This document shows positions 1 to 64,000 of a DNA stretch of 64,000 nt, piece after piece. The notes below the pieces were generated by a model, which searched no databases, was not told the origin of the DNA, and saw only the letters and a list, made by a program, of their open reading frames with translations. The position numbers and the translations under genes are program-made. The stretch is taken from assembly GCA_965250285.1 (NCBI GenBank), contig OZ252299.1, positions 4,576,001 through 4,640,000 of the forward strand, given 5' to 3'. This DNA comes from Myxococcota bacterium. GTDB lineage: Bacteria; Myxococcota_A; UBA9160; UBA4427. Positions within the stretch are counted from its first letter, which is position 1. Every line of letters begins with the position of its first letter.

Positions 1-1
1 G

Positions 2-1123
2 GTGAGGCGCGAGCACCGACGGCGCATTGCGCTGATGTCGATGCTGATGCTCGTGCTCGCCTTTTCGTTCTGGAGCGGCTCGCGGTATCCGGTTCTGAAC
101 GAGAAGGCCATCATGGGCGGTGAGACCGCCGCCGAAGACCCGCTCACCTTCATGGCCTACATCCAGAACCAGCGCGGCGACCCGCTGCCGAAGCGGATCG
201 TCGTCTCGGCGATCAACTGGGGCATGGAGAACCGCAAGGGCATGACGTTCGGCTTCTTGCTGGGCGCCGGCTTCCTCACGATCTTCAGCCTGCTCGATCG
301 ACGTGGCTCGCAGAACCCGTTCGTCAACTCGATCATCGGCGTCGTGAGCGGCGCGCCACTGGGGGTCTGCGTCAACTGCGCGGCCCCCATTGCGCGCGGG
401 CTCCATTCGTCGGGCGCCCGAATCGAGACGACCCTGGCGGCGATGTTCAGCTCGCCGACGCTCAACATCATCGTGGTGACGATGGTCTTCTCGGTGTTCC
501 CCACCTATCTGGTCGCGATCAAGCTCGGGCTCACCCTCTTCTTTCTGATCGTCGTCGTGCCCATCCTCTCGCGCACGGTCTTCAGCCACGAACGCATCGA
601 GACCTACGACGACGGTTCGTGCCCGATCGAGGTTCCGATCGTCGTCGGCGAAGAATCGTGGCCCGATGCGATTCGGGGCGCAGGCAAGCAGTACCTCGCG
701 AATCTGTGGTTCATCCTCAAGACGACGCTCCCCCTGATGGTCGCCGCCGGTTTTCTCGCAGCCACCGTCGTGCACATCGTGCCGCTCGAAGAAGTGGCCA
801 ACCTGCCGGTCTCGGTGCCGGCCGTGCTGGCCGTCGCCGCATTCGGTCTCTTCCTGCCGCTGCCGATCGCCCTCGACATCGTGATCGCCTCGACGCTGCT
901 CGCCGCGGGGGTCCCGATGATCTACGTCGGCACGCTGCTGTTCACCCTCGGCATCTACAGCATCTACTCGTTCTCGATCATCTGGACGACGATGTCGCCT
1001 CGCGTCGCGAGCACACTCGCGGTGGCGCTGCTCGCGCTCGGCGTTGCGGGCGGCGTGATCGCGAGTCAGGTGCACCAGCACGAGATGGACGTCATGCTCG
1101 AGACCCTGGACGAGTTCAATTGA
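2..1123 (+). CDS. DUF318/ArsP-like predicted permease (start may lie upstream of the window)
   Basis: Multi-TM protein with GAPLGVCVNCAAP and SSPTLN motifs and a duplicated two-half architecture typical of DUF318 permeases. Confidence 0.75.
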   Translation: MRREHRRRIALMSMLMLVLAFSFWSGSRYPVLNEKAIMGGETAAEDPLTFMAYIQNQRGDPLPKRIVVSAINWGMENRKGMTFGFLLGAGFLTIFSLLDRRGSQNPFVNSIIGVVSGAPLGVCVNCAAPIARGLHSSGARIETTLAAMFSSPTLNIIVVTMVFSVFPTYLVAIKLGLTLFFLIVVVPILSRTVFSHERIETYDDGSCPIEVPIVVGEESWPDAIRGAGKQYLANLWFILKTTLPLMVAAGFLAATVVHIVPLEEVANLPVSVPAVLAVAAFGLFLPLPIALDIVIASTLLAAGVPMIYVGTLLFTLGIYSIYSFSIIWTTMSPRVASTLAVALLALGVAGGVIASQVHQHEMDVMLETLDEFN

Positions 1124-3123
1124 TCCATCGCCTGACCCCGATCCTTCTCGGTCTCCTGATCCTCGCCGCGCCCGCTCGGGCCCAGGTGACGCCGCCGACG
1201 AACGCGGTGCTGACCGCGCGCGCCGAAGCGGCCAAGATCGATACGCCCGACGTGACCCTCGAGGCTGCGCCGCACCAGAAGCGGTCAGCGGCGGGCGAGC
1301 AGGCGTACACCCGGCGCCAGGGCAACGAGCTCGGGGTCGATCACATCGACCACATGACGCCGAACCACTTCTTCCCCCCGTTCTGGAACGGCCGAGGCCT
1401 GGGTGCCGGTGACGTCAACCGCGACGGCTACCAGGATCTGCTGGTCGCCACCGAGTTCGGCCCGCGCCTGTACATCAACCAGCAGGGCCTGATCTTCACT
1501 GAGCAGAAGATCGAGTACCCGGGCAAGGAAGATCACGCCGTGCACTCGGCGGCGCTCGTCGACGTCGACAACGACGGCTGGCTCGACGTCTTTTTCACGA
1601 CGTACGCGAACGGCAACCACTACATCCGCAGCGACGAGGGCCAGTTCCCAGCCGCGAACCTGGTCGCCGTCGCGGGCTCGCCGCACGTGCTGACGATGGC
1701 GCTGTCGTTCGGCGACATCGACGAAGACGGCGATCTCGACGCGATTCTCGGCAACTGGTTCTTCGGCTACGCGAAGCAGGAGCCCGCGGCCGAGGCGGCG
1801 AACCGCCTGCTCTTCAACGAGGGCGGGCACTTTCGCGTGCAGACGCTCGACGAGATCCCGGGCGATACCTTGAGCGTGCTGCTCACCGATTTGAACCTCG
1901 ACGATCACCTCGACCTGATCGTCGGCAACGACTTCAAGCCGCCGGACTACTTCTACTACGGCGACGGCCAGGGCGGCTTCGAGATGATCCGGCGCAGCGA
2001 CGGCATCATCCCCGCCAGCACCGATACGACCATGAGCGTCGACACCGGCGACTTCGACAACGACCTGCGCCCCGACATCTACATCGTTCAGATCGCTTCA
2101 GCGGGTACGGGCGAAGCGGCTCGCGTGAAGCGTCAGCCCTTTCGTGAGTACTGCCAGGATCTGAACCGCGAGGCCGATCGCCGGCGCTGTGAAGAGAGCG
2201 TCGCGCAGTCGTACTACTTCGAGTACGGCTCACAGCATCAGCCGAGCAACATCACCAAGTGCAAGCAGATCCCCGACCCGAAGACGCGCAGCCAGTGCGC
2301 GGCCCTGATGGTGCTCCTGACCGCCGTTCAGTCGAACGAGCCGTCGCTGTGTGACCGCATGCCGAAGGGCCAGGAAGAAGCGGCCTTCATCTGCCGCAAC
2401 TACTTCAAGCCGTCGGTGAAGGGCACCGATGCACAGTACGCCGAGACGGTCGAGATCTTGATGAACCAGAACCTGCTGCTGCACGGGCAGGCCGACGGCA
2501 CCTACGAGAACGTCGGCGAGGCGCTCGGCGTCGCCGTGACCGCCTGGGGCTGGAACGCGCGCTTCTTCGACTTCGACAACGACGAGTGGCAGGATCTCTA
2601 CGTCGTCAACGGCACGTGGATGACCGACCGGGGCACGCCACAGAAGTTCGCCTTCCGCAACATCGAGGGGAAGCGCTTCGAAGACGTGACCGACGAATCG
2701 GGTTTGCAGAACTACCAGCTGCAGAACAGCTACGTCACGGTCGACGTCGACAACGACGGCGACCTCGATCTCTTCGTCGAGACGGCGCACGGACCGGTCT
2801 GGTTCTACAAGAACAACGAGGTCGATCGACACGCCGTGACGTTCGAGCTGCGAGACGAGCAGGCGAACCGGTACTGCATCGGCTGCAAGGTGCGCATCCG
2901 CTACGGCGACGGCGCGAGCCGCGCTCAGCTGCGCGAGATCAAGGCCGGCGGCGGGTTCCTCTCGTTCGATCCCAGCGTCGCGCACTTCGGGCTCGGTGCG
3001 AACGATGCAGTTCGTGACATCGAGGTGACATGGTCCACCGGCGAGAAGACACGCATTGAGGGTCCGCTCCCGGCCGACGCGCGCTATACGATCACGCGTG
3101 GGGCCGCGCCCGACGCGCGCTAG
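1120..3123 (+). CDS. CRTAC1-family secreted protein (FG-GAP/VCBS repeats plus C-terminal ASPIC/UnbV domain)
   Basis: TTG start overlaps the upstream stop (TTGA); signal peptide LIHRLTPILLGLLILAAPARA; repeated DxDxDGxxDL motifs; C-terminal GGGFLSFD...HFGLG...IEVTW. Confidence 0.85.
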   Translation: MIHRLTPILLGLLILAAPARAQVTPPTNAVLTARAEAAKIDTPDVTLEAAPHQKRSAAGEQAYTRRQGNELGVDHIDHMTPNHFFPPFWNGRGLGAGDVNRDGYQDLLVATEFGPRLYINQQGLIFTEQKIEYPGKEDHAVHSAALVDVDNDGWLDVFFTTYANGNHYIRSDEGQFPAANLVAVAGSPHVLTMALSFGDIDEDGDLDAILGNWFFGYAKQEPAAEAANRLLFNEGGHFRVQTLDEIPGDTLSVLLTDLNLDDHLDLIVGNDFKPPDYFYYGDGQGGFEMIRRSDGIIPASTDTTMSVDTGDFDNDLRPDIYIVQIASAGTGEAARVKRQPFREYCQDLNREADRRRCEESVAQSYYFEYGSQHQPSNITKCKQIPDPKTRSQCAALMVLLTAVQSNEPSLCDRMPKGQEEAAFICRNYFKPSVKGTDAQYAETVEILMNQNLLLHGQADGTYENVGEALGVAVTAWGWNARFFDFDNDEWQDLYVVNGTWMTDRGTPQKFAFRNIEGKRFEDVTDESGLQNYQLQNSYVTVDVDNDGDLDLFVETAHGPVWFYKNNEVDRHAVTFELRDEQANRYCIGCKVRIRYGDGASRAQLREIKAGGGFLSFDPSVAHFGLGANDAVRDIEVTWSTGEKTRIEGPLPADARYTITRGAAPDAR

Positions 3124-3178
3124 TCGAGACGGCCTCGCTCGACCGAACGCGCCACCGCCCGCCCGAGAGGCCCGCCCC

Positions 3179-3940
3179 ATGAACACCCTGCAGGCCCTGC
3201 CCTCGTTTCCTGGCGCCGTCGGCGTCTCGCATCTGCGGGTCTACGACAGCCGGGCCCCCGATGGGCTCCGAGGCGGCACCCCGCACGTGCACTCGGTGTG
3301 CACCGAGGCCTACTACGTGATCGCGGGCCGAGGCACCGTGCAGACGATCGATGGAGATGGCTACCGCGAGACGCCGCTCACACCGGGCGCGTTCGTCTGG
3401 TTCACGCCGGGCACGATCCATCGGTTGGTCAACGAGGATGGCGCGCTCGAGATCCTCGTGGTGATGGCCAACGCGGGGCTGCCCGAGGCTGGCGACATGA
3501 TCATCACCTTCGAGCCCGACGTGCTCGACGATCCCGAAGCCTACGCGCGAGCCCATACCCTGCCCGAAGGCGAGCAGACGACGTGCGGCAGCGGCGAGGC
3601 CGCGCGCGTGCGACGCGACGCCGGTGTGCGCGGCTTCGGCGCCTTGCGCGACGCGTGCCTGCGCGGCGACGACACGCTGCTCGCCCGCTTCCATGCGCAG
3701 GCGGCTCGCTTGCTCGCGCCCCGGGCCGATGCCTGGCGGGCGATCTACGAGCACGGGCCACTTGCGGCCGTCGAGCAGACGGCGTTGCAGATCGAGTCGG
3801 TCGCCCGCGGCGATGGCACGCACCTCGGCGACGCCTCGCTGCATCAGCTGGCACCGCCGACGGGCGAGCGGCGCATGGGCTGCTGCGGGACACTCGGTGT
3901 GTACGTGGCCGAAGCGGCGGCCCACGAAACGGCCCGATGA
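3179..3940 (+). CDS. Cupin-domain protein
   Basis: PHVHxxxxEAYYV and PGTIHRL cupin metal-binding motifs. Confidence 0.8.
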   Translation: MNTLQALPSFPGAVGVSHLRVYDSRAPDGLRGGTPHVHSVCTEAYYVIAGRGTVQTIDGDGYRETPLTPGAFVWFTPGTIHRLVNEDGALEILVVMANAGLPEAGDMIITFEPDVLDDPEAYARAHTLPEGEQTTCGSGEAARVRRDAGVRGFGALRDACLRGDDTLLARFHAQAARLLAPRADAWRAIYEHGPLAAVEQTALQIESVARGDGTHLGDASLHQLAPPTGERRMGCCGTLGVYVAEAAAHETAR

Positions 3941-3956
3941 CGCACCGGAGCCCATC

Positions 3957-4985
3957 ATGAGCACGCTGCGCTTCGCGGCGATCGGTCTCGATCACCCTCA
4001 CATCTTCGGACAGGTCTCGGCGCTGCTCGCCGCCGGCGGCGAGCTGGTCGCATTCCACGCGAGCCTGCCCGACCAGGTCGCGGGGTTCGCTCGCGCGTTC
4101 CGCAACGCACGTCAAGCCGAGAGCGAGCAGGAGATTCTCGACGACGAGTCGATCCAGGTCGTGACATCGGCCGCGATCCCCGGCGACCGCGCCGCCCTGG
4201 CCCTGCGCGCGATGCGGCACGGCAAGGACGTGCTGATGGACAAGCCCGGCGCGACGACCCTCGACCAGGTGGCCGAGCTGCGGCGCGTGCAGGCCGAGAC
4301 CGGTCGCATCTTCAGCGTCTTCTTCTCGGAGCGCCACGAGAACCGCGCCACGGTCAAGGCGTGCGAGCTGGTGCGGGGCGGCGCCATTGGCGACGTGGTG
4401 CAGATCGTCGGGCTCGGCCCGCACCGCGCCAACCTGCCCGCGAGACCGCCCTGGTTTCTCGAGCGCGAGCGCTATGGCGGCATCCTCTGCGACATCGCGT
4501 CGCATCAAGTCGACCAGTTCTTGTGGCTCGCTCAGGCCGACGACGCCGAGATCACGCACTCGCTCGTCGCCAACTACAAGCACCCCGAGCACCCCGGCCT
4601 CGAGGACTACGGCGAGATCCATCTGAGGGCCGGACACGTACACGGCCTGGCGCGCGTCGACTGGTACACGCCCGACGGGCTGCCGACCTGGGGCGACGGT
4701 CGGCTCTTCGTGCTCGGCACCGAGGGCTACGTCGAAGCGCGCAAGTACTGCGACGTCGGCGGTCGCACGGGCGAGAACCACCTGATCCACGTCGATGGCC
4801 GCGAAACGCGGCGCCTCGACTGCTCGCAGGTCGCCCTGCCCTTTGCCCCGCGCTTCGTCGCCGACGTGCGGGACCGCACCGAGACAGCGATGCCGCAGGC
4901 GCATACGTTCCGGGTGTGCGAGATCGCGATCGAGGCCGAAGCGAAAGCCGAGCGCCTCGGTCATCTGACGGGGGACGCGTCGTGA
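3957..4985 (+). CDS. Gfo/Idh/MocA-family oxidoreductase
   Basis: N-terminal Rossmann segment FAAIGLDHPH, GKDVLMDKP, GGILCDIASH. Confidence 0.9.
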   Translation: MSTLRFAAIGLDHPHIFGQVSALLAAGGELVAFHASLPDQVAGFARAFRNARQAESEQEILDDESIQVVTSAAIPGDRAALALRAMRHGKDVLMDKPGATTLDQVAELRRVQAETGRIFSVFFSERHENRATVKACELVRGGAIGDVVQIVGLGPHRANLPARPPWFLERERYGGILCDIASHQVDQFLWLAQADDAEITHSLVANYKHPEHPGLEDYGEIHLRAGHVHGLARVDWYTPDGLPTWGDGRLFVLGTEGYVEARKYCDVGGRTGENHLIHVDGRETRRLDCSQVALPFAPRFVADVRDRTETAMPQAHTFRVCEIAIEAEAKAERLGHLTGDAS

Positions 4986-6049
4986 GCCGCAAGCTGCGCG
5001 TCGCCGTGGTCGGCCTCGGCGTCGGCTTTCAGCATCTCTCGGCGTATCGCACGCTGCCCGACCTCTACGAGCTGGCCGCTGTCTGCGACCCGGTCGAGTC
5101 GAAGCGCGATCTCGCGGTGAACGTGCTTGGCGTCGAACAGGGCTTCGACGACTTCGAGGCGCTGCTGGCGATGGACGATCTCGACGTCGTCGACATCTGC
5201 ACGCCGCCCGACCTCCACCGGCCCATGGTCGAGGCCGCCCTCGCACGCGGCCTCGACGTCATCTGTGAGAAGCCCCTCGCCGGCTCGCTCGCCGACGTCG
5301 ACGCGATCGCGGCGTGTGAGCGAGAGAGTCGCGGCCGCCTGATGCCGATCTTCCAGTACCGCTTCGGTCGGGGCATCGAGCGCATGCGGCGGCTGATCGC
5401 ATCGGATGTGGTCGGCAAGCCGTACGTCGCCAGCGTCGAGACCTACTGGCGACGCGATGCGAGTTACTACGCCGTCGAGTGGCGCGGCCGCTTCGACACC
5501 GAGCTCGGCGGTGTCTGTGTTTCACACGCGATCCACTCACACGACCTGATCATGAGCCTGCTCGGCCCGGTGCGCCGCGTCTTCGCCCATGTCGATACGC
5601 GGGTGAACGACATCGAGACCGAAGACTGCGCGGTCGCCACGCTGCAGTTCGAGAACGGCGCGCTCGCGACCTTGAGCGCCACGCTCGGCTCGGCACGCGA
5701 GTTCTCGCGGCTGCGCCTCGCGTTCGAGCATCTCTCGGCCGAGTCGTCGACGCGCCCCTACCAGCCGGGCAGCGAGCCGTGGACGTTCGAGCCCGGCACC
5801 GAGGCCGATGGGGCGGCGATCGACAGCGCCCTCGACGGCTTCGAGCCCGGCCCCGAGCTGTATGCCGGTCAGTTCACGGCGTTTCACCGGGCGATCACCG
5901 AAGGCGCCACGCCACCCGTCACCGTCGCCGACGCGCGCGCCGCCATCGAGCTGGTCACGGCGATCTATCACGCATCGCGCAGCGGGCAGCCGGTCGACCT
6001 GCCGATCGACGCGTCGCATCCGCTCTACGCCGGGTGGATCCCGGGCTAG
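4982..6049 (+). CDS. Gfo/Idh/MocA-family oxidoreductase
   Basis: VAVVGLG, ICTPPDLH, VICEKP motifs; GTGA overlap with the upstream gene. Confidence 0.9.
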   Translation: MSRKLRVAVVGLGVGFQHLSAYRTLPDLYELAAVCDPVESKRDLAVNVLGVEQGFDDFEALLAMDDLDVVDICTPPDLHRPMVEAALARGLDVICEKPLAGSLADVDAIAACERESRGRLMPIFQYRFGRGIERMRRLIASDVVGKPYVASVETYWRRDASYYAVEWRGRFDTELGGVCVSHAIHSHDLIMSLLGPVRRVFAHVDTRVNDIETEDCAVATLQFENGALATLSATLGSAREFSRLRLAFEHLSAESSTRPYQPGSEPWTFEPGTEADGAAIDSALDGFEPGPELYAGQFTAFHRAITEGATPPVTVADARAAIELVTAIYHASRSGQPVDLPIDASHPLYAGWIPG

Positions 6050-7407
6050 TCGGTCGCGGCCGACCCAGCCCGCTTCGGCAGCTCGACGATCAGCACGCTC
6101 CCGCCGCTGTCTCGCGCTTCACAGCGCGCGCGGCCGCCATGATGCGCCGCAATCTCGGCCACGAGCGCGAGCCCCAGGCCCACGCCGCCATGCTCCGTCT
6201 CGGAATGATCGACCCTGCGAAAGAACGGCTCGAAGATGCGTTCGCGATCCTCGGGCGGTACGCCGGGGCCGGCATCGGTGACGCACAGCCGGACCATCCC
6301 CGAAGCGTCGTCGCACACCACGTCGACCTCGATCGGTGGGGCGCCGTGCCGGTCGGCGTTCTCGAGCAGATTGCGAATCAGCCGTCTCAGCATACGCGGG
6401 TCGCCCGCGACCTCGGCCGGTCCACCGGTGACGCGCGCCGCGACGCGCTCGGCTTCGTCGCGGGCGAGTGCGGTCAGATCGACGGGGGCCGATGCATCGC
6501 CGCCGGCCGGCCCCGAATCGAGGCGCGCCGCGAGGAGCAGATCGTCGATCAGCGCGTCGAGCTCGGCGATGTCGCGCTCGGCCTCGGCCAGCAGATCGGG
6601 GCGGCCGGTCGCGAGCAGCTCGACCGCCGCGCGCAGCCGACCGAGCGGTGAACGAAGCTCGTGCGATGCGCTCGCGAGCATGCGGCTCTGCGACTCGACG
6701 GCGTGCTGAATCTTCTCGGCCGCCTGGTTGAAGGCGCGCGCCACGTCGGCGACCTCGTTGCGCCCCTCGACCTCGACGCGCGTCGAGAGATCGCCCTCGC
6801 CGAGCTCCGACACACCCGTGCGCAGCCGTTCGAGGCCGCGCGTGATGCGGCGCGACACCGGGTAGGCCGCCACCGCGATCGCAGCGGCGAAGAGCAGCAT
6901 GAAGAGCCAAGGCTGTAGGGCCGGCGGACGCCGCGGGCCCCTCGACACCAGCTCGAGGAGCCCGCCGCCTGGCAGATCGATCGCGACGCGGGCGAGCGGG
7001 GGCGGCCGGCGATGCCCGCCGGCCCAAGGCGGACCGCGGTGATCGGCCGGCGACGCGTCTTCGCGCATGGGCCCTGCGCCGTCGTCCGGCACGCTCGCTT
7101 CGGTGGCTTCGGCGCGTCGACGGGCGCCCCGACCCGCCGTGGCCACCACGTCGCCCCGCGCGTTCCAGAGCACGGCCGTCACCCGGTGCGTCCGCGCGAG
7201 CGCGCGCAGCGCCTCGCGCGTGGCCTCGGGCTCGCCGCTCGGCGGCAACGCTTCGATGATCTCGACGCCCACCTCGCGCAGGCGCAGCTCTTCGGCCTCG
7301 AGCCGGCCCTGGAAGTACCAGACGCCGAACGCGCCGACGCCGAGCATCGCGACGAGGGCCGAAGCGATCACGCTCAGGTAGATCTCGACGTAGATCCGCC
7401 GCATCAC
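6046..7407 (-). CDS. HAMP-domain sensor histidine kinase (CpxA/RstB-like)
   Basis: Two TM segments, HAMP domain, SHELRSPL H-box, NLLENA N-box, DAGPG and GVGLGL G-boxes. Confidence 0.92.
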   Translation of the reverse strand: MMRRIYVEIYLSVIASALVAMLGVGAFGVWYFQGRLEAEELRLREVGVEIIEALPPSGEPEATREALRALARTHRVTAVLWNARGDVVATAGRGARRRAEATEASVPDDGAGPMREDASPADHRGPPWAGGHRRPPPLARVAIDLPGGGLLELVSRGPRRPPALQPWLFMLLFAAAIAVAAYPVSRRITRGLERLRTGVSELGEGDLSTRVEVEGRNEVADVARAFNQAAEKIQHAVESQSRMLASASHELRSPLGRLRAAVELLATGRPDLLAEAERDIAELDALIDDLLLAARLDSGPAGGDASAPVDLTALARDEAERVAARVTGGPAEVAGDPRMLRRLIRNLLENADRHGAPPIEVDVVCDDASGMVRLCVTDAGPGVPPEDRERIFEPFFRRVDHSETEHGGVGLGLALVAEIAAHHGGRARCEARDSGGSVLIVELPKRAGSAATD

Positions 7408-8129
7408 GACGACGTCGTCTCGCTCGCGCTCGCGTCATCGGCGGCGACGAACCGGTAGCCCACCCCGCGCACCGTCAGAATGCGACGGGGATGGCGCGGG
7501 TCGTCTTCGATCACCGCACGAATGCGAGAGATGTGCACGTCGATGCTGCGATCGAACGCGCCGTGAACCTCACCGCTCGTGGCCTCCATCAGCGCATCGC
7601 GCGAGACCACTCGCCCCGCGCGCTCGGCGAGCAGCAGCAGCAGATCGAACTGGCGCGTCGTGAGATCGCACGCCGCCCCGTCGAGCCGCGCCGCCCGGGC
7701 ACCGCGGTCGAGCTCGAGACGCCCGAAGCGCAACACGTCGGCGGCACGCGTCGGGCTGCCGACCGAACGCGGCCGACGCAGCACGGCGCGAATTCGAGCG
7801 AGCAGCTCGCGCAAGGAGAAGGGCTTCGGCAGGTAGTCGTCGGCACCGAGCTCGAGACCGACCACACGATCGGTCTCGTCGCCTCGGGCCGTCAGCATGA
7901 TGATGGGGACGTCGCTCTCGGCGCGAATCTGCCGACAGAGATCGAAGCCATCGGCGTCGGGCAGCATGACGTCGAGCAGCACGGCGTCGAAGTCGTCGCG
8001 TTCGAGCGCTGCGAGCCCGGCCTCACCGCGCTCGTAGTGATCGAGCGCAAAGCCGTGCTCGCCGAGATAGTCACGGACCATCCCGGCGAGCCGACTGTCG
8101 TCTTCGATCATCAAGAGCCGTGCGCTCAT
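7404..8129 (-). CDS. OmpR-family response regulator (CpxR-like)
   Basis: IEDD...LLDVMLP...GADDYLPKPF receiver; DRSIDVHISRIR...TVRGVGY winged helix. Confidence 0.93.
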   Translation of the reverse strand: MSARLLMIEDDSRLAGMVRDYLGEHGFALDHYERGEAGLAALERDDFDAVLLDVMLPDADGFDLCRQIRAESDVPIIMLTARGDETDRVVGLELGADDYLPKPFSLRELLARIRAVLRRPRSVGSPTRAADVLRFGRLELDRGARAARLDGAACDLTTRQFDLLLLLAERAGRVVSRDALMEATSGEVHGAFDRSIDVHISRIRAVIEDDPRHPRRILTVRGVGYRFVAADDASASETTSS

Positions 8130-8176
8130 CTCGCCTCGTCTCGGGCGCATCTCGCGCCGGCCTCGACGTCGTTTCG

Positions 8177-8674
8177 CTACTCGTCCGGCGTGTGACCGCC
8201 TCGCCGACCATGCCGTTCGAGACGCTCGCTCATCGCCGACGCGATCGCGACTCGCTGCTCCTGGCTCAGCAGGCTCGCCGACTCGACGAGCGCATCGAGC
8301 ATGACCGCCTTCGACGCGGCCCTCACCTGCTCGTGCTCGAAGCGCAGCGCGTTGATCGCCGTCGCGTCGACCGTCTCGGCGGTGAGCAGCTCGAGCATCT
8401 GCTCGCGGAAGCCGCGGCGCGAGTACCCGTCGCGCAGCGCCTCGGCTTCGGCCTGGGCTTCATCGATGATCGCAACGATCTGCACGCGCTGTTCGTCGGT
8501 GGCCTCGGCCTGATCGAGCGCCTTGTTCAGCATGAACTCGCGAAACTCGGCCGAGCCATGGCGCCCGTGGCGCGGGCCCATGGCGAAGGCGCCGTACGTC
8601 GCGAAGACCAGAAGGGTGACGACACTGCCGGCCGCGATCCAGCGGCGCGAAGATCGATTCGGGGTTCGGGGCAT
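8177..8674 (-). CDS. Spy/CpxP-like periplasmic accessory protein
   Basis: Signal sequence, helical body with ATDEQR and LSQEQR (LTxxQ-like) motifs; directly upstream of the RR/HK pair. Confidence 0.75.
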   Translation of the reverse strand: MPRTPNRSSRRWIAAGSVVTLLVFATYGAFAMGPRHGRHGSAEFREFMLNKALDQAEATDEQRVQIVAIIDEAQAEAEALRDGYSRRGFREQMLELLTAETVDATAINALRFEHEQVRAASKAVMLDALVESASLLSQEQRVAIASAMSERLERHGRRGGHTPDE

Positions 8675-8799
8675 GGTGGACTCTCCTCTTCTCTCATTCT
8701 CTCGGGCCGCGAGGCCCGTGCTCGGGGCGCGTCGATCGGGCCTTCCCGATCGTCGAGTCGAAGAGTCGTCCCCTCCCCTTGCTCGCGTTTCTCTCGAAC

Positions 8800-8814
8800 G
8801 TAAAGAAGTGTAAA
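8800..8814. promoter_or_regulatory. CpxR-type direct-repeat box GTAAA-N5-GTAAA
   Basis: GTAAAgaagtGTAAA, an exact match to the CpxR consensus, about 126 bp upstream of the cpxP-like start. Confidence 0.7.
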
Positions 8815-8839
8815 GACGCGATGCCCGGCGGGGCCGGGG

Positions 8840-9370
8840 TCAGTTGCGGTCGACGAGGACCCGCCCCGATCGCGCGAAGGACACCCCGTGCGTCCCGATC
8901 TTGCCGATCATGATCGCCTCGAGCATCGGCTCGTGCACCGAACGCTCGGCGACCCACTCGACCAGAAAGTTGGCGCCGACGCCGCCCTCGACGTCGCGCG
9001 TCGCGACCACGAACGAGGTGCTCTCGAGCGGGCCGAGGCTGAGGGGGCGCTCGAGGTAGGCCTGGACCAGCTCACCGGCGCTGTCGAAGTAGTCGACGCG
9101 ATTGATCGTGATCGAGAAGGCGGGGTCGGTGTTGCGGACGCTCAGGGTCGCTTCGAGCGAGTAGGGCTGACCGCCGAGATGGTAGACGTGGCTGTAGATC
9201 GGGACGTAGACGAGCTGCCCGGCCGCGGCGCGGTCGAGGGGCACGCGGTCGGCCTCAGCGACGTTGGGGGTCGGGGGCGCGTAGTCGCGCGTCACCGGCG
9301 GCCGCGGCCGGTCGTCCGAGCAGGCGAGCATTCCCAGCGTGGCGATCACGAGCAAGATTCGAACGGCCAT
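8840..9370 (-). CDS. DUF3124-family lipoprotein
   Basis: Lipobox MLAC; VYVPIYSHVY, TLSVRNTD, GGVGANFLVEW motifs. Confidence 0.85.
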   Translation of the reverse strand: MAVRILLVIATLGMLACSDDRPRPPVTRDYAPPTPNVAEADRVPLDRAAAGQLVYVPIYSHVYHLGGQPYSLEATLSVRNTDPAFSITINRVDYFDSAGELVQAYLERPLSLGPLESTSFVVATRDVEGGVGANFLVEWVAERSVHEPMLEAIMIGKIGTHGVSFARSGRVLVDRN

Positions 9371-9464
9371 CCACCGACCTCCCAGCCTCGGAGGGTATCC
9401 CACGGGACGCCCCGACCGCGCGGGTGGCCCCGCGATCGTGTCCCGGCGCCCGGCACCCGCCGTC

Positions 9465-9470
9465 TATAAT
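9465..9470 (+). promoter_or_regulatory. Candidate sigma70 -10 element
   Basis: Perfect TATAAT in GC-rich DNA, 33 bp upstream of the ATG at 9504. Confidence 0.5.
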
Positions 9471-9503
9471 ACGGCTCCACCCGACACGGAGAGAAGCCGA
9501 GCC

Positions 9504-11183
9504 ATGCCTCATGACATCGTGATCCGAAACGGCGAGCTGGTCGACGGAACCGGCAGCGAACCCACCCGCGGCGACCTGGCCATCGAAGGCGGCGTCATCA
9601 CCGAGATGGGCGAGGTGAGTGGGCGCGGCGCTCAAGAGATCGACGCCGAGGGACACGTCGTCACACCCGGCTTCGTCGACATCCATACCCACCTCGACGC
9701 CCAGATCGGCTGGGATCCGGGCTGCACACCCGTCAGCTGGCACGGCGTGACCACCGTGCTGCTCGGCAACTGCGGCGTGACGTTCGCCCCGTGCAAGCCC
9801 GACGATCGCGAGCTGCTCGCGGGCATGATGGAGACGGTCGAGGACATCCCGAAGGATGCGATCCTCGGCGGCCTGCCCTGGGATTGGGAGGACTACGGTG
9901 GCTACCTCGACGCGCTCGAGCGGCTCGAGCCCGGTCTCAACGTGGCGGGTTTGATCGGTCACTGCGCGCTGCGCTTCTACGTCATGGGCGAGCGCGGCGT
10001 CGAGGAGCAGGCGACCCAGGACGAGAAGCGCGAGATGGCCGCGCTCGTCGGCGCAGCCATCGACGCGGGCGCCGTCGGCTTCTCGACCAATCGATTCCCG
10101 CCCCATGTGCTGCCCGACGGCCGCTCGATCCCCGGCACGTTCGCCGACCCGTCCGAGCTGATGGAGATCGCGAAGGAGGTCGGCGCCCGCGACGCGCTGA
10201 TGCAGAACGTGCTCGATTGGGGGGGCGACCCGGGCACGTTCGAGATGGTGCGCGAGATGGCGCGCACGTCGGGCGGTCGGGTGCTGTTCAGCTTTGGCGT
10301 CGGCGAATCGCCCGACGGGGCCGGCGCGGTGAGCGTGATGGATCAGATCGTCGACGGCGGCCTCGACATCAGCGCCGTCACCCAGCCGCGCGGCTCGGGC
10401 TGGGTGATGGGTCTGCAGGGCCTGCTGCCCGTGGGTGGGAGCGTGTGGCGGGAGTTCAGGCAGAAGGGCTTCGACGATCGGCTCGCGGCCATCAGCGACC
10501 CCGACTACCGACATCGCCTCATCGAGGCGGCGAAGACCGAGAAGCGGGTGATCGACGCCACCGCCTTCTACTACATGGGCGACGGCGAGTCGCCGCAGTA
10601 TGCGGGCCTGTCGGAGCGCGACAGCCTCGCGGCGCTGGCCGAGCAGGTGGGGGAGCACTGGAGCGAGACGTTCCTGCGCCTCTCGCTCGAAACCCGGGGC
10701 AAGGCGCTCTTCACCTACCGCATGTTCAACGTGCACATGGATGCGCTCGAGCGCCTGCTGCAGCGCCCCAACGTGTTCCCGATCCTCGGCGACGCCGGCG
10801 CCCACGTGTCGCAGATCATGGATGCCGGCTGGTCGAGCTTCGTGCTCTCGCACTGGGTGCGCGACAAGGGTCTCTTCACGATGGGCGACGCGATCCGGCG
10901 CATGACCTCGGCGCCGGCGCGCATCATCGGGCTGGCGGATCGAGGCACGCTGGCGCCGGGCATGCGCGCCGACGTGAACGTGATCGATCCGGCGACCGTG
11001 GCCGAGCTGCATCCCGAGATCGTGCACGACTTCCCGGGTGAAGCGCCGCGCTACATCCAGCGATCGAAGGGGTACAAGGCAACACTGGTCAATGGTCGCG
11101 TCAACGTGCGCGACGGCGAGCTCACCGGCGAGCGCGCTGGCGGGGTCCTTCGCCACCAGTCGAGGTCGCCGCGCTCGGCCTGA
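9504..11183 (+). CDS. N-acyl-D-amino-acid deacylase family amidohydrolase
   Basis: PGFVDIHTHLD, HGVTTVLLGNCG, DAGAH, RGTLAPGMRADV motifs. Confidence 0.9.
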   Translation: MPHDIVIRNGELVDGTGSEPTRGDLAIEGGVITEMGEVSGRGAQEIDAEGHVVTPGFVDIHTHLDAQIGWDPGCTPVSWHGVTTVLLGNCGVTFAPCKPDDRELLAGMMETVEDIPKDAILGGLPWDWEDYGGYLDALERLEPGLNVAGLIGHCALRFYVMGERGVEEQATQDEKREMAALVGAAIDAGAVGFSTNRFPPHVLPDGRSIPGTFADPSELMEIAKEVGARDALMQNVLDWGGDPGTFEMVREMARTSGGRVLFSFGVGESPDGAGAVSVMDQIVDGGLDISAVTQPRGSGWVMGLQGLLPVGGSVWREFRQKGFDDRLAAISDPDYRHRLIEAAKTEKRVIDATAFYYMGDGESPQYAGLSERDSLAALAEQVGEHWSETFLRLSLETRGKALFTYRMFNVHMDALERLLQRPNVFPILGDAGAHVSQIMDAGWSSFVLSHWVRDKGLFTMGDAIRRMTSAPARIIGLADRGTLAPGMRADVNVIDPATVAELHPEIVHDFPGEAPRYIQRSKGYKATLVNGRVNVRDGELTGERAGGVLRHQSRSPRSA

Positions 11184-11267
11184 CTCGAGGTCGTCGCCCG
11201 CTCCTCTTTTTGATTGCGCGAGGACGTGCCAGGGGGCACGCTCCCGTCGACTCAGGAGGAGCGCCCC

Positions 11268-12419
11268 ATGGCCCCGCATCACCCCATTCGCCTCGCCGCC
11301 TCGGTCGCCTGCGGGCTGCTCATCTTGGCCGGTGCCGGCTGCCGAGAGGCCGAGCCGCCGGCCGAGCTGCCGCCGCGGGCGATTCGTTGGACGGAGGTCA
11401 CGAGCGACCTTCCCGCCGAGCAGCGCACGATCTCGGGCATCGTCATGGCCGTCGACGAGACGGCGCTCGCCTTCGAAGTGGGCGGCACGGTGCTCGACGT
11501 CGAGGTGAACCTCGGCGACCACGTCGAGCGCGACCAGGTGCTCGCGCGGCTCGACCCCGAGCCCTTCGAGCTGACCGTGCGTGACGCCGAGGCCGAGCTG
11601 ACCGCATCGGTCGCCCGCAACGAGGCCGCGCAGGCCAACTACGAGCGCACCCAGGCGCTGTTCAACGAGAACGTGGCGAGCGAGCAAGAGCTCGACCGCG
11701 ACATCGCTCAGCGCGACTCGACCTCGAGCCGCGTCGATGCCGCTCGTGCGCGGCTGAATCTCGCTCGCCGCGACTTGCGCCGTTCGGTGCTGCGGGCCCC
11801 CTTCGACGGCGCCATCTCGGTGCGCAACGTCGACCCGGCGATGAAGCTCGCAAGCGGTGAAGTCGCCTTCGAGATGGACAGCGAAGAGAGCGGCCTGCGG
11901 GTCGAGGTGCAGATGCCCGAGACGCTGATCGCGCGGATCGAGCGCGGCATGGTGGCCGAGGCGTCGTTCCCCTCCGTCGGCGCGGTGAACGATCAGGCCG
12001 CAGCGCCGGTCGAGGCGAAGGTCACTGAGGTCGGTACGCGCGCCGGCACCGGCAACGCCTTTCCCGTCCGGGCCGATCTGGTCGAGACACCTCCGGGGAT
12101 TCGCTCGGGGATGACCGCCGAGGTCACCTTCTCGCTGCCCCGGGTCGACGCCGATGAGCTCGGCTTCGACGGGTTCCTGGTGCCCTTTGCGGCGATCCGC
12201 ATCGAGGAGGACGGTGGTTTCTCGACGTTCGTCTTCGACGAGGCCAGCTCGACGGTGAGCATCACGCCGGTCGTGACCGGCGGGGTCCGCGACAACGAGA
12301 TCGCCGTGCTCTCGGGGCTGAGCGAAGGCGACGTGATCGCAACCGCGGGCGTGTCCTTCTTGCGGGACGGTCAAACCGTCACGCTCCTCGAACAGCTCTG
12401 GGGTACGGGCGAACGATGA
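11268..12419 (+). CDS. RND efflux membrane-fusion (periplasmic adaptor) lipoprotein
   Basis: Lipobox GAGC, LAFEVGG, LRAPFDG, GMTAEV; AGGAG RBS. Confidence 0.9.
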   Translation: MAPHHPIRLAASVACGLLILAGAGCREAEPPAELPPRAIRWTEVTSDLPAEQRTISGIVMAVDETALAFEVGGTVLDVEVNLGDHVERDQVLARLDPEPFELTVRDAEAELTASVARNEAAQANYERTQALFNENVASEQELDRDIAQRDSTSSRVDAARARLNLARRDLRRSVLRAPFDGAISVRNVDPAMKLASGEVAFEMDSEESGLRVEVQMPETLIARIERGMVAEASFPSVGAVNDQAAAPVEAKVTEVGTRAGTGNAFPVRADLVETPPGIRSGMTAEVTFSLPRVDADELGFDGFLVPFAAIRIEEDGGFSTFVFDEASSTVSITPVVTGGVRDNEIAVLSGLSEGDVIATAGVSFLRDGQTVTLLEQLWGTGER

Positions 12420-15400
12420 ATCTCACCGGGTTCGCGCTTCGAAACCAACCGCTCGTCGCCACGATCGTCGTCGCGCTCGTGATCTTCGCAGGCATGGCCC
12501 TGCAGAACTTTCCGAGCCAAGAGGATCCGCCGATCACCGTGCGCGAGGCGGTGGTCACGACGTTCGTGCCCGGCATGGAGGCCGAAGACATCGAGCTGCT
12601 GGTGACGAGGCAGCTCGAGAAGGCGCTCGCCCGCATCCCCGAGCGCGACTACATCTACTCGTGGTCGCGTGACGGCATCTCGATCATCAACATCAAGGTG
12701 CTCGACTCGTACGTTCAGGACGACCTCGACATCATCTGGAAGGACGTCCGCAACAAGGTCAACGACGCCCGCGGAGATCTGCCCGACAACGCGATCGGCC
12801 CCTTCGTCAACGACGACTTCGGCGACGTGACGGTGGTGAGCGCCGCGCTCACGGCCGAGGGCTTCTCGATGGCCGAGCTCAACGAGGTCGGCAAGCGGCT
12901 GGTCGATGCGCTCTACCTGGTCGACGGCGTCAAGCGGGTCGATCTCTATGGGGTCCAGTCGGAGACGTTCTGGGTCGAGTTCTCGACGTCGCGGATCGCC
13001 CAGCTGGGCTTCTCGGTCTCACAGATCGGCCAGGCACTGGTGAACGAGAACGTCGTGCTGCCCGGTGGCACGATCGACACGGGCCAGCGCGAGATCATCG
13101 TCGTTCCGCGCGCCGATCTGCAGAGCGTCGAAGACATCGAGAGCGTGGCGATCGAGATCCCGGGCTCGGGGCAGATCATCCGGCTGCGCGACATCGCGAG
13201 CGTGCACCGCGACTACGTCGACCCGCCCGAGGCGCCCTTCTACTTCGACGGTGAGGAGGCGGTGCTGATCGGCGTCTCGATGGCCGATGGTCAGAACGTG
13301 CTCGACGTCGGCCCCCGCATCGTCGAGCGTCTCGAAGAGCTCGAGCAGCTGCTGCCCATCGGGTTTCAGATTCGCGTCGGCAACTACCAGCCGACCCACG
13401 TCGAGCGGGCCGTCGAAGGTGTGCGCTCGAACCTGATGCAGACGATCGCGATCGTGCTCGTCGTGATCATCGCGTTCCTGGGCCTGCGCACCGGCGCCAT
13501 CGTGGGGCTGCACGTGCCGCTCACGATGATCGTCACCATCGTCGTGATGTATCTGCTGGGCATCGCGATGCACCGCATCTCGCTCGCGACGCTCATCATC
13601 TCGCTCGGCCTGCTCGTCGACAACGGCATCGTGGTGGCGGAGGAGATCGGCAAGCGGCTCTTCGAGGGCGAGGATCACGAATCGGCGGCGATCAACACCG
13701 GCAAGACCCTGTCGATGCCGCTGCTCACGTCTTCGATCACCACCGTCTTGATGTTCGTCCCGCTCGCCCTCGCACCCCACGCGGCCGGCGAGTACCTGCG
13801 GTCGATGTCGACCGTGATCCTGATCTCGCTCGGCGTGTCGTGGCTACTCGCGATGACCGTCACGCCGATCTTGTGCAGCCGCTTCTTGAAGCGGACCGAA
13901 GTCAGCCAGGAGGAGATCGACGCGCAGTACGACAAGCCCACGTACGTCGCCTACCGCAAGCTGCTCGTGGGCGTACTCGGCCAGCGCACGCTCTTTCTCG
14001 GCTCGATGGTGGGCGTGCTCGCCCTCGGCGTCTTCCTGTTCGGGCTGATCCCCGTCCAGTTCATGCCCGAGTCCGATCGCCCTCAGGTGCTGATCGACGT
14101 CAAGCTGCCGGCGGGCTACGGCATTCGCGAGACCGAGCGCCAGCTGACCGAGCTGTCGACCTGGCTCGACGACCCGAGCGACAACCCCGAGGTGCAGCAG
14201 GTGTTGACGTACGTCGGCAACGGCGGCGTGCGCTTCTTCGTCACCCTGAGCCCCGACCCGGCCGCACCGAACATGGGCTTCATCCTGGTGACGGTCGACT
14301 CGCTCGACGCGGTCGAGCCGCTGATGGCGCGCATTCGCAAGCACGCGCTCGAGACGTATCCGGCGCTCGATCTCATCGTGAAGCGCATGTTCATGGGGTC
14401 GGTCGAGACCGGACTCGTCGAGGCCCGCATCTCGGCGCTCGGCCTGCCGGGCCAACGCGACACGCTCTTCGAGGCGAGCCGTGAGGTCGCCGATGCGTTC
14501 GCCGATACGCCCCATACGCTCAACATCTACAACGACTGGGAGGACCGGATCGTCAAGGCCAATGTGCATGTCGATCAGGCCCGCGCCCAGCGGGCCCGGG
14601 TGACCAACGAAGAGATCGCAAACTCGCTCGAGGCGATCCTCACGGGCGGCACGGCGACGTCTCTGCGGGAGCGCGACGAGAACATCCCGATCACGGCCCG
14701 AGCCCTGCCCGCCGAGCGCCTGAGTTCCGACCGGCTGTTCACGGCCACGGTCTTCTCGAACGAGACGGGGTCGGCGGTTCCGCTCACCCAGATCGCGACG
14801 ATCGAACCCCAGAACAGCTTCTCGGTGATCAAGCGCCGCGACTACGCGCCGACGGTCACCGTACAGGCCAAGAGCCTCACGCAGACGGCGACCGAGCTCG
14901 AGGCGACGGTGGCGCCGAAGATCGACGAGATCGTCGACGAGCTCGGCCCCGGCTTCAGCTGGGAGTGGGGCGGTGAGAGCGAGTCGTCGACCGATGCGCA
15001 GCAGGCGCTCTTCGCCTTCGTGCCTCTGTGCCTGCTCGGCGTGTTGGTGTGTCTGGTCGGTCAGTTCAACTCGTTCCGCAAGCCGATCGTCGTGCTGCTC
15101 ACGATCCCCGTGGCGTTTACGGGCGTGGCCATCGGTCTGCTCGTCGGTGGCAGCTTTTACAGCTTCATGGCGCTGCTCGGCATGCTGAGCCTCGTTGGGA
15201 TCGTGGTGAACAACGCCATCGTCATGCTCGAGCAGATTGACATCGAGTACCGCGCCGGCGCCGAGCACTACGATGCGATCATCAAGGCGTGCCTCGGCCG
15301 CATGCGGCCGATTCTGATGACGACGCTCACGACGATCCTCGGCATGCTGCCGCTGATCATCTCGCGCGATCCGCTCTTCTACGACATGGCGATCACGATC

Positions 15401-15493
15401 GCGTTCGGTCTCGCCTTCGCGACCGTGATGACCCTCGGCCTCGCGCCTGTGCTCTACGCGACGATCATGCGCGTGCCTTCGCCGCGCGACTGA
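12416..15493 (+). CDS. RND efflux transporter permease subunit
   Basis: 1025 aa, two TM blocks, LGLLVDNGIVV, GIVVNNAIV, RMRPILMTT motifs. Confidence 0.95.
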   Translation: MNLTGFALRNQPLVATIVVALVIFAGMALQNFPSQEDPPITVREAVVTTFVPGMEAEDIELLVTRQLEKALARIPERDYIYSWSRDGISIINIKVLDSYVQDDLDIIWKDVRNKVNDARGDLPDNAIGPFVNDDFGDVTVVSAALTAEGFSMAELNEVGKRLVDALYLVDGVKRVDLYGVQSETFWVEFSTSRIAQLGFSVSQIGQALVNENVVLPGGTIDTGQREIIVVPRADLQSVEDIESVAIEIPGSGQIIRLRDIASVHRDYVDPPEAPFYFDGEEAVLIGVSMADGQNVLDVGPRIVERLEELEQLLPIGFQIRVGNYQPTHVERAVEGVRSNLMQTIAIVLVVIIAFLGLRTGAIVGLHVPLTMIVTIVVMYLLGIAMHRISLATLIISLGLLVDNGIVVAEEIGKRLFEGEDHESAAINTGKTLSMPLLTSSITTVLMFVPLALAPHAAGEYLRSMSTVILISLGVSWLLAMTVTPILCSRFLKRTEVSQEEIDAQYDKPTYVAYRKLLVGVLGQRTLFLGSMVGVLALGVFLFGLIPVQFMPESDRPQVLIDVKLPAGYGIRETERQLTELSTWLDDPSDNPEVQQVLTYVGNGGVRFFVTLSPDPAAPNMGFILVTVDSLDAVEPLMARIRKHALETYPALDLIVKRMFMGSVETGLVEARISALGLPGQRDTLFEASREVADAFADTPHTLNIYNDWEDRIVKANVHVDQARAQRARVTNEEIANSLEAILTGGTATSLRERDENIPITARALPAERLSSDRLFTATVFSNETGSAVPLTQIATIEPQNSFSVIKRRDYAPTVTVQAKSLTQTATELEATVAPKIDEIVDELGPGFSWEWGGESESSTDAQQALFAFVPLCLLGVLVCLVGQFNSFRKPIVVLLTIPVAFTGVAIGLLVGGSFYSFMALLGMLSLVGIVVNNAIVMLEQIDIEYRAGAEHYDAIIKACLGRMRPILMTTLTTILGMLPLIISRDPLFYDMAITIAFGLAFATVMTLGLAPVLYATIMRVPSPRD

Positions 15494-15508
15494 TCGAACC
15501 GCCGCGCG

Positions 15509-16096
15509 TCAATCGTGCTTGCCGGCGCTCCAGCCACCGCCGGCGAGCACCTTCTCGCCGAAGCTGCGCGGCGACGACTCGAGGGTCGTCGCCATCGTGT
15601 CGTTCCACCGGTTGAGGAAGCCGAAGAGCGCGATCACCGAGACGATCTCGACGATCTCGTCGTCGTCGAAGTGCTGCCTGAGTGCGGCGAAGTGCTCGTC
15701 CTCGACCGCGTTGGGGACGAGACCGGCAAACTGGGCCACGCGGAGCGCCGCGCGCTCCTTGTCGGTGAAGAGCGGGCTCGTCTCGTACTCGAACGCAGCC
15801 TCGATCTTCGCCTCGTCGACCCCGTTGCGATGCGCGGTATGGCTCGTATGCGCCTGACAGTACTGGCAGCCCGCCGCGCGGCTCGTGACGTAGCTGATGA
15901 GCGACTTGAGACCCGGCTCGAGCCGCCCCCCCGCGAGCACCGTCCCGGAGAGACCGGCGAAGGCCTGGAGCAGCGCCGGGCTGCGCCCCATGGTGAGCAT
16001 GCTCTCGGGCACGAAGCCCATGCCCTGCTCGACCATCTCGAAGAAGGGCTCGAAGTCGGAGAGGGTGTCGCGAGAGAGGGCGGGGACGCGCGGCAT
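15509..16096 (-). CDS. AhpD/carboxymuconolactone-decarboxylase family peroxidase-like protein
   Basis: GCQYCQAH motif, FGFLNRWNDT. Confidence 0.85.
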   Translation of the reverse strand: MPRVPALSRDTLSDFEPFFEMVEQGMGFVPESMLTMGRSPALLQAFAGLSGTVLAGGRLEPGLKSLISYVTSRAAGCQYCQAHTSHTAHRNGVDEAKIEAAFEYETSPLFTDKERAALRVAQFAGLVPNAVEDEHFAALRQHFDDDEIVEIVSVIALFGFLNRWNDTMATTLESSPRSFGEKVLAGGGWSAGKHD

Positions 16097-16127
16097 GGCA
16101 GGGGCTCCTGGCGGGTGGACCCCGAGC

Positions 16128-17528
16128 CTAGAGCTTCTGCGCGCCGATCTCCCGCGCGCGGCCGTAGCGCTCGAGGGCGAGCTTGCGTCGCTCGGCGTGG
16201 TCGACGATCGGCGCCGCGTAGTCGGCGAGCAGCGGCGCCTTCCACGGTGTGTGGACGAGCTCATCGGGGAGCGGCGCGAGCTCGGGCACCCAGCGCTTCA
16301 CGTACGCGCCGTCGGGGTCGAAGCGCTGCCCTTGGCTCGTCGGATTGAAGATGCGGAAGTAGGGCTGCGCATCGGTGCCGGTCGAAGCGGCCCACTGCCA
16401 GCCGCCGTTGTTCTGCGCCGGGTCGCCATCGACCAGGCGATCGAAGAAGTATCGCTCGCCCTGGCGCCAGTCGATCAGCAGATCCTTCACGAGAAAGCTC
16501 GCAACGATCATGCGCACGCGGTTGTGCATCCATCCCGTCTCGCGAAGCTGACGCATGCCGGCGTCGACGATCGGATAGCCCGTCCGCCCCTCGCACCAGG
16601 CCTCGAAGCCGGCGGGGTCATCGTTCCACTCGAGAAAGTCGTATTCCTTTCGGTGGTTCTCCCGCAGCACGCGGGGATGAGTCTCGAGCACCGAAGCCAG
16701 AAACTCGCGCCAGATGAGCTCGTCGAGCCACTTGCCGATGCCCTCGCGGGCGCGCGCATCGGCGGCGGCCGCCTCGGCGCCGCGATCGAAGCACGTTCGG
16801 ATCGAGATCACGCCGAAGCGCAGATACGGCGAGATGCGCGATGTGCCATCGAGATCGGGGCGGTCGCGCCCGACGTGGTATTGACCGGCCGGTCCATCGA
16901 GAAACGCGTCGAGGCGGCGACGCGCCGCCGCTTCGCCCCCGGTCGGCAGCTTCGTCGCCTCGTCGGCGTCGGGTGCGACCGGAATCGGGTCGGCCTTGAA
17001 GCCGGGGATCGGGGGGGCCGTCCGCGGCATTCGAATCGGGCGGCGCGGGTCTTCTCGCCAGCACGCCCACCAACGGTTTCGATACGGGGTGTAGACCGCG
17101 AAGGGGCCGCCCGCCTGGGTGCGCACTTCGTCGGCGGTGTACACGACGTGGTCGACGCACGAGACGATGGCGTGCCCCGCCTGCTCGACGGCCCGCCGCA
17201 CGTCGTTGTCGCGCGCGGTGGCGAACGGCGTGGTGTCTTCATTGAACGACAGGATCTGCGCGCCGGTTTCGTGCATGAGCCGCGGCAAGACGTCGTCGGG
17301 GCGACCGGCTCGAACGAGCAGCGGGACACCCTTGCGTTCGAGATCGGCCGAGAGCCGACCGAGGCAGTCGAAGAGGAAGCGGCGCCGCGGGCCGCCGGCT
17401 TCGTTCGTGAGACGCGGATCGAGTACGAAGACCGGCAGCCACTCGTCACAGCGTTCGAGCAGGGCCGCGAGGGCCGTGTTGTCTTGCAGGCGAAGGTCGT
17501 TGCGAAACCAGTGCAGACCTCGGGTCAT
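16128..17528 (-). CDS. phr: Class I CPD deoxyribodipyrimidine photolyase
   Basis: WFRNDLRLQDN, TSRISPYLRFG, GWMHNRVRM, NNGGWQW, QPYFRIFNP motifs. Confidence 0.95.
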   Translation of the reverse strand: MTRGLHWFRNDLRLQDNTALAALLERCDEWLPVFVLDPRLTNEAGGPRRRFLFDCLGRLSADLERKGVPLLVRAGRPDDVLPRLMHETGAQILSFNEDTTPFATARDNDVRRAVEQAGHAIVSCVDHVVYTADEVRTQAGGPFAVYTPYRNRWWACWREDPRRPIRMPRTAPPIPGFKADPIPVAPDADEATKLPTGGEAAARRRLDAFLDGPAGQYHVGRDRPDLDGTSRISPYLRFGVISIRTCFDRGAEAAAADARAREGIGKWLDELIWREFLASVLETHPRVLRENHRKEYDFLEWNDDPAGFEAWCEGRTGYPIVDAGMRQLRETGWMHNRVRMIVASFLVKDLLIDWRQGERYFFDRLVDGDPAQNNGGWQWAASTGTDAQPYFRIFNPTSQGQRFDPDGAYVKRWVPELAPLPDELVHTPWKAPLLADYAAPIVDHAERRKLALERYGRAREIGAQKL

Positions 17529-17700
17529 GGATCGGCTCGCATTCGGGCGGGGAGGAACGGTGGGCGACCGCGTGCGTCGGAGAAGTGGTGGAGCCTCCGC
17601 TGGCTCTCAACAGCGGGTGGGCGGCTCCAAACTACGCACGCGGTCGCCGTTGCTCGCAAGGTGGGAAGGGGACCAGGGGCCACCTCACGAGCCAGATCGG

Positions 17701-17862
17701 CTAGTACGTCGGGCGAATGCCCGGCTCGGCTCCTTCGGTTCGGGCCTTGGCCTTCGCCTCGCGCATCGATTCGTCCCAGCGCTCGCGGAGGTAGACCCAG
17801 ACGCCTGCGATCGCGATGAGACTCACCGCGGTCCCGAACGTCAAGAACTGCACGTCATTCAT
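17701..17862 (-). CDS. Small single-TM membrane protein (53 aa; absent from the ORF track)
   Basis: Translated by hand: MNDVQFLTFGTAVSLIAIAGVWVYLRERWDESMREAKAKARTEGAEPGIRPTY*; its start overlaps the 3' end of the upstream ORF. Confidence 0.65.
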   Translation of the reverse strand: MNDVQFLTFGTAVSLIAIAGVWVYLRERWDESMREAKAKARTEGAEPGIRPTY

Positions 17863-18091
17863 GACCGTTCCTCGAGTGAAGCAGCGTGCCGGCTGCGAGG
17901 ATCGAAGGCACCCAGAGACCTACGAAGAGACCCTGCTCGCGGTCACCACTGATGAAGAGGTGGATCGACATCGCGAACGAGAGGAGCGCGGCCAGAAAGA
18001 AGAGGGCCTTGGGCATCCCGATGCCGGGCACGACTTCGGGGGCCGGGGCACGTTCGCGCTCGGCGCGCACGTCGGTCACTTCGATTCTCAT
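17855..18091 (-). CDS. Small two-TM membrane protein
   Basis: Hydrophobic hairpin with GLFVGLWVPSIL; ATGA overlap with the SRPBCC gene. Confidence 0.7.
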   Translation of the reverse strand: MRIEVTDVRAERERAPAPEVVPGIGMPKALFFLAALLSFAMSIHLFISGDREQGLFVGLWVPSILAAGTLLHSRNGHE

Positions 18092-18699
18092 GACAGCGCC
18101 TCCCGTGCGACGGGCTCGCCGTTGCGCTTTCGATCAGACTTCGGCTGGCTCTTCGCTGCGGCCGCGCTCTGACCGCCCCGCGAGGCCGCGGTGCGCTTGC
18201 TCTGCACGGTCGCCTTCGGGCGCGCCTTGGCCTTGCGCGGTCGCTGCGAGGCTCGGTCGCGCAGGGCCAGGGTGCGCGTGTATCGCCGCAGCCCCTCGGC
18301 CGCGCGCGACGCGATGCGGGGCAGAACGAGGTCGATCAGGGGATCGGCGATGCGCCCCAGACCGGCGAGATCGCAGCGCAGCTCCCAGGTGATCCGCGTG
18401 CCGCGCCCGCGCGAAACGAGCGTGATCTCGTCGACCAGCAGCATGCGGCCGTCGCCCCCGTGGAGCACGACGCGGCTCGGCGGCTCGAAGTCGGTGATCG
18501 CGTAGCCGTAGGTCGCCGTGCGGCCGAGCAGGCTGACCTCGACGCGAAAGCGGCTGCCGGCGCGGAGCGGCGCTCGGGTCGTGGCCTTCGCCGAAACGAC
18601 GCCGGGGTCCCACTCGGAGGTGCGAGCGAAGTCGGCCACGAGCTCGAAGGCCTGCTCGATGGGCAGCGCGATGTCGATGACTTCGATGTGTCGGGCCAT
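18088..18699 (-). CDS. SRPBCC/polyketide-cyclase family protein
   Basis: FELVADF...EWDPGV START-like fold signature; AGGAGG RBS; basic C-terminal tail. Confidence 0.85.
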   Translation of the reverse strand: MARHIEVIDIALPIEQAFELVADFARTSEWDPGVVSAKATTRAPLRAGSRFRVEVSLLGRTATYGYAITDFEPPSRVVLHGGDGRMLLVDEITLVSRGRGTRITWELRCDLAGLGRIADPLIDLVLPRIASRAAEGLRRYTRTLALRDRASQRPRKAKARPKATVQSKRTAASRGGQSAAAAKSQPKSDRKRNGEPVAREALS

Positions 18700-18726
18700 G
18701 TTGCCCTCCTCTGTCGCTCGGTCTCT

Positions 18727-18755
18727 AGGATGCCGCCCAGACCTGGACGTGTCAA
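18727..18755 (-). promoter_or_regulatory. sigma70 promoter for the SRPBCC-photolyase cluster
   Basis: Minus strand TTGACA-17 bp-CATCCT, 27 bp upstream of the ATG. Confidence 0.6.
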
Positions 18756-18808
18756 GATATTTTCAGTACAAATCCTGTACGCAAGCTTATCGAAACGCAA
18801 CAGGTGCG

Positions 18809-18825
18809 ACTTGAGCAGCTCAAGT
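18809..18825. promoter_or_regulatory. Perfect 8-1-8 palindrome, candidate operator
   Basis: ACTTGAGC-A-GCTCAAGT in the divergent, AT-richer intergenic region. Confidence 0.45.
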
Positions 18826-18910
18826 GGTGTCTGAATCTGGACGAAGAGCTACGCTGTCCAGATCGATCTGAGGCCGACCTCGCAGAGCGGCCGCACCTCG
18901 AGGTGATGTC

Positions 18911-19357
18911 ATGACCCCCAAGGGCCCCTGGAAGCTCTCCGAGATCGACGCCTTTCTGGGCGACGCGCGCGTGCCCGTGCGCGTGGCCGTGAACGGCGCG
19001 AGCGGCCACCCGGTACTCGCCTCACTCTGGTTCACCCGTCGCGAGGGGCGGCTGTGGTGCGCGACGCGACGCGACGCCCACATCCATCAGCTGCTCGAGA
19101 AGGATCCGCGCTGCGGCTTCGAGGTCTCTGTCGAGGCGCCGCCCTACCGGGGCGTGCGCGGCACAGCGGTCGCCACGCTCGACCCGTCTCGGGGCGAGCT
19201 CGTGCTGCGCGAGCTGATCGACCGCTACCTGGGCGACGCGACGTCGAAGCTCGCGCGCCAGCTGCTCGCGCGCGCCGAGGACGAGGTCGCCATCGGCCTC
19301 GAGCCCCGCACGCTCGTCAGCTGGGACTTCACCGAGCGGATGCGCGGGATCGAGTAG
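18911..19357 (+). CDS. Pyridoxamine 5'-phosphate oxidase-like (split-barrel flavin-binding) protein
   Basis: GHPVLASLWF, DPRCGFEV, PYRGVRG, SWDF; GAGGTG RBS. Confidence 0.85.
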   Translation: MTPKGPWKLSEIDAFLGDARVPVRVAVNGASGHPVLASLWFTRREGRLWCATRRDAHIHQLLEKDPRCGFEVSVEAPPYRGVRGTAVATLDPSRGELVLRELIDRYLGDATSKLARQLLARAEDEVAIGLEPRTLVSWDFTERMRGIE

Positions 19358-19466
19358 CCCCGACCTACGAGGCGCCGCCCTTCCGCGCGACGCGGTCGCC
19401 GGACCAGACCGAGCGGCGTGTTCCAGCGAATCGTCGCCGTCGAAGACGGAGTGCTACCCCTCCGCT

Positions 19467-20822
19467 ATGCGCCCCGACTTTCCGTTCCGCCCGGCGGCGT
19501 TTCCCTTCTTCTATGGCTGGGTCGTCCTCGCGGCGTCGACCCTCGGCATCGTGATGAGCGTGCCGGGGCAGACGATGGGAGTGTCGGTCTTCGCCGACCA
19601 CATCCTCGACGCAACCGGTCTCTCTCGCCTCGAGCTCAGCAACGCGTACCTCGTGGGCACGATCGCAAGCGGCCTGGCTCTGCCCTGGGGCGGCACGCTG
19701 GTCGATCGCTTCGGTGTGCGGCGCATGATCGTGATCTCGTCGATCGGGCTCGCGGCCACCCTCTTGTTTCTCGCCCGCGGCGACGCGCTGATCGAGGCGC
19801 TCACGTCACGAATCACCTTCGCACCCGCCGGCTGGGTCGCGATGGCGGTCTTCGCGCTCGGCTTCACCGGCCTGCGGTTCACCGGCCAGGGCATGCTGAC
19901 GCTGACGTCACGCACGATGGTGGGCCGCTGGTTCGAGAAGAAGCGTGGCTTCGTCGCGGCGATCTCGGGGCCCTTCGTCAGCTTCTCGTTCGCCGGCGCG
20001 CCGCTGCTGCTCTCGTGGTGGATCGGCCGTGCGGGCTGGCGCGGGGCCTGGGTCGAGATGGCCGTGGTCGTCGCCGTTGTGATGGGCGGCCTCGGCTGGC
20101 TGCTGTTTCGCGAGACCCCCGAGTCGTGCGGACTGCACGTCGACGGTGCTTCGACCGGGCCCGACGCCCTTGCACTCACGGCGAGGGAGACGGTCGAAGA
20201 AGCGGCGGGGCCCCGCGGCGACGAAGCGGTCGAAGACGACTTCACTCGACCCGAGGCGCTGCGCACGGCGGCGTTCTGGCTCGTGACGCTCGCCATCGGC
20301 AGTCAGGCGATGGTGGGCACCGGCATCACGTTCCACATCGTCGACCTCGGTGCCGAGATGGGTCTCGCCGAGCAGCAGGCCGTCGCGATCTTTCTGCCGA
20401 TCGCCGTCGTCAGCGCGCTGGTCGGCTTTCTCGCCGGCGCAGCCGTCGACCGCTATCCGATTCGGCACCTCATCATGGTCATGATGGCCGCACAGTGCGT
20501 CATGTTCTCGGCGATGGCCCACTTCGCCGAGCCGGGCTGGCGCTTGGCCGCGACGCTGGGCTGGGGGATCGCGAGCGGGTTCTATGGCCCGCTCACGGTG
20601 GCGGCGATCCCCAACTTCTTCGGCCGTACGCACCTCGGTGCGATCCAGGGCGCCATGATGAGCGCGATCGTGATCGCGAGCGCGCTCGGCCCGTCGGCCC
20701 TCGCGGCCCTGCGCGACGGCTTCGACTCGTACGTGCCGGGCCTCTATCTGATGGTCGCCCTACCGGCGCTGGTCTTCTTCGGGGCGCCGCTCACGCCGGA
20801 TCCGAAGCGACCGACCGCCTGA
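19467..20822 (+). CDS. MFS transporter
   Basis: FFYGWVV, GTLVDRFGVR motif A, FFGRTHLGAIQG; about 12 TM segments. Confidence 0.9.
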   Translation: MRPDFPFRPAAFPFFYGWVVLAASTLGIVMSVPGQTMGVSVFADHILDATGLSRLELSNAYLVGTIASGLALPWGGTLVDRFGVRRMIVISSIGLAATLLFLARGDALIEALTSRITFAPAGWVAMAVFALGFTGLRFTGQGMLTLTSRTMVGRWFEKKRGFVAAISGPFVSFSFAGAPLLLSWWIGRAGWRGAWVEMAVVVAVVMGGLGWLLFRETPESCGLHVDGASTGPDALALTARETVEEAAGPRGDEAVEDDFTRPEALRTAAFWLVTLAIGSQAMVGTGITFHIVDLGAEMGLAEQQAVAIFLPIAVVSALVGFLAGAAVDRYPIRHLIMVMMAAQCVMFSAMAHFAEPGWRLAATLGWGIASGFYGPLTVAAIPNFFGRTHLGAIQGAMMSAIVIASALGPSALAALRDGFDSYVPGLYLMVALPALVFFGAPLTPDPKRPTA

Positions 20823-20853
20823 AGGCGGAAGGCCCGCACGACCTGAGCCCGCG

Positions 20854-21741
20854 CTACCAGAAGCTCTTCAGGATCAGATGATCGGGGATATCGTCTTTGA
20901 TCTCTTCGTGCAGCTGCGGGAGCAGCGACCAGTGCACGCCCGGGCGCTTGTGGTGCGCCGTGTGGAGGCCGAGGTTGCACGTCACGAAGTTGTAGATGCG
21001 GTTCTCGCGGTTCACGCTGCCGACCAGATGATCGTGGGTCTCGCAGCCCGCGTGGTGCTCGTAGGTCGCCCAGATCGTGTGCGTCAGCGCGATGAACCCG
21101 GGCACGAGAAACACGATGACGGTGTTGAGCGGATTCAGCCAGAGCAGGAGGCCGAGCACCGCGTACACCGGCAGCTTCATGGCCAGCCAGTAGCGCATGT
21201 ACCGCGGGTAGCGCAGGCCGACCTGATAGATGTCGGACTGATGCCGCAGCAGCATGTCGATCGTGTACTCGACGCGCGACATCTGCGCACCGTCGCGGCG
21301 CGTCCAGGCCGACTCGTCGGGCGACGCGTGCGGGTGCTGATTGAGATAGTTGACGTGGTGCCCGAGGTTGTGATGGAGCACCCAGCTGTACGGCCCCACA
21401 CCCGTCTGCAGCGACAGCATGACGTCGTAGATGCGGTTCAGCGCCGGCGAACGGAACGTGTTGATGTGCTGATGGTGGTGGTTGATCGCCGCGACGAACA
21501 TGCTGAGCACCGTCAACGGCACCGCGCACGCCAACGCGACCCACGGCCCGGCGAAGGCCCAGACCGCGAGATGCGCCGCGAACTTGGTGATGACGAACGC
21601 CACCGGCAGGCGGTCGGCCTTGTACTTGAGCACGCTGCCGCGGCGGGCCTCCTCCACGCTGATGCGCGAGCGGCGGCGCGACCCTGCGCCCGCGGTCAGC
21701 TCATCGAGTACGGGCGGCACGAGATCGGTGCTGGCTGTCAT
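20854..21741 (-). CDS. Membrane fatty-acid desaturase family protein
   Basis: Three His boxes: HHHQH, HHNLGHH, HTAHH. Confidence 0.88.
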   Translation of the reverse strand: MTASTDLVPPVLDELTAGAGSRRRSRISVEEARRGSVLKYKADRLPVAFVITKFAAHLAVWAFAGPWVALACAVPLTVLSMFVAAINHHHQHINTFRSPALNRIYDVMLSLQTGVGPYSWVLHHNLGHHVNYLNQHPHASPDESAWTRRDGAQMSRVEYTIDMLLRHQSDIYQVGLRYPRYMRYWLAMKLPVYAVLGLLLWLNPLNTVIVFLVPGFIALTHTIWATYEHHAGCETHDHLVGSVNRENRIYNFVTCNLGLHTAHHKRPGVHWSLLPQLHEEIKDDIPDHLILKSFW

Positions 21742-22025
21742 GATACGAGTCGACTCTCCGTCTTTCGGTCAGCGGGCGCGGGGTACCGGATGCAGATCGG
21801 CCAGTCGCGGCCGTCACACGAGCGCATGCGACGGGGCAACGGGCGTCCGGCGGTCGCAGATCCGTCCGCCGTTCATCGGGAGGCGGCGCGCAGTGTATGG
21901 GAGTCATCGACACGCCGGATCGTTCAGCGTGTGAAAGCTCGGTCAAATCGGGGCGGGCGGGCAGCCGAGGGCATAGGGTGATCACCCGAGCGAGCCACGT
22001 CCGAGGGGCGGCGGAGGCGCCGCGC

Positions 22026-22439
22026 TCAGCCCGGGTTGCGCTCGTGGGCCGGGATGTCCGGATTCGCGGGGCACCACGGCTGCGCCGAAGACGACCAGAA
22101 CGAAGACGCCGGCTCGACCCACGACGCGTCATCGAGCGCACCCGTCTTCACGAAGAAGGCGCCGGGCATGACCTCGACCTGGCTGAACAGCTGTGAGCCG
22201 CAGGTGGCGCAGAAGCTCCGCTCGACCCCGCCACCGCTCTCCCCGCTGACGCGCCAGACGGCCGGCGTGCCCTCGAGCTCGAAGGCCGGCGCCGGCACGA
22301 TGCAGAACGTGGCGAAGGCGCTCCCGGTCGCGCGCTGGCAATCGAGACAGTGACAATGGTGGGCCGACGGCGACGCACCTCGGTCGAACCGAAACCGGAT
22401 CGCGCCGCACGCACAGCCGCCCGCGACCTGCTCGCCCAT
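22026..22439 (-). CDS. GFA/CENP-V family Zn-binding protein
   Basis: GGCACGAIRF, CHCLDCQR, RSFCATCGS. Confidence 0.92.
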   Translation of the reverse strand: MGEQVAGGCACGAIRFRFDRGASPSAHHCHCLDCQRATGSAFATFCIVPAPAFELEGTPAVWRVSGESGGGVERSFCATCGSQLFSQVEVMPGAFFVKTGALDDASWVEPASSFWSSSAQPWCPANPDIPAHERNPG

Positions 22440-22509
22440 GATCGATCCCCTCTCGGTTCGGCCCGGCTGGAGCGCGGCGGCCCCAAGGGCCGGCTCGCGC
22501 AGCGTCGGC

Positions 22510-23241
22510 TCACTCGTAGTTGTTGAAGAAGAACGTCGCGAGCGCGAGGTGCTCGAGTACGTTCGTGCCCCCGCGCTTGTCGATGTACCGATTCTGGTAG
22601 CCGATCTCGACCGTCCCGCCGATGCGCTTCGAGTAGGTCCAGGCGACGCCGAGGAAGAACCGGTTCTCGTCGAACCCGGCTTCCTGGCCCCAGTCGGTGC
22701 TCTTGAGATGAAAGAACACCTCGTCGAAGGCCGCGATGCTGACCGGCGAGCCCTTGCGGATCGGCAGCGTCGTCTTGAAGAGCTGCCGAAGGCGCAGACC
22801 CACATCCGCCGAGTCGTCTCGCCATCGCTGCTCGAGGCGGGTGCGCCAGAGTCGCGTGAAGCGACCCGAGGGCTCCGACCAGCTGAACTGCTGCCAGAGC
22901 TGGTGCTCGTTGGTCTTCGGCGCGTTCTCCGGGACCGACCCGACCCACGTGTAGCCGAGCCACAGGCTGCCGCTGTCGAAGATGCGCCAACCGAGCGCAG
23001 GGCGAAGGATCGTCTGGCTGAACCCGTCGTTGCTCTCGAGAAAGCGCACCTGGTGATCGAACCAGTAGAGCAGGCGGTCGAGCTTGGGCGTGGCGCGGCC
23101 GAAGTCGCCCTGGGCGACGAGCACCAGCCAGCCACCGCCATCCTGATCGAGGTCGGCATGGGCCGGTGAGCCGGCCATGAGCAGGCCTGCGAGCACCGCC
23201 ACGAGCATCGCGACGCGCTTCGTTCCCACCGTGTTCCCCAC
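22510..23241 (-). CDS. DUF2490-family outer-membrane beta-barrel
   Basis: Signal peptide; EHQLWQQF, RTRLEQR, RLRQ, DEVFF, FDENR, EIGYQN. Confidence 0.85.
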   Translation of the reverse strand: MGNTVGTKRVAMLVAVLAGLLMAGSPAHADLDQDGGGWLVLVAQGDFGRATPKLDRLLYWFDHQVRFLESNDGFSQTILRPALGWRIFDSGSLWLGYTWVGSVPENAPKTNEHQLWQQFSWSEPSGRFTRLWRTRLEQRWRDDSADVGLRLRQLFKTTLPIRKGSPVSIAAFDEVFFHLKSTDWGQEAGFDENRFFLGVAWTYSKRIGGTVEIGYQNRYIDKRGGTNVLEHLALATFFFNNYE

Positions 23242-23569
23242 TGCCCGTCTCCCGTGCGAGGTCGTCCGGACATCCCCACCTGGGCCGCTCTCGGCTCGAC
23301 GGACGGTCTCGGTTTCGCCGGGAGTACAGGTAGCCTGTGCAGCTGCAGATCACACCCAGGGTCGGCGCAGCTGCGCCGGCCGACCGTGCTCTGCGGGGTT
23401 CACCACCCGGGTGCCGAGTGCCCAGCGAGCAAGCGCCTCGCATGTCCGGATTCGAGATGAAGCGCGCAGCGTCCGAGTCGAGAAGCCGACTCGAGCGAGC
23501 CCACGGCGCGCGATCGGGCGTGTACCCTCGGACGTTCCCGATCCGACCATGTTCATGCAGGAGGACCCC

Positions 23570-24412
23570 ATGGATCCCAACGACCTCTCCCAGCTTCAGG
23601 AGAAGTATCTCGACCCGCTCGTCGAGCAGGCCGTCGTCTTCGGCCCCAAGCTGCTGCTCGCGCTCGCCACGCTGGTGATCGGCCTCTGGCTGATCGGTCG
23701 CGTCGCCAAGGCGCTCGACAGCGCGATGGCGCGCAACAACGTCGAGGTGACCCTGCGCGGGTTCCTCCACAACCTGATCTCGATCGGTCTGAAGATCGTG
23801 CTCGGCGTCGTGGTGATCACGATGGTCGGCGTCGAGACCACCTCGATCGTCGCGATCTTCGGTGCCGCCGGTCTCGCCGTCGGTCTGGCGCTGCAGGGCA
23901 GTCTCTCGAACTTCGCCGGCGGCGTGCTGATCCTCTTCTTCAAGCCCTTCAAGGTCGGTGACGTCATCGACGCCCAGGGCTTCCTGGGCAAGGTCGAGCA
24001 GATCCAGATCTTCAACACGATCCTGCTGAGCCTCGACAACAAGCGCATCGTCATGCCCAATGGGCAGCTCTCGAACGGGCCGATCACCAACCTCTTCCAC
24101 GAGCCGATCCGGCGCGTCGATCTCAAGTTCGGTGTCAGCTACGGCGACGACGTGGCGAAGGTGAAGCAGGTGATCAACTCGGTGATCGACGAGACGGACG
24201 GCATTCTGGCCGACCCGCCGCGGGAGATCTGGCTCGCAGAGCACGCCGACAGCTCGATCAACTTCGTCGTCCGCGTCTGGGCGAACAGCGAGGACTACTG
24301 GCCCGTGCACTTCAACATGATGGAGAACACGAAGCTCGCGTTCGATCGAGAGGGCATCTCGATCCCGTTCCCGCAGCGCGACGTGCACATGATCCCGCCC
24401 TCGGCCGCCTAG
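23570..24412 (+). CDS. mscS: Small-conductance mechanosensitive channel
   Basis: GAAGLAVGLALQGSLSNFAGG, KPFKVGD, ISIPFPQRDVH; AGGAGG RBS. Confidence 0.93.
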   Translation: MDPNDLSQLQEKYLDPLVEQAVVFGPKLLLALATLVIGLWLIGRVAKALDSAMARNNVEVTLRGFLHNLISIGLKIVLGVVVITMVGVETTSIVAIFGAAGLAVGLALQGSLSNFAGGVLILFFKPFKVGDVIDAQGFLGKVEQIQIFNTILLSLDNKRIVMPNGQLSNGPITNLFHEPIRRVDLKFGVSYGDDVAKVKQVINSVIDETDGILADPPREIWLAEHADSSINFVVRVWANSEDYWPVHFNMMENTKLAFDREGISIPFPQRDVHMIPPSAA

Positions 24413-24456
24413 GCCGGCCTCGACCCGCCCAGGCCGAGACGCGAGCCACGAAACGA

Positions 24457-24490
24457 AGAGCGCCCGGTTCGAGATCGAACCGGGCGCTCT
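24457..24490. terminator. Bidirectional intrinsic-terminator hairpin between convergent genes
   Basis: 16-bp perfect inverted repeat AGAGCGCCCGGTTCGA-GA-TCGAACCGGGCGCTCT. Confidence 0.75.
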
Positions 24491-24513
24491 GGTTTCGGTG
24501 GCTCAGTCGGTCG

Positions 24514-25221
24514 TCAGTCGTTGCGACCGCCCAGCAGACCGAGCTGCATCGCCCAGTACAGCAGCGTCATGAGCGAGGTCGCGAACGCGGCGACGTAGGT
24601 CATCGCGGCGGCGTTCAGCACCTTCTTCGCGCCGGTGTACTCTTCGTCGGTGACGTAGCGACCGCGCAGGCACGCCAGGGCACGGCTGCTCGCGTCGAAC
24701 TCGACGGGCAGCGTGACGAGCGTGAAGATCGTCGTCGTCGCGAAGAGACCGACGCCGATGTAGGCGGCCAGCGAGCCCCACGCGGTCGCGGTGCCGCCGA
24801 GGAAGACGGCTGCGATGATGACGATCATCGACAAGCCACTGCCGGTGCTCGCGACCGGCACCCAGGCCGATCGGAACTTCAACGGGGCATAGCCCTGCGC
24901 ATCCTGAATCGCGTGCCCCACCTCGTGGGCGGCGACGCCAAAGGCGGCCATGCTGTTGCTGCCGTAGACCGGCTCGGATAGACGCAGGGTCTTCGTCGAC
25001 GGGTCGTAGTGGTCGGTCATCGAGCCACGGATCGGCTCGATCGTGACGTCGGAGATGCCGTTCTCATTCAGGATCGCCTGCGCGACCTGAGCGCCGGTCA
25101 TGCCCGAGCGCGTCGGAATCTGGCTGTACTTGCGAAAGCGACTCTTCACCGTCGCCGAAGCCCAGAGGCTGAGCACCATGCCGGCGCCGATGACGAGCCA
25201 ATAGAGCGGGTCGAACAACAT
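24514..25221 (-). CDS. YugP-like membrane zinc metallopeptidase (Zn_peptidase_2)
   Basis: TDHYDP, AAHEVGHAIQ (HExxH), LPVEFDAS, AAAMTYVA. Confidence 0.92.
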   Translation of the reverse strand: MLFDPLYWLVIGAGMVLSLWASATVKSRFRKYSQIPTRSGMTGAQVAQAILNENGISDVTIEPIRGSMTDHYDPSTKTLRLSEPVYGSNSMAAFGVAAHEVGHAIQDAQGYAPLKFRSAWVPVASTGSGLSMIVIIAAVFLGGTATAWGSLAAYIGVGLFATTTIFTLVTLPVEFDASSRALACLRGRYVTDEEYTGAKKVLNAAAMTYVAAFATSLMTLLYWAMQLGLLGGRND

Positions 25222-25572
25222 GTGGGGTGAACCTCCAATCAATCTGTCACCGAGGAGCGTGCGCGCGGCGGCGGCCCCGGCAAGGGCCGAGGCGACCGAG
25301 GGTAGCTCTGGGTCCTCTTCGGCCGAGGCGATCCTCCCGCTTTGGACGACCCAGACCCCGACGACGTTGCATCGAATCCCCCGGGGCAAGTGATCTGGCT
25401 CATCCTTGGGCCGCCTGTGGCCCGAGAATCGAAGGTTTTTCACCCCGATGTGGCTTCACTGGGGCCTGCGGAAAGCCGATTCAGAAACGAGCCCTGTGCG
25501 TTCCCCCCGGCGTGCACCGCGCCCACGCGGCCGGCGACGCCCGACGCGAGCCCCCTGACCGGAGTGCCCCCC

Positions 25573-26457
25573 ATGGAAGCCATCCTGCGCCGCGTGACCG
25601 ACCCGAGCGACCTCGCCCACGTGGCCCAGCCCGACATCCCGTACCGCTTCGACCAGATCTTCAGCGCCGAGGGCTTCGGCGCGAAGCGGCTCGAGAAGAA
25701 GCGGCTGAAGCTGATGAAGGCGATCGACGAGCGCGTCCGCACCTTCCTGGCCGAGGGCGAGACCGTCGAGTTCGTGACCTGGGGCGTCGATTACTCGTTC
25801 GCCGAGCACTACTTCATGGGCGTCTGGGCGCAGCTCATGAATCGACGCGCCGTGATCCTGACGAACAAGCGCATCCTCTTGATCCAGATCAACTCGCGCA
25901 ACAAGGTCCTGCAGCTCAAGAGCCAGGTTCGCTACACGGCGATCACGAAGTTCTCGAAGGGCACGTTCGGCTATCTCGGGCTCGTGCTGCGCGACAAGAA
26001 GACCCTCACGTTGACCAGCGTGCCGCGCAAGGACCGCAAGCAGCTGCGCGAGCGCATTGCGGCCAACATGGAAGCGACGCGCATGGAAGCACCGGCGCCG
26101 GGCATGGAGAACCTTTGCCCCCACTGCGGCCACCGCGTGCTCGGCTTGCCCGAGCGCTGCAGTCAGTGTGCGAGAGATTTCAAGTCGGGGGCGAAGGCAG
26201 GCTGGCTCAGCCTGATCCTCCCCGGTCTCGGCGACATGTATCTCGGGCACAAGGGCCTCGGCACCATGGAGATGATCGGGGCGCTCTTCGCATGGGGCTT
26301 CATCGGCTTTGCGTTCCTCGGAGCGGAGGGCGGCGAGATCGACCCCATGACGATCGGCGTCGTGGCGACGATCGTCTTCTGCTTCGTGCATCTGCCCGAC
26401 GCCTGGATCACCCGCCGCATGGGCCTGAAGGGCATCTACCCCGCCGATCCCGACTGA
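25573..26457 (+). CDS. Hypothetical membrane protein (PH-like N-domain, Zn ribbon, C-terminal TMs)
   Basis: VILTNKRIL PH-like strand; CPHC...CSQC; PGLGDMYLG followed by TM helices; GGAG RBS. Confidence 0.65.
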   Translation: MEAILRRVTDPSDLAHVAQPDIPYRFDQIFSAEGFGAKRLEKKRLKLMKAIDERVRTFLAEGETVEFVTWGVDYSFAEHYFMGVWAQLMNRRAVILTNKRILLIQINSRNKVLQLKSQVRYTAITKFSKGTFGYLGLVLRDKKTLTLTSVPRKDRKQLRERIAANMEATRMEAPAPGMENLCPHCGHRVLGLPERCSQCARDFKSGAKAGWLSLILPGLGDMYLGHKGLGTMEMIGALFAWGFIGFAFLGAEGGEIDPMTIGVVATIVFCFVHLPDAWITRRMGLKGIYPADPD

Positions 26458-26509
26458 CCCGGCCGCCCCAGGGCCGCGGTCTCACCCGCACCGGGGCGCA
26501 GAACCTTCG

Positions 26510-26515
26510 TATAAT
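26510..26515 (+). promoter_or_regulatory. Candidate sigma70 -10 element
   Basis: TATAAT 44 bp upstream of the ATG at 26560. Confidence 0.5.
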
Positions 26516-26559
26516 GGGCGCTCCCGGTCCGAACGCCTCGGCCGGCCGCGGGAGGCTCC

Positions 26560-27498
26560 ATGCCCTTCGACAATCGAATCACGAATCTGCTCGGCGTCGA
26601 GGTACCGATCGTACAGGCGCCGATGGGCTGGATCGCACGATCGCAGCTCGCGTCGGCGGTCTCGAACGCCGGCGCCCTCGGCATCATCGAGACGAGCTCG
26701 GGTGAGCTCGACGCGATCCGCGGCGAGATCGCCAAGATGCGCGAGCTCACCGACAAGCCCTTCGGCGTCAACATCGCCCAGGCCTTCGTACGCGACCCCG
26801 ACATCGTCGACTTCGTCGTCGACCAGGGCGTCCGCTTCGTGACGACGTCCGCCGGCGATCCTCGCCAGTACACCGAGAAGCTGAAGGCCGCCGGGCTCAC
26901 CGTCTTTCATGTGGTGCCGACGCTCAAGGCCGCGCTGCGCGCGGTCGAAGCCGGTGTCGACGGCCTGGTCGTCGAAGGCGGCGAGGGCGGCGGCTTCAAG
27001 AACCCGCGCGAGGTCGCGAGCTTCGTGCTGCTGCCGCTCGTGCGCGAACACACCGACGTGCCGATCATCGCCGCCGGCGGCATCTGCGACGGACCGACCA
27101 TGGCCGCCGCGTTTGCGCTCGGCGCGGAGGGCGTGCAGATGGGCACGCGCATGGTGAGCGCGGCCGAGTCGCCCGTGCACACGGGCTGGAAGGACGCCAT
27201 CGTCGCGGCGGCCGAAACCGACACCGTGCTCCTGAAACAGCCGAAGGGCCCGGCCCTGCGCGCGCTGCGCACCGAAACGAGCACCGCGCTCGAAGCCGGT
27301 GAAGGCAACCCGATGGCCGTGCTGGGCGGGGGCGTGAAGGGCGTGTACTTCGAGGGCAACATGGAGGCGGGCCTCGCGCTGACCGGTCAGGTCGCCGGAC
27401 GCATCGAAGCCGTCGAGCCGGTCGCGCGCATCATCGCCGACACGGTCGCGGGCTTCGAAAAGACGGTGAAGGCGCTGGCATCCGGCGCGACGGGCTAG
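26560..27498 (+). CDS. Nitronate monooxygenase/FabK-like flavoprotein
   Basis: PIVQAPM, VSNAGALG, PIIAAGGI, GAEGVQMGTR. Confidence 0.9.
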   Translation: MPFDNRITNLLGVEVPIVQAPMGWIARSQLASAVSNAGALGIIETSSGELDAIRGEIAKMRELTDKPFGVNIAQAFVRDPDIVDFVVDQGVRFVTTSAGDPRQYTEKLKAAGLTVFHVVPTLKAALRAVEAGVDGLVVEGGEGGGFKNPREVASFVLLPLVREHTDVPIIAAGGICDGPTMAAAFALGAEGVQMGTRMVSAAESPVHTGWKDAIVAAAETDTVLLKQPKGPALRALRTETSTALEAGEGNPMAVLGGGVKGVYFEGNMEAGLALTGQVAGRIEAVEPVARIIADTVAGFEKTVKALASGATG

Positions 27499-27574
27499 CG
27501 CCCCGGCGTCGAGCAGGGTCGGAGCGAACGCGGTGAAGGCGGCGCCTCTCGTGGCGCCGCGTCGGAGGATCGAC

Positions 27575-28228
27575 ATGGGTTCCGACGACGAGAGCGCCCG
27601 GGTGGGGACCGAGCCGATCGGGCGACCGACGGCCGACCGCATCCTCGATGCGGCCGAAGCGCTCTTTGCGGCGCGCGGCTTCGCGGGCACCAGTGTGCGC
27701 GACATCGCCAACGCCGTCGGGCTCAACCCGGCGAGCCTGTACAACCACTTCGCGAACAAAGAAGCCCTGTACGAGGCCGTCCTCGCGCGGGGTGTGCGTC
27801 CGCTCGTCGAGCTGCTCGAGCAGGCGGCAAAGTCGGAGACCGTCGAAGCCGAGACGATCATCACGCGCGTGATGGAGCATCTCGCGCGCACGCCCCAGCT
27901 GCCGCGCCTGATCCAGCACGAGGCGCTCTCGGGCGGCGAACATCTGACCGAGGTGGTTCGCAACTGGGTGCATCCGCTGCTGGTGCCGGCCATGGCGGCG
28001 GCTTCGCGGCGCAGCGAGGGCTCGGGCTGGGACGAAGACGAGCTCGCGCCGATGATCGCGGCCTGGCTGCACATGGTGTTCGGACACTTCGCGCTGGCAC
28101 CCATGCTCGGCGAGCTCTTCGGCGGCGATCCCCTGTCGCCCGAGAACCTCGAACGCCAGACCCGATTTCTGCGCAAGGCCAGCGTGCGGCTCATGGGCGA
28201 CGGCGAGGACGCAGACGGGTCGGATTGA
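27575..28228 (+). CDS. TetR/AcrR family transcriptional regulator
   Basis: RILDAAEALFAARGFAGTSVRDIA...LYNHFANKEAL HTH. Confidence 0.92.
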   Translation: MGSDDESARVGTEPIGRPTADRILDAAEALFAARGFAGTSVRDIANAVGLNPASLYNHFANKEALYEAVLARGVRPLVELLEQAAKSETVEAETIITRVMEHLARTPQLPRLIQHEALSGGEHLTEVVRNWVHPLLVPAMAAASRRSEGSGWDEDELAPMIAAWLHMVFGHFALAPMLGELFGGDPLSPENLERQTRFLRKASVRLMGDGEDADGSD

Positions 28229-28270
28229 TTCGGCTGCGCGCCGGAACGTCGTCGACGACCGGCCTCGCTC

Positions 28271-29470
28271 TCAGAGGCAGGCGTAGACCGTCTCGATGAG
28301 ACGCTGGGTGCGGGGCGTCTGCCACCGGTCGCCCGGCAGGTTCATCACGTAGCCGAAAGCGACATCGTTCTCGACGTCGGCGAAGCCGAGCGCACCGCCA
28401 TAGCCGTAGTGGCCGAACGCCGTCGCACTCGGACCGAGCGGTCGCGAGGGGATCGGCAGCTGGAACCCGATCCCGAAGCGCGAAGGCCGACCGAGGATCA
28501 CGTCGTCGCCATCGACCTCGCCCCGCGTCGCCTCATCGCGCAGTGAATCGCTCGGCGGCGTCGCGAGCTCGACGCCCGACCGCAGGAACCCGGCGTAGAG
28601 CGTCGCCACCGCGCGCGCGGTGGCGTGACCGCTCGTCGACGGAATCACCGAGCGCTTCCACTCGGGCGTGTGCGACGTGCCGGTGCCACTGATCCCGGGT
28701 GGATTGAAGTACGTGTGCCAGCGCATGAGGTCGTATGCGCGGTCGCCCGTGGGCGGAAACGCGAGGGCCCACTGCGCTTCGTTCTCGAGCAGCACGCTTG
28801 GGCCGAGCCAATCGGCGCAGCGCGATAGGAGCGCGTCGGGCACGCCGAAGAAGAAGTCGGCGCCGGCCGGCCGCGTCAGGTAGCGCGCGAGGGCAGCGGG
28901 CACCGACAGGCCCGTCGCCCGCTGAATCACCTCACCGACCAGAAAGCCGTAGGTGTTCACGTGATACCCGTGCGCCGAGCCGGGTCGCCAATAGGGCCGC
29001 TCGGCGCCGAGTCGGGCGCAGAGCCCGGCCCAGTCGTAGACGTGGCTCGGGTCGAGCTTCTCGCGAATTGCGGGGAGCCCCACCTGGTGGCTCGCGAGCA
29101 TGCGCACCGTCACGTCGTGCTTGCCGTGGGCGCCGAACTCGGGCCAGTGGTCGACGACCCGATCGTCGAACGAGAGCTTCCCATCCTCGGCCACGCACAG
29201 GAGCAGACCGGCGAGCACACCCTTCCCCACCGAGTAGACGCTCGCGAGCGTGTCGCGCTGCCACACGCGCGTGCGCGCGGCGTCCTGCCAGCCGCCCCAG
29301 AGATCGACGACGACCTCACCGCCCACGCGCAGGCTGAAGGCGGCCCCGACCTCACCGAGGTCGTCGAAGCTTCGCGTGAAGGCGTCGCGCACCGGCGCAA
29401 AGCGGGCAGCGCACTCGCCGTCGATGGTGGGCGCAGGGGCGGGCGGGTCGGATCGGGGCGCATCGCTCAT
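28271..29470 (-). CDS. Serine hydrolase (beta-lactamase/esterase family)
   Basis: SVGK (SxxK), [12 protein letters not shown]. Confidence 0.9.
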
Positions 29471-29612
29471 GTGCGGTCGGTCCAGGGCGCGGCTCGTGGA
29501 ATCGGGCCCGGGCGGGAGGCCTCGTCCCGCCGAGACCGGCATCTTATCATCCGCTGCTCGGGCTGCGGCCCGCCGCCTCGTCCCCCCACCCCGACCCAGA
29601 GGATCGCATTCG

Positions 29613-30296
29613 ATGATCGAGCTGTTCACCGCCGGCACCCCCAATGGCTGGAAGGCCTCCATCACGCTCGAAGAGCTCGAGCTGCCCTACGAAGTGCGCG
29701 CGATCGACCTCGGATCGGGCGACCAGAAGAAGCCCGAGTATCTGGCGATCAATCCGAACGGACGCATCCCGGCGATCATCGACCACGATCTAGACGGTCT
29801 GCGCGTCTTCGAGTCGGGCGCGATCATGATCCACCTCTGCGAGAAGACCGGCAGCGACCTGCTGCCGACCGACGCCGCGCGGCGCGCCGAGGTGATGAGC
29901 TGGCTGATGTTCCAGATGGGCGGGGTCGGTCCCATGATGGGCCAGGCGAACGTCTTCTTTCGCTACTTCCCCGAGAAGATCCAGCCGGCGATCGATCGCT
30001 ACCAGAACGAGTCGCGCCGCCTCTTCGAGGTGCTCGACGGCCAGCTGCAGAAGACCGAGTGGCTCGCGGGCGAGTACTCGATCGCCGACATCGCGAACTG
30101 GTCGTGGGTGCGCATTCACGGTTGGTCGGGCGTGCCGGTCGACGGGCTCGACGCCCTCGCGAAGTGGATGGAGACGATGCAGGCGCGCCCGGCGGTGCAG
30201 CGCGGCGTCGCCGTCCCCGAGCAGCCCCGCGACACCGACAACGCCGAGACGGCCGAGCGCCTCAAGAAGGCCGGCGCTTCGATGATCGTCCGCTGA
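29613..30296 (+). CDS. Glutathione S-transferase (Nu-class, YfcG/YghU-like)
   Basis: [33 protein letters not shown]. Confidence 0.92.
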
Positions 30297-30369
30297 GGCC
30301 CCTGCGCACCCGGGCACGGCGCCCGCCGCGCGTCCATTCGGCTCGACTCTCTCGGAGAACCTGCTCGTC

Positions 30370-31452
30370 ATGACCCATCGCGTCGTCGTCTGGGGCACCG
30401 GAAACGTGGGCATCCCCGCGATCCGCACGGTGCTCGCCAATCCCACCCTCGAGCTCGCCGACGTCATCGTGCACGCCGAAGCGAAGGAAGGCGCCGACGC
30501 GGGCCAGCTCGCCGGAACCGAAGCTTGCGGTGTCGCGGCTACCCGCGACGTCGACGCCGTGCTCTCGAAGAAGCCCGATGCCGTCGTGTACGCCGTGAAC
30601 CAGGATTTTCGGCCGGTCGAGGCGGCCGAAGAGATGCAGCGCTGTCTGCGGGCCGGCGTCAACGTCGTGACGTCGGGCCACTACGGCTTGCTGCATCCGG
30701 CCACGGCACCACCCGACGTGAAGGCCGCCTTCGAGGCGGCGTGCGCCGAAGGCGACGCCACGATCCTCTCCTCGGGCATCGACCCGGGCTTCGCCATGGA
30801 TCTGATCCCGGTCGTGCTCTCGGGCGTGACCGCGGGCGCGCACGAGATTCGCATCATCGAGAACTTCAACTACGCCACCTACGACGTGCCCGACGCGGTG
30901 CGCGCGATGATCGGTTTCGGTTCGCCGATGGATCAGACGCCCCCGATGATCCTGCCGACGGTGCCGACCCGCGTGTGGGGCGGCGCGATTCGCTCGCTGG
31001 CCGACGCGCTCGACATCGAGCTCGATGACGTCGTCGAGGTCACTGAGAAGCACGCACTCGAACGCGACGTCGAGGTGCTCGGCCGCGCGTATGCGAAGGG
31101 CAGCCTCGGCGCGTTCCGCTTCGAGGTGCAGGGGTTGGTCGACGGCCACCCGCTGCTCGTGGTCGAACACATCACGCGCATCGTCGACGACACCGCCCCG
31201 CAGTGGGAGAGCGCGCGCGGCATGGGCTACCACGCGGTGCGCATCTCGGGCACGCCCAACGTGTCGCTCACGCTCGAGAGCGAAGACGAACATGGCGATC
31301 ACGTCGCCGGCGGCAACACGACCGCCGCTGCACGCATCACGAACGCGATCCCCTGGGTCTGCGACGCTCCGGCCGGCTTGATGGCCGCGGCCGATCTGCC
31401 GCTCATCGCCGGGCGCGGCCTGGTGCGTCCGCCGGGCGCGGCCCGCGACTGA
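30370..31452 (+). CDS. Dihydrodipicolinate-reductase-like / 2,4-diaminopentanoate dehydrogenase family NAD(P)-dependent enzyme
   Basis: VVWGTGNVG Rossmann, SGIDPGF, NAIPWVCDAPAG. Confidence 0.8.
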   Translation: MTHRVVVWGTGNVGIPAIRTVLANPTLELADVIVHAEAKEGADAGQLAGTEACGVAATRDVDAVLSKKPDAVVYAVNQDFRPVEAAEEMQRCLRAGVNVVTSGHYGLLHPATAPPDVKAAFEAACAEGDATILSSGIDPGFAMDLIPVVLSGVTAGAHEIRIIENFNYATYDVPDAVRAMIGFGSPMDQTPPMILPTVPTRVWGGAIRSLADALDIELDDVVEVTEKHALERDVEVLGRAYAKGSLGAFRFEVQGLVDGHPLLVVEHITRIVDDTAPQWESARGMGYHAVRISGTPNVSLTLESEDEHGDHVAGGNTTAAARITNAIPWVCDAPAGLMAAADLPLIAGRGLVRPPGAARD

Positions 31453-31641
31453 TCGTCCGGCGGGGGCCGATCCCCCCGAGCGAGCCCGCCCCGAGGAACG
31501 TTCCGGCCAGAAATATCCAATCTGGGCGGATTTCGGATCGAAGGGGCCTCGGTGTCGGACGATCGGGCCTCGACTTCCTGCGAAACGCGGCGACTCACGG
31601 GTACGATGAACCGATCCCCTCGAGACCGGAGGTGCACGCCC

Positions 31642-32256
31642 GTGCAGCCCAGTCGCCGCCACCGCCTCAGCCAGACCGCCCGCCGCCTCTCGGCCGGCGC
31701 GATCGCGCTGGTGTGCGTGCTCGGCGTCGCGGGTCACGGCCTGGCGATCGAGCCGCCGGCCCCCGAGTCGCAATTCACCCCCGAGCCCGAGCGCTGGCAG
31801 GTGCTCGAGTCGCTCGCCGAGGGCTTCCGCGGGCTGCTGCCCCAGAACGAGACCTGGGAGGAGAGCGGCCTGCGCGAGACGATCGCCGGCACGGTGAAAG
31901 AAAAGAAGTACTTCGGCCGGGCCAATGGGCGCACGTTCAGCATCGGCCTGCACCGCCTGCCCGACCTCGGGCGCTTCTTCGCGCCGACCGGCCTCGTGCT
32001 CTCGACCGCCAAGAAGAACGTGCTGCGCACGAACGGCGGCAAGCTGGTCTCGTACGAGCGCCAGCGCATGGGCGACTACCCTGGCGCCCTGCTGACCTTC
32101 GAGCCGAAGGACGCCGACGGCGACTGGGAGATCATGGAGGTGCGGCTCGTGCTCGTCGGCTCGCGCCTCTACGTGCTGAAGGCGACCGACCCCGACAGTA
32201 CCGGCGACCGCAGCGACGTGGACCGCTTCTTCGAGAGCTTCGAAGTCATCGAGTAG
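31642..32256 (+). CDS. Hypothetical exported protein
   Basis: GGAGG RBS then GTG; signal peptide ending GHGLA; C-terminal RFFESF; start uncertain. Confidence 0.65.
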   Translation: MQPSRRHRLSQTARRLSAGAIALVCVLGVAGHGLAIEPPAPESQFTPEPERWQVLESLAEGFRGLLPQNETWEESGLRETIAGTVKEKKYFGRANGRTFSIGLHRLPDLGRFFAPTGLVLSTAKKNVLRTNGGKLVSYERQRMGDYPGALLTFEPKDADGDWEIMEVRLVLVGSRLYVLKATDPDSTGDRSDVDRFFESFEVIE

Positions 32257-32388
32257 CGCCCCCCGCCGCGGTCCTCTCCGACGTCGCCCCGAGCGCCGCC
32301 CGCTCGGGCGCTCCGCACCCAAACGCCCGATCCGCCGTCGCCTCGCCCCTCACTGGGCCGGGGCTCCTGAGGTAGCCTTGGCGCCGCC

Positions 32389-33663
32389 ATGATCGACCCC
32401 CACACACTGGCCGAGCGCCGGTCGGACATCGAAGAGAGCTGTCGCAAGCGCGGCGTCGACGTCGACGTCGACGCGCTGATCCGTCTGCACGACGAAGTCA
32501 CCGCCCTGGTGACCGCGCAGAACGAGACGAATCGGCTGCGCAACGAGCACCAGAAGGCCGGCAAGCGCAAGATGAGCGATGACGAGCGCCAGGCGCACGT
32601 CGAGAAGGGGCGTGCCTTCAAGGACGACCTTTCCGCCATCGAGGAGAAGCTGCGCGGCGCGCAGACTCAGTTCGACGCCGCGCTCACCGGGATCCCCAAC
32701 CACACGCACCCCGACGTGCCGGCGGGCGGCGAAGAAGACTTCGCCGTGCTGCAGGATGGCAAGCCGGCGAGCTTCGACTTCGAACCCCGCGACCACCTCG
32801 CGCTCTGCGACCAGTGGGATCTGGTCGACTTCGAGAATGCGGCGCGCGTGGCCGGCCAGAAGTTCTACTACCTGAAGAACGAGGCAGCGCTGCTCGAGGT
32901 GGCGCTGCAGCGCTTTGCCCTCGAGGTGCTGCTCGAAGAAGGCTTCACCCCCGTCGTGACGCCCGACCTGGCGCGACCCGAGGTGGTCCAGGGGCTCGGC
33001 TTCAATCCCCGCGGTGAAGAGACGCAGATCTACTCGGTCGCCGATCACGACCTGTGTCTCGTGGGTACGTCCGAGATCACGCTGGGTGGTCTCTACGCCG
33101 ATCACATCTTCGACGAGGCCGACCTGCCGCTGCGCCTCGCGGGCATCTCGCACTGCTTCCGCACCGAGGCCGGCGCGCATGGACGCGAGAGCCGGGGTCT
33201 GTACCGGGTGCACCAGTTCACGAAGACCGAGATGTTCGTGTTCTGCAAGCCCGAGCACAGCGACGAAGAGCACGCGAACCTGCGACGCATCGAAGAGCAC
33301 ATCTTCGACGCGCTCGAGATTCCGTATCGCGTGATCGACGTCGCCGCGGGCGACCTCGGATCGCCGGCCTACCGCAAGTTCGATCTCGAGGCCTGGATGC
33401 CCGGTCGGGGTGAAGGCGGTGACTGGGGCGAGATCACGAGCACGTCGAACTGCACCGACTACCAGGCGCGGCGACTCAAGATCCGGTTCCGACGCGAGGG
33501 CAGCAAGAAGAACGAGCTCGTCCATACGCTGAACGGCACCGCGATCTCGAACGCGCGCGCGATCCTCGCCCTGCTCGAGAACCATCAGCAGGCCGATGGC
33601 ACGGTGAACATCCCCGACGCGCTCCGCCCCTGGGTCGGACGCGACCGCATCGGGCCGCGCTGA
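32389..33663 (+). CDS. serS: Seryl-tRNA synthetase
   Basis: N-terminal coiled coil, GTSE, CFRTEAG...GLYRVHQF (motif 2), EITSTSNCTDYQARRL, HTLNGT (motif 3). Confidence 0.97.
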   Translation: MIDPHTLAERRSDIEESCRKRGVDVDVDALIRLHDEVTALVTAQNETNRLRNEHQKAGKRKMSDDERQAHVEKGRAFKDDLSAIEEKLRGAQTQFDAALTGIPNHTHPDVPAGGEEDFAVLQDGKPASFDFEPRDHLALCDQWDLVDFENAARVAGQKFYYLKNEAALLEVALQRFALEVLLEEGFTPVVTPDLARPEVVQGLGFNPRGEETQIYSVADHDLCLVGTSEITLGGLYADHIFDEADLPLRLAGISHCFRTEAGAHGRESRGLYRVHQFTKTEMFVFCKPEHSDEEHANLRRIEEHIFDALEIPYRVIDVAAGDLGSPAYRKFDLEAWMPGRGEGGDWGEITSTSNCTDYQARRLKIRFRREGSKKNELVHTLNGTAISNARAILALLENHQQADGTVNIPDALRPWVGRDRIGPR

Positions 33664-33677
33664 GCGGGGCGGCGGCG

Positions 33678-35663
33678 ATGGCGAAGGCGGGCGGCTCCGG
33701 CTCCGACCAGGAAGGCGATGCCCGCGACCACGCGCCGCTCGTGGTCGGCACGGCCGGCCACATCGATCATGGCAAGACGTCGCTGATTCGCGCGCTCACC
33801 GGTCTCGACCTCGACCGCCTGCCCGAAGAGAAGGCGCGCGGCATCACGATCGATCTCGGCTTCGCGCCCCTCGATCTGCCCGGAGGGCGGCGCATCGGCG
33901 TGGTCGACGTGCCGGGGCACGAGGGACTCGTGCGCACCATGGTCTCGGGGGCGACGGGCATCGACGTCGTGCTGCTCGTCGTCGCCGCCGACGAAGGGGT
34001 CATGCCGCAGACGCGCGAGCACCTCGCGATCTGCGACCTGCTCGACCTGCGACACGGGCTGGTCGCGCTGACGCGGAGCGACCTCGTCGACGACGAAACC
34101 TGCGAGCTCGCCGAAGCCGAGATGCAGGATCTGCTCGCCGGGACGACCCTCGAAGCCGCGCCCATCCTCGCCGTCTCGGCCGTGACCGGCGACGGCATCG
34201 AGGCCCTGCGCGAGACCCTCGCCCGGGTCTGTGTCGAAGCGGCGCCCCGCACCCCACGACAAGGCCCTGCCCGACTGAACGTCGACCGCGCATTCACGAT
34301 GCGGGGCTTCGGCTCGGTGGTGACCGGCACGCTGGTCGGTTCGGATCTCACCGTCGGCGACGCGATCGAGCTGCTGCCCGAGGGCCACACCGCGCGCGTG
34401 CGCGGGCTTCAGCGACACGGCGACGCCGTCGATGCGGCCCACCCCGGTGCACGCTGCGCGGTCAATGTGCAGGGCGTCGAGCAAGACGCGCTGTCACGTG
34501 GGCAGGTCGTCGCGAAGCCCGGCACCGTCCCGACGACCGACGTCGCCGACGTCCACCTCCACTGGCTTGCGACCTCGCCCGAAGAAACGGGCGTCGTCGC
34601 CGTCGAGCTGCTCTGCGGCACGAGTGAACGACGCGCCCGCCTGGCGCCGATCGGCCCCGACGCGACGCTGCGGCCGGGCACCACCGGCTTCGCGCGGCTG
34701 CATGTCGACGGCCCGCCGATCGCCGTGTTGCCCGGCGAGCGATTCATCGTGCGCGGCTTCGCGCGACACGACCTGGCGGGCCACACCCTGGGCGGCGGCC
34801 GCTTCCTCGATATCGCCCCCCCGCGCCGCCGTCGCAGCGACCCCGTGCTCACACACGAGCTCGAAGCGCTCGACACCGGCGACGTCACCGAAGCCCTGGC
34901 GGTGCGCGTCGCGCGCGGCGGGCTCACGGGCGTCGACGAAGCAACGCTGCGCCTGCAGATGGGGATCGAGCGCGAGCCCCTGGCCGCGATCGTCCACGAG
35001 CTCGAGGCGAAGGACCGCATCGTGCGCACGGCCTCGTCGCGGCTCGTCCTGGCCGAAGCCATCACGCGACTCGCCGAGCGGCTGATCGAGGCGCTCGCGG
35101 CCTACCACGAGCGCGAGCCGCTGCGCCCGGGCATGTCGACCGCAGCGCTGCGCGCCACCCTCCCCGACAACGTCGCCCGCGATACGGCCGAGCTGACGCT
35201 CTCGCGCCTCGAGGCCGACGGGCGCATCGTCGCCGAAGGAGATCTCGTGCGGCAGCCCGCACATGCGCCAAGGCTCGACGACCGCGCACAGACGCTCGTC
35301 GGCCGCATCGCGAGCGAGAGCAGCGAAGCGGGCCTCGAGCCCCCCAGCCCGCGCGACCACTGCGCAGCACTCGGCATCGAGCTCACCGAGTACCGCGACC
35401 TGGTCGCGTATCTCGAACGCCAGGGCGCACTCGTGCGTGCGCCGGGCGATCTGTGGTTCGACGCCAGCTCCATCGATGCGCTGCGGGCGCGACTCGTCGC
35501 GCATCTCGAGGCCGAAGGCGAGATCGACACCCAGACCTACAAGAACCTGATCGGCACCACGCGCCGCACGGCCATGCCGCTGATGGAGCTCTTCGACGAG
35601 CTTCAGGTCACCCGCAGGCAGGGCGACGTGCGGGTGCTGCGCAGGGGCGCCGCGGGCAAGTAG
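33678..35663 (+). CDS. selB: Selenocysteine-specific translation elongation factor
   Basis: [36 protein letters not shown]-terminal winged-helix domains. Confidence 0.95.
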
Positions 35664-35669
35664 AGCGGT

Positions 35670-37145
35670 TCAACGAACCAGCCCGCTCAAGACGTCGGCC
35701 AGGCCGGGCGCGGGTCGCCAACCCAGATACAGCACGACGGCCGTGCACAGACCGAGCACGATCACCTCGGCTGTCGAGAGGCCGGCCGTCCGGCCCGTCG
35801 GCTTCGGCCGCGCAAACATCGCGATGGGCACGGCGAGCAGATAGCGCCAGCTCACGCCGACGCCGACGAGCGCGACGATCACCGGCCACACCAGGCCTTC
35901 GGCCACCGCGGCCGAGAAGAGGTTGTACATCGCCCAGAACCCGCCCGTCCCCGGCAGCCCGGCGAGCGCGAGCAGAAAGAGCGCGAGCGCCGTGGCCGCC
36001 ACTGGGCGCACGCGCGCGAGCCCGGCGAAGTCGTCGACCGTCTCGACATCGCGACCCCCGTGCGCGAACGAGGCCGTCAGGCCATGGGCGCCGAGCACGA
36101 TGAAGGCGTAGACGAAGACGTAGAAGAGCACGGCCTCGAACGCCTCGGTCGACGAGCAGGCCAGCCCGAGCGCCAGATGTCCCGAGTGCGCGATCCCCGC
36201 GCACGCGAGCATGCGGCGCACCGAACGCGCAACGAGGGCCAGACCGTGCCCGACCACGATGCTCGCGACGGCCAGCACCTGAAAGAGCCCCGTCACCGGA
36301 GCCAGGCCTTCGGGGATCGCCTCATCGAGCAGTCGCAGCAGCACGATCACTGCGGTCGTCGGCATCGCGACCGCGAGATAGCCGGCGGTCACGTTCGGCG
36401 CGCCCTGGAAGACGTCGGAGACCCACTGGTGGAACGGAAAGAGCGCGAGCTTGAAGAGCAGCCCGCAGAGCAGCAGCCCGAGCCCGGCGAGGCCGAGCCA
36501 GTCGCTGCCATCGAGCCCAGCCCAGAGCGCGCCATAGCCAAGCTCGCCGGTCGCCCCGTAGAGCAGCGCCATGCCGAAGAGCATCAGACCGCTCGCGAAG
36601 CCACCGGTGAGGTGCAGCTTCAGACCGGCCTCGAGGCTCTCGGCGCGGCGCACGTCGTACGCGGCGAGCAGCGACAGGCAGATCGACGAGAGTTCGAGAC
36701 CGACGTAGAGAAACGCGAGATGGCCGGCCCCGATCGCGACGAACATGCCCGCAGAGGCGAGGAGGACGAGCGCGTGAAAGGGGCCCTGCTCGAGCCGCGC
36801 GGCCGATAGCATCGTGACCGAGAGCCACAGCGTCGCGAGCGCGGCCGAGGCGAGAATCAACGTACCGACGCTCGTCAGCCGATCGACGAGGAAGAGCCCT
36901 GTACGCACGTCGAAGGCCGGCTCGACCGCGCCGACGAGCGAGCTCCAGGCCGAGAGCATGACCGCGCCGAGGGCGACCGAGCTCGTGAGGGCGAGCAATG
37001 GACCGCGCCGTGAAGGCGCGCCTTCGACGCCGCCGCGTCGCCGCCGGACCGACGCCGCGCCGTCGATCAGCAGCGCGACCAGCGCACCGAGCGTCACGAA
37101 GAGCACGGGCGCAAAGACGTCCCAGCGCGGGATCATGTCGATCAC
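35670..37145 (-). CDS. nuoN: Divergent NuoN-like antiporter-like subunit
   Basis: GLELSS, EAGLK, FKLALFPFHQWVSDVFQGAP, RRMLA...IAH, LAGLPGTGGF. Confidence 0.8.
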   Translation of the reverse strand: MIDMIPRWDVFAPVLFVTLGALVALLIDGAASVRRRRGGVEGAPSRRGPLLALTSSVALGAVMLSAWSSLVGAVEPAFDVRTGLFLVDRLTSVGTLILASAALATLWLSVTMLSAARLEQGPFHALVLLASAGMFVAIGAGHLAFLYVGLELSSICLSLLAAYDVRRAESLEAGLKLHLTGGFASGLMLFGMALLYGATGELGYGALWAGLDGSDWLGLAGLGLLLCGLLFKLALFPFHQWVSDVFQGAPNVTAGYLAVAMPTTAVIVLLRLLDEAIPEGLAPVTGLFQVLAVASIVVGHGLALVARSVRRMLACAGIAHSGHLALGLACSSTEAFEAVLFYVFVYAFIVLGAHGLTASFAHGGRDVETVDDFAGLARVRPVAATALALFLLALAGLPGTGGFWAMYNLFSAAVAEGLVWPVIVALVGVGVSWRYLLAVPIAMFARPKPTGRTAGLSTAEVIVLGLCTAVVLYLGWRPAPGLADVLSGLVR

Positions 37146-37185
37146 GGCCGCAGCGCCTCTGCTCGGTCCGCCTGAAGGGGCACGA

Positions 37186-38820
37186 TCAACGGGCCTCCGG
37201 CCGAACGTCGGCGCTTGCCTGTGCGTCGTCGAACTCGGCAGGGGCGCCGCGCAGCTCCATCACGTGAAGCACCTCGAGCACCGCGGGCTCGACACGTCGG
37301 AGCATCGGGTTCGGCATCACGCCGAGCACCACCAGCGAGACGATCAACGCGAGCACGCCGAATCGCTCGCCCCAACCGAGATCGATCAAGCCGCGGTTCT
37401 CCGGATTCTCGACCGGCCCGAGCGCGACCGCGCGGTAGCCGCGCAGGAGACATGCACCGGTGAGCAGCACCCCGAGTAGCGCGACGAGCGTGAGCACGGG
37501 CGAGACCGCGAACCCGCCTGCCAGCACGAGCAGCTCGCCCACGAAGCCGAGAGTCCCGGGGATCCCCGACATCGCGAAGAGGGCCGTCGCGAGCAGCAGC
37601 GAGAACACCGGCATCGGCTTCGCGAGGCCCCCGTACGCCGCGAGCACGGTCGAGCCTCGCCGCTCGACCAGCAGGTTCACCAGGGTGAGCAGCGCCGCGC
37701 TTGCGAGCGCCACGCTCCAGCCATGCACGAGCGCGCCGACGATGCCGTGCTCGCCGAGCGTGAAGACGCCGAGCGTGACGAGCCCGAGCGACGCGGTGTG
37801 CGCGTAGGCCTGTAGTGTGCGCAGGTCACTCTGCGCGCCGGCGACGAGCGCGCCGTAGGCCAGCCCGACGACCGAGAGCATGCTCACGAAGGGTGCGACG
37901 GCAGCGGCGCCCTCGGGCAGCAGCGGCAGGCCGACTCGTACCACGAGATAGATCCCCACGACCCCCTGCAGCACGTCGAGCAGCACGAGGCCGTCCGGCG
38001 GCGCCTGCGCGGCGGCGCGCGCCGACCACACGTGGAAGGGGAAGGCGCGCAGTCGCATCGCGATCGAAACGAGCAGCGCGACGAAGAGTGTCGACTGCGT
38101 CGCCCAGCCGGGTCCGGTCGTCGGCACGTCGACGTCGAGGAGACCGGGCGCTGCGTAGCCTGCTCCGCTCACGAGATCGAACACCCAGACGTGCAGCTGT
38201 TCATAGCCGAGGCGGTGTACGACGATCAAGACGAAGAGCATGCCCATGCTGCCGAGTGCGGCCGGGATCAACCACGCGTAGGCCGCCGCCACCGGTCGCT
38301 CGCCGCCCCAGCTCACGATCATGAAGCCGATGGGCAGGAGCATCAGCGTCCAGAACAAGTGCATCTGCATCACGTTCATCGAGAGCAGCGCACCCAGCAT
38401 CAGAGACTGCAAAGCGAGCACCCGCGCGACGGCGCCGGCCGTGAAACGCGAGGCATCACCGGGCGTCGACCAGCATGCGGTCGGCACGATGAAGAGCACC
38501 AGCAAAACGGGGAAGAGCGAGAGACCGTCGACCGCGAAGTAGAAATGGAAGCCGTACTGCGGCAGCCACTCCCAACGCTCGACGTGCTGTAGCCCGAGCA
38601 GCTCGGGATCGAAGCCTGACCACAACCCCGCCGCAGCGACCGCGAACTGCAGCGTCGTGAAGCCGATCCCGAAGCGTCGCCACACGCCCACGGGCGCGCG
38701 CTCGACACCGACGGCGCGGGCGACCAGCGCGTTCAGCGCCAGCACGAGCGCGGCCGCAACCAGCGGCGCGAGCACGAGCGCCGTCAGCCATCCGCCGAAC
38801 GTGTCGGCCCCGGCTCCCAT
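37186..38820 (-). CDS. nuoM: Divergent NuoM-like antiporter-like subunit
   Basis: AVDGLS, WGGE, FPFHVW, YGGLAKPMP, GIPGTLGFVGE. Confidence 0.8.
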   Translation of the reverse strand: MGAGADTFGGWLTALVLAPLVAAALVLALNALVARAVGVERAPVGVWRRFGIGFTTLQFAVAAAGLWSGFDPELLGLQHVERWEWLPQYGFHFYFAVDGLSLFPVLLVLFIVPTACWSTPGDASRFTAGAVARVLALQSLMLGALLSMNVMQMHLFWTLMLLPIGFMIVSWGGERPVAAAYAWLIPAALGSMGMLFVLIVVHRLGYEQLHVWVFDLVSGAGYAAPGLLDVDVPTTGPGWATQSTLFVALLVSIAMRLRAFPFHVWSARAAAQAPPDGLVLLDVLQGVVGIYLVVRVGLPLLPEGAAAVAPFVSMLSVVGLAYGALVAGAQSDLRTLQAYAHTASLGLVTLGVFTLGEHGIVGALVHGWSVALASAALLTLVNLLVERRGSTVLAAYGGLAKPMPVFSLLLATALFAMSGIPGTLGFVGELLVLAGGFAVSPVLTLVALLGVLLTGACLLRGYRAVALGPVENPENRGLIDLGWGERFGVLALIVSLVVLGVMPNPMLRRVEPAVLEVLHVMELRGAPAEFDDAQASADVRPEAR

Positions 38821-38821
38821 T

Positions 38822-40864
38822 TCAGAGCACTCCGCCGAGCGTCAGCCCGAGCACCACGAGCACCGCCCCCACCAACATCGATGCGAGCACACCCTGCGCA
38901 TAGCCGGCCTGGCCGTAGCGATCGAAGAGGCCGCCCACCCAGTCGGCCAGCTTCGCAGGGGCCGTCTCGAGCACGAACACGAGCAGGCGCTCTCCGATCG
39001 GCCCCCGCGCGAGCTGCCGCGCCACGGCCGAGCTCGGCACGATCACCAGCCAGCCGAAGACATTGTCGGGATCGAGCGCGTCGACGACGCGGCGCCCCGG
39101 CCCTCGAAACCGGTTGCGCAGATCGAGCACCGGCTCGGCCCGATTGCGAAACAACAGCCGGGCGCCGACCGCGCCGGCGGCCATCGCGAGCACCTGCAGG
39201 CCGATCCACGTCGACTGCCGACCCGGCTCACCGCGCGGCGGATGAACGTCGGGCAGCACGGGCTCGAAGAACACCGACAGACTGTTCATCTGCTCGATCT
39301 CGAGCGCGTCACCGAAGATCTGAGACACGCCGATCACACCGCCGAACGCGCACAGGACGGCGAGCGCGCCGAGGCTCCAGAGCGAGGGCGTGCGCGGCTC
39401 CCAGGCGAGGCGACGTCGCGCGGGGTCAAACGAGCTGCGCACGGGAAACACCAGGTAGTAGAGACGGATCGTCGTCAAGGCCGTGAAGAACACGGTCAGC
39501 AGCACGAGCACGCACAGCGTCAGATGCCCGGGCAGCTCGACCGCGCGGTCGGCGGCGTCGAGCACCTGCTCGATCGAGAAGAACGCGATCGTCGGCGGCA
39601 GCCCCGCCATGGTCAGCGCACCCACGAGCGTGAAGGCCTGGGGCCACACCATCGCGAGGCCCAGCGGCTGCAGCTTCGTGCGATCGTGCTGATGCCCGCG
39701 CGCCTTGCTCGCGGTCGCGATCCCGAGAAACAGAAGCGCCTTGGCACACGCATGCGCCGTGACGTGAAAGAGCGCAACGTCGTAGGCACCGAGCCCGACG
39801 GCGAGCGCCGCGATCGAGAGCTGGCTGCCCGTCGTCCACGTCAGGATCGCGCGGCCGTCGTCTTCGGCGAGCGAGGCGAGCACGAAGAGCAGCGCGCCCG
39901 CGGCCGCCACCCAGCAGAGCGCCGTCTCGAGCAACGGCACCGCCTCGAACAGAAAGCCGACCCGCACGAGCAGCAGAATGCCGGTGCACGGCATCGCGAC
40001 CGCCTGCATGAACGCCGACGCCGGCGAGGGCGCGACCGAGGCGGCGCGTAGACCGAACATGAAGGGCAGCACGAAGAGGCGGGACGCCGCGGCCAGCGCG
40101 AAGAGCAGCCCGGTGTAGACGGCCGGCGCGACTCCCGGTGCCTCCCCCTCGTGGGCAGGCGGCGGGACGGCGAGCAGCGTGTCGCGGGCGGCGCGGAGGC
40201 TCGACCAGGACAGGTCGGCGCCGCCGCCATCGACGAGCTGCCAGAAGACGCTCAGGAGCCCGGCGAGGAAGAGCGCGTCGCCGGTCCGTTGCCGCAGCGA
40301 CACCTTCTGGAGCGCCGCGCGCCGATCGGCTTCGCCGTACCAGAAGCCGACGAGCAGCCGACCGAAGAGGCCGCACGACACCCACGCGGCGAACGCCAGC
40401 ACCATGTCGTCGGCGAGCACGAAGAGCAGGACGGCCGCGAGCAACGCACACGCGTAGGCGCAGAAGCGCTGCAAGCCGCCGTCGTCGTGGTCATCGCGCG
40501 CCATGTGGATGCCCGCGTGGATCTGGATCGCGAGACCGACGTAGCTCGCGACGAGGCAGAGCAGAGCGGCGACCGGGTCGAATCGCAGGACGAACGCGAC
40601 ATCGAGCGCTTCGGCGCCGACGCCGAGCCCGAACCAGCTGCCGACGCGATCGACGATCGGCACCTCGATGCCGCCGCTCACGAGCCGTGCAAAGAAGAGG
40701 GTCGAGAGCAGCGCCGGCACGGCGAAACCCGCGGCCGCGACCCAGGCGATCGTGCGATCGGCGAGCTGACGTCGCAGCACCCCGCTGGCGATGCCAAGGG
40801 CGAGGGCGACGACGAGCGGCGCAGCGGGGATCCACACCAGATCAGCGGGGCCGGTCCAGCTCAT
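38822..40864 (-). CDS. nuoL: Divergent NuoL-like antiporter-like subunit
   Basis: LLVGFWY, RTGD, SQL, FHVTAHACAKALLFL, C-terminal transverse-helix region ending QAGY. Confidence 0.8.
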   Translation of the reverse strand: MSWTGPADLVWIPAAPLVVALALGIASGVLRRQLADRTIAWVAAAGFAVPALLSTLFFARLVSGGIEVPIVDRVGSWFGLGVGAEALDVAFVLRFDPVAALLCLVASYVGLAIQIHAGIHMARDDHDDGGLQRFCAYACALLAAVLLFVLADDMVLAFAAWVSCGLFGRLLVGFWYGEADRRAALQKVSLRQRTGDALFLAGLLSVFWQLVDGGGADLSWSSLRAARDTLLAVPPPAHEGEAPGVAPAVYTGLLFALAAASRLFVLPFMFGLRAASVAPSPASAFMQAVAMPCTGILLLVRVGFLFEAVPLLETALCWVAAAGALLFVLASLAEDDGRAILTWTTGSQLSIAALAVGLGAYDVALFHVTAHACAKALLFLGIATASKARGHQHDRTKLQPLGLAMVWPQAFTLVGALTMAGLPPTIAFFSIEQVLDAADRAVELPGHLTLCVLVLLTVFFTALTTIRLYYLVFPVRSSFDPARRRLAWEPRTPSLWSLGALAVLCAFGGVIGVSQIFGDALEIEQMNSLSVFFEPVLPDVHPPRGEPGRQSTWIGLQVLAMAAGAVGARLLFRNRAEPVLDLRNRFRGPGRRVVDALDPDNVFGWLVIVPSSAVARQLARGPIGERLLVFVLETAPAKLADWVGGLFDRYGQAGYAQGVLASMLVGAVLVVLGLTLGGVL

Positions 40865-41244
40865 CCCGCCTGCTCCTGTGCAGGCGTCGCGCTGCCTTCT
40901 GCGCCCCGCCCGGCGTGACCGAGACGGTTCGCGTCATCGACGTCGGCGCTGCCGCGTCGGCGCACGACGGCCAGCGCGAGTCCCATGCCGACCAGGAGCT
41001 GCACCACGCCGACGACGAGCACGATGAAGGCAAAGGCCTGGCCTTCGAGCGTGGGTGGCGCGCCGGCGCCGAGCGCGCGACCCGCCCACATGCGATTGAA
41101 ACCGACGAACGCGAGTGCGCTCGCGAACGTCACCAGCTGCAGACCGAAGAGCACGACGACGGCGTGACGCCGGCGAATCGATCCGACCAGACCGAGCGCA
41201 AACAGCAGGATCGCGAGACCGAGGACGTGGTCGACACCGACCAT
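40861..41244 (-). CDS. nuoK: Divergent NuoK-like subunit
   Basis: LFALGLVG...RR, GQAFAF, RRRGSADVDD; three TM segments; TGATG overlap with nuoJ. Confidence 0.8.
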   Translation of the reverse strand: MVGVDHVLGLAILLFALGLVGSIRRRHAVVVLFGLQLVTFASALAFVGFNRMWAGRALGAGAPPTLEGQAFAFIVLVVGVVQLLVGMGLALAVVRRRGSADVDDANRLGHAGRGAEGSATPAQEQAG

Positions 41245-41753
41245 CAACGATCTCCCTCGTCGGCCAGCACGCGACTCGCGACGAGACCCACGAGCAGGAT
41301 CAGCGAGAGACCGACGAGCGGCGCCGCAAACTCGCGGTAGAGGGTCTCACCGAGGGCGAACACGCTCCCGAGCCCCGCGTCGACGGGGAGGTCGGGCCGC
41401 GGCGTGCTCTCGAGCGTGAGCAGCACGACGCCGGCGAGCGATGCAGCGGCGATGACGCCGAGGGCATTCAGGACGCGCCGACGCACCGAGCGCGCGGGCA
41501 GGGGCTCACTCTCGAGATCGACGAGCAACACGACGAAGAGCAGACCGACGCCGGCCGCCCCGATCACGAGGAGCAGCTGCGCGACGCCGAGGAAGGGCGC
41601 GGCGAGCAGCGTGAACAGACCCGCCAGCGCCAGCTGACAGAGCACCGCGCCCATGGCCGCCCCCACGGTCGTCCGCGCCGTCAGGATCAAGACGAGCGCG
41701 CCGACCACCGCGACGGCGGCGAGCCCCTGGAAGCCGATCGACGCCGCGCTCAC
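41244..41753 (-). CDS. nuoJ: Divergent NuoJ-like subunit
   Basis: LAAPFLGVAQ...GA...LFVVLL, ALGETLY; five TM segments; GTGA overlap with nuoH. Confidence 0.75.
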   Translation of the reverse strand: MSAASIGFQGLAAVAVVGALVLILTARTTVGAAMGAVLCQLALAGLFTLLAAPFLGVAQLLLVIGAAGVGLLFVVLLVDLESEPLPARSVRRRVLNALGVIAAASLAGVVLLTLESTPRPDLPVDAGLGSVFALGETLYREFAAPLVGLSLILLVGLVASRVLADEGDR

Positions 41754-42715
41754 GAGAGCCCCGGACGCGCGACGAGCCACCAGCCGGTCAGAAAGACGTT
41801 CACGATCGAGAGCGGCACGAAGAGCCGAAAGCAGAGAAAGCTGACCCGCGCTTCGGGCAGCGGCGCCATGCGGCTCCCGACCCACCGGATGAAGCCGAAC
41901 ACGAGCAGCGTCTTGACCAGAAAAGAGGTCGCATGCAGCGCGGCACACAGCAGCGCGCCGACCGTGAGTCCATAGCTCTTCGTCAGCACGGGCTCGAGCG
42001 TCGATTCGGCGAGCCACGGAATCGACCATCCACCGAGACCCAGCGTGACGACGTAGCCGGCGAGCAGAAGCGTGTTCACGAAGTCGGCGACGACGGCGTT
42101 GCCCAGCCGCAGGCCGCTGCCCTCGGCGTGCAGCGAAGTGAGTGACTCGGCGCTCGCCGCTGCGAGGTCGAAGGGCGGCAGGCGCAGCGCACCGAGCCCG
42201 CAGATCAAGACGAGCCCCACCGCCAGCGGGTTCAGCAGCACGCCCCAGAGCGGCAGGCGCACTGTGATGCGACCCGCTTCGGGCCATGCGAAGCCGGCGG
42301 TCGAGACGATCTCGGCGGGCGTGGTCGTCGTGTCTTGTCGGGCGGCGATGTCGACGAGTTCGAGCGAGCCGTACACGAGGGCGAGCGGCAGGGTGGCCAG
42401 CGCGAGGGCCACACCGTACGAGAGCGTCTGCGCACCGGCGCCGAGGCAGGCTCGGCGCGCGGCTTCGTCGCGCACCGACCAGCCCATTGCGGCGAACCCG
42501 AGCGCCGACATACAGACGAGCGCGACGGGCACGAGGATCGACGCGTCGACGTCGGCGACGACGAGCGACACGGGCCGCTCGCCGACCAGATACGACGAAC
42601 CGAACGGGAGCACACCCAGGCTGGCGACGGCGACGACGACCGTCCAGGCCGGACCGAGCCGATCGAGCCAGGGGATCGTGCGTGCCGACGTCGGCTGCGT
42701 CGCATCGGCGCTCAC
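41750..42715 (-). CDS. nuoH: Divergent, N-terminally truncated NuoH-like subunit
   Basis: VLPFG, GWS, AQTLSY, PFDL, LGGW; GAGGGGG RBS before the GTG at 42715. Confidence 0.75.
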   Translation of the reverse strand: MSADATQPTSARTIPWLDRLGPAWTVVVAVASLGVLPFGSSYLVGERPVSLVVADVDASILVPVALVCMSALGFAAMGWSVRDEAARRACLGAGAQTLSYGVALALATLPLALVYGSLELVDIAARQDTTTTPAEIVSTAGFAWPEAGRITVRLPLWGVLLNPLAVGLVLICGLGALRLPPFDLAAASAESLTSLHAEGSGLRLGNAVVADFVNTLLLAGYVVTLGLGGWSIPWLAESTLEPVLTKSYGLTVGALLCAALHATSFLVKTLLVFGFIRWVGSRMAPLPEARVSFLCFRLFVPLSIVNVFLTGWWLVARPGLS

Positions 42716-42758
42716 GCCAACCCCCTCGGAGCGTGCGGTGAACCAACGGCATTCGCGT

Positions 42759-43094
42759 TCATGGGCCGTCGTCCTCGAGGCCACCTCGGGTGATCAGGTG
42801 TGCGAACCCGACGAGCAGCGGGGCCGTGATCAGCGCCGCGACCCCGAGCCCCGCCCGGCCGAGCGTCTCGACCCGCGCAGCCCAGGCCGCCAGCAGCAGA
42901 ACCAGGGCCCCGAAGGCGACGAACAGCGCGGCGTAGACCTGGAAACGCGCGAGCGCGCGCAGCGAGTCGACCGGCGCGTCGGGCGGATCGCGGCGTGGGC
43001 GCCGGGGCGCGACGCGCACGTGAAAGAGCACGAGCAGGCCAGCGATCAGGCCGCCGACGGCGGTCAGCGTGAGCAGCGCCGCGTAGTCGCCCAT
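42759..43094 (-). CDS. nuoA: Divergent NuoA-like subunit
   Basis: Three TM segments, AALF...WA...LG, terminal RGGLE (cf. KGALEW); GGAGG RBS; first gene of the operon. Confidence 0.7.
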   Translation of the reverse strand: MGDYAALLTLTAVGGLIAGLLVLFHVRVAPRRPRRDPPDAPVDSLRALARFQVYAALFVAFGALVLLLAAWAARVETLGRAGLGVAALITAPLLVGFAHLITRGGLEDDGP

Positions 43095-43342
43095 GCGCCT
43101 CCCCGCGCCCGCACGGATCGGTCTGCGCACACGGGTCGGCAGACGCCGAGCGTGGGCAGCGTGCGTGCATTCGGGGGGTTCGAGGGGGGACGACGAGACA
43201 GGCCTCGTCGTCGAAAAACGTAGCCCGGCGAGCCCCGAAGCGTCAACGAGATTGGGCGGCTCCGCGGGCGGGCGGCGTGGCGGACGGGCTCGGTGCGACC
43301 CGTGCACGGTCATTCGAGGCGGGGTGTGGTATCTCGGCGGGG

Positions 43343-44356
43343 ATGAATGTGCCCATCACCGTCCTCGGCTCCGGCAGCTTCGGCACCTGCCTCGCGATCC
43401 TCTGCGCGCGCGAGAACCCGGTTCGATTGTGGTCGCGATCGCAGAAGGTCGTCGACGCGATCAACGAGACGCGTCGCAATCCGCAGTACCTGACTGAATT
43501 CGAGCTGCCCGAGTCGGTCGAGGCCACGGCCGATCTGGCCACGGCGCTCGAGGGCAGTGAGATGATCGTCATCGCCGTGCCGAGTCACGGGTTGCGTGAG
43601 GTGATGGCCAAGGCCGCCCCGTTCATCCCCGACGGCGCGATTCTCGTCTCGACCGTCAAGGGCATCGAGTACGAGACCGGGATGACGATGCATCAGGTGC
43701 TCGAGGACGTGGTGCCCGAGACGCACCATCGCAAGATCGTGGCGCTCTCGGGCCCCTCTTTCGCCCGCGAGATCGCGGAGCACCGCGCCACCGTCGTCAC
43801 CGTCGCCTGCGCCGACGAGGCCTTCGCCATCGCCGTGCAGGAGACGCTCTCCTGCCCCTGGTTTCGCTGTTACTCGAGCACCGACGTGATGGGCGTCGAG
43901 ATCGGCGGCGCCCTCAAGAACGTGATCGCGATCGCCGTGGGCATGAGCGACGGCATGGACGGTTCGCTCAACAGCCGCGCGGCGCTCATGACCCGGGGCC
44001 TGGCCGAGATCGCGCGCCTCGCCGAGCGGCTCGGCGGCGATCCGACGACGCTGCACGGACTCTCGGGCATGGGCGATCTCGTGCTGACGTGCACCGGCGA
44101 CCTCTCGCGCAATCGGCGGGTCGGCCTCGCGCTCGGCCGAGGTCAGCGCCTCGAGGAGATCATTCGCGACCTGGGCGAGGTGGCCGAGGGGGTGCGGACG
44201 ACCCAGGCGGCCTGCCGGCTCGCGGCGCGCGTCGGCGTCGAGCTGCCGATCTGCGAGATGGTGCGGCAGGTGATCGACGGCGAGATCACGCCGACCCGCG
44301 CGGGCACCGAGCTCATGAACCGCCAGCTCGGCAGCGAGCGAGGCGGCGGCCGCTAG
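43343..44356 (+). CDS. gpsA: NAD(P)H-dependent glycerol-3-phosphate dehydrogenase
   Basis: GSGSFG, LSGPSFA, GGALKNVIAI, GMGDLVLTC, SRNRRVG. Confidence 0.96.
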   Translation: MNVPITVLGSGSFGTCLAILCARENPVRLWSRSQKVVDAINETRRNPQYLTEFELPESVEATADLATALEGSEMIVIAVPSHGLREVMAKAAPFIPDGAILVSTVKGIEYETGMTMHQVLEDVVPETHHRKIVALSGPSFAREIAEHRATVVTVACADEAFAIAVQETLSCPWFRCYSSTDVMGVEIGGALKNVIAIAVGMSDGMDGSLNSRAALMTRGLAEIARLAERLGGDPTTLHGLSGMGDLVLTCTGDLSRNRRVGLALGRGQRLEEIIRDLGEVAEGVRTTQAACRLAARVGVELPICEMVRQVIDGEITPTRAGTELMNRQLGSERGGGR

Positions 44357-44470
44357 CGGCGTTCGAAGCGAGACAGCGTGCAGCGCGTCACTTTGCGACC
44401 GTGTTCGCCAATCGAAAACCGAGCCGGAAGCGCTGCCGCAAGTCCCCTCCAACGCTACGGTTTCGCGATC

Positions 44471-44487
44471 ATGAAATCGAATTTCAA
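44471..44487. promoter_or_regulatory. Delta-proteobacterial-type Fur box candidate
   Basis: ATGAAATCGAATTTCAA resembles WTGAAA-N5-TTTCAW and lies at the start of feoAB. Confidence 0.55.
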
Positions 44488-44764
44488 CGAGGGCGACGCG
44501 GGCGAGCGCGTCTTCTCGCTCGATCAGGCTCAGCCGGGCACCGAGGTGGTGGTCGAACGCATCGATCTCGACCATGCCCCGGTCGGCCGTCGTCTCGTCG
44601 ACCTGGGCCTGCTCCCCGAGACGCGCCTGAAGGTCGTGCGGCGCGCCCCGCTCGGCGACCCCACGGAGTTCGCCCTGCGCGGCTACCGGCTGTGTCTCCG
44701 CCGCAGCGACGCGGCCCAGATCTGGGTGCGCGAGAGCCCCGCCCCCTCACAGGACGACGCGTGA
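44471..44764 (+). CDS. feoA: Ferrous iron transport protein A
   Basis: RRLVDLGLLP...APLGDP...LRGYRLCLRRSDA. Confidence 0.92.
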   Translation: MKSNFNEGDAGERVFSLDQAQPGTEVVVERIDLDHAPVGRRLVDLGLLPETRLKVVRRAPLGDPTEFALRGYRLCLRRSDAAQIWVRESPAPSQDDA

Positions 44765-44816
44765 TCGACGCCCTGCTCGAAGCCCGCGCATGGCCCCTGG
44801 TGCAGAGGACGATCGC

Positions 44817-46697
44817 TTGAGCGACGCGACGCTCACTCTCGGACTGGTCGGCAGCCCGAACGCGGGCAAGACGACCCTCTTCAACGCGCTGACCGGTCTG
44901 CGCGCGAAGGTGGGGAACTACCCCGGCGTCACGGTCGAGCGGCGCGAGGGACGGGTTCAGCTCGGAGATCACGCTGCGCGTCTGATCGACCTGCCGGGCA
45001 CCTACTCGCTCGATCCGCTGAGCCCCGATGAAGCCGTGGTCAACGAGGTGCTCGACGGACGCATCGACGGCCTGGCGGCCCCCGAGGCCCTGGTCGTCGT
45101 CGCCGACGCGTGCTCGCTCGAGCGATCGCTGCTGCTGGTCGGGCAGGTGCTGCGGCGTGAGCAGCCGACGGTGCTGGTGCTGACGATGTACGACGAGCTC
45201 GCCGCGCGCGGGGGGGAGCTCGACCTTCCGCGCCTCGAAGACGCCCTCGGCGTGCCGGTGGTGCCCGTGGTCGGCCACAAGGGCGTCGGCCTCGAGCGGC
45301 TGCGCACCCTGCTCGGCGATCCGAGCGGATGGTCTCGCCCCGCCCTGCTGCCGCCCGAGACGACCGAAGAGCGGGCGGCGTGGGTCTCGTCGATCCTCGA
45401 CCACGTCGTGACCGACGCGCCGCGCGACCACGACCTGACCGAGCGCATCGACCGCGTCGTCCTGCACCCGGTGGCCGGCCCCCTGCTGTTCGTGGCCGTG
45501 ATGGTGACGTTCTTCCAGCTGATCTTCGCCTGGGCGAGCCCCGCGATGGACGCGATCGACGCAGGCGTCGGCGTGCTGGCGTCGGGGGCGCGCGGCGTGC
45601 TGCCACCGGGGCTCGTCGCCGACTTCGTCGCCGATGGCCTCATCGCGGGGGTCGGGTCGGTCGTGATCTTCGTCCCGCAGATCACGCTGCTCTTCGGGTT
45701 GCTCTACCTGCTCGAGGACGTGGGCTACATGGCACGCGCCGCCTTCGTCGTCGACCGCGCCATGGGTCGCATCGGCCTCGAGGGCCGCGCGTTCGTCGCG
45801 CTGCTCTCGTCGTACGCCTGCGCGGTGCCGGGCATCATGGCGACCCGCACGATCCCCTCGCCCCGAGACCGTCTGGTCACGATCCTCGTCGCCCCCTTGA
45901 TGACGTGCTCGGCGCGGCTGCCGGTATACGCGCTGCTGATCGGCGCATTCGTGCCCGAGCGCACGCTCGCGGGCTTCATCGGCCTGCAGGGCCTCGTGCT
46001 CTTCGCGCTCTATTTCGTCGCGCCGGTCTTCGCGATGATCGTTGCGGCCCTGCTCAAGCGGACGATCGCGCGCAGCGACGCGATGCCCTTCGTGATGGAG
46101 CTGCCCACGTATCGGGTGCCCACCTTCAAGCTCTGGGGCGCGCAGCTGTGGCGCAGTGTCTCGGCCTTCTTGAAGCGCGCAGGCACGATCATCCTGCTCG
46201 CCTCGATGGTGCTCTGGGTGCTGCTCACGTTCCCCCACGTCGAGCCGCCCGCCGGGCTGGACGAAGAGCAGGCCGCTTCATACGCCCTCGAGAACAGCTT
46301 CGCCGGACGGGTCGGACATGCCATCGAGCCCGCCATCGAACCGCTCGGCTTCGACTGGAAGATCGGCGTCGGACTCGTCGCCAGCCTCGCCGCACGCGAG
46401 GTCATCGTGGCGACGCTGGCGCAGATCTACGCCGCCACAGACGAAGACGCGTCGCTCCGCGGCGCGATCCGCAGGGACATCGATCCGCGCACGGGCGAGC
46501 GCGTCTTCGGCCCGGCCACCGTCGGGTCACTGCTCGTCTTCTTCGTGTTCGCGCTGCAGTGCGTCTCGACGATCGCGATCATCGCGCGCGAGACGAACTC
46601 GTGGCGCTGGCCCTTGTTCGCGTTCACGTATCTGCTCGTGCTCGCCTACGGGGCATCGTTCGTCACCTATCGCGTGGTCAGCGCGTTGACCGCGTGA
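44817..46697 (+). CDS. feoB: Ferrous iron transport protein B
   Basis: GSPNAGKTT, GNYPGVTVE, DLPGTYSL, CSARLPVY; TTG start after GAGGA (alternative ATG at 44790). Confidence 0.95.
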   Translation: MSDATLTLGLVGSPNAGKTTLFNALTGLRAKVGNYPGVTVERREGRVQLGDHAARLIDLPGTYSLDPLSPDEAVVNEVLDGRIDGLAAPEALVVVADACSLERSLLLVGQVLRREQPTVLVLTMYDELAARGGELDLPRLEDALGVPVVPVVGHKGVGLERLRTLLGDPSGWSRPALLPPETTEERAAWVSSILDHVVTDAPRDHDLTERIDRVVLHPVAGPLLFVAVMVTFFQLIFAWASPAMDAIDAGVGVLASGARGVLPPGLVADFVADGLIAGVGSVVIFVPQITLLFGLLYLLEDVGYMARAAFVVDRAMGRIGLEGRAFVALLSSYACAVPGIMATRTIPSPRDRLVTILVAPLMTCSARLPVYALLIGAFVPERTLAGFIGLQGLVLFALYFVAPVFAMIVAALLKRTIARSDAMPFVMELPTYRVPTFKLWGAQLWRSVSAFLKRAGTIILLASMVLWVLLTFPHVEPPAGLDEEQAASYALENSFAGRVGHAIEPAIEPLGFDWKIGVGLVASLAAREVIVATLAQIYAATDEDASLRGAIRRDIDPRTGERVFGPATVGSLLVFFVFALQCVSTIAIIARETNSWRWPLFAFTYLLVLAYGASFVTYRVVSALTA

Positions 46698-46765
46698 GCC
46701 ACTGCGTCGGGCGGCGGCGCGGCGCCTCGCGTCGGTGCCGGCCGCTCGGCTGCTAAGGTCTTGTC

Positions 46766-47689
46766 ATGCTTCGACGTCGCCGCTCATTCGTCCGTTTCGT
46801 GACGCTGCTCTGCGCCGGGCTCACGCTCGCGGTGCTCTTCGGCACCGGCTGCGCGACGCGGCCCCGAGACGACCGCATCATCAACCGCTACGGCCTCAAC
46901 GTCTACCTGCGGAGCGATCGCAAGCTCTTCGGCAAGCCGCTCGATCGTGGCTACGCGCAGCCTTCCGACATCCCGGTCGAGCGGCTGCGCGTGATCCTGG
47001 GCAGCCTCGAGATCGAGCGGCGCGAGCGGGCACGCACGGTGCTCGAGCCGGCAATCCCGGCCGAGATCCTCAACCCGGTCAGCGCGGGCGTCGCCGAGGC
47101 GTTTCGCGAGGCGACCCCGGCCGATCGCATCGTGGTGATGGCCGAGCGCAAGCAGATGCAGAAGAAGATCTTCGATCGCAAGTTTCTCACCACGTTCGTC
47201 ACGTGGATGGAGGGCGACGAGCTGATCGTCCATCTCTCGCGCGCCGACTGGCCGATCGACGAGAAGCGCAAGGGCGAGCTGCCCCGGCCGCACGCGAACA
47301 ATCCCCAGCAGAAGTTCAGGCTCGTGACGAACGAGTTCGTCCACGCGTCGGGCAAGACCGGCGTGGCCATCGACTGGAAGAGCGACGTGTTCGGTAGCTT
47401 TGCGAAGGCGTCCGAGCTGCGCGGCGCACCGGTCTCGGCCGCAGCGTCGGGCGGTGCGGCGGCGAGCGGTGCCGTCGCCGGCGCCGGCGAGAAGACGGTG
47501 CTGATGGAGGCCGAGCCCGAGAAGCCGCCCGCCTCTGCGCCGCTCACCAGCGCGCAGCTCGAGGGGCTCGACGCCGACGACCTGCGTTGGCTGGCCGATC
47601 TCGAAGAGTCGCGCGTCGCCGGTGAGATCACCGAGGAGCAGTATCAGCGCCGCCGCGACGCGATCCTCGAGGCCGCTTCGAGCGACTGA
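46766..47689 (+). CDS. Hypothetical lipoprotein with C-terminal SHOCT-like domain
   Basis: Lipobox GTGC; C-terminal GEITEEQYQRRRDAIL. Confidence 0.75.
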   Translation: MLRRRRSFVRFVTLLCAGLTLAVLFGTGCATRPRDDRIINRYGLNVYLRSDRKLFGKPLDRGYAQPSDIPVERLRVILGSLEIERRERARTVLEPAIPAEILNPVSAGVAEAFREATPADRIVVMAERKQMQKKIFDRKFLTTFVTWMEGDELIVHLSRADWPIDEKRKGELPRPHANNPQQKFRLVTNEFVHASGKTGVAIDWKSDVFGSFAKASELRGAPVSAAASGGAAASGAVAGAGEKTVLMEAEPEKPPASAPLTSAQLEGLDADDLRWLADLEESRVAGEITEEQYQRRRDAILEAASSD

Positions 47690-48087
47690 GGCCGGCGCGA
47701 TTGCGCTCGCACGCGAACCGTTGGGGGCGAGCGGCGTCTCACTGTCGATGTTGCCGGGCGCTTGCCTGTGGCTGAAGCCCCAGAGGGCAGCGGGCTTGGC
47801 CGAGCGCATCGGAACGTCGGATGACGCGCGCGATCTCGATCGGTTCGAATCTCGATCCGACACCCGCATGGCCCCGTGAGTCACCTACCTGAACCCGCAA
47901 AGAAGCCGCCCCTTTCGCCCCGCCATCGGGCATCATCAGCGGCTCCCGTGACGCGCCCGGACCGTGACTCGATCGCGGAACGCCGGACGTGCATCGACCT
48001 GCCGACCCGGCGGGTCCAAGAGATCCGGCGGCCCTGTGCGCTTCGAACGCGCGCACCCGCCCCACCGAGTACGGAGTACCGCCCTGC

Positions 48088-51000
48088 ATGACCGCGTTCC
48101 AGGTCTTCCTTCTCTGTCTGGTCGCTTTCGTTGCTTCGCGATTCGCGCCCGATCCCTGGAAGGGTCGGCTGGTGAATGTCGCGAAGGCAGCGTTCACGAT
48201 CGCGGCCTTCTGGGCGCTGCTCGCCTACGAGCTCACGAACGCACAGGGCGAGAGGCAGACGGTCTGGTCGATGATCGTCGAGATCTACGAGAACATTCAG
48301 CCCGCGACGTTCTGGTTCTGGGTGCTCGTCGCGACCGGCGTGAAGCTCGTCGGCATCCTGTGCTCGATGTATCGCTGGCAGCTCGTGCTGCGCGGCCAGA
48401 ACATCGAGCTCCCGTTCCGCCACATCTTCGGTTCGTTCATGATCGGCCGTGCGCTCGGCACGTTCCTGCCGAGCACGGCCGGCCTCGACGGCTACACCCT
48501 CTACGACGCGGCGCGCTTCACCGGCCGCACCGTGGAGGTCTCGGCCGGCAAGTTCCTCGAGAAGATCTGCGGCTTCACGGGCGTCTTCCTCACGTTCCTC
48601 GTCACGCTGCCCTTCGGCATCGCGATCCTCGGTGACCTCGCCTGGATGGCGTACGTCTCGGCCGTGATCGCCATCGGGATCATCGGCGGCCTGATGATCG
48701 TGCTCTTCTACCCCGGCGCCGTGCAGTGGGTGCTGACGAACGTGCCGATCCCGGCGAAGGCCCGGCTCGAGGGCATCGTCACCCGCATCAGCGAGAGCGC
48801 CGGCGCCTACCGCGACAAGAAGGGCCTCGTCTTGATGATCTTCGCCATGAGCTTCATGGTGCACTTCACGACGGCGGCCATGTACTACTACACGGCGCTC
48901 GCGATCGGCGCCGAGGGCGCGAAGTTCTGGGAGATCACGTTCGGCTCGTCGATCCAGATCTTCGCCACCGTGATCAGCCCCTTCACGATCGCGGGTGAGG
49001 GCATTCGCGAGGCCGCCCAGGCCCTGCTGCTCCAGAACCAGATCGGCGCGGGCGCGGCCGTCATCTCGGCGGCGCTCGGCTTCTGGGCCGCCGAAGCGCC
49101 GACCATGCTCGGCTTCGTCTTCTGGTGGATCCGACCCGACGACTACAAGCCGGAGTATGCGCGGGTGAACGGCGTGCAGGTCGACTGGGACGAGGCGGCC
49201 AAGGCGTCGGTGGCGCTCGACCCTTCGCGCTCGAAGGAGGAGCTCGAGGCCGAGGTCGGCGCCGCGGCGCCGATGAGCGAGCGCTTGCTGCGCAGCGCGA
49301 GCGTCGGCTGCGGCTCGGGCGTGCTCGCGGGCATCGTGATCGGCCTCGCCGAGACGGCGGTGATCGCCCAGGGCGGCTTCGGCGACGACGCCCAGGTGCT
49401 CTGGTACGGACCGATGATGTACGCGGTCTTCCTCGGCGGCCTGGGCACACTCGGAGGTCTCGTGCTCGGCGTGCTGCCGATGGATCGAGACGAGATCCAG
49501 AGCTGGACGCCGACGCTCGGCTTCGCTGCGTGTCTCGTGCCGTTGGGCCTCTTCGTCACGCTCTTCCGGCTGCGGCGCGACGTCTACCTCGAGCAGATGC
49601 CCCCTGCGCCGGTTCTGGTCGGCGTGCTCGCCGGCTTCGCGCTGCTCACGTTCGTGATCCTCTACTTCGGCCAGCGCTTCTTCGGCTCACGCGTTGGCAT
49701 CATCGCGCGTGCGCCGATCGCGATCGGGCTGCTCGTGCTCGTGATGGGCACCGGGCTGGCGCTGGGCATCGGCTACGGGCCCGACCGAACGCCGCCCGCC
49801 GGCAGCATCGCGAGCGGGTTGGGCGATCGACCCAACATCATCTTGATCATGGTCGACACGCTGCGCGCCGACTATCTGCCCTGCTACGGCGACGAGCAGG
49901 TGTCGGCGCCGCACATCTGCAGCCTCGGCGAAGCAGACGGCGGCATCGTGCTCGACGGCTACAGCCACGCCTCGTGGACGAAGCCCGCGACGGCCAGCCT
50001 GCTGAGCTCGCTCGTGCCCACCACCCACAACGCGATGAGCAAGCCCTCGCGGCTCTCGGACGAAGTCGATTTGGTCTCGGAAGTGATGCAGGCGCAGGGC
50101 TATTCGACCGGCGGCATCGTATCGAACATCAACCTCGCCGAGAGCTTCGGTTTCGATCAGGGCTACAACGAGTACCACTATCTCGCTCCCAGCTACCTGC
50201 TCGGGGCGGACGAGTCGTCGTCGAAGCTCATCCTCTATCAGATCTTTCGGAGCGTCTATCTCGGCGTCTTGAAGAAGGGGATCACGTTCGACGGCTTCTA
50301 TCAGGATTCACGTGTCGTCAACGCCGTTGCCTTCGACTGGCTCGACCGATTCAAGGACGACCGGTTCTATCTCTTCCTCCACTACATGGACGTCCACGAC
50401 CCCTACTTCGAGCATCCCTACGATGGCCGTGGCTTCTCGCGCGTATCGAATCCGTGGCCGAGCCCCGAGCAGACCGAGGATCTCAAGCGGCTGTATCGCG
50501 GCGAGCTCGAGTACCTCGACGAGGGGGTGGGCGAGCTGATCGCGCACCTGAAGCAGCTGGGGATCTACGACGACACGATGATCATCCTCACGGCCGATCA
50601 CGGCGAGGAATTCTACGAGCACGATGGCTGGTGGCACGGTCTCACGCTCTTCGAAGAGCAGATCCACGTGCCGCTGCTGATCAAGCCCGCAAGGGGCCAG
50701 ATGACGCCGCCCTACACGCGCATGGCCCGGCACATCGACGTCGTGCCGACGATCATCGACGTGGCCGGCGCGGCGCAGCCCGAGCGCATGCAGGGCGTCT
50801 CGCTCTACGTGAGCGAGGCCGATCGCAGCTCGAAGGATCGTCAGCACTTCGCCGAAGAGGATCACGAGGGCAACGTGCTGTGGAGCCTCACGGACGAGAC
50901 GATGAACAAGGTGATCGTCGTCGAGAACGGCGGTGCTCACCGCGAGCTCCCCGATGCAGCCGTGTATGACCTCGACGACGACCCCGACGAGGCGCGCAAT

Positions 51001-51174
51001 CTCGCCGAAGACGACCCGCTGCGGCTCGACGAACTCAAGAGCTACGGCGATCTGCAGCGCCGCGCCGCCGAAGGGGAGGCGGTCGAGTCGGGCGGCGACG
51101 TCGAGATGACCCTCGACGAGTGCCTGCAGCTCATGAATCTCGGTTACGTCGAAGACTGCGACCATCTGAACTAG
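48088..51174 (+). CDS. Fusion of LPG-synthase-TM (UPF0104 flippase-like) domain, TM linker and sulfatase-superfamily domain
   Basis: N-terminal RWQLVL...FLPST.GLD, SPFTIAGEGIRE; C-terminal PNIILIMVDTLRAD, HYMDVHDPY, TADHGEEF, HVPL. Confidence 0.85.
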   Translation: MTAFQVFLLCLVAFVASRFAPDPWKGRLVNVAKAAFTIAAFWALLAYELTNAQGERQTVWSMIVEIYENIQPATFWFWVLVATGVKLVGILCSMYRWQLVLRGQNIELPFRHIFGSFMIGRALGTFLPSTAGLDGYTLYDAARFTGRTVEVSAGKFLEKICGFTGVFLTFLVTLPFGIAILGDLAWMAYVSAVIAIGIIGGLMIVLFYPGAVQWVLTNVPIPAKARLEGIVTRISESAGAYRDKKGLVLMIFAMSFMVHFTTAAMYYYTALAIGAEGAKFWEITFGSSIQIFATVISPFTIAGEGIREAAQALLLQNQIGAGAAVISAALGFWAAEAPTMLGFVFWWIRPDDYKPEYARVNGVQVDWDEAAKASVALDPSRSKEELEAEVGAAAPMSERLLRSASVGCGSGVLAGIVIGLAETAVIAQGGFGDDAQVLWYGPMMYAVFLGGLGTLGGLVLGVLPMDRDEIQSWTPTLGFAACLVPLGLFVTLFRLRRDVYLEQMPPAPVLVGVLAGFALLTFVILYFGQRFFGSRVGIIARAPIAIGLLVLVMGTGLALGIGYGPDRTPPAGSIASGLGDRPNIILIMVDTLRADYLPCYGDEQVSAPHICSLGEADGGIVLDGYSHASWTKPATASLLSSLVPTTHNAMSKPSRLSDEVDLVSEVMQAQGYSTGGIVSNINLAESFGFDQGYNEYHYLAPSYLLGADESSSKLILYQIFRSVYLGVLKKGITFDGFYQDSRVVNAVAFDWLDRFKDDRFYLFLHYMDVHDPYFEHPYDGRGFSRVSNPWPSPEQTEDLKRLYRGELEYLDEGVGELIAHLKQLGIYDDTMIILTADHGEEFYEHDGWWHGLTLFEEQIHVPLLIKPARGQMTPPYTRMARHIDVVPTIIDVAGAAQPERMQGVSLYVSEADRSSKDRQHFAEEDHEGNVLWSLTDETMNKVIVVENGGAHRELPDAAVYDLDDDPDEARNLAEDDPLRLDELKSYGDLQRRAAEGEAVESGGDVEMTLDECLQLMNLGYVEDCDHLN

Positions 51175-51391
51175 GCAGGCCCCTCGTGTCGGCCGACCCG
51201 AAGCTCGAGGCCATGCGCCCGGGCGCATTCGACGCCGCGCGAGCCGGGTGGCGCGCCACGCGCGACGCGGTGGCCCACGCGTGCCGGAATGGGTAGATTC
51301 ATTTGTCCGTGCGAGGCGCCCGGTCTCGCCCATCAACCCAGCCAAGCACCGGCGCGCCGGTCGGCGCATCGCGCAGCAAGGACGACACGAC

Positions 51392-51952
51392 ATGGCCAAC
51401 GAAGAATTCGGACCGCTCGCCGCCCTCATCGGCACCTGGGAAGGCGATCAGGGCGTCAACGTCTCGTACGACTATGCCAAGAAGGGCGTCATCGAGCGCA
51501 CCTACAAAGAGAAGGCCGTCTTCAACATCGTCGGCGACGTCGACAACGGCACGCAGAAGCTCTGGGTCATCGACTACACGACGGCGGCCATCCCGGACGA
51601 CGATCCGAACGGCGACGTCTTCCACACCGAGCTCGGCTACTGGCTCTGGGATCCCCAGCGCGAAGAGGTCATGCGCTGCTTCATGGTGCCGCGCGGCTCG
51701 ACGATCCTCGCGGGCGGCAACTGCAAGCCCGACGCATCGAGCTTCGACATGCGCGCCAAGGCGGGTGATCTCGGCTTCGGCGTACTCTCGAACCCCTACC
51801 TGCTCGAGAACGCCAAGTGCATCGAGTACACGCTGTCGTGCTCGATCAACGACGGCGTCTGGAGCTACGAAGAAGACACGGTGCTCGAGCAGAAGGCGAC
51901 CGGCGAGGTCGTACACCACACCGACAAGAACACGCTGAAGAAGACGGGCTGA
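51392..51952 (+). CDS. Nitrobindin/DUF1794-like heme-binding beta-barrel
   Basis: GPLAALIGTWEG, FHTELGYWLW, PRGS, HHTDKNTL. Confidence 0.8.
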   Translation: MANEEFGPLAALIGTWEGDQGVNVSYDYAKKGVIERTYKEKAVFNIVGDVDNGTQKLWVIDYTTAAIPDDDPNGDVFHTELGYWLWDPQREEVMRCFMVPRGSTILAGGNCKPDASSFDMRAKAGDLGFGVLSNPYLLENAKCIEYTLSCSINDGVWSYEEDTVLEQKATGEVVHHTDKNTLKKTG

Positions 51953-51986
51953 GCCCCACGCTCGCACGGCATCGAGGCTGCACTCG

Positions 51987-52020
51987 AACGCCGCATCGGC
52001 CTCGGCCGGTGCGGCGTTTT
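51987..52020 (+). terminator. Intrinsic terminator
   Basis: AACGCCGCATCGGC-CTCG-GCCGGTGCGGCGTT followed by a T-run. Confidence 0.75.
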
Positions 52021-52044
52021 GCGTTCGGGGCCTCGGCCCGCGAA

Positions 52045-52911
52045 TCAATCCGCCGATTCGTCGGGCGGCTTCGCCGAGAAGTACTTCGTGTGGTCGACCG
52101 CCTGGGTCTCACCGGCGGTGCGTTCGATCGCCGACTGAATGCCCGAGTTGCGCCGCGTGCGACCGGCGGCGTACTTGAAGCCGGCCCCCGAGCTCGTCTC
52201 GTCGCACTGCAGGCACGGGCTGAGCGCGCCGTCCTCGGTGTTGTTGGTCGACTTGCTGAAGTTGCCGCGCAGCGTGTTGAAGAAGCCGTACTCCTTCATG
52301 CAGATGCGCTTGCACTTCTTGCGGGTATGCCGCGCATTCGCCGCCCAGGCCTCGGCGCACCAGGGTGTGAACCCGACCTTGTCGATGAAGCACTTGCGTG
52401 ACCGCGCGCCGATCAGCTTCATCGCGCACGCACGCGCGGGCGTGGTGAGATCGGGCGTGTCGAGATAGACCTTCAGATCTTTCAGCGTCGAGCAGGCGCC
52501 GCAGTGGTGATGATGCGTCACCACGTATCCGGCCTTGCGCGCCGCCTCGGCCGAATCGAACGTCGCGAGGACGTAGTCGCGCTCATCGGCGTCGACGAAC
52601 TTGAGCGCGCACACCGACTCGTCTTCGTCGTAGTCGGCGTACCACTCGAGCACGTCCCGCCGCGCCGAGCCTTCCCACACGAGCTCCTTCGCCGCGGGGT
52701 AGTAGGGGTCGAAGGTCTCGAAGCGCCGGCGCTTCTTGACCTGCACGTCTCGATCCGGATGATCGACCAGGTCCAGCTCGGCGAGGATCTCGCGCATGTT
52801 GAGCACGTGGGTGTCGGCGAGGTCGCCAGCCGAAGCGGGCGCGGCCAGCCACACCGACACCACCGCCAGCAGCAGTCTTCGCACGACGATCGACCAGGGC
52901 CCCCGGCTCAT
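52045..52911 (-). CDS. Secreted Cys-rich hypothetical protein
   Basis: Signal peptide; 10 Cys including HHHHCGAC, CKRIC, CLQCDE; AGRTRRNSG. Confidence 0.75.
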   Translation of the reverse strand: MSRGPWSIVVRRLLLAVVSVWLAAPASAGDLADTHVLNMREILAELDLVDHPDRDVQVKKRRRFETFDPYYPAAKELVWEGSARRDVLEWYADYDEDESVCALKFVDADERDYVLATFDSAEAARKAGYVVTHHHHCGACSTLKDLKVYLDTPDLTTPARACAMKLIGARSRKCFIDKVGFTPWCAEAWAANARHTRKKCKRICMKEYGFFNTLRGNFSKSTNNTEDGALSPCLQCDETSSGAGFKYAAGRTRRNSGIQSAIERTAGETQAVDHTKYFSAKPPDESAD

Positions 52912-53564
52912 GCGGGCCGCTCCGAGAGCGCTTCGACGGCCGAAGGCACCTCGCGGATGCCGCCCAGGACCGCCGCCGCCGGTGAGAAGTCGCCCCCGGC
53001 CGTCAGCGCATGGGGGATCGCGAGACAGTGCATGCCGGCCGCGACGGCCGCCTGCATCCCGCGCACCGAGTCTTCGACCACGACGCTGCGTTCGGGCGCC
53101 ACCCCGAGCCGCTCGGCCGCCTCGAGATAGGGGTCGGGGTGCGGCTTGTGGCGCGCGTACTCCCCACTCGCGAGCGCGAACTCGAAGTGATGCAGCAGAT
53201 CGCTATCGCGATGGGCCAGCTCGAAGTCATGTCGGTGCGCGCTCGTCACGATCGCCAGTGGGTAGCGCTCGCCGAGTGTCGCGACCGTCTCGTGCACCCC
53301 TTCGTAGACGTCGACGCCGGCCGCAACGCTCTTCTGATAGATCTCGTCGCGTCGTGCGCGCAACGACGCGATGTCGTCGTCGCCGAACCCGTGGTCGCGC
53401 AGCGCATCGAATACGCTCCGGCCCTGGCGCAGCGACAGATCGATGAACACCTCACGCGTCAGCTCGTGGCCGACCTCGGTGAAGATCTCGCGGTTGGCGT
53501 CGAAGTACAGGTGTTCGGTATCGACGAGGACGCCGTCGTTGTCGAAGAAGATCGCTTCGATCAT
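52908..53564 (-). CDS. HAD-family phosphatase
   Basis: [23 protein letters not shown]. Confidence 0.92.
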   Translation of the reverse strand: MIEAIFFDNDGVLVDTEHLYFDANREIFTEVGHELTREVFIDLSLRQGRSVFDALRDHGFGDDDIASLRARRDEIYQKSVAAGVDVYEGVHETVATLGERYPLAIVTSAHRHDFELAHRDSDLLHHFEFALASGEYARHKPHPDPYLEAAERLGVAPERSVVVEDSVRGMQAAVAAGMHCLAIPHALTAGGDFSPAAAVLGGIREVPSAVEALSERPA

Positions 53565-53571
53565 ACAGGGC

Positions 53572-53973
53572 TTATTCGTCGGTCTCGAGATCGATCGACG
53601 CCGAGTTGATGCAGTACCGGAGACCCGTCGGCGGCGGGCCATCGGGGAAAACGTGGCCGAGGTGCGCATCGCACTTCGCGCAGACCACCTCGGTGCGCAC
53701 CATGCCGTGGCTGCGATCGACGTGCTCGGTGACCGACTCGGCCTGCTTCGGGGCATAGAAGCTCGGCCAGCCGCTGCCCGAGTCGTACTTGGTCTCGGAC
53801 GAGAAGAGCGGCTCGCCGCAACACACGCACCGGTACGTGCCGGCGCGCTTCTCGTTCCAGTACTTGCCGGTGAACGCCGGCTCGGTTCCCGAGCAGCGCG
53901 TCACCTGGTACTGGGCGTCGTCCAGCTGGTCGCGCCACTCGGCGTCGCTCTTGGTGACCTTCTCGTCGGACAT
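53572..53973 (-). CDS. msrB: Peptide-methionine (R)-S-oxide reductase
   Basis: [34 protein letters not shown]. Confidence 0.96.
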
Positions 53974-54019
53974 GGTCGATCTCCGTTTGGGGGGGGCGTG
54001 GTTTCGATGCCGGTCGGGC

Positions 54020-54673
54020 TCAGACGCTGCGGCCGAGAAGCGACGGGAGTTCGGGCAGCTCGAAGAATACTTCGGCTCCGGCGTCGTGCAGTTGTTCGGC
54101 CGCCACCTCGCGCGCGAAACCCAGCACGCGCATCCCCGCCGCCCGCCCCGCGCGCACGCCCGCAGGGCTGTCTTCGACGACCACACAGCCGGCCGCCTCG
54201 GCGCCCTGGGCCCGGGCGGCGTACTCGAAGACGTCCGGGTGCGGCTTGCCGCGATCGACGTGCTCGACGGCACTGTAGATGCGCCCCTCGAAGCGGTCCC
54301 AGAGCCCGGCGCCCCCCAGCGTGACGCGCATCTTGGCGGTCGAACCGCTCGACGCGACGCAGGTGCCGAGCCCCAATGCGTCGATGCCGGTCAGGGCCTC
54401 GTGCACGCCCGGCATCGCCAGATCGGCGGCGGCGAGCGCCGTGTGTTCGCGCCGGTCGAACTCGGCGTCGAAGTCGGCGGGCAGCGGGCGCCCGATTCGC
54501 TCTTCGATGATCTCGTAACACATCGGCATCGTGCGGCCGCGAAAGAGCGCGTTCGACTCTTCGAGGGTCAGATGCAGACCGACCTCGCCCATCAGCTCGA
54601 CGAGCACGCGATTCGCGGGTGCCTCGGTATCGACCAGCACCCCATCGCAATCGAGAATCACGAGCTGCGTCAC
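54020..54673 (-). CDS. HAD-family phosphatase (YieH-like)
   Basis: [27 protein letters not shown]. Confidence 0.9.
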
Positions 54674-54688
54674 GTCGCGGGGTCGCCC

Positions 54689-56164
54689 TCAGCCGAAGAT
54701 CGGCGGTGTACGCGCCGAGAAGAGCGTCTCGCGTTCGAGCTGCGCGGCGACATCGAGCAGCGTCGCCTCGTCGCCACTCGCCGCCACGAGCTGCACCCCG
54801 ACCGGCAGGTCGGATGGCCCGCCGGCCTCGCCGGTCGTGAAGTGGCCGGGGACCGAGATCGCGGGCTGGCCCGACAGATTGAATGGCAGCGTGAACACGC
54901 CGAAGGGCGCGGCGCGCAGGAAGGGGCCCAGCGGGTTGTCGGGCATCTGCGCCATGTAGCCGATCTCGGGCGGCGGCTGGGCCTGGGTCGGTGTGAGGAG
55001 CAGGTCGAAGCCCTCCCGCCCGCCGTCGGCGCCGAAGAACTCGCTCACGCGTCGCCCGAACCCGTGGACGCCCTCGAGCGCTTCGAGCAGCTGCGTCGCG
55101 CCGAGGCCCTGGCCGCGCTCGGCCAGCGCCCACGTCATCGGCTCGACGCCCGCCGGGCCCACCGGCTGGCCGAGTCGTTCGCTCCAGCTCTGGAGCGCGC
55201 GCGCCACGTTGGCGCAGACGACGTCGACGTAGAGCCGCACGATGTCGGGCTCGTCGAGGGCCTTTGGATGCGCGAGCTCGACGACGTGGCCGAGCCCTTC
55301 GAGCCGCTCGGCCGTGCGCTCGACCGCCGCTACCAGATCGGCGTGCACCTCGATGTCGCGCGGTGCATGGCGCATGAGTCCGATGCGCAGACCTCGGCGA
55401 TTCGCGTCGACCGCTTCCGCGAACGGCGCCGCCGGCGGCGACGCCGCGTAGGGGTCGCCGGTCATCCGGCCGGCGATCACGTCGAGCAGCGTCGCCGAGT
55501 CGCGCACGGTGCGGCTCACCACGAATTCGCACGAGAAGCCGCTCCAACGTTCACCGAGGCCCGGCCCGAACGAGCTTCGCCCCCGGGTCGGCTTGAGCCC
55601 GACGAGTCCACACATGCTGGCGGGGCCGCGAATCGATCCACCGCCATCGCTCGCATGCGCGACGGGCACGAGGCCCGCGGCGACGGCCGCAGCCGCGCCT
55701 CCGCTGGAGCCCCCCGCGCTGTGCCCGAGGTTCCAGGGGTTGCGGGTGGCACCGAAGGCCTCGGGCTCGGTGGTGGGCAGCAGCGCGAGCTCGGGCGTAT
55801 TGGTGCGACCGAGCGAGACGAAGCCGGCCGAGCGGAGCTTGCGCGTCAGGTGGCTGTCGGCGCTCGCCGTGTACTCCGCGTCGCGCGCCGCGCGCAAGCC
55901 GGCGCAGAGCGGTCGCCCCGCCTCCTCGCCGCCGATGTCCTTCATGAGGATCGGCACACCGGCGAAGGGCGCATCCGCCACGCTTCGCGACACGTCGCGA
56001 CGCGCGTCGTCGAAGGCCGTGTGAATGACGGCGTGCAGCTCGGGATCGATCCGTTCGATGCGGCGGATCGCGGCCTCGACGAGCTCGGCGGCGCTCAGCT
56101 CGCCACGACGTACGAGCTCGGCCTGACCGACCGCGTCGAGGTAGGCGAGCGAGCGGTCATCCAT
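54689..56164 (-). CDS. Amidase signature family enzyme
   Basis: [22 protein letters not shown]. Confidence 0.93.
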
Positions 56165-56600
56165 CGTTCGAGACCCGCTCGCGAATCGACACGCGCACGC
56201 CTGGCTCGTCGGCCCGCAGCTCGATCAGCTTCGGATTCTCGCTGTCCTCGCGAAACTGCAGGCAGACGCTGGTCAGGCCATCGCTCGTCGGCGACTCGGC
56301 GGCCTCGCCCGGCGCGTTCGGCCAGGCGCCGCACAGAGGGTTGCCGAGCACGCGCCACCAGGGCTCCTCTTCGGCGAGGTCCTCGAGACCGGCGGGCACG
56401 TCCTCTGCCGACTCGACGAAGGCCAGCTCGAGGCGCCCACCGGCGCCGTCGCTGCCGACCAGGATGCGGCCGACGTCGAAGGTGAGGACGTAGGCAATGC
56501 CGACGAGCGGATCGTCGGTGAAGCCGGTCGCCGCGCGGCGCTCGGCCCGAAGAATGCGTCCCCGCGCCTCGGCGGCGCGGTCGAAGAGCTCGATGCCCAC
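56157..56600 (-). CDS. Hypothetical protein
   Basis: AAGGAGG RBS then GTG at 56600; coding-like composition; 3' end overlaps the amidase start. Confidence 0.65.
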   Translation of the reverse strand: MGIELFDRAAEARGRILRAERRAATGFTDDPLVGIAYVLTFDVGRILVGSDGAGGRLELAFVESAEDVPAGLEDLAEEEPWWRVLGNPLCGAWPNAPGEAAESPTSDGLTSVCLQFREDSENPKLIELRADEPGVRVSIRERVSNDG

Positions 56601-56724
56601 GACGACATCCTCCTTGCACCCGGACGTGCAGAACCCGAACGAGATGGGACAGTCTACACTGCCGGGCGCGGCATGCGTCGCCGCGCCCGTCGCGCAAGCC
56701 CAGGCCCCTGGAGTGAAGCCCCCC

Positions 56725-57039
56725 ATGCCGATCATCGACGACGACGACACGCTGGTCACCCCCGACGGTCTGACCGTGCGCCGGCGCCGCCACGAGCGGT
56801 CGCTGTCGCCGCGCGACCTGGTCGAGGCCATCGCCGACGCTCAGGAGCGCGAGACCGGCCTGCGTGACACGATCAAGCCGAGCCTGCTCGCGGGCATCGA
56901 AGAGCGCCGCGAGCGCATCCCGTGGTCGACGCTTCGGCTCGTCGCTTCGGGACTCGACTGCGACCCGATCGATCTGCTCGGGCCCGAGCCCGACCCCGAC
57001 GCCAACCCCGAGATCGACACGCCCCGCGTGCTGGGGTGA
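56725..57039 (+). CDS. Small XRE-like HTH protein
   Basis: VRRRRHERSLSPRDL...LAGIEE...TLRLVASGLDCDPIDLL resembles the XRE/Cro fold. Confidence 0.6.
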   Translation: MPIIDDDDTLVTPDGLTVRRRRHERSLSPRDLVEAIADAQERETGLRDTIKPSLLAGIEERRERIPWSTLRLVASGLDCDPIDLLGPEPDPDANPEIDTPRVLG

Positions 57040-57118
57040 GCCCCGGGCGTCCCGCACGCCGATCGACGCGCACGGCACCACACACGACCACCCATGACAC
57101 ACGAAGGGGAGCATCGAC

Positions 57119-57901
57119 TTGAGCGGCTTCATCACGATCGACGAGGCACGCACGCGGCCCGGCCTGCGACTCGTCCTCACCGCTGGCGTGCCCGGGCCCT
57201 GGGGCGAAGCGGCGAAGGGCATCTTCCACGCCAAGGGCGTGCCCTTCGCGCGGGTCGCGCAGATCGGCGCGCAGGCGAACGAAGCGCTCGTCGAATGGAC
57301 CGGGATCGACAACGCGCCCCAGGCGATCCTCGACGACGAACGGCCGCTGGCGGGCTGGGTCGAGATCTTGCTGCGCGCCGAGAAGCTCGCCCCCGAGCCC
57401 CGACTTGTCCCCGACGACCCGGCCGACCGCGCGCTGATGTTCGGCCTCGGTCATGAGCTGATGGGGCAAGGCGGCTTCTGCTGGACCCGCCGCCTGATGA
57501 TGGTGACGCCGCTGCTCCAGCTGCCCGAAGACAACCCGGTGCGGGCCTTCGGCGACAACCTCGCCGCCAAGTACGGCATCGGCGACCCCGCCGAAGCCGA
57601 AGCCGCGCCGGAGCGCATGGCCGGCATCCTGAAGATGCTGTCCGCTCGACTCGCCGAGCAGCGCGCACGGGGCAGCGACTATCTCGTCGGCGATGCGCTG
57701 TCGGCGGCCGACATCTACTGGGCAGCGGCCTGTGCGCTCGTGCAGCCGTTGCCGCCCGAGGTCTGCCCCATGAGCGACATGATGCGAGCTTCGTATTCCG
57801 CGCCGCATCCCGTGATCGACGCCGCGCTCGACCCGGCCCTGGTCGCGCACCGCGACCGCATCTACGAGCAGGTCATGGAGTACCCGGTCATTCTCGAGTG
57901 A
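57119..57901 (+). CDS. GST-like protein
   Basis: PGPWGEAAK N-domain, YLVGDALSAADIYWA GST C-terminal motif; GGGGAG RBS then TTG. Confidence 0.75.
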   Translation: MSGFITIDEARTRPGLRLVLTAGVPGPWGEAAKGIFHAKGVPFARVAQIGAQANEALVEWTGIDNAPQAILDDERPLAGWVEILLRAEKLAPEPRLVPDDPADRALMFGLGHELMGQGGFCWTRRLMMVTPLLQLPEDNPVRAFGDNLAAKYGIGDPAEAEAAPERMAGILKMLSARLAEQRARGSDYLVGDALSAADIYWAAACALVQPLPPEVCPMSDMMRASYSAPHPVIDAALDPALVAHRDRIYEQVMEYPVILE

Positions 57902-57907
57902 CGCGAG

Positions 57908-58633
57908 TCAGTCGAGCGACCAGCTGCCGCAGCGTGTCGGGTGCGCCAGCGCGTCGGCGAGCGCGTCGAGGTACGACGTGCGCGGCCACTCGGTCGCGCC
58001 GAAACGCTCGAGATGGTCGGTGTGCACCTGACTGTCGACGAAGTCGAAGCCCCATGCTTCGAGTCGCTGCACCAGATGGACGAACGCGACCTTCGAGGCG
58101 TCGGGTACCCGCGTGAACATCGATTCGCCAAAGAAGACGTGCCCGAGCGAGACCCCGTACGCGCCGCCCACCAGCTCGCCGTCCCGCCAGCTCTCGACGC
58201 TGTGCGCGAAGCCGAGCTGGTGAAGCGCGCAGTACGCCTCGAGCATCGCCGGGGTGATCCAGGTGCCCGACTGCCCCGGGCGCGCGCTGTCGCGGCAGCC
58301 GATCATCACGGCTTCGAACGCGGTGTCGTAGCGCACGTCGAAGCGCCCACTGCGGATCTTCTTGCCGAGGCTGCGCGAAACCCGAAGCTCATCGAGTCGC
58401 AGCACGAAGCGTGGGTCGGGCGAGAACCAGAGGATCGGATCCTCGTCGTACCACGGGAAGATGCCCTGACAGTACGCAGAGATCAGTCGCTCGGGTCGGA
58501 GATCGGCGCCGAACCCGAGCAGGCCATGCGCATCGGCGGCGCGCGGGTCGGGGAAGGGATAGGCGTCGACGAGAGGGCGGAGCGCATCGGCGGGGACCAG
58601 GCGAAGCGACCGCTCGGGCGGCGCGCCGCTCAT
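57908..58633 (-). CDS. aat: Leucyl/phenylalanyl-tRNA-protein transferase
   Basis: GIFPW, WFSPDPR, AHSVE, FFGESMF, DASKVA. Confidence 0.95.
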   Translation of the reverse strand: MSGAPPERSLRLVPADALRPLVDAYPFPDPRAADAHGLLGFGADLRPERLISAYCQGIFPWYDEDPILWFSPDPRFVLRLDELRVSRSLGKKIRSGRFDVRYDTAFEAVMIGCRDSARPGQSGTWITPAMLEAYCALHQLGFAHSVESWRDGELVGGAYGVSLGHVFFGESMFTRVPDASKVAFVHLVQRLEAWGFDFVDSQVHTDHLERFGATEWPRTSYLDALADALAHPTRCGSWSLD

Positions 58634-58682
58634 CGGAGGCCTCCGGGCCAGGGGCCCACCGGGATGCCGCGCGATCGCGGGT

Positions 58683-59279
58683 TCACGGGCTCGCAAAGCT
58701 CCGCGCATCGGCCGGCCAGGGCGTGGCCGAGTCGAGCGCAGGGATCACGTCGGCGACCTCGTCGACCACCGACCACATGTCGAGATGGCGCTCGCCCATG
58801 AAGCGCTCGCTCACGCTGCGCTCGAGCAGCTCGATGCATGGATCGAAGAAGCCCTTCTGGTTCAGGAAGACGAGCGGACCGAGGAACAGGCCGAGGCGCT
58901 TGGCCGTAATTACTTCGAAGACCTCTTCGAGCGTGCCGCAGCCCCCCGGCAGCGCGACGACCCCATCGGACGCCGCTGTCATGCGTCGCTTGCGCTCCTG
59001 CATGTCGACCACCGTCTCGAGGCGCGTGAGCCCCGAGTGCGCCCACTCGAGCTCCTCCATGAAATTCGGGAGGATCCCGATCACGTCGCCGCGCTCGGCG
59101 AGGGCTGCATCGGCGAGCGCGCCCATCGAGCCGAGCGCGCCGCCGCCGTAGACGAGCGTGCGGCCCGCTCGCGCGATCATGCGGCCGAGCTCGGCGGCCG
59201 CCTCGCGGTAGACCGGATCGGCCGCCGTGCTGGACGCACAGAAGACGAGGATGCTCTCGATGGGCCCTTGCTCGCGCAT
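58683..59279 (-). CDS. LOG-family nucleotide phosphoribohydrolase (TIGR00730)
   Basis: LVYGGG, MQERK, PGGCGTLEE. Confidence 0.92.
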   Translation of the reverse strand: MREQGPIESILVFCASSTAADPVYREAAAELGRMIARAGRTLVYGGGALGSMGALADAALAERGDVIGILPNFMEELEWAHSGLTRLETVVDMQERKRRMTAASDGVVALPGGCGTLEEVFEVITAKRLGLFLGPLVFLNQKGFFDPCIELLERSVSERFMGERHLDMWSVVDEVADVIPALDSATPWPADARSFASP

Positions 59280-59355
59280 CGGGCGAATCTAGCAGCACCG
59301 CGGGGGCGATCGGCGACCGGCGCGGCGGCCTGCTAACGTCGGCCGCCGACAGACA

Positions 59356-59481
59356 AGGGTGATTTCAGGCGCTTGCAGGCCCACGGGCCCCGTCCCGATC
59401 GGGACGGCCCCCGATTCGGGGATTCGGTGATGTCGTTCGCGACACCCGCCGAGACGGCTCGGAAGACGTGCTAAGTGCCCC
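59356..59481 (+). ncRNA. SAM-II-like riboswitch with a long inserted loop
   Basis: GGG-UGAUUU...GGCGCUUGC-AG-GCCC core; downstream GCUAAGUGCC pairs with GGCGCUUGC (bulged U) to form the pseudoknot; upstream of a Met-biosynthesis gene; TGcTAACGT extended -10 at 59331-59339. Confidence 0.7.
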
Positions 59482-59629
59482 CACAGCCAGATCGCTGCTC
59501 TGGCGCGGCCGAGACCGCGCGATGGCGAATCAGTGGCCGCGACCCCTCCCCTCTTTCATGTGAGGTGGGCGGATCGCGCAGGGAGTGCAGGCCGGGCAGC
59601 GCCCGACCCCTCCGAATCGAGAAGAAGAG

Positions 59630-60817
59630 ATGGAAGACGGCCCCCGCGAGCGTGGCGCCGCGACTCGATCCGTTCATGCGGGCGAGCTGCGGCAGCAGGA
59701 AGCCAACGCGATCACCACACCGATCTACCAGACGTCGACGTTCTGGTTCGAGACGAGTCAGGAGGTGATCGACTACCAGGAAGGCAAGACGAAGCGCGAA
59801 GAGTACGGGCGCTACGGCAACCCGACCTGGCGGGCCGTCGAGCGCAAGCTCTCCGAGCTCGAAGGCGGTGAAGAGAGCGTGCTCTTCGCCTCGGGCATGT
59901 GTGCGGCGACAACGACGTTCCTCGCCCTGCTGCCGCCGGACAGCCACCTGATCGTGACGAGCGACTGCTACCGACGCACGCGCCAGTTCATCAACGAGTA
60001 TCTCGTTCGGATGGGCGTCGAGTGCACCGTCATCGAGCCGTGCAACCTCGAAGCGTTCGAGGCCGCGATCCGACCCGAAACGCGGCTGTTCTTCACCGAG
60101 TCGCCGACCAACCCGTACCTGCGTGTCATCGAGATCGAGCGGTGCGCCGAGATCGCGCACGCGAAGGGCGTGAAGGTCATCATCGACTCGACGTTCGCGA
60201 CGCCGTCGAATCAGCGGGCGCTCGACTTCGGCGCAGATCTCGTCGTGCACAGCGCGACGAAGTACCTCGGCGGCCACAACGACCTGCTCGCCGGCACGGT
60301 CACGGGCGACGCCGAGACGGTCGAACCGATCCGCAAGGCGCTCGGCGTGCTCGGCGGCATCATCGACAGCCACTGCGCGTGGCTGCTGTTGCGCGGCATC
60401 AAGACGCTCGACGTGCGCATGGATCGCCACAACGCAAACGGCCTCGCCATGGCGCGGTTCCTCGAATCGCACCCGAAGGTGCGGCAGGTCTGGTACCCGG
60501 GGCTCGAGAGCCATCCCGACCATGCCGTCGCGAAGCGTGAGATGAAGGCCTTCGGCGGCGTCGTCACGTTCGAGATCGACACCGACCTCGACGGCGCGAT
60601 CCGCTTCATCGACGCCACGCGGGTGCCCTACCAGGCGCCGTCACTCGGCGGCGTCGAGACGCTGATCGAGCTGCCCGTGACGATGTCGTACTGGGACTAC
60701 GACCCGAAGGACCGAGCCGAGTGGGGCATCACCGATTCGCTGTGCCGACTCGCCTGCGGCATCGAGAACAGCGAAGACCTGATCGCGGACATGGAGCAGG
60801 CGCTCGAGAAGGTGTGA
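59630..60817 (+). CDS. metB: Cystathionine gamma-synthase (PLP trans-sulfuration family, plant-type)
   Basis: EYGRYGNPT, ASGMCA, TESPTNP, HSATKYLGGHND, APSLGG...MSYWD. Confidence 0.85.
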   Translation: MEDGPRERGAATRSVHAGELRQQEANAITTPIYQTSTFWFETSQEVIDYQEGKTKREEYGRYGNPTWRAVERKLSELEGGEESVLFASGMCAATTTFLALLPPDSHLIVTSDCYRRTRQFINEYLVRMGVECTVIEPCNLEAFEAAIRPETRLFFTESPTNPYLRVIEIERCAEIAHAKGVKVIIDSTFATPSNQRALDFGADLVVHSATKYLGGHNDLLAGTVTGDAETVEPIRKALGVLGGIIDSHCAWLLLRGIKTLDVRMDRHNANGLAMARFLESHPKVRQVWYPGLESHPDHAVAKREMKAFGGVVTFEIDTDLDGAIRFIDATRVPYQAPSLGGVETLIELPVTMSYWDYDPKDRAEWGITDSLCRLACGIENSEDLIADMEQALEKV

Positions 60818-60958
60818 CCGACTTCGGTTGGGTCTCGACGAACACGCCGCGCCCGGCGGCGGCGCGCGGCCCCGCATCGCGACCTCGTCCGGTTTGCGTC
60901 GCGACGCGTCGTGAGCGGTCGGCGCCGATCGGTCGGCGCCGACCTATCGACGACCCGC

Positions 60959-61780
60959 ATGCGCTTCGCGCCCCCTCCTCGAATCGTTCGCGCTCTTCGC
61001 GCGCGACGTCGAGGTCAGGGAGCTCGAGATGCAGAGAGATCGATCGCGGTGCTCTTGCTGTGGGTGGCCATCGTCGGTGCGCCGCCCGTGCGCGCCGACG
61101 AACACATGGAAGCGTCAGGGCCCGAGCCCGCGGCTTCCAGCGAGCCGTCCTCCGCGACGACACCGAGCGCCGGCGATGCGATCCCCGAGAACGGCACGTC
61201 GACCGGCAGCCCGGATACGTCGGCAACCGAGGAGATTCCGCCCTCACCGACGAAAGCCGCCCCTGCACATCACGGCGTCTACGTGCAGCTCGGCGGCCTG
61301 ACGGGGTTCGACATCGAGGTCGGCGACACCCTCAGCGGTGTCGTCCCCGGCCTGGGGAACGTCGACGTGAAGCCAGGCACCGGCCTGAGCCTGCGAGTCG
61401 GTGGCCGATCGGAGTATTGGGGCATTGAAGCGCTCCTCGATGCGATCCCGAATTTTCGCATTCAGAGCGGGGGCGTCACGCGCGCCAAGTACGGTCAGGT
61501 CATTGCGGGCGGCAATCTGCGCCTCTTTCTTCCGGTTTCTCAGCGCATCCAACCGAGCGTGATCGCCGGCGGAGGCTACGGGTTCTTCGTCCTCAAGGGC
61601 GCAGACGGCACCCGCGTGGAGTCGTTCGGCGGGGGGACGGTTCGCGCCGGGGGTGGCGTCGACTTCTATTTCACCGAACGGGTCGCGCTCGCCCTCGACT
61701 CGACGTACGTCTGGACGCTGGGCGACATCGAGGGCAGCGACTACGTCACGTTCGGTTGGGGCCTCCGATACCACTTCTGA
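60959..61780 (+). CDS. Small outer-membrane beta-barrel (OMP_b-brl-like)
   Basis: Signal peptide, low-complexity linker, amphipathic strands, terminal YHF; start uncertain. Confidence 0.75.
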   Translation: MRFAPPPRIVRALRARRRGQGARDAERSIAVLLLWVAIVGAPPVRADEHMEASGPEPAASSEPSSATTPSAGDAIPENGTSTGSPDTSATEEIPPSPTKAAPAHHGVYVQLGGLTGFDIEVGDTLSGVVPGLGNVDVKPGTGLSLRVGGRSEYWGIEALLDAIPNFRIQSGGVTRAKYGQVIAGGNLRLFLPVSQRIQPSVIAGGGYGFFVLKGADGTRVESFGGGTVRAGGGVDFYFTERVALALDSTYVWTLGDIEGSDYVTFGWGLRYHF

Positions 61781-61999
61781 TCCCGTAAAGCGCGGTCCTC
61801 ACTGATCGCCCCGGGGGCCGTCTGATCTCGTACGGCCCCGCCTCACCGAACCTCGCGTTTGTCCAGATTCGTCGCTCGCAACGGGCGCTGGACGTCGGGC
61901 GACCTGCCTGCTTGACCGCGTCGACCGATCCCAATTACGGTCTCGAGGTGTCGGTCGGATGAGCGCAGCGCGCGCGCCGACCGATCAGAGGCTGGTGTC

Positions 62000-62701
62000 T
62001 TGCTGAGACCCATCGACCAAATCACGGGTGTTCTGCTCATGGCCATCGCGTTCGCGATGCCCGCGGGCGCCGGCGAGCCGACGAACTCCGTGCCGGCGCC
62101 GACACCCGCCGCCGCGGCTCGATCGACCGAGTCGGCGAGCCAAGCCGCTTCGTCCGGCGAGACGTCCGAGCAGGCACCGCGCTTCGGGATTCGTCCCTAC
62201 CTGCAGATCGGCGGCCTGACAGGCTTCGATCTCGATCTCGAAGAGCAGCTCAACGAAGACCTCTCGCCGAGCGCGGCGGGCTTCGAGGTCGACCCGGGCA
62301 CCGGCGTGACGCTTCGCCTGGGCGCCGCGAAGAGCATGTTCCGGGTCGAGGCCGTGCTCGACGCCATCCCGAGCTTTCGCTGGCGCTACCGGGGCGCCGA
62401 GGTCGGCAAGATCAGCCGGGTCGACATCGGCGGCAATCTGCGGCTCGACCTCCCGGTCAGCGAGCGCATCCGGCCGAACGTCATCGTCGGCGGCGGCTAC
62501 GGGATCTTGAAGTTCCGGCCCGAAGGGGGTCAGAACGTGCGATCGCTTCGAGGCGGCATCTGGCGCGGCGGCGGCGGGATCGACTTCTACTTCAGAGAGA
62601 ACGCCGCGCTCGCCCTCGAGTCGACGTTCGTCGTGACGACCGGCGAGATCCGCAACACCGACTACGTGACGCTCGGCTGGAGCTTGCTGGTCTTCTTCTG
62701 A
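62000..62701 (+). CDS. Small outer-membrane beta-barrel, paralog of the upstream gene
   Basis: Same motif series as 60959-61780; terminal Phe. Confidence 0.75.
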   Translation: MLRPIDQITGVLLMAIAFAMPAGAGEPTNSVPAPTPAAAARSTESASQAASSGETSEQAPRFGIRPYLQIGGLTGFDLDLEEQLNEDLSPSAAGFEVDPGTGVTLRLGAAKSMFRVEAVLDAIPSFRWRYRGAEVGKISRVDIGGNLRLDLPVSERIRPNVIVGGGYGILKFRPEGGQNVRSLRGGIWRGGGGIDFYFRENAALALESTFVVTTGEIRNTDYVTLGWSLLVFF

Positions 62702-62731
62702 GCTCGGGCTGAGCCCGGGCGTGGGCCCGTG

Positions 62732-63262
62732 CTAGAGCAGCATCCCCTGGCTTTCGACGACAGCGGGGCGCTCCATCGCGAGCAGGCGCTGCTTGAGCTC
62801 GAGCCCGCCGGCGTAGCCCTGCAGCTGGCCGCTCGAGGCCACGACGCGATGACACGGGATGACCAGCGGGATCGGGTTCGCACCGTTCGCAGCCCCGACC
62901 GCCCGCACCGCGCTCGGCTGACCGATGGCGCGGGCGACGTCGGCGTACGACACCGTCTTGCCGTACGCCACGGCCCCGACGGCGTTGAGCACCTTCTTCT
63001 GGAAGTCGGTGCCGCGCAGGTCGAGGGGATGATCGAAGCTGCGGCGCTGGCCGTTCAAGAATTCATCGAGCTGCGCGCAGGCCTCTCGATTCGGCTCATA
63101 AGCGCTCTCGACGACGTCTTCGGGGGCGTGCCGTGCATGCCAGCCCTCGAAGCCGCGTCCGTTTGCGCGCGGCAGGCCAACATAGACGAGACCCCGCTCG
63201 CTCGAGACGACCCGCAACCGACCGATCGGCGTGTCGATCTTCGTGTCGTAGAGAATGCCCAT
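62732..63262 (-). CDS. ogt: Methylated-DNA-protein-cysteine methyltransferase
   Basis: GTDFQ, RAVGAA, IPCHRV active site. Confidence 0.95.
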   Translation of the reverse strand: MGILYDTKIDTPIGRLRVVSSERGLVYVGLPRANGRGFEGWHARHAPEDVVESAYEPNREACAQLDEFLNGQRRSFDHPLDLRGTDFQKKVLNAVGAVAYGKTVSYADVARAIGQPSAVRAVGAANGANPIPLVIPCHRVVASSGQLQGYAGGLELKQRLLAMERPAVVESQGMLL

Positions 63263-63465
63263 GCTTGCGACCCCCTGAGTGCGTTGCAGTGAACGCCCCC
63301 GATGATGCCCGCCTGCCTCCCCCCTGGCTGGCCGCATGCGGACACGGTGTTGCGGAACGTTCGGTCCCCCAGTCTACCCCGATGCGGGCAGCGCGTCGTC
63401 GCCGATCTCGATTCGGCCGCGCGGCGGACCTCGGCGCTCCCGCTCGGTCCGCGCGCTCGGCTTCG

Positions 63466-63999
63466 CTACGGCGCCAGCTCGTCGTCCTCGATGTCGAGTC
63501 GCTTCAACATCTTCTGGAGCGACTGACGCGGGATCCCGAGCCGCTCGGCACCGCGCGTCTTGCTCCCGGTCTCGCGAATCGCCTGCACGAGCATGTGGCG
63601 CTTGAGCGCGTCGACCGCGCGGTTGAGATCCCATTCGACGATGGGCGCGTCGATCTCGCTCGAGGGGACGGCGCGCGGCGCCGCGCCCCGGATGTGCTCG
63701 GAGAGCATGTCGACGCCGACCGCCGTCTCGGCGCCGGCGAGCGCGCCGATTCGCTCGATCTCGTTCTCGAGCTCGCGCACGTTGCCCTTCCACTCGTACG
63801 CGGCGAGCCGATCCATGGCGGCCATCGTAAAGCCCTCGAGGCTGCGTCCCATGCGCTCGTTCACCCGCTCGAGAAAGTGCTCGGCCAGCGCGGGGATGTC
63901 CTCGCGACGTTGGCGCAGCGCCGGCAGCTCGATCTCGACGACCCGCAGGCGGTAGTAGAGGTCCTCGCGAAAATGGGCCTGCTCGACCTCGGAGGCGAG
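63466..63999 (-). CDS. sigma-54-dependent transcriptional activator, C-terminal part (runs off the window)
   Basis: FREDLYYRL, WKGNVRELEN, C-terminal Fis-type HTH. Confidence 0.92.
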   Translation of the reverse strand, partial: LASEVEQAHFREDLYYRLRVVEIELPALRQRREDIPALAEHFLERVNERMGRSLEGFTMAAMDRLAAYEWKGNVRELENEIERIGALAGAETAVGVDMLSEHIRGAAPRAVPSSEIDAPIVEWDLNRAVDALKRHMLVQAIRETGSKTRGAERLGIPRQSLQKMLKRLDIEDDELAP

Positions 64000-64000
64000 A

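Follow-up and report, generated by a model that had tools for sequence, protein, structure and literature searches.

A stand-alone complex I membrane arm, stripped of most proton-axis charges, is under purifying selection in a Myxococcota bacterium

A genome that encodes neither the NADH nor the quinone module of complex I carries one operon for the seven membrane subunits, NuoA, H, J, K, L, M and N, in which most charges of the proton axis are gone. To our knowledge, the assumption has been that a genome retains or loses complex I as a whole, and that without redox input the membrane arm is useless. Here the arm has outlived the enzyme, and has done so repeatedly: the pumping residues are lost, yet selection is still acting. 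On balance, although with considerable reservation, we favour the view that pumping normally masks a second function of the arm, one independent of redox input. This function would have been exposed at least five times in Myxococcota-related lineages switching to NQR, where the soluble subunits were deleted, the proton wire was disabled and the arm stayed under housekeeping-level selection as a pseudo-pump of about 260 kDa.

Operon layout and genomic context

The features of the locus are listed with positions in the 64-kb window, that is, the whole stretch of DNA analysed.

33678..35663, + strand: selB, ancestral flank, convergent, outside the system (profile match; syntenic in relatives)
35670..37145, - strand: nuoN homologue, 491 aa (PF00361; TIGR01770 below cut-off)
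37186..38820, - strand: nuoM homologue, 544 aa (TIGR01972 over cut-off; structure model)
38822..40864, - strand: nuoL homologue, 680 aa (PF00361)
40861..41244, - strand: nuoK homologue, 127 aa counted from ATG (PF00420; NF004320 over cut-off)
41244..41753, - strand: nuoJ homologue, 169 aa (PF00499)
41750..42715, - strand: nuoH homologue, 321 aa (PF00146; alignment; structure model)
42759..43094, - strand: nuoA homologue, 111 aa (PF00507)
43217..43246, - strand: putative sigma70-like promoter of the operon (two-genome alignment; motif search upstream of nuoA)
43346..44356, + strand: gpsA, ancestral flank, divergent, outside the system (profile match; syntenic in relatives)

An ORF and profile search of the window bore out the first-pass annotation of seven intact, co-oriented ORFs in nuo order: all are open, lie on the - strand between gpsA and selB and are Nuo homologues. 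Its tight junctions (H/J GTGA, J/K TGATG, K/L ATGA, L/M one base), convergent selB and divergent gpsA were likewise found, as was the 43-bp A-H gap, provided that the nuoH start codon is the GTG at 42715, with GAGGGGG ahead of it. In NCBIfam/Pfam searches the top match of each protein was its own Nuo family, with only M (TIGR01972) and K (NF004320) passing the NCBIfam cut-off. NuoL is complete, its C-terminal lateral-helix region included (profile coverage 0.99). Single-chain models matched NuoM (pLDDT 89; TM 0.87 to Paracoccus NuoM 8qby_M) and NuoH (pLDDT 88; closest structures NdhA/ND1/NuoH, TM about 0.7). By the profile matches and these two models, the seven membrane subunits of 14-subunit NDH-1 are present with Nuo folds. 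Positions 34800-44400 are covered with zero differences by one short-read contig, from a run that may itself be the source of the analysed DNA, and in pieces by two more runs of the same study. No Rfam families or tRNAs were found within the 64-kb window.

The genome is a single contig, 95% complete, with one copy of each arm gene, and whole-genome profile searches of this contig revealed no second canonical nuo set. There were zero matches to NuoD (PF00346) or NuoB (PF01058), family profiles for NuoB, C and D had no match genome-wide, and the family NuoI profile gave only weak matches, none better than E 6e-8 and all outside the syntenic site. The sole NuoEF/G-like genes belong to a NAD-linked formate dehydrogenase. 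A Na+-NQR is encoded. MrpE (PF01899) was not found in the genome, and the operon has no space for the Na+-module genes MrpE/F/G.

In six intact relatives the gpsA/selB locus holds nuoA-E-F-G-H-J-K-L-M-N. A second locus elsewhere in these genomes carries nuoB-(E2-lipB)-nuoI-C-D. Relative to this arrangement, three excisions are seen at syntenic sites of our genome: nuoEFG, nuoB and nuoICD. The lipB stop is overlapped here by the gene found next after nuoD in relatives (19/20 loci searched), and at the second locus contigs from two runs span each of the two deletion sites. nuoICD was excised likewise in all five other NuoD-less or import-only genomes examined. Judged by sequence and synteny, the arm is the vertically inherited original at its ancestral locus, and the only one in the genome, rather than the duplicate of a real complex I that had been proposed. 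With no complex I elsewhere in the genome, a decoy or regulatory role towards one can be dismissed. The suggestion of a split operon holds in that these are the sole arm copies, and fails in that nuoB and nuoICD, with which they would pair, have been excised.

Residue losses and selection on the arm

Alignment showed substitutions in every subunit. NuoA carries D79G and E81L and a shortened TM1-2 loop; NuoH has no TM1 or following loop, and E157, E216 and E218 are replaced; NuoJ carries Y59V, and NuoK has Q at both E36 and E72. Changes in the antiporter-like subunits are E144V, K229R, H254Q and K399I in NuoL (K342 retained), E144T, K234R, H248A and K265V in NuoM (E407 retained), and K247P and K395M in NuoN (E133 and K217 retained). 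At 24 sites that we take to form the proton axis and E-channel, and whose E. coli letters were checked by alignment, the arm retains 5/24 residues, against 23-24/24 in the six intact relatives. Two congeners share the same residue at 21/24 of these sites. Neither the loss of most axis charges nor that of NuoH TM1 had been noticed in the first-pass annotation. Some of the Lys-to-Arg replacements may in part reflect high GC. TM1 of NuoH with its loop, the acidic residues of the TM5-6 loop and the NuoA loop make up the docking and quinone-entry surface. This surface is lost or most eroded in the arm; its general role is described in PMC8165549. From these losses, redox-coupled proton pumping by the arm is predicted to be absent.

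The genes are nonetheless constrained. Between the arm and that of a congener, dN/dS was 0.243 (0.215-0.273; 2303 codons); flanking housekeeping genes gave 0.230 and an intact complex I pair 0.233. Simulated neutral drift produced 20-63 stops on average and a stop-free outcome in 0/400 simulations, whereas the arm genes contain zero stops; with unbroken frames and a dN/dS of 0.24 rather than near 1, they do not resemble pseudogenes. The ratio of Nuo to housekeeping branch lengths was 4.2 on the stem and 1.0 thereafter. Inside other eroded genera rates were 1.6-2.1 times those of housekeeping genes, indicating looser constraint there.

Upstream of nuoA, a two-genome alignment revealed a TTGAC-type -35 and a TAnnnT-type -10 separated by an 18 nt spacer. 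Counted over 37 loci, this motif was present in 30, with 0 on the opposite strand and 0.6 expected from shuffles. A stricter generic promoter scan reported no promoter and missed the conserved motif, and terminators were at chance level. The conserved motif suggests promoter activity. In our reading the operon is likely still transcribed and its products likely still assembled.

The arm thus shares genes, order, locus, promoter motif and folds with complex I's membrane arm, but differs from 14-subunit NDH-1 in the absence of N and Q modules from the genome, in the 5/24 axis residues and in the truncated NuoH. Cyanobacterial NDH-1, Fpo and headless Nuo, the 11-subunit enzymes related to complex I (PMC3144371), likewise lack NuoEFG but retain NuoB, C, D and I and a charged axis, neither of which is found here. 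Like the Mrp antiporter (MrpA-G), the arm has antiporter-like subunits without a redox module and keeps the TM5 Glu and TM7 Lys in NuoN. Unlike Mrp, it has NuoA and NuoH, there is no MrpE, and the central and TM12 lysines are lost; half of the Mrp Glu-Lys-Lys-Lys axis is gone from NuoN and most of it from M and L. The original impression of a stand-alone arm matching neither complex I nor Mrp is therefore upheld. DabAB, the inorganic carbon transporter, also uses a NuoL-like protein outside complex I, but as a single subunit with DabA; the fourth antiporter-like gene of this genome is such a DabB, adjoining DabA (PF10070) some 460 kb away and unlinked to the operon. We found no description of an arm-only, charge-stripped complex I in the literature searched, which covered few subscription papers, nor by term searches in PMC4453560, PMC3144371 and PMC4758237 or in the main text of bioRxiv 10.64898/2026.07.10.737566, whose supplements could list these genes. 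Convergence of the NuoK Glu-to-Gln changes on MrpC was considered and rejected, as relatives' MrpC carries N/G and T at these positions.

Distribution and stages among relatives

NuoH scores as eroded and stop-free in 51/68 family genomes. In some relatives the arm has been deleted altogether. The arm-only state arose about five times. Relatives span a graded series: headless with 20/24 axis residues (G002, which resembles the 11-subunit stage), eroded arm with relic nuoFG (G013), eroded arm with BICD relics, the arm alone, an arm lacking A and H (G137, a partial loss) and whole operon deleted (G012, G136 and G033). This series amounts to a natural mutagenesis in which pumping residues such as NuoN K247, NuoL E144 and NuoA D79/E81 were lost. 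Annotation pipelines will score complex I subunits in genomes that probably cannot pump with them.

A single origin of nuoEFG loss within the family was disfavoured (AU p = 0.018, for a group chosen after the first tree, a gappy matrix and no mixture model, with one genus shifting between trees), and we claim two or more origins. G046 and G060, whose flanking housekeeping genes are also broken, were left out of trees and residue tables, as were L and M of G073, which read as one fused frame. Outside the family, erosion or loss of NuoD was seen in 9/29 NQR-positive and 3/62 NQR-negative genomes, counts in which kin are not independent.

In 5/6 genomes where a second NuoH scores as canonical, an eroded one has been retained as well, and Mrp, absent from this genus, is found in most eroded genomes; neither the second NuoH nor Mrp therefore replaces the arm. 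The idea of the arm as an Mrp stand-in was rejected as a rule on the same distribution. Four armless relatives keep heme-copper oxidases (4/4), an NrfD/ActC-like gene (4/4) and cytochrome b (2/4). Co-loss of these with the arm was not seen in the four genomes, which argues against an obligatory scaffold role of the arm for any of them.

Possible roles of the arm

A history can be proposed in which Na+-NQR made NADH oxidation by complex I redundant and nuoEFG were excised from between A and H. A burst of change would then have neutralised the proton wire and the quinone site, Glu giving way to Gln or hydrophobic residues and Lys to Arg or neutral ones. Next, nuoB and nuoICD would have been excised, NuoH losing the helix that docked them, and the arm would have returned to housekeeping-level constraint. 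Our leading explanation of what is left, held tentatively at somewhat under an even chance, is a still-assembled, non-pumping membrane complex under selection, probably with a structural role: a sealed seven-subunit slab that might organise or stabilise the membrane or other membrane proteins, its putative clients. The housekeeping-like dN/dS, the absence of stops and the loss of axis residues argue for it. Of the NuoN residues, the retained E133 is dispensable for pumping in E. coli, and the lost K247 and K395 are nearly essential there (PMC13073174). So does the pattern among eroded lineages, which in all seven subunits are less identical to one another than to intact ones, replace residues differently and conserve mostly Gly, Pro, Leu and further non-axis columns; no shared new active site is evident. 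The whole-operon deletions, and the oxidases kept without an arm, argue against it.

The strongest competitor, though an unlikely one, is that the arm exchanges cations for H+ without coupling, or leaks in a regulated way, probably around the NuoN-NuoK-NuoJ junction, and would thereby balance the Na+ gradient of NQR against the H+ gradient of the oxidases. NQR is present here and MrpE absent, and among eroded arms NuoN E133 is retained in 34/34, K217 is K or R in 34/34, K395 is K or R in 32/34 and 28/30 have E or Q at NuoK position 72. Retention of E133 and K217 would mark residues needed for something else, and is as compatible with a structural pair as with a residual transport site. Two reports point the same way: mammalian P-module Na+/H+ exchange was reported to be independent of NADH oxidation and to be higher when the N-module was missing (bioRxiv 10.1101/2023.05.30.542932), and pump-impaired NuoL E144Q and K229A still rescued salt sensitivity of B. 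subtilis without mrpA (PMC4938563). The mammalian subassembly, however, is a mutant state with a wild-type charged axis, whereas the present arm is an evolved stand-alone operon. K395 is lost in this genus too, and replacements vary by lineage. In two relatives 5/5 cleanly aligned antiporter-like Mrp subunits, and probably a sixth, keep the Glu-Lys-Lys-Lys axis now missing from the arm, and Mrp also occurs in most of the eroded relatives. The Mrp Na+ module is absent from complex I (PMC8165549), and this genome already has one NhaA-like gene and four CPA-family exchangers. A role of the P-module of its own, such as Na+/H+ exchange or membrane organisation, is disputed, and these lineages make the question testable in a simple bacterial system.

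Slow staged decay appears improbable. It supposes that the arm contributes nothing positive and that selection purges only misfolded or leaky variants until one deletion removes the operon; the full stage series from G002 to nothing, the independent divergence of lineages and the tracking of NQR by erosion or loss of NuoD would all fit. Against it, dN/dS equals that of housekeeping genes and the intact pair, congeners agree at nearly all scored sites, and the promoter motif persists although a few changes would silence a useless operon. The same genome, moreover, cleanly excised seven neighbouring nuo genes, and of five further genomes, beyond G012 and G033, in which loss is complete or nearly so, three are 2.2-2.4 Mb in size, where useful genes are also shed.

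We regard it as very unlikely that some unrecognised redox or signalling partner, for instance the soluble formate dehydrogenase, is anchored to the arm where NuoBCDI would sit. All seven subunits are retained, NuoH and NuoA included, and in relatives that still have NuoB and NuoI as relics the Fe-S cysteines of these two are intact; it is the docking surface, however, that is lost or most eroded, and the operon holds no candidate partner gene. A duplicated arm beside canonical complex I, an ordinary split operon or a misassembly, to which the truly split ancestral operon of the order and a completeness short of 100% might lend colour, is refuted by the lack of a second arm, the bridged deletion sites and the repeated nuoICD excision unless nuoBICD sit on an unassembled replicon, and we give it almost no weight. 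The ATP synthase c-subunit motif was the same in intact and eroded members (24/25 genomes gave a match), and an ion switch of this enzyme was rejected on that basis.

The nuo operon and its ancestral layout

The seven nuo genes between selB and gpsA (35670..43094, - strand) are all present with open frames and coupled junctions, as the first-pass annotation described. Each ORF matches its own Nuo family in Pfam, and NCBIfam matches lie mostly under the curated cut-offs. Predicted models of NuoM and NuoH retain the Nuo folds; NuoH lacks TM1 in this genome (G000), its congener G001 and G052. A single short-read contig, which may derive from the source sample itself, covers the locus with zero differences.

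The annotation's proposal of a duplicated arm beside a canonical complex I did not survive a whole-genome search of the assembly (single contig C1, 6.25 Mb, 95% complete), in which nuoL, nuoM and nuoN of the window are the sole arm antiporter-like genes. PF00361 has four matches, these three and a DabB-like gene adjoining dabA. NuoB and NuoD family profiles gave no match in G000, nuoB, C and D were not found with E. coli or family-level queries, and the NuoEF/G-like genes belong to formate dehydrogenase. The five Nqr subunits scanned, NqrA, C, D, E and F, all score above their cut-offs. Na+-NQR would feed a branched aerobic chain made up of the oxidases, cytochrome b and NrfD/ActC-like gene listed here.

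L052:9399-12957 (G000:C1 about 1169400-1172960), 2-oxoacid dehydrogenase E2 and lipB pair, retained with the nuo genes cut out
L054:4782-9058 (G000:C1 about 5070800-5075100), DabAB-type inorganic carbon transporter pair
G000:C1 3827034-3832027, 624560, 1478015 and 3506436, three heme-copper oxidase genes, cytochrome b adjoining one, and an NrfD/ActC-like gene

Since six intact relatives carry nuoA-E-F-G-H-J-K-L-M-N at the same locus, the window operon is the ancestral operon with nuoEFG removed. Their nuoB, I, C and D lie at a second locus, usually around the E2–lipB pair; order-wide, this pair is usually flanked by nuoB and nuoI-C-D. At the second locus of G000, a 220-base gap separates pcs from E2 and lipB. 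The lipB stop is overlapped by the gene that comes after nuoD in relatives, which was recovered at 19 of 20 loci searched. Both junctions are bridged by contigs of two runs, and nuoICD is also excised in all five genomes examined (G001, G007, G019, G022, G138). In G013 (L018:14088-16414), nuoE is undetectable between A and H, where nuoF and nuoG are eroded but open (scores 155 and 148 versus about 390 and 190); erosion can thus precede EFG deletion. In G073 (L068:7428-11489), nuoL and nuoM form one 1354-codon frame, either a fusion or an assembly error.

Proton-axis residues

We scored 24 axis and E-channel positions, which we take to be the relevant set, with E. coli numbering checked against the sequence. 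Six intact relatives keep 23-24 of 24, whereas G000 keeps 5. G002, which lacks nuoEFG, retains 20 of 24, G011 11 of the 15 scored, and the remaining EFG-less or eroded genomes 4-10 of 24 where every site was scorable. G002, in which NuoD H224 is replaced by Q (L072, L158), is a candidate for the earliest stage or for a working 11-subunit enzyme. In G011 (L074), NuoL carries E144Q, K342M and K399R although nuoEFG is present; erosion may start ahead of gene loss. Relic NuoB and NuoI of relatives retain every Fe-S cysteine, and H224, Y273 and D325 of relic NuoD are mostly lost. Genus g14 NuoJ (L019, L024, L061, L062, L066-L068) is strongly diverged from canonical, yet all seven read share a new, nearly invariant motif where TM3 ends and in the next loop, which suggests a lineage-specific constraint.

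Among 34 eroded arms, NuoN E133 is retained in all, K217 is K or R in all, and K247 is left in two; G000 has lost both K247 and K395. In E. coli NuoN, most activity is reported to be lost in K247A and K395A, and E133A to resemble wild type (PMC13073174).

Selection, spread and Na+-NQR

By Nei-Gojobori (high GC lowers dS), dN/dS between G000 and G001 is 0.243 over H-J-K-L-M-N (bootstrap 0.215-0.273), compared with 0.230 for four flanking housekeeping genes and 0.233 for an intact pair. Eight of nine within-genus eroded pairs gave 0.16-0.42, and one with saturated dS gave 0.07. Simulated neutral change over the G000–G001 distance introduced a mean of 20-63 stops, leaving open frames in 0/400 runs. 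For five eroded groups, the nuo to housekeeping branch ratio is 3.0-4.3 on the stem and 1.0-2.1 within the group; two EFG-bearing pairs gave 1.4-2.1 and 0.7-1.5. In 30 of 37 loci, against 0.6 expected, nuoA is preceded by a promoter-like motif that had been derived from two genomes. Purifying selection, the retained promoter and the full length of the subunits point to a real complex that is probably expressed.

NuoH is present in 63/68 family genomes, and none of the 63 matches contains a stop. Scores divide these genomes into 10 canonical, one near-canonical (G002), one with a second-type copy only (G053) and 51 eroded. Loci were read for 31 non-canonical members, with NuoJ initially missed in seven and found on re-inspection. 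NuoD is absent from every sampled member of three genera (2, 6 and 2 genomes). Two further families contain EFG-less eroded arms as well (G035, G123, G138, G143; partly G137, G139). Mapped onto a tree of housekeeping genes from 28 selected genomes, counting G143 (only 85% complete), the arm-only state takes five changes, on the starred branches.

Of 55 family genomes, 52 have NqrC; it is missing from two intact genomes and from G014, whose second nuo set is complete. Among genomes from outside the family, 9/29 NqrC-positive ones have NuoD absent or eroded and 3/62 NqrC-negative ones lack it, with five low-scoring partial matches counted as present and related genomes non-independent. In two of the three NqrC-negative genomes without NuoD the A-E-F-G-H operon is intact, and the lack of NuoD probably reflects assembly gaps. 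Because 20 of the 29 NQR-positive genomes retain canonical NuoD, NQR would permit complex I erosion without forcing it. A second, canonical-scoring nuo set is found in G014 (L002), G022 (L003), G053, G065, G066 and G073, ordered B-C-D-E-F in the two read (G014, G022); five of the six retain an eroded NuoH.

Possible roles of the arm

A pseudogene cluster was considered for the seven nuo genes and rejected. On the features tested, the G000 arm falls outside 14-subunit complex I, 11-subunit complex I, Mrp and DabAB, and no arm-only, charge-stripped complex I is described in the literature searched, including the accessible text of PMC4453560, PMC4758237, PMC3144371 and bioRxiv 10.64898/2026.07.10.737566. 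Judged from sequence, the operon is a real, selected and apparently undescribed complex I derivative of putative function. Redox-coupled pumping appears excluded, since required parts are missing. We tentatively favor an assembled, non-pumping complex with a structural role, because conservation across eroded lineages is mainly fold-type, lineage comparison revealed no new polar site common to them, and the arm persists despite a second complex I or Mrp, neither of which displaces it. Uncoupled cation/H+ exchange, the main rival, seems rather unlikely: the invariant NuoN E133/K217 pair would fit it, as would Na+ handling by the P-module or pump-impaired NuoL, reported in PMC4938563 and bioRxiv 10.1101/2023.05.30.542932, but G000 encodes other cation/H+ exchangers.

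The whole arm is lost where selB abuts gpsA (G012, G136) or serS abuts gpsA (G033); G137 lacks nuoA and nuoH, and a search of G145 for an antiporter-like match gave none. Arm-less genomes retain the oxidases and the ActC-like gene. Relatives can thus lose the arm, which counts against the favored structural reading; staged decay of the arm we consider improbable.

Two neighboring genes are also conserved in relatives. One (window 47989-51174) encodes a 1061-aa protein in which an LPG-synthase-type membrane domain is fused to a sulfatase, and is conserved near the operon; the other (window 46766-47689) encodes a 307-aa protein that matches SHOCT weakly at its C-terminus, and is conserved adjoining feoAB or gpsA.

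Follow-up and report, generated by a model that had tools for sequence, protein, structure and literature searches.

A complex I membrane arm without its redox half and with most mechanistic residues replaced is kept by purifying selection in a Myxococcota bacterium

Introduction

Respiratory complex I is reported to lose or transfer its subunits as a set, and the known partial forms drop the NADH module only (PMC4453560, available in part). The 11-subunit forms (Campylobacter, cyanobacterial NDH-1 and archaeal Fpo) have shed a module in this way; according to the same partial source they keep NuoB, C, D and I together with the proton axis and use a new electron donor. Antiporter-like subunits stand alone, without a redox module, in the Mrp (CPA3) antiporters, and a NuoL-like subunit functions without a redox arm in the DabAB inorganic carbon pump. 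In SAR116 bacteria Na+-NQR replaces complex I and a leftover nuoL lies beside nqr (PMC8547437, in the part available). Within the literature covered, which was partial, we found no description of an orphan arm of seven genes whose proton residues are lost, the SAR116 nuoL being the only hint; this is not proof of absence. Here we describe seven genes that are the native complex I membrane arm left without its redox half, and whose proteins are kept by purifying selection.

Methods

The Nuo proteins were aligned with those of E. coli K-12 and 38 relatives; as an independent check, phmmer was used to align them to chains of solved structure. G029 was excluded from later alignments because of frame breaks; G031 was excluded because its frame breaks, numerous in rpoB and in every nuo gene, likely reflect assembly error. 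Three mis-picked NuoI frames were removed before the HMM search. The codon model was MG94/F3x4, an F61 model having been set aside because dS was saturated in most pairs. The RpoBC trees are quick trees. Structure models and the fold search cover NuoL and NuoM.

Results

Organization of the locus

In the window (the whole stretch of 64,000 nucleotides that was analysed), nuoA, H, J, K, L, M and N lie on the minus strand at 43094-35670 and encode the complete complex I membrane arm, a bigger unit than the five genes first described from the sequence. The nuoA-like gene (42759..43094; 111 aa, ATG start; PF00507, E 5.7e-6) carries D79G and E81L in the alignments, and its docking loop between TM1 and TM2, which reads PFECG in the canonical relatives, has been shortened and lost. 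A spacer of 43 nt (42716..42758) follows, where gene maps of 14 canonical loci place nuoE-F-G (~3.4 kb). The nuoH-like gene (41750..42715; 321 aa, GTG start at 42715) is the sole NuoH gene of the genome. Its product matches positions 64-297 of the 298 in PF00146, carries E157G and R291P, and is without the first helix and the loop after it; the NuoH of genome G001 begins at the same point. The genes for NuoJ (41244..41753; 169 aa, PF00499), NuoK (40861..41244; 127 aa, PF00420), NuoL (38822..40864; 680 aa), NuoM (37186..38820; 544 aa) and NuoN (35670..37145; 491 aa) are open frames with no stop or frameshift, as the sequence-only reading had stated. NuoN is the best-conserved subunit (86% identity to G001).

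The seven genes sit at the native site of the canonical operon of the relatives, between gpsA and selB, both identified by Pfam. The divergent flank gpsA (43343..44356, plus strand) marks the ancestral locus and is the same neighbour in most relatives; the convergent flank selB (33678..35663, plus strand) ends 6 nt short of nuoN. A promoter search upstream of the operon gave no sigma-70-type match, a result of little weight in a genome of 70% GC. A tblastn search of the window's proteins against their own genome returned self matches only. Three sequencing-run assemblies show no letter or indel that differs, all being from one study and one possibly the source.

The missing redox arm and the presence of Na+-NQR

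The genome (one contig, 95% complete) is without nuoB, C, D, I, E, F and G, the genes having been deleted at syntenic sites. Neither NuoD (PF00346) nor NuoB (PF01058) had a match in the genome, in a search whose controls were detected in 11 of 14 genomes. Family-specific HMMs detected no orthologue of NuoB, CD or I, and of EF/G only a pair of the formate-dehydrogenase type; the sole PF01512 match is an EF fusion beside genes for a molybdopterin oxidoreductase and a MobA-like protein. In this genome, and in all eight other NuoD-less genomes in which lipB was found, lipB directly adjoins the gene that in relatives comes after nuoD. Judged by Pfam and NCBIfam, the seven membrane subunits of complex I are present; the quinone and NADH modules are absent, and the charged residues of the E-channel and central axis are mostly replaced. 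Because the redox arm has been deleted, redox-driven pumping would be impossible in any case.

NqrA-F is complete, with all subunits over the NCBIfam cut-offs. Of 24 degenerate genomes, 23 have an NqrB match over the cut-off; NqrB is also present in many canonical genomes, so Na+-NQR alone does not cause the decay. The deleted redox arm, the lost first helix of NuoH and the complete Na+-NQR had been missed by the sequence-only reading.

Loss of mechanistic residues

By-eye comparison with E. coli numbering had pointed to a systematic loss of charged proton-pumping residues from NuoJ to NuoN, and the alignment bears out each of the changes proposed: Y59V in NuoJ; E36Q (codon 41139-41137) and E72Q (41001-40999) in NuoK; E144V (40381-40379), K229R, H254Q and K399I (39574-39572) in NuoL, with R175, D178, H334, H338 and K342 kept; E144T (38349-38347), K234R, K265V and H322S in NuoM, with E407 kept; and K247P and K395M in NuoN, with E133, K217 and H305 kept. 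To these are added E142V in NuoJ and H248A and H348V in NuoM; NuoM has His three and four residues ahead of the H322 and H348 positions. R25 and R26 of NuoK, H241 of NuoM and H224 of NuoN are kept. NuoA and NuoH are as degenerate as NuoJ-N.

Mechanistic residues were replaced at 15 of 18 positions, all 18 of which are kept in the 14 canonical relatives. The three kept are fewer than expected from the other non-Gly/Pro sites invariant in canonical relatives (325 of 698 kept; one-sided Fisher p = 0.009). The proposed persistence of fold-defining motifs holds for Gly and Pro (120 of 171 kept) but not for aromatic residues (60 of 148 kept in the genus clade). The argument that conservative E-to-Q and K-to-R swaps betray selection for structure carries little weight, because one base change suffices for each and non-conservative replacements occur in other lineages.

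Within the clade, E144V, K229R and H254Q of NuoL are fixed in all 7-8 sequences covering them, down to 65% identity. A check for compensating residues gave one change of that type, in NuoM, where A260 is replaced by Asp (codon 37977-37975) in nine of nine clade sequences. This residue lies at the position that H254 occupies in NuoL and is private to the clade. R236 and an acidic residue at 254 were gained in nine of nine clade sequences, and the gains of NuoM include a buried Asp, invariant in the clade, and two Arg. Across 22 degenerate genomes, the residues kept in at least 90% are mostly Gly and Pro, plus NuoN E133 and H224, NuoM H241, NuoK R25/R26 and NuoH K274; no central lysine is among them. 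NuoN E133 is kept in every degenerate genome that has NuoN. Different lineages keep different subsets of residues, so no single ion path is common to all. The block of each module in most lineages is not clearly in excess of general relaxation.

Isolated wild-type Thermus modules provide a laboratory counterpart. They conduct protons and slow the growth of E. coli, and conduction is blocked by K385I in Nqo12 and by K235M in Nqo13 (PMC11496545, available in part). Ile431 of the window's NuoL aligns with Nqo12 K385, and K399I is the same change as the one that blocks Nqo12. In the same partial source, loss of the TM5 Glu takes conduction by isolated modules up, not down, an observation that counts against a sealed arm. 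NuoN E133 is the one TM5 Glu for which loss has only a modest effect in E. coli (PMC3046159, in the part available).

Selection and predicted folds

The dN/dS ratio of the seven-gene arm against the closest relative is 0.116 over 2407 codons, and ω = 1 is rejected (2ΔlnL of 1144). The ratio is comparable with those of flanking housekeeping genes (selB 0.124, feoB 0.083, gpsA 0.079, serS 0.059). Other degenerate pairs (n = 5) gave 0.11-0.20 and canonical pairs (n = 3) 0.080-0.086; dS remained saturated in the G019/G025 pair and in two flank controls. Neutral simulation produced at least four stops, typically 10-78; none was observed. Relative to RpoBC, degenerate arms evolve 3.9-7.4 times as fast and canonical arms 1.6-2.3 times, which indicates that constraint is relaxed. 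In several lineages the arm persists past a synonymous divergence of more than 1.

The AlphaFold model of NuoM (pLDDT 91.6) aligns with 8qby_M with TM scores of 0.85/0.92, and that of NuoL (pLDDT 82.1), in which the transverse helix and last helix are still present, finds NuoL chains as its best fold matches; both folds are kept. The earlier proposal of retention without pumping is thus upheld by the dN/dS ratio, the absence of stops and the modelled folds, but its restriction to structure only is more tentative, NuoM having gained the buried Asp and two Arg. That the genes are recent pseudogenes under neutral decay, or an assembly artefact, can be practically dismissed: identity to the canonical copies of G018 is very low (27-45%), but the dN/dS ratio, far from 1, and the stop-codon simulation refute neutral decay, orthologues are intact in many genera and the three run assemblies agree.

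Relatives and the history of decay

The relatives display every stage of decay, with at least four origins and different residues lost each time; in intermediates only E, F and G are missing. One genus is represented by 23 genomes, and NuoH was detected in 22 of them. Neither NuoH nor NuoD was found in G012 (95% complete), G045 (99%), G015 (71%) or G028 (83%); the whole arm is absent there and hence dispensable in some relatives. In G029, frame breaks in A, H and L may reflect decay or assembly error. A FastTree Nuo tree placed all degenerate copies in a single group; a mixture model split them, so the grouping is attributed to long-branch attraction.

Discussion

The explanation that we favour, and to which we give about an even chance on the sequence evidence, is that the genes encode an assembled, proton-tight, non-pumping complex I membrane arm retained for a putative structural role. 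Oxidation of NADH by Na+-NQR would have let selection on complex I coupling lapse. The NADH module (E, F and G) would have been lost first, a burst of changes in quinone-site and proton-axis residues would have followed, and B, C, D and I would have been deleted afterwards in several lineages. Each of NuoL (K399I), NuoM (K265V) and NuoN (K247P and K395M) is missing a central or terminal lysine; since wild-type modules let protons through once they are detached from the redox arm, these losses would seal the modules. The features kept may be those of shape and subunit contact (Gly/Pro breaks, the periplasmic hairpin and the transverse helix), and the arm might act as a scaffold or organizer for other membrane complexes; these are the weakest steps. 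Candidate partners would include Na+-NQR and the products of a cytochrome b/oxidase cluster at 3.83 Mb. The gains of D260, R236 and acidic 254 in NuoM, with E407 kept, and the retention of H334, H338 and K342 in NuoL are points against a sealed arm.

A second, redox-independent function that persists after complex I has ceased to serve respiration, through a rewired ion path or a new NuoL partner, would make the arm a new transporter that evolved several times from complex I, a possibility that we hold tentatively. One form of it, rather unlikely on the sequence evidence, is a cation transporter (Na+/H+ exchange or a gated path) that partially returns to the Mrp ancestor and balances the Na+ cycle of Na+-NQR, alongside which decay occurs almost solely. 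The candidate path in the clade would comprise NuoN E133/K217, the NuoK Gln pair and a rewired NuoM (R234, R236, D260, Q263 and E407), fed by the new invariant Asp260/Arg234 pair. When uncoupled from redox chemistry, mammalian complex I in its deactive form, and likewise its membrane module, acts as a Na+/H+ antiporter (PMC3464577; bioRxiv 10.1101/2023.05.30.542932; both available in part). NuoN E133 corresponds to the Na+-coupling E137 of MrpD (PMC9568556, PMC7419157; in the parts available), D260 is invariant in the clade at the NuoL H254 position, and the genome is without an Mrp operon, having only four PF00361 genes. However, the position of the essential Na+ carboxylate of Mrp, at NuoJ Y59, is Val and the MrpA/MrpD proton-path residues are gone (PMC7419157, in part); no subunit has a full path, the blocks match laboratory blocking mutants and D260 is confined to the clade. 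Four CPA-family genes and one NhaA-family antiporter gene are already in the genome, and the c-ring motif of the ATP synthase fails to distinguish degenerate genomes from canonical ones. It seems improbable that the arm has acquired a new partner, soluble or membrane-bound, which docks on the cytoplasmic face of NuoL as DabA/CupA dock on NuoL-like subunits, with the arm serving the partner's reaction. With loop limits set by hand from the model, the cytoplasmic loops of NuoL are at least as conserved as helices in two lineages without nuoBCDI (0.83 versus 0.81; 0.71 versus 0.59), the opposite of canonical sets, in which cytoplasmic loops are less conserved than helices (0.56 versus 0.68; 0.66 versus 0.71). 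The g14 and g17+g19 sets do not show this pattern, none of the relatives examined has an additional gene in or next to the operon, and the DabA of this genome has its own DabB partner gene, as a separate pair at 5.07 Mb.

The arm could also be a useless but entrenched leftover, in which misfolding or unsealing mutations are harmful while it is expressed and which stays sealed until one deletion removes the block. Isolated modules leak and hamper growth (PMC11496545, in part), rates are relaxed, G029 has frame breaks and the whole block is gone in some relatives. We nevertheless regard this as unlikely. A promoter mutation would free all constraint and save the cell from making ~2,450 membrane-protein residues. 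Because the operon and selB meet head-to-head, no downstream gene depends on nuo transcription and no polar effect protects the operon. The arm stayed while the soluble nuo genes were cleanly deleted, and it persists at high synonymous divergence and in nearly all genomes of one genus.

In this locus the half of complex I opposite to that kept in known partial forms survives. In several lineages independently, ~2,450 membrane residues have been preserved by selection of housekeeping strength, with redox input and proton axis both gone. Such retention implies a value of the arm apart from pumping, and bears on two open questions, the structural role of the arm in bacterial membranes and Na+/H+ exchange by uncoupled complex I. 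The family forms a natural mutagenesis series, in which one laboratory blocking mutation recurs in nature and relatives still show the intermediate stages. If the arm is a new transporter, its natural variants would directly test which residues underlie Na+/H+ exchange by uncoupled complex I, a matter of long debate. Annotated nuoL/M/N genes are no proof of a working complex I.

Comparison with known systems

The arm shares its seven subunits, their order, lengths and predicted folds with the membrane arms of E. coli (3rko/7z84), Paracoccus denitrificans (8qby) and Thermus (4he8) complex I, and differs in the absence of nuoB, C, D, I, E, F and G, in the loss of the NuoH first helix and NuoA docking loop, and in the replacement of the mechanistic residues. 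Unlike the 11-subunit forms, it has also lost the quinone module. The catalytic subunits (PF00346/PF01058) of membrane-bound hydrogenase, Ech and Hyf are absent from the genome. In contrast to Mrp, the arm descends from Nuo, to which its best NCBIfam and fold matches belong; it has NuoH and NuoA, and is without MrpB, E, F and G. Na+ carboxylates and proton-path residues of Mrp are absent and the paths through NuoL, M and N are broken; the NuoN E133/K217 pair, equivalent to E137/K219 of MrpD (PMC7419157, in part), is the only such pair kept. DabB is a single subunit paired with DabA, whereas this operon is flanked by gpsA and selB, with no DabA or Cup gene adjacent. The SAR116 case concerns one leftover gene, and the available part of PMC8547437 has no residue or selection analysis; here seven genes remain at their own locus, far from nqr.

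Operon structure and loss of the redox half

Seven nuo genes are tightly coupled on the minus strand as one operon, with nuoA (43094–42759) and nuoH (42715–41750) followed by nuoJ, nuoK, nuoL, nuoM and nuoN (ending at 35670). gpsA (divergent) and selB (convergent) flank the operon. All seven genes match Nuo families, with only NuoK (one model) and NuoM (TIGR01972) above the NCBIfam cut-off, and the unit is by descent complex I's membrane arm. A weak hairpin resembling a terminator and bearing a T run lies on the operon's strand ∼130 nt upstream of nuoA (43239–43222, minus strand; two overlapping matches versus 0.3 in shuffles). NuoK extends ∼17 residues past its usual end (40861–40920), a tail mostly missing in the congener G001, the closest relative. 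Downstream of gpsA lie a feoA–feoB pair (44378–46697, plus strand) and a 1061-residue open reading frame (47989–51174, plus strand) in which a lysylphosphatidylglycerol-synthase-type membrane region (PF03706) is fused to a sulfatase domain.

Family matches to NuoD and NuoB are absent from the host genome, G000 (one contig of 6.25 Mb containing the window, 95.4% complete; controls positive in 11/14). Its sole NuoF-like gene is an EF fusion within a formate-dehydrogenase-type cluster. There is one NuoH copy, and the four PF00361 genes are L, M, N and a DabB-like gene adjoining DabA; this separate DabB–DabA inorganic-carbon pump pair lies at 5.07 Mb (L002, L267; PF00361 and PF10070). The canonical relatives, with intact complex I residues, carry two blocks, nuoA-E-F-G-H-J-K-L-M-N and nuoB-sucB-lipB-nuoI-C-D. 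Across the order (L077–L096), nuoB and nuoI-C-D stand separate from the remaining operon, with lipB and a dihydrolipoamide acyltransferase gene interspersed among them. In G000 the A–H gap is 43 nt and lipB directly adjoins the gene that elsewhere comes after nuoD; the losses are clean deletions. The lipB junction is common to all eight genomes in which lipB was found (G001, G007, G021, G027, G032, G019, G025 and G022; ten searched). The docking surface is also lost: the first NuoH helix is missing in G000, G001 and G025, where the protein begins past it, and the PFECG loop is gone from NuoA. Deprived of electrons, the arm should be unable to pump. G000 has a full NqrA–F set, all over cut-off, as well as three haem-copper oxidases and cytochrome b.

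Mechanistic residues and fold

The sequence-only reading claimed that proton-pumping residues are lost across NuoJ–N (E. coli numbering) while the frames stay open. Each subunit was aligned with its E. coli K-12 counterpart and orthologues from relatives, and every listed substitution was borne out; phmmer alignments to solved chains concur on the L and M equivalences. We scored 18 sites: A D79 and E81, H E157, J Y59, K E36 and E72, and in L, M and N the TM5 Glu, TM7 Lys, TM8 His/Lys and TM12 Lys/Glu. The roles of the set, A E81 and L H254 apart, are described in passages of PMC13324432, PMC9271201, PMC3046159 and PMC7419157.

G000 keeps 3/18 mechanistic sites; of the remaining non-Gly/Pro positions that do not vary among canonical relatives, it keeps 325/698 (p = 0.009). 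All 18 are kept in 14 canonical relatives, which were chosen for high NuoH score. Over 19 degenerate genomes, whose kin are not independent, the same test gave p < 0.05 in 14 and not in five (G021, G032, G013, G030, and G059 or G047; range 0.05–0.35); counting all rows, six exceed 0.05, and the near-canonical G002 was kept separate. The accompanying claim that fold motifs persist holds for Gly/Pro invariants (120/171 kept) but not for aromatic invariants, which show no special retention (60/148 for the genus clade). Almost every one of the 22 degenerate genomes has kept Gly/Pro breaks, residues of the periplasmic hairpin, K R25/R26, N E133 and the two histidines M H241 and N H224, both of which presumably contact the transverse helix. 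Lineages differ in what is lost; genus g7 retains M E144/K234/K265 and is without E407. AlphaFold models, which from mixed alignments lean to the known fold, retain 14 core helices in NuoM; in NuoL they retain 16 core helices and also the transverse helix.

Selection on the arm

The supposition that the arm is under selection was upheld by a dN/dS of 0.116 over 2407 codons (MG94, G000 versus G001; H 0.199, N 0.068), with flanking genes at 0.059–0.124. Both ω = 0.2 (2ΔlnL = 67) and ω = 1 (2ΔlnL = 1144) were rejected, and neutral simulation gave at least four stops in each of 1800 runs. Arm subunits are 69–86% identical between the two genomes (selB 73%, gpsA 81%, feoB 84%, serS 86%), and 40–53% of four-fold sites differ. 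Elsewhere, five more degenerate pairs gave 0.11–0.20, a sixth being saturated, and three canonical pairs 0.080–0.086. Relative to RpoBC, arm distance is 3.9–7.4-fold in degenerate and 1.6–2.3-fold in canonical genomes. The Nuo tree branch to G000 and G001 measures 1.56 changes per site versus 0.13–0.15 for the tips, which indicates a burst of change and conservation afterwards; the new residues are fixed within the clade.

Repeated degeneration among relatives

NuoH and NuoD scores drop in parallel across 61 genomes. The stages run from canonical complex I, through a degenerate arm with F and G decaying (G013), to loss of E, F and G (B and I retaining Fe–S cysteines, NuoD without its second His and/or Tyr) and then of B, C, D and I (g1, g7, g19 and G022); in the final stage, represented by G012 and G045 as well as by the less complete G015 and G028, no NuoH or NuoD was found. 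In G013 (L039) NuoF lacks the glycine-rich FMN/NADH motif, NuoG lacks some cysteines, frames are open and nuoE was not found; decay of the NADH module is in progress. In genus g14, a degenerate NuoH is kept by 22/23 genomes and a NuoD by 23/23. In G029 (L075) the frames of nuoA and nuoH are broken, as is that of nuoL close to its end, and no nuoA match was found at the G047 locus (L050).

The degenerate state requires five changes on the RpoBC tree. Topology tests (20/41 rows) rejected a single clade of all degenerate genomes (AU p = 4 × 10⁻⁷), one of NuoD-less genera (p = 2 × 10⁻⁶) and a third grouping defined post hoc from the tree (p = 1.5 × 10⁻⁴). The Nuo mixture tree, with long rows, would tentatively place at least four origins (G047, G059, G004 with g7, and a clade adjoining canonical G018).

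NqrB is over cut-off in 23/24 degenerate genomes and also in many canonical ones. Of the 19 genomes that lack it, a degenerate arm occurs in just one, G014, an assembly of 650 contigs that also has a second high-scoring complex I. Such a second complex, with NuoH and NuoD near each other, is carried as well as the degenerate native arm by G014, G022 and G034 (L008–L010) and was probably acquired. The G000 atpE c subunit (L199; relatives L208–L262) has Gln, Glu and Ser patterned, at the level of sequence, like the I. tartaricus Na+ ligands, given as Q32/E65/S66 in a passage of PMC4453477. Nearly all relatives share the pattern, with or without Na+-NQR, Gln being Met in g17 and g19.

Possible functions of the orphan arm

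An orphan, selected, non-pumping arm is well supported. We consider it about evenly balanced whether this arm is assembled, proton-tight and kept for its shape. According to passages of PMC11496545, Thermus Nqo12 and Nqo13 let protons through passively when isolated; K385I, K235M and E377Q block this conduction, and a TM5 Glu-to-Gln change speeds it. Ile431 of the window aligns with Nqo12 K385, so that a blocking change is naturally present in G000; the NuoM middle lysine is Val and both NuoN lysines are gone. Lacking redox input, the arm would not pump, and the lysine losses in L, M and N would block proton conduction; other lineages may have arrived at the same state via different changes. 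These blocking changes, the kept Gly/Pro and hairpin residues and the predicted folds favour retention for shape.

The strongest rival, redox-independent cation transport, seems unlikely. Mammalian complex I, once uncoupled, reportedly exchanges Na+ for H+, the retained N E133 is equivalent to the coupling glutamate of Mrp, and NuoM of this clade has gained D260 alongside R234 and R236; however, Mrp-type sites are lost and G000 already has five ordinary antiporter genes. That the arm is a useless, entrenched leftover is more doubtful still, and docking of a new partner on NuoL is the least probable of the three.

Of known systems, a working complex I, Mrp and a hydrogenase module were considered and none fits the arm. 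Published partial forms of complex I, according to passages of PMC4453560, lack only E, F and G. The nearest published hint found is in SAR116, where a passage of PMC8547437 describes a leftover nuoL adjoining nqr.

Follow-up and report, generated by a model that had tools for sequence, protein, structure and literature searches.

The window analysed here is a 64,000-nucleotide stretch of the genome of a Myxococcota bacterium (assembly GCA_965250285.1, contig OZ252299.1, positions 4,576,001 to 4,640,000), and all coordinates below are counted from its first letter. The assembly is a single 6.25 Mb contig and is 95% complete. We refer to this genome as G000 and to its sister species as G001; other relatives are numbered with G, genera with g and families with f. 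On the minus strand, from 43094 to 35670, the window carries an operon of seven closely spaced membrane-protein genes, named with Pfam and NCBIfam as nuoA, H, J, K, L, M and N, in this order. The best NCBIfam matches of the seven proteins are the corresponding Nuo families, and the curated cut-off is passed by K and M only. The features are as follows.

42759..43094, minus strand: nuoA-like gene, 111 aa; the FECG loop is gone and D79/E81 are G62/L64
42712..42762, minus strand: mini-ORF of 16 codons; its ATG overlaps the nuoA stop and its stop overlaps the nuoH GTG
42721..42727, minus strand: RBS-like GAGGGGG, 5 nt ahead of the nuoH start (direct reading)
41750..42715, minus strand: nuoH-like gene, 321 aa, without helix 1 and the amphipathic helix; E157 to G, E216 to A, E218 to S, E241 to D
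41244..41753, minus strand: nuoJ-like gene, 169 aa; Y59 to V
40861..41247, minus strand: nuoK-like gene, 128 aa; E36 to Q, E72 to Q
38822..40864, minus strand: nuoL-like gene, 680 aa, full length; E144 to V, K229 to R, H254 to Q, K305 to R, K399 to I; R175, D178, H334, H338 and K342 retained
37186..38820, minus strand: nuoM-like gene, 544 aa; E144 to T, K234 to R, H248 to A, K265 to V, H322 to S, H348 to V; E407 retained
35670..37145, minus strand: nuoN-like gene, 491 aa; E133, K217 and H305 retained; K247 to P, K395 to M

NuoL, NuoM and NuoN are all full-length, and the lateral helix is present. The gpsA gene lies upstream in divergent orientation, and selB is convergent, on the other strand, and stops 7 nt away from nuoN; the nuo unit therefore stands alone, and polarity does not explain the persistence of the arm. 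A polar effect on serS was likewise ruled out, because serS and selB are both on the opposite strand. A scan for sigma-70 promoters gave no match. A genome search found only one NuoH gene in G000, and the operon descends vertically from intact operons that occupy the same place between gpsA and selB. It is thus a native, vertically inherited membrane arm of complex I and belongs to the only complex I of the genome. Among NuoM-related loci, the nearest is L101 (74%).

The initial annotation had placed the start of nuoH at the GTG at 42715, behind a ribosome-binding site, and had claimed that the first transmembrane helix, the following loop and the amphipathic helix are absent with no upstream space to encode them. 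All of this holds. The GAGGGGG at 42727-42721 precedes the GTG, from which the ORF extends to 41750, and the protein begins just ahead of helix 2; it is about 65 residues shorter than is typical of 11 intact relatives (median 386 aa), and the Pfam NADHdh match begins at profile position 64 of 298. The interval from the nuoA stop to the nuoH start measures only 43 nt (42758-42716), and a search in three frames from gpsA to the nuoH start found no helix-1-like segment except NuoA itself. Instead of the eight helices of a NuoH with a quinone entrance, the AlphaFold2 model, based on an 18-row alignment, has seven long helices, which we read as transmembrane (pLDDT 83, pTM 0.84). Hydropathy analysis also gives seven segments in G000, G001 and G025, versus eight or nine in five other NuoH proteins tested. 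In a Foldseek search with the model, the best 50 matches listed are all NuoH, NdhA or ND1, with TM-scores of 0.62-0.77 to the query. A complex prediction for NuoH with NuoA scored 0.30 against a mark of 0.32, a comparison made without folded controls.

A missing segment or misassembly at the junction could produce the same picture. However, a misassembly or homopolymer error at 42715-42762 is ruled out by contigs from three sequencing runs, all belonging to one study, that cross the junction without a single difference. One short-read contig of run X1, which may be the genome's own source, covers 41600-43500, and contigs of X2 and X3 cover 42674-43143 and 42282-42835, respectively. In G001, nuoH has the same start, which directly overlaps the nuoA stop, and the 16-codon mini-ORF is absent.

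Several conserved motifs have also changed. As first noted, the SYE of NuoH reads SYG (E157 corresponds to G101), and the acidic loop between helices 5 and 6 reads ALRLPPFDLAAASAESLTS, in which E216 and E218 are replaced while D213 and E220 are retained; NuoA lacks the YECG/FESG loop, and its FDxE reads FGAL, with the residues listed above. These changes had been taken to concern exactly the elements of the quinone site and of the interface with the peripheral arm, a description that proved too narrow. NuoH E157 and NuoA D79 are E-channel residues that pass protons to NuoK E36, according to bioRxiv 10.64898/2026.01.27.702182, and relay residues of J, K, L, M and N have been lost as well. To score them, we used 33 relay positions in E. 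coli numbering, most of them taken from the same preprint and from PMC13073174. G000 retains 10 of the 33, versus 32-33 in 11 fully scored intact relatives, so that 23 of 33 are replaced. In a control set of 40 loci, the core residues are canonical wherever aligned in 36, and the exceptions are three loci of the eroded kind and one partial locus. On this residue comparison, the losses are arm-wide rather than specific to the quinone site or the docking surface. Since most of the proton-pumping residues are gone, the leftover arm probably no longer pumps; it is likely that it still assembles in the membrane.

What has been retained follows a different pattern. In the residue tables, which leave out G031 (many frameshifts), M and N of G008, G011 and G037, and L of G037 (contig ends or N runs), the survivors across eroded arms are mainly Gly, Pro and a few salt-bridge residues. 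Retention of invariant Gly/Pro versus the two figures for invariant polar/charged residues is 0.63 versus 0.29/0.39 in H, 0.67 versus 0.38/0.43 in L, 0.81 versus 0.49/0.62 in M, and 0.87 versus 0.47/0.69 in N. Replacements at relay sites show an excess of E-to-Q (24/84 versus 17/116) and of H-to-Q (23/47 versus 4/67), which is descriptive only because the rows are related. The C-terminal region of NuoM is conserved to a similar degree in eroded (0.53-0.58) and intact arms (0.48-0.62). The unchanging residues are E133 and H224 of NuoN, H241 and R273 of NuoM, and D82, R115 and R431 of NuoL. In E. coli NuoN, E133 and K217 are dispensable for pumping and K247 and K395 are essential, as stated in PMC13073174; G000 keeps the dispensable pair and lacks the essential one. 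E133 is retained in all 23 eroded arms scored, in which position 217 is always K or R (R in 10).

The peripheral arm is missing from the whole genome. Genome searches found no member of the NuoD or NuoB families in G000 and no NuoC, and NuoI queries matched only short ferredoxin-like stretches. In intact relatives, nuoA-E-F-G-H-J-K-L-M-N lies beside gpsA, whereas a second locus, with an E2 gene and lipB, holds nuoB and nuoI-C-D. What is missing from the nuoA-nuoH interval of G000 is therefore nuoEFG, and not nuoBCDI, whose loss the initial annotation had matched to the changes in NuoH and NuoA; nuoB and nuoICD were lost from the second locus. There, the flanks of the B and ICD sites have come together in five of six genomes tested (G000, G019, G025, G032 and G007); in the sixth, G001, the B site is empty and the contig then ends in lipB. 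No additional gene was found in the operon or at the emptied B and ICD sites. G000 has a single NuoF-like gene, fused as E-F and 38% identical to native NuoF; it lies at 5.25 Mb next to a large G-like gene, and the two probably form a formate-dehydrogenase-type enzyme.

We surveyed 61 genomes, which include intact, eroded and arm-deleted ones. The stages run from intact operons through G011, in which EFG is canonical and NuoL lacks E144, K342 and K399, and G013, which keeps drifted nuoF and nuoG, to genomes without EFG but with drifted B, I, C and D, and then to genomes without B, I, C and D (g1, g7 and g19). In G012, G015 and G045, the whole arm has been cleanly deleted at the same site. In G013, the N-terminal Fe-S cysteines of NuoG are present and the FMN/NADH motifs of NuoF are gone; similarly, drifted NuoB and NuoI proteins retain their Fe-S cysteines, and the quinone-site motifs of NuoD are altered. 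G002 represents an early stage with E157 and E81 still present. Most genomes that still have drifted B, I, C and D already lack SYE, the acidic loop, FECG and FDxE, which indicates that motif erosion came before the loss of B, C, D and I. A second, canonical complex I is also present in G014, G022, G029, G033 and G034.

RpoB trees were built with FastTree and, for 16 of the 41 rows, with IQ-TREE. In them, eroded arms group next to intact sisters in families f9 and f12, and within f1 they fall in two or three places. From the tree shape, we estimate that eroded arms arose at least three to four times; the count is an estimate because the NuoLMN tree, which broadly tracks the species tree, groups G047 with G059, both of which have long branches. 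In a scan of 130 genomes across the class, with the added genomes judged by NuoH match score, low-scoring NuoH was seen in 22 of the 23 members of genus g14 (four of which were examined in detail), and also in G135 and in G066, which belongs to another order.

The truncation of NuoH is more restricted. It recurs in G001, G025 and G019, a recurrence in orthologs that the initial annotation had proposed as a check; helix 1 is absent in g1 (2/2) and g19 (2/2), but g7, which also lacks B, C, D and I, keeps it in all four assessable genomes. The retention in g7 partly agrees with what the initial annotation had named as a refutation, namely orthologs that still have helix 1. Helix 1 is present in 14/14 assessable genomes with a drifted native NuoD (G029, whose nuoH is broken, and G027, cut by a contig end, are left out of the count), so that the truncation is confined to lineages without B, C, D and I, in two of the three such genera. 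A single origin in g1 and g19 is rejected by the AU test with RpoB (p=0.0004) and with NuoLMN (p<1e-10), and helix 1 was thus lost twice independently. Taken with the distribution, this means that the truncation is convergent and comes after loss of the quinone module, but is not obligatory. It is not a by-product of nuoEFG deletion, because 13/13 assessable EFG-less genomes with drifted NuoD keep helix 1. The proposed match between the changes in NuoH and NuoA and the loss of nuoBCDI therefore stands for the truncation, whereas the motif losses precede it.

The idea of coordinated remodelling has a strong form, in which the arm is still an active proton pump driven by a new input module that replaces NuoBCDI. 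The twofold loss of helix 1 after B, C, D and I, and the full-length L, M and N with their lateral helix, are in keeping with it. However, relay residues have gone from the E-channel and from each of the three antiporter-like subunits, which largely refutes it; moreover, the operon and the emptied sites offer no candidate gene for such a module, and the genome has no hydrogenase/NuoD-family or NuoB-family gene. We regard a pump of this type as highly improbable.

The operon is nevertheless not decaying at random, in agreement with the original reading. Between G000 and G001, dN/dS is 0.24 over 2406 codons (bootstrap interval 0.21-0.27; dS 0.64), with values of 0.16 for A, 0.39 for H (0.29-0.51), 0.29 for J, 0.17 for K, 0.21 for L, 0.28 for M and 0.15 for N; five neighbouring or second-locus housekeeping genes used as controls give 0.11-0.25. 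About 97 stops would be expected at this divergence under neutrality and none is present, all seven frames are open, and the gene overlaps are kept. For the close pair G036/G032, six genes fall at 0.14-0.25 and A at 0.62, and the intact pair G042/G057 gives 0.07-0.18; these are point values, bootstrap intervals being confined to G000/G001. NuoA reaches 0.39-0.62 in some pairs, and NuoH and NuoA are looser than the controls. Note that all dN/dS values are simple pairwise counts on DNA of 69% GC. The low dN/dS and the lack of stops show that selection is real, if somewhat looser on H and A. None of the marks of a pseudogene cluster (stops, frameshifts, dN/dS near 1) is seen; the operon is under purifying selection and is no pseudogene.

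Selection of this kind could in principle act on an arm of no benefit: if the genes are expressed, changes that cause misfolding or orphaning would be purged, and the relic would last until removed by one clean deletion. The clean whole-operon deletions in G012, G015 and G045 are what such a relic would leave behind, as is the retention of mainly fold-holding residues. The long stems of 1.1-1.3 changes per site leading to G000/G001 also agree with it, as does G029, in which nuoH is broken and the L/M frame runs on (this may be an assembly error). On the other hand, the same lineages cleanly deleted nuoEFG, nuoB and nuoICD, yet the 7.4 kb arm persists without downstream dependants. In addition, the low-scoring NuoH is found almost throughout g14, dN/dS is equal to that of housekeeping genes, and silencing of the promoter would abolish the cost. 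We therefore consider a trapped relic quite unlikely.

A possible trigger of the erosion is found elsewhere in the genome. G000 contains NqrB of the Na+-pumping NQR, and NqrB is above cut-off in 26 of 27 eroded-arm genomes, the exception being G014, which has a second, canonical complex I, and in all three arm-deleted genomes. Among the 19 genomes without full NqrB, 15 have canonical NuoH only, three cannot be judged, and G014 has both an eroded and a canonical one. These counts are over related, non-independent genomes. Since about 13 relatives have both NQR and intact complex I, NQR permits the change but does not force it. A switch to a Na+-type ATP synthase was rejected as a trigger, because the c-subunit motif is near-uniform over 49 rows of intact and eroded genomes and does not discriminate between them; a search with a c-subunit pattern gave no match.

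The reading that we favour, if with modest confidence, is that the arm is assembled, non-pumping and selected, and is most likely kept as a structural scaffold in the membrane. In the proposed course of events, oxidation of NADH by Na+-NQR, with which the eroded arms are associated, would have made coupling by complex I dispensable. Catalytic residues would then have eroded complex-wide, whereas fold-holding Gly and Pro, salt bridges and Fe-S cysteines stayed, as is seen in the relatives. Subsequently, nuoEFG would usually have been deleted from the nuoA-nuoH interval, and later nuoB and nuoICD from the second locus; the order is suggested by the intermediates, and the empty sites themselves are observed. 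Helix 1 and the amphipathic helix of NuoH frame the quinone entrance in complex I structures, and with nothing docked on NuoH they may have become dispensable before being cut in two independent lineages. The putative scaffold might hold other respiratory complexes; alternative complex III, whose ActD gene is present in G000, is a possible partner. This scaffold reading was reached by exclusion. Counting against it, the clean deletions in G012, G015 and G045 show that the arm is dispensable somewhere, and a pure scaffold has no obvious need for the invariant NuoN E133 or for a K or R at position 217.

The same NuoN pair is the basis of another explanation, in which the arm is a redox-independent exchanger of Na+ (or another cation) and H+, or a gated leak, with a non-canonical route through Glu133/Lys217 that links the Na+ gradient of NQR to the proton gradient. 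The pair is retained in every eroded arm scored, and the equivalent pair of MrpD, Glu137/Lys219, has been placed on a putative Na+ path through Mrp (bioRxiv 10.1101/2022.01.24.477492). The mammalian P-module exchanges Na+ and H+ without the N-module, according to bioRxiv 10.1101/2023.05.30.542932, and the strong NQR association, together with the lack of MrpB in G000, fits the idea. Against this, the MrpA-like NuoL no longer has its Glu/Lys pair, the residues of K and J are gone, and K217 is Arg in 10 of 23 eroded arms. At the position matching ND4 R340, G000 has Thr and its relatives vary. We take R340 to be the residue whose LHON change reportedly impairs exchange, and NuoM R369 to be its equivalent. 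Finally, G000 already has one NhaA-like and four CPA-family antiporters, and 17 of 27 eroded-arm genomes (one by a weak match) carry the MrpB gene (PF04039), which was not found in G000; a role of the arm as stand-in for a missing Mrp is not supported. We consider exchange unlikely.

Comparison with known systems shows how this arm differs from them. It has the same seven genes in the same order as the P-module of complex I (E. coli, PDB 7z7v and 7p7l), and the same NuoH fold, which is shared with cyanobacterial NdhA (6l7o). However, among the components of NDH-1, G000 has the seven membrane homologues but neither NuoB/C/D/I nor NuoE/F/G, and in addition NuoH has seven helices and most relay residues are replaced. 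The Mrp Na+/H+ antiporter has homologous antiporter-like subunits without a redox module, and its MrpD-type Glu/Lys pair survives in NuoN of G000. In contrast to Mrp, G000 lacks MrpB and has NuoH and NuoA, and it does not have the Glu/Lys pair in both the MrpA- and MrpD-type subunits: NuoL (E144V/K229R) and NuoM (E144T/K234R) have lost it, and NuoN alone keeps it.

Eleven-subunit 'headless' complex I-like enzymes without NuoEFG, such as the NUO of Bacteroides beside NQR, equal the intermediate relatives in gene content (A-H-J-K-L-M-N plus B, I, C and D). G000 differs from them in also lacking B, C, D and I, and the intermediates differ in that their quinone-site and relay residues are eroded.

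Partial nuoAHJKLMN operons share the membrane-arm-only gene set with G000. In Salinispora (PMC3314556) and in marine Streptomyces and Kocuria (PMC6676996), such operons are additional to a complete complex I and are read as pumps, and those of Salinispora also as horizontally acquired; they also occur in Bdellovibrionota, where Peredibacter has a complete operon as well (PMC13147790). In contrast, the arm of G000 is the sole copy, native and stripped of residues, and the available parts of those accounts contain no residue analysis. In E. coli, pumping-impaired nuo* mutants were selected for persistence, so reduced pumping of the membrane arm is selectable (PMC8795404). G011, with canonical EFG and an altered NuoL, resembles such a stage, whereas the nuo* mutants, unlike G000, keep electron transfer and canonical residues. 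A literature search, with subscription journals and supplements outside its coverage, found no account of a residue-stripped, still-selected arm. What this analysis adds is the intermediates, the emptied sites, the twice-evolved truncation of helix 1 and the clean deletions.

Complex I is treated as a redox-driven pump, and its parts as worthless when uncoupled. Here, membrane proteins amounting to 2,400 codons are kept at housekeeping-level selection in several independent lineages without the electron arm and the relay residues. This makes it testable whether the arm has another role, such as holding supercomplexes, Na+/H+ exchange or shaping the membrane. For structural work, these genomes provide natural variants, including NuoH without helix 1 and relay sites with E-to-Q, K-to-R and H-to-Q changes, as well as a list of unchanging residues. 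They also carry a warning for annotation, since nuo matches in these genomes do not imply a working complex I. More tentatively, and with less than even confidence, we propose that the arm has a second role of ancient origin, independent of both electrons and the proton relay, and that takeover of NADH oxidation by NQR repeatedly pares complex I down along the same path to a 'pseudo-complex I' of seven subunits whose NuoH has seven helices; the hidden function may then operate in intact bacterial and mitochondrial complex I as well. If this is true, the pared-down lineage preserves every stage of the process and would point at the hidden function of the arm.

The ancestral site of the nuo operon is marked by two flanking gene groups, serS-selB and gpsA-feoA-feoB. 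The features considered here are the following (window coordinates, except for the last).

32389-35663, plus strand: serS-selB, an operon flank in most relatives
42712-42762, minus strand: 16-codon ORF that overlaps the stop codon of nuoA as well as the start codon of nuoH
43222-43239, minus strand (that of the operon): hairpin resembling a terminator, which has a run of T residues and lies 130 nt upstream of nuoA
43343-46697, plus strand: gpsA-feoA-feoB, an operon flank in most relatives
G000:C1:4894779-4894964 (source genome): ATP synthase c subunit (L181) with the motif Q...ESIAIY

The 16-codon ORF may relay translational coupling from nuoA to nuoH. Its fusion to NuoH would require one extra base, and no such base is present in the short-read contigs. 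The hairpin corresponds to two overlapping terminator predictions, against 0.1 expected.

Besides the subunits of the nuo operon, the only antiporter-like subunit in the source genome is encoded outside the window (G000:C1:5070781-5075057), where the gene next to a NuoL-like gene is predicted to encode a large soluble protein containing CIDVRSE and lies downstream of it; this pair is probably a DabB/DabA (DUF2309) inorganic-carbon pump. The c-subunit motif, which in L181 and its relatives matches four of the five Na+-ligand residues, is common to intact and eroded genomes, with Q replaced by M in two genera (g17 and g19).

Among the related genomes, complex I of G011 (L075, contig C13) has canonical E, F, G, H and K subunits and a NuoL that lacks E144, R175, K342, K399 and D400; it possibly represents an early, partly uncoupled stage. 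In G013 (L047, contig C10), nuoE is absent and nuoF and nuoG are full-length, with the FMN/NADH motifs of NuoF lost and the N-terminal Fe-S cysteines of NuoG retained. The entire nuo arm is gone from G012, G015 and G045 (L238, L240 and L237, respectively), in which gpsA adjoins selB or serS directly; G012 carries an Mrp-like operon on a contig other than that of the deleted site. Finally, five relatives (G014, G022, G029, G033 and G034) have, in addition to the eroded native arm, a second, canonical complex I at another site, which was probably re-acquired.

What the first reader, a model, noticed from the sequence alone, without database searches (positions are those of the whole stretch)
59356..59481. 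SAM-II-like riboswitch with an ~87-nt multi-hairpin insertion
Seen: P1 GGGU/GCCC enclosing GAUUU and GGCGCUUGC. The partner GCUAAGUGCC (59470-59479) gives nine pairs plus the bulged U typical of the SAM-II pseudoknot. The linker, normally short and A-rich, is 59383-59469 here and folds into hairpins (CGUCCCG/CGGGACG, UGUCG-UUCG-CGACA, GCCG/CGGC). It lies upstream of a Met-pathway gene. Unusual points: insertion length, a probable Myxococcota-like host (SAM-II is best known from Alphaproteobacteria), and a start codon about 150 nt downstream, so simple SD sequestration cannot be the mechanism. P1 is short (4 bp), which is a caveat.
Basis: partly seen in the sequence, partly recalled or inferred. 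Interest (0 to 1): 0.7.

Follow-up and report, generated by a model that had tools for sequence, protein, structure and literature searches.

The report
SAM-II riboswitch with rebuilt pocket
A knotted RNA at the start of a methionine-synthesis mRNA is conserved across a whole order of bacteria known here from environmental genomes and likely senses the methyl donor SAM; its long insertion is ordinary, but one base that grips SAM in the solved relatives is replaced in every copy examined.

Summary
The element is real. It is the genome's only SAM-II-like pseudoknot and lies before a plant-type cystathionine gamma-synthase gene. 52 of 54 orthologous leaders in the order carry it, with compensatory changes, and no Rfam model detects it. 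The flagged insertion is not the novelty: the linker runs from 18 to 200 nt across 89 homologues, and hairpins at this site are published for SAM-V, SAM-II long loops and betaproteobacterial metXZ RNAs. Three features are not in the papers I read. A47, which binds SAM's amino-acid end, is G in 52 of 52, with C13 and C19 (U in two). L3 is C-rich. Most relatives carry an extra covarying helix (P0), which this genus has lost. Compact G47 versions precede metF and metK in other bacteria, so SAM is still the likely ligand. Outside this family the pseudoknot ends 17-28 nt before the AUG (likely translational OFF). Here the gap is 150 nt with no terminator, and the output step is inferred, not shown. 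This scan reported other Rfam-missed SAM-II/V variants in other genomes, but not this family. Verdict: new variant of a known kind.

The parts
59334..59339 (+). likely -10 promoter element (TAACGT), 21 nt before the aptamer core
   Evidence: A (C/G)TAnnnT hexamer lies 18-36 nt before G8 in 78 of 88 homologues, against 2 of 85 in a control window. The generic promoter scan found nothing here.
59357..59360 (+). P1 5' strand GGGU
   Evidence: Pair 7-26 changes on both sides in 12 of 55 aligned relatives; the P1 helix is 95% paired.
59361..59367 (+). L1 third strand G8-A9-U10-U11-U12-C13-N14 (metX SAM-II numbering)
   Evidence: C13 is present in 52 of 52 gene-selected leaders where the position was left free.
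59368..59377 (+). P2 5' strand G15-A24; C19 = 59372
   Evidence: P2 is 99% paired and 4 of its 10 pairs change on both sides.
59379..59382 (+). P1 3' strand GCCC
59384..59461 (+). variable L3 insertion, predicted four-way junction: closing stem 59384-59389/59456-59461 and hairpins 59390-59407, 59409-59421, 59424-59452
   Evidence: Folding z-score -2.9; the sister species keeps the closing stem with two different hairpins, z -4.2. No long second copy in the genome.
59462..59468 (+). single-stranded GAAGACG, predicted to cross the P1 minor groove
   Evidence: Unpaired in the constrained fold with the 5' leader blocked; analogous to SAM-V A40-A42 after P3.
59469..59479 (+). P2 3' strand U41-C51; bulged U44 = 59472; G47 = 59475 in place of the canonical A47
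   Evidence: G47 is present in 52 of 52 gene-selected leaders.
59480..59629 (+). 150-nt spacer without intrinsic terminator, ending in a purine-rich SD (59619-59629)
   Evidence: it folds no better than shuffles, z +0.2.
59630..60817 (+). cystathionine gamma-synthase-like PLP enzyme, 395 aa, plant-type by best structure hit
   Evidence: The best PDB hit is 1i41/1qgn cystathionine gamma-synthase, E 8e-132; the next is methionine gamma-lyase at 2e-97. No NCBIfam model reaches its cut-off.

Best explanation
This is a conserved H-type pseudoknot of the SAM-II/SAM-V kind that likely binds SAM and likely turns down the cystathionine gamma-synthase gene at ribosome loading, since no terminator follows it. 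Shown: the two helices, the invariant adenine- and sulfonium-site bases (U10, U11, U12, U20, U21, G22, U44, A45, A46), and the gene link. Inferred: A47 has become G, which would pair with C19 and take C13 as third strand, so SAM's amino-acid end must be held in a new way or more weakly. Inferred: in the likely ancestral layout the knot ends 17-28 nt before the AUG, and docking on SAM would block 30S loading. Inferred: in this family the gap has grown to as much as 180 nt, and control would act at a distance, with decay or Rho acting on the untranslated mRNA. The 87-nt insertion is predicted to be a closed, replaceable domain. Its closing stem uses the strand that most relatives pair with the 5' end (P0), and it leaves about 8 unpaired bases to span P1.
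For: The core is present in 52 of 54 orthologous leaders with enough DNA. Covariation exceeds all 500 shuffles on five measures and all slid controls. In a scan of all GTDB genomes with the 5' half only, 58 of 120 returned stretches had the partner strand; 50 of those 58 precede this gene (the other 8 have 37-238 nt of flank), against 0 of 62 without the partner. Compact C13/C19/G47 versions precede metF (8 loci, 2 distinct RNAs) and metK (1 locus) in AT-rich contigs. An orthologous gene in the same class has a SAM-I riboswitch instead. Spacers are 17-28 nt in 14 of 14 measured leaders outside the family and 16-180 nt inside. There is no U run in 31 of 35 long spacers. S. meliloti metA shows SAM-II control of a start codon 74 nt away (PMC9373788; abstract and discussion). 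One contig of an RNA library covers 59429-59623 with 3 differences.
Against: No binding or expression data exist. A50-to-inosine in SAM-V, the equivalent base, caused severe loss of SAM binding (PMC6061858), although inosine lacks G's 2-amino group. Folding predicts no change in ribosome-site access between knot-formed and knot-free states (unpaired 0.67 vs 0.69 here; 0.53 vs 0.50 in 42 short-spacer and 0.51 vs 0.48 in 35 long-spacer members). The long spacers do not loop out better than shuffles (median z -0.9). P2 is a strong duplex (median -13.2 kcal/mol) and may form without ligand. L3 is A-poor: at most one A in the last 8 nt in 67 of 89. One leader of the family has lost the element (L011).
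Confidence: 0.6

Rival explanations
1. SAM is bound as proposed, but the output is Rho-dependent termination or a change in mRNA stability, not ribosome blocking. The P0/b/c/d strand exchange of the relatives would expose or hide the 5' end or a C-rich strand.
For: The spacer is long and has no terminator. In relatives the strand after P1 can pair either with the 5' end or with a look-alike strand in L3. SAM-II RNAs change mRNA half-life in S. meliloti.
Against: Short, tightly clustered knot-to-AUG distances outside the family, and an SD directly behind the knot in the metK copy, point to translation. The P0 fold is favoured by a median 6.5 kcal/mol, so the exchange is not balanced.
Confidence: 0.15
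2. The G47/C19/C13 change shifts or relaxes specificity, so the RNA senses an adenosyl-sulfonium compound without reading the amino-acid end (for example decarboxylated SAM as well as, or better than, SAM).
For: A47 binds the amino and carboxyl groups and was reported as completely conserved (PMC3764141). It is A in every row I saw of the SAM-II long-loop, SAM-V and metXZ alignments. Here it is never A, and position 19 is always a G partner (C 87, U 2 of 89). A SAM-aptamer variant with a changed ligand exists (PMC10853860, search listing only).
Against: All identified downstream genes (CGS, metF, metK) are ordinary SAM-riboswitch targets; none is a polyamine or salvage gene.
Confidence: 0.13
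3. In this family the knot forms without ligand and only protects the leader or yields a stable leader RNA; regulation by SAM has been lost as the spacer grew.
For: The P2 duplex is strong, no RBS coupling is predicted, and one family member lacks the element.
Against: Bases that matter only for ligand contact (bulged U44, U10-U12) stay invariant in long-spacer members while stems covary.
Confidence: 0.09
4. The element is a chance match or a repeated palindromic element in GC-rich DNA.
For: The whole 161-nt region folds only modestly better than shuffles (z -1.7), and no Rfam family matches.
Against: It occurs once in the genome, is conserved order-wide before one gene, and covaries.
Confidence: 0.01

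Closest known systems
SAM-II riboswitch (Rfam RF00521 SAM_alpha; metX structure 2QWY; PMC1273637)
   Same: Same topology and the same register from G8 to C51; invariant G8, U10-U12, U20-C23 and G42-A46; promoter just upstream; methionine-pathway gene downstream.
   Different: A47 is G with C19 and C13; P1 is 4-5 bp; L3 is C-rich with inserted helices; most relatives have an extra P0; no terminator; not detected by the model even with an 18-nt linker.
SAM-V riboswitch (RF01826; PDB 6FZ0; PMC6061858, PMC2704228)
   Same: 4-bp P1, a helix directly after P1 (P3), an extra pair at the base of P2, and likely translational control.
   Different: SAM-V keeps A50 opposite A18, has an A-rich strand and a 3-bp P3, and its SD overlaps the knot; here the SD lies 15-150 nt away and the core reads UUGCAG/GCUAA as in SAM-II.
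SAM-II long loops (RF01726; Weinberg 2010, PMC2864571 supplement 5)
   Same: Optional inserts at the same site after P1 (about 30-47 nt in the rows I saw; about 73 columns reserved) and a short lower P1 stem.
   Different: Bacteroidetes and marine, AU-rich; A47 and G13 in the rows seen; A-rich L3; no P0.
Betaproteobacterial metXZ element (Leyn 2014, PMC4239095; called canonical SAM-II in PMC5473149)
   Same: GC-rich SAM-II core with variable hairpins inserted after P1 in 14 of 34 rows.
   Different: All 34 rows have GCUAAA and G13 and an A-rich L3; they are followed by predicted terminators.
Sinorhizobium meliloti metA SAM-II (PMC9373788)
   Same: Controls a start codon well downstream of the aptamer.
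   Different: There the SD lies inside the riboswitch and a terminator sits between; neither holds here.

Membership tests
SAM-II (RF00521) | H-type pseudoknot P1/P2 with covariation | tested here: met
   P1 95% and P2 99% paired, with changes on both sides in each
SAM-II (RF00521) | U10, U11, U12, U20, U21, G22, C23, G42, C43, U44, A45, A46 conserved | tested here: met
   Present in 52 of 54 gene-selected leaders; these letters were the search anchors.
SAM-II (RF00521) | A47 binding the amino and carboxyl groups of SAM | tested here: not met
   G in 52 of 52 with the position left free; role of A47.
SAM-II (RF00521) | A-rich L3 making A-minor contacts with P1 | tested here: not met
   At most one A in the last 8 nt in 67 of 89. 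This window's copy has three (GAAGACG), so it comes closest.
SAM-II (RF00521) | Scores with the Rfam model | tested here: not met
   No hit at E up to 10 here or in an 18-nt-linker homologue; none at gathering in 20 loci. The genome-wide search had no positive control.
SAM-II (RF00521) | Upstream of methionine or SAM genes | tested here: met
   CGS-like gene, metF, metK
SAM-II (RF00521) | Binds SAM and rejects SAH | not testable with these tools
   needs probing or ITC
SAM-V (RF01826) | 4-bp P1 followed by a P3 helix | tested here: met
SAM-V (RF01826) | A50:A18 pair | tested here: not met
   C-G in 87 and U-G in 2 of 89
SAM-V (RF01826) | SD overlapping the 3' end of the pseudoknot | tested here: not met
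   Spacer 15-188 nt in 65 measured members; close only in the unrelated metK copy L306.
SAM-II long loops (RF01726) | Optional insert after P1 | tested here: met
   18-200 nt
SAM-II long loops (RF01726) | Scores with the Rfam model; A47 and A-rich L3 | tested here: not met

The most novel reading that the evidence does not exclude
A separate subtype of the SAM-II superfamily, found in at least two unrelated lineages, has rebuilt the amino-acid subsite as a C13-G47-C19 base triple. It therefore reads SAM differently or accepts another adenosyl-sulfonium ligand, and in most of this order it offsets its stronger P2 with a P0 strand-exchange switch in place of the A-rich loop.
Probability: 0.25. 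Interest if true: 0.75.

Novelty: new variant of a known kind. Interest (0 to 1): 0.5.

Why it matters
It offers a natural test of a base that structures and atomic mutagenesis treat as essential for SAM binding in SAM-II/V RNAs. Either G can replace A47 through a new contact, or ligand specificity has shifted. It also extends this riboswitch kind to an order of environmental bacteria that Rfam misses, shows a plant-type cystathionine gamma-synthase gene under likely RNA-level SAM control, and supplies a natural series (linker 18-200 nt, spacer 15-188 nt) for studying control at a distance.

Tried and rejected
Rfam scans found no SAM family at the site, in relatives or in the compact variants. 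RF00162 and RF00521 found nothing in the own genome (the second had no ringing control). Intrinsic terminator: none on the + strand; U runs in 4 of 35 long spacers. Upstream ORF control: a 13-codon ORF starts at 59522, but an SD plus start within 30 nt of the knot occurs in only 5 of 35 long spacers. Looping-out of the spacer: no better than shuffles. Predicted SD switching: none. Insertion as mobile repeat: only short matches, E 0.008 or worse, elsewhere in the genome. The metK leader of this genome shows no such element. Viral contigs: 5 matches, none with more than 2 of 4 partner pairs. RNA data: only one RNA run, held as contigs. It covers the leader's 3' part and no other long piece of 20 kb, which says nothing about termination or expression level. 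The Corbino supplement PDF held no searchable alignment and its Stockholm files could not be read, so rare G47 rows in RF00521 are not excluded. Part 37 of the long-loop alignment was not read. One supplement search hit the wrong file. No protein folding or complex jobs were needed.

Full report
Observation. A descriptor for a SAM-II-type knot matches once in the 6.25 Mb genome and never in reversed or complemented controls. Rfam finds no SAM family here at E up to 10. The downstream 395-aa protein is a trans-sulfuration PLP enzyme. No NCBIfam model reaches its cut-off, but the best solved relative by 34 orders of magnitude is the cystathionine gamma-synthase of 1i41/1qgn, which I recall as the tobacco enzyme.

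Conservation. I collected leaders by the gene, not by the RNA: 30 loci and 28 more. Four were cut at contig ends (L007, L027, L177, L178). Of the other 54, 52 carry the element; L011 and L030 do not. A scan of GTDB genomes with the 5' half alone stopped at 120 rows. Of these, 58 have the partner strand, and 50 of the 58 are followed by this gene; the other 8 have too little flank. None of the 62 without the partner is followed by it. Of the 40 partner-bearing rows that showed a title, 22 read Myxococcota, Myxococcales or Myxococcaceae and 10 Deltaproteobacteria; 4 read Spirochaetales or Spirochaetaceae, one of them identical to a genome of this family, and 4 other. A covariance model built from 55 relatives hit 21 of 24 genomes of the order among 150 genomes of the phylum; outside the order there were two weak hits without the partner strand. 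Twenty orthologous leaders from outside the order lack the element; one has a SAM-I riboswitch at 69 bits.

Structure. On alignment A1 (55 of the 89 distinct members, all with linkers up to 60 nt; the window's own copy is not included) the named structure is 89.5% paired and exceeds all 500 shuffles and all slid controls; relatedness inflates such tests. P2 is 99% paired with double changes at four pairs, including A24-U41 to G24-C41. P1 is 4-5 bp with a covarying 7-26 pair. A third helix, P0, joins the 5' end (GGGUUCGA) to the strand after P1 (UCGGACCC): it is 81% paired, with 5 of 8 pairs changed on both sides. It forms with at least 5 pairs in 53 of 89 constrained folds. The 5' strand lies behind a conserved -10 element (78 of 88 against 2 of 85), so it should be transcribed. 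In many members a look-alike strand in L3 offers an alternative partner. This genome and its sister species lack the 5' strand, have a shorter leader, and use the strand after P1 to close the insertion.

The insertion. The linker from A24 to G42 is 92 nt here; across 89 distinct homologues it is 18-200 nt, median 45, with 7 at least as long. Here it is predicted as a closed four-way junction (z -2.9); the sister species keeps the closing stem and has different hairpins. Inserts at this position are published: P3 of SAM-V (PMC6061858, parts 2-3 of the text read), SAM-II long loops (PMC2864571, passages and supplement 5 parts 36 and 38-40) and the metXZ elements (PMC4239095, passages, section 10 and part 1 of supplement 2), which PMC5473149 calls canonical SAM-II (passage). 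So the insertion is long but ordinary in kind.

The pocket. The element aligns with the metX SAM-II numbering without gaps (numbering from passages of PMC3303485 and PMC3764141). The adenine and sulfonium sites are intact. A47, which binds SAM's amino and carboxyl groups and was reported as completely conserved, is G in 52 of 52 gene-selected leaders. C13 is present in 52, and position 19 is C in 50 and U in 2. In SAM-V the equivalent A50-to-inosine change severely reduced binding. Every row that I saw of three published alignments has A there: about 107 of 162 long-loop rows, the SAM-V rows shown by a search, and 34 of 34 metXZ rows. By triplex rules (established knowledge, not tested) C13 could dock on a C19-G47 pair. 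Alternatively G47 could hold the carboxylate through N1 and N2, which inosine cannot fully mimic.

The ligand. A metagenome scan that fixed C13, C19 and G47 and excluded this order's G15 returned 110 stretches. Ten had all four outer P2 pairs, against 2.8 after shuffling, though seven of the ten are one sequence. Eight lie before metF and one before metK, behind TATAAT promoters in AT-rich contigs; the tenth lacks P1. The metF proteins fall in clusters labelled Gamma- or Alphaproteobacteria. Rfam misses these too. Because the pattern forced the three bases, this shows that the combination exists elsewhere, not that it is obligatory there. CGS, metF and metK together point to SAM.

Output. SAM-II often uses a terminator (PMC1273637, passages); none is present here. 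Outside the window's family the knot ends 17-28 nt before the AUG in 14 of 14 measured leaders; inside it the distance is 16-180 nt in 27. I infer that the short layout is ancestral and translational, the knot lying at the upstream edge of the 30S footprint (recalled). For the 150-nt spacer I found no coupling: no predicted change in SD access, no favoured looping-out and no conserved upstream ORF. Control at a distance has one precedent (PMC9373788, abstract and discussion), but there the SD lies in the riboswitch. This step is the weakest part of the model. One RNA-library contig of a close relative covers 59429-59623; contigs cannot show strand, ends or level.

Novelty. Eight literature searches showed no report of a G47 SAM-II or of this lineage's element. 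Subscription papers and unread alignments may hold one. Earlier notes of this scan describe other Rfam-missed SAM-II/V variants, some changed at one ligand contact, in other genomes; none matched this sequence or place. I did not test them. It works like a SAM-II/V riboswitch but fails the A47, A-rich-loop and model tests, so I file it as a new variant, not as a member. Interest 0.5.

Noticed in passing
L011 (G022:C24), about 1360-1430: In this family member the riboswitch is missing and three tandem copies of a ~21-nt unit (GTGCCCACAGCCATCTGACAC-like) stand between promoter and gene; the unit resembles the 3' end of the knot and the bases after it.
   Followed up: partly
L187:356-476: An orthologous CGS gene in the same class has a SAM-I riboswitch (RF00162, 69 bits), while eight others of that family (L179-L186) appear leaderless, with the start codon just behind a TTGAC/TAnnnT promoter.
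   Followed up: partly
L190 and L191, about 100-200 nt before the gene: Two genomes of another family share a conserved, apparently structured leader before the same gene with no Rfam match at gathering score.
   Followed up: no
L249, L250, L218, L229, L234, L293, L303, L307 (metF) and L306 (metK): Compact 45-nt SAM-II-like RNAs with C13/C19/G47 in AT-rich contigs, missed by Rfam; good constructs for crystallography.
   Followed up: partly
L199 (minus strand, about 20-115): A C13/C19/G47 core with a longer P1 followed directly by an intrinsic terminator; the downstream gene is cut off by the contig end.
   Followed up: partly
L332 (G007:C105:12820-12926): A second copy of the element in one genome, at a contig end; could be contamination (6% or less in this group) or a duplicate.
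   Followed up: no
window 59522-59563: A 13-codon ORF preceded by CGAGA lies in the spacer, in frame with the gene but closed by a stop; not conserved in the sister species.
   Followed up: partly
window 58683-59279 and 57908-58708 (minus strand): A LOG-like Rossmann-fold gene (TIGR00730) and leucyl/phenylalanyl-tRNA-protein transferase are transcribed away from the riboswitch.
   Followed up: no
L113, about 100-300: The 200-nt linker of this homologue contains tandem 12-nt repeats (GTGCCGGTCAGA), suggesting that linkers grow by slippage.
   Followed up: no
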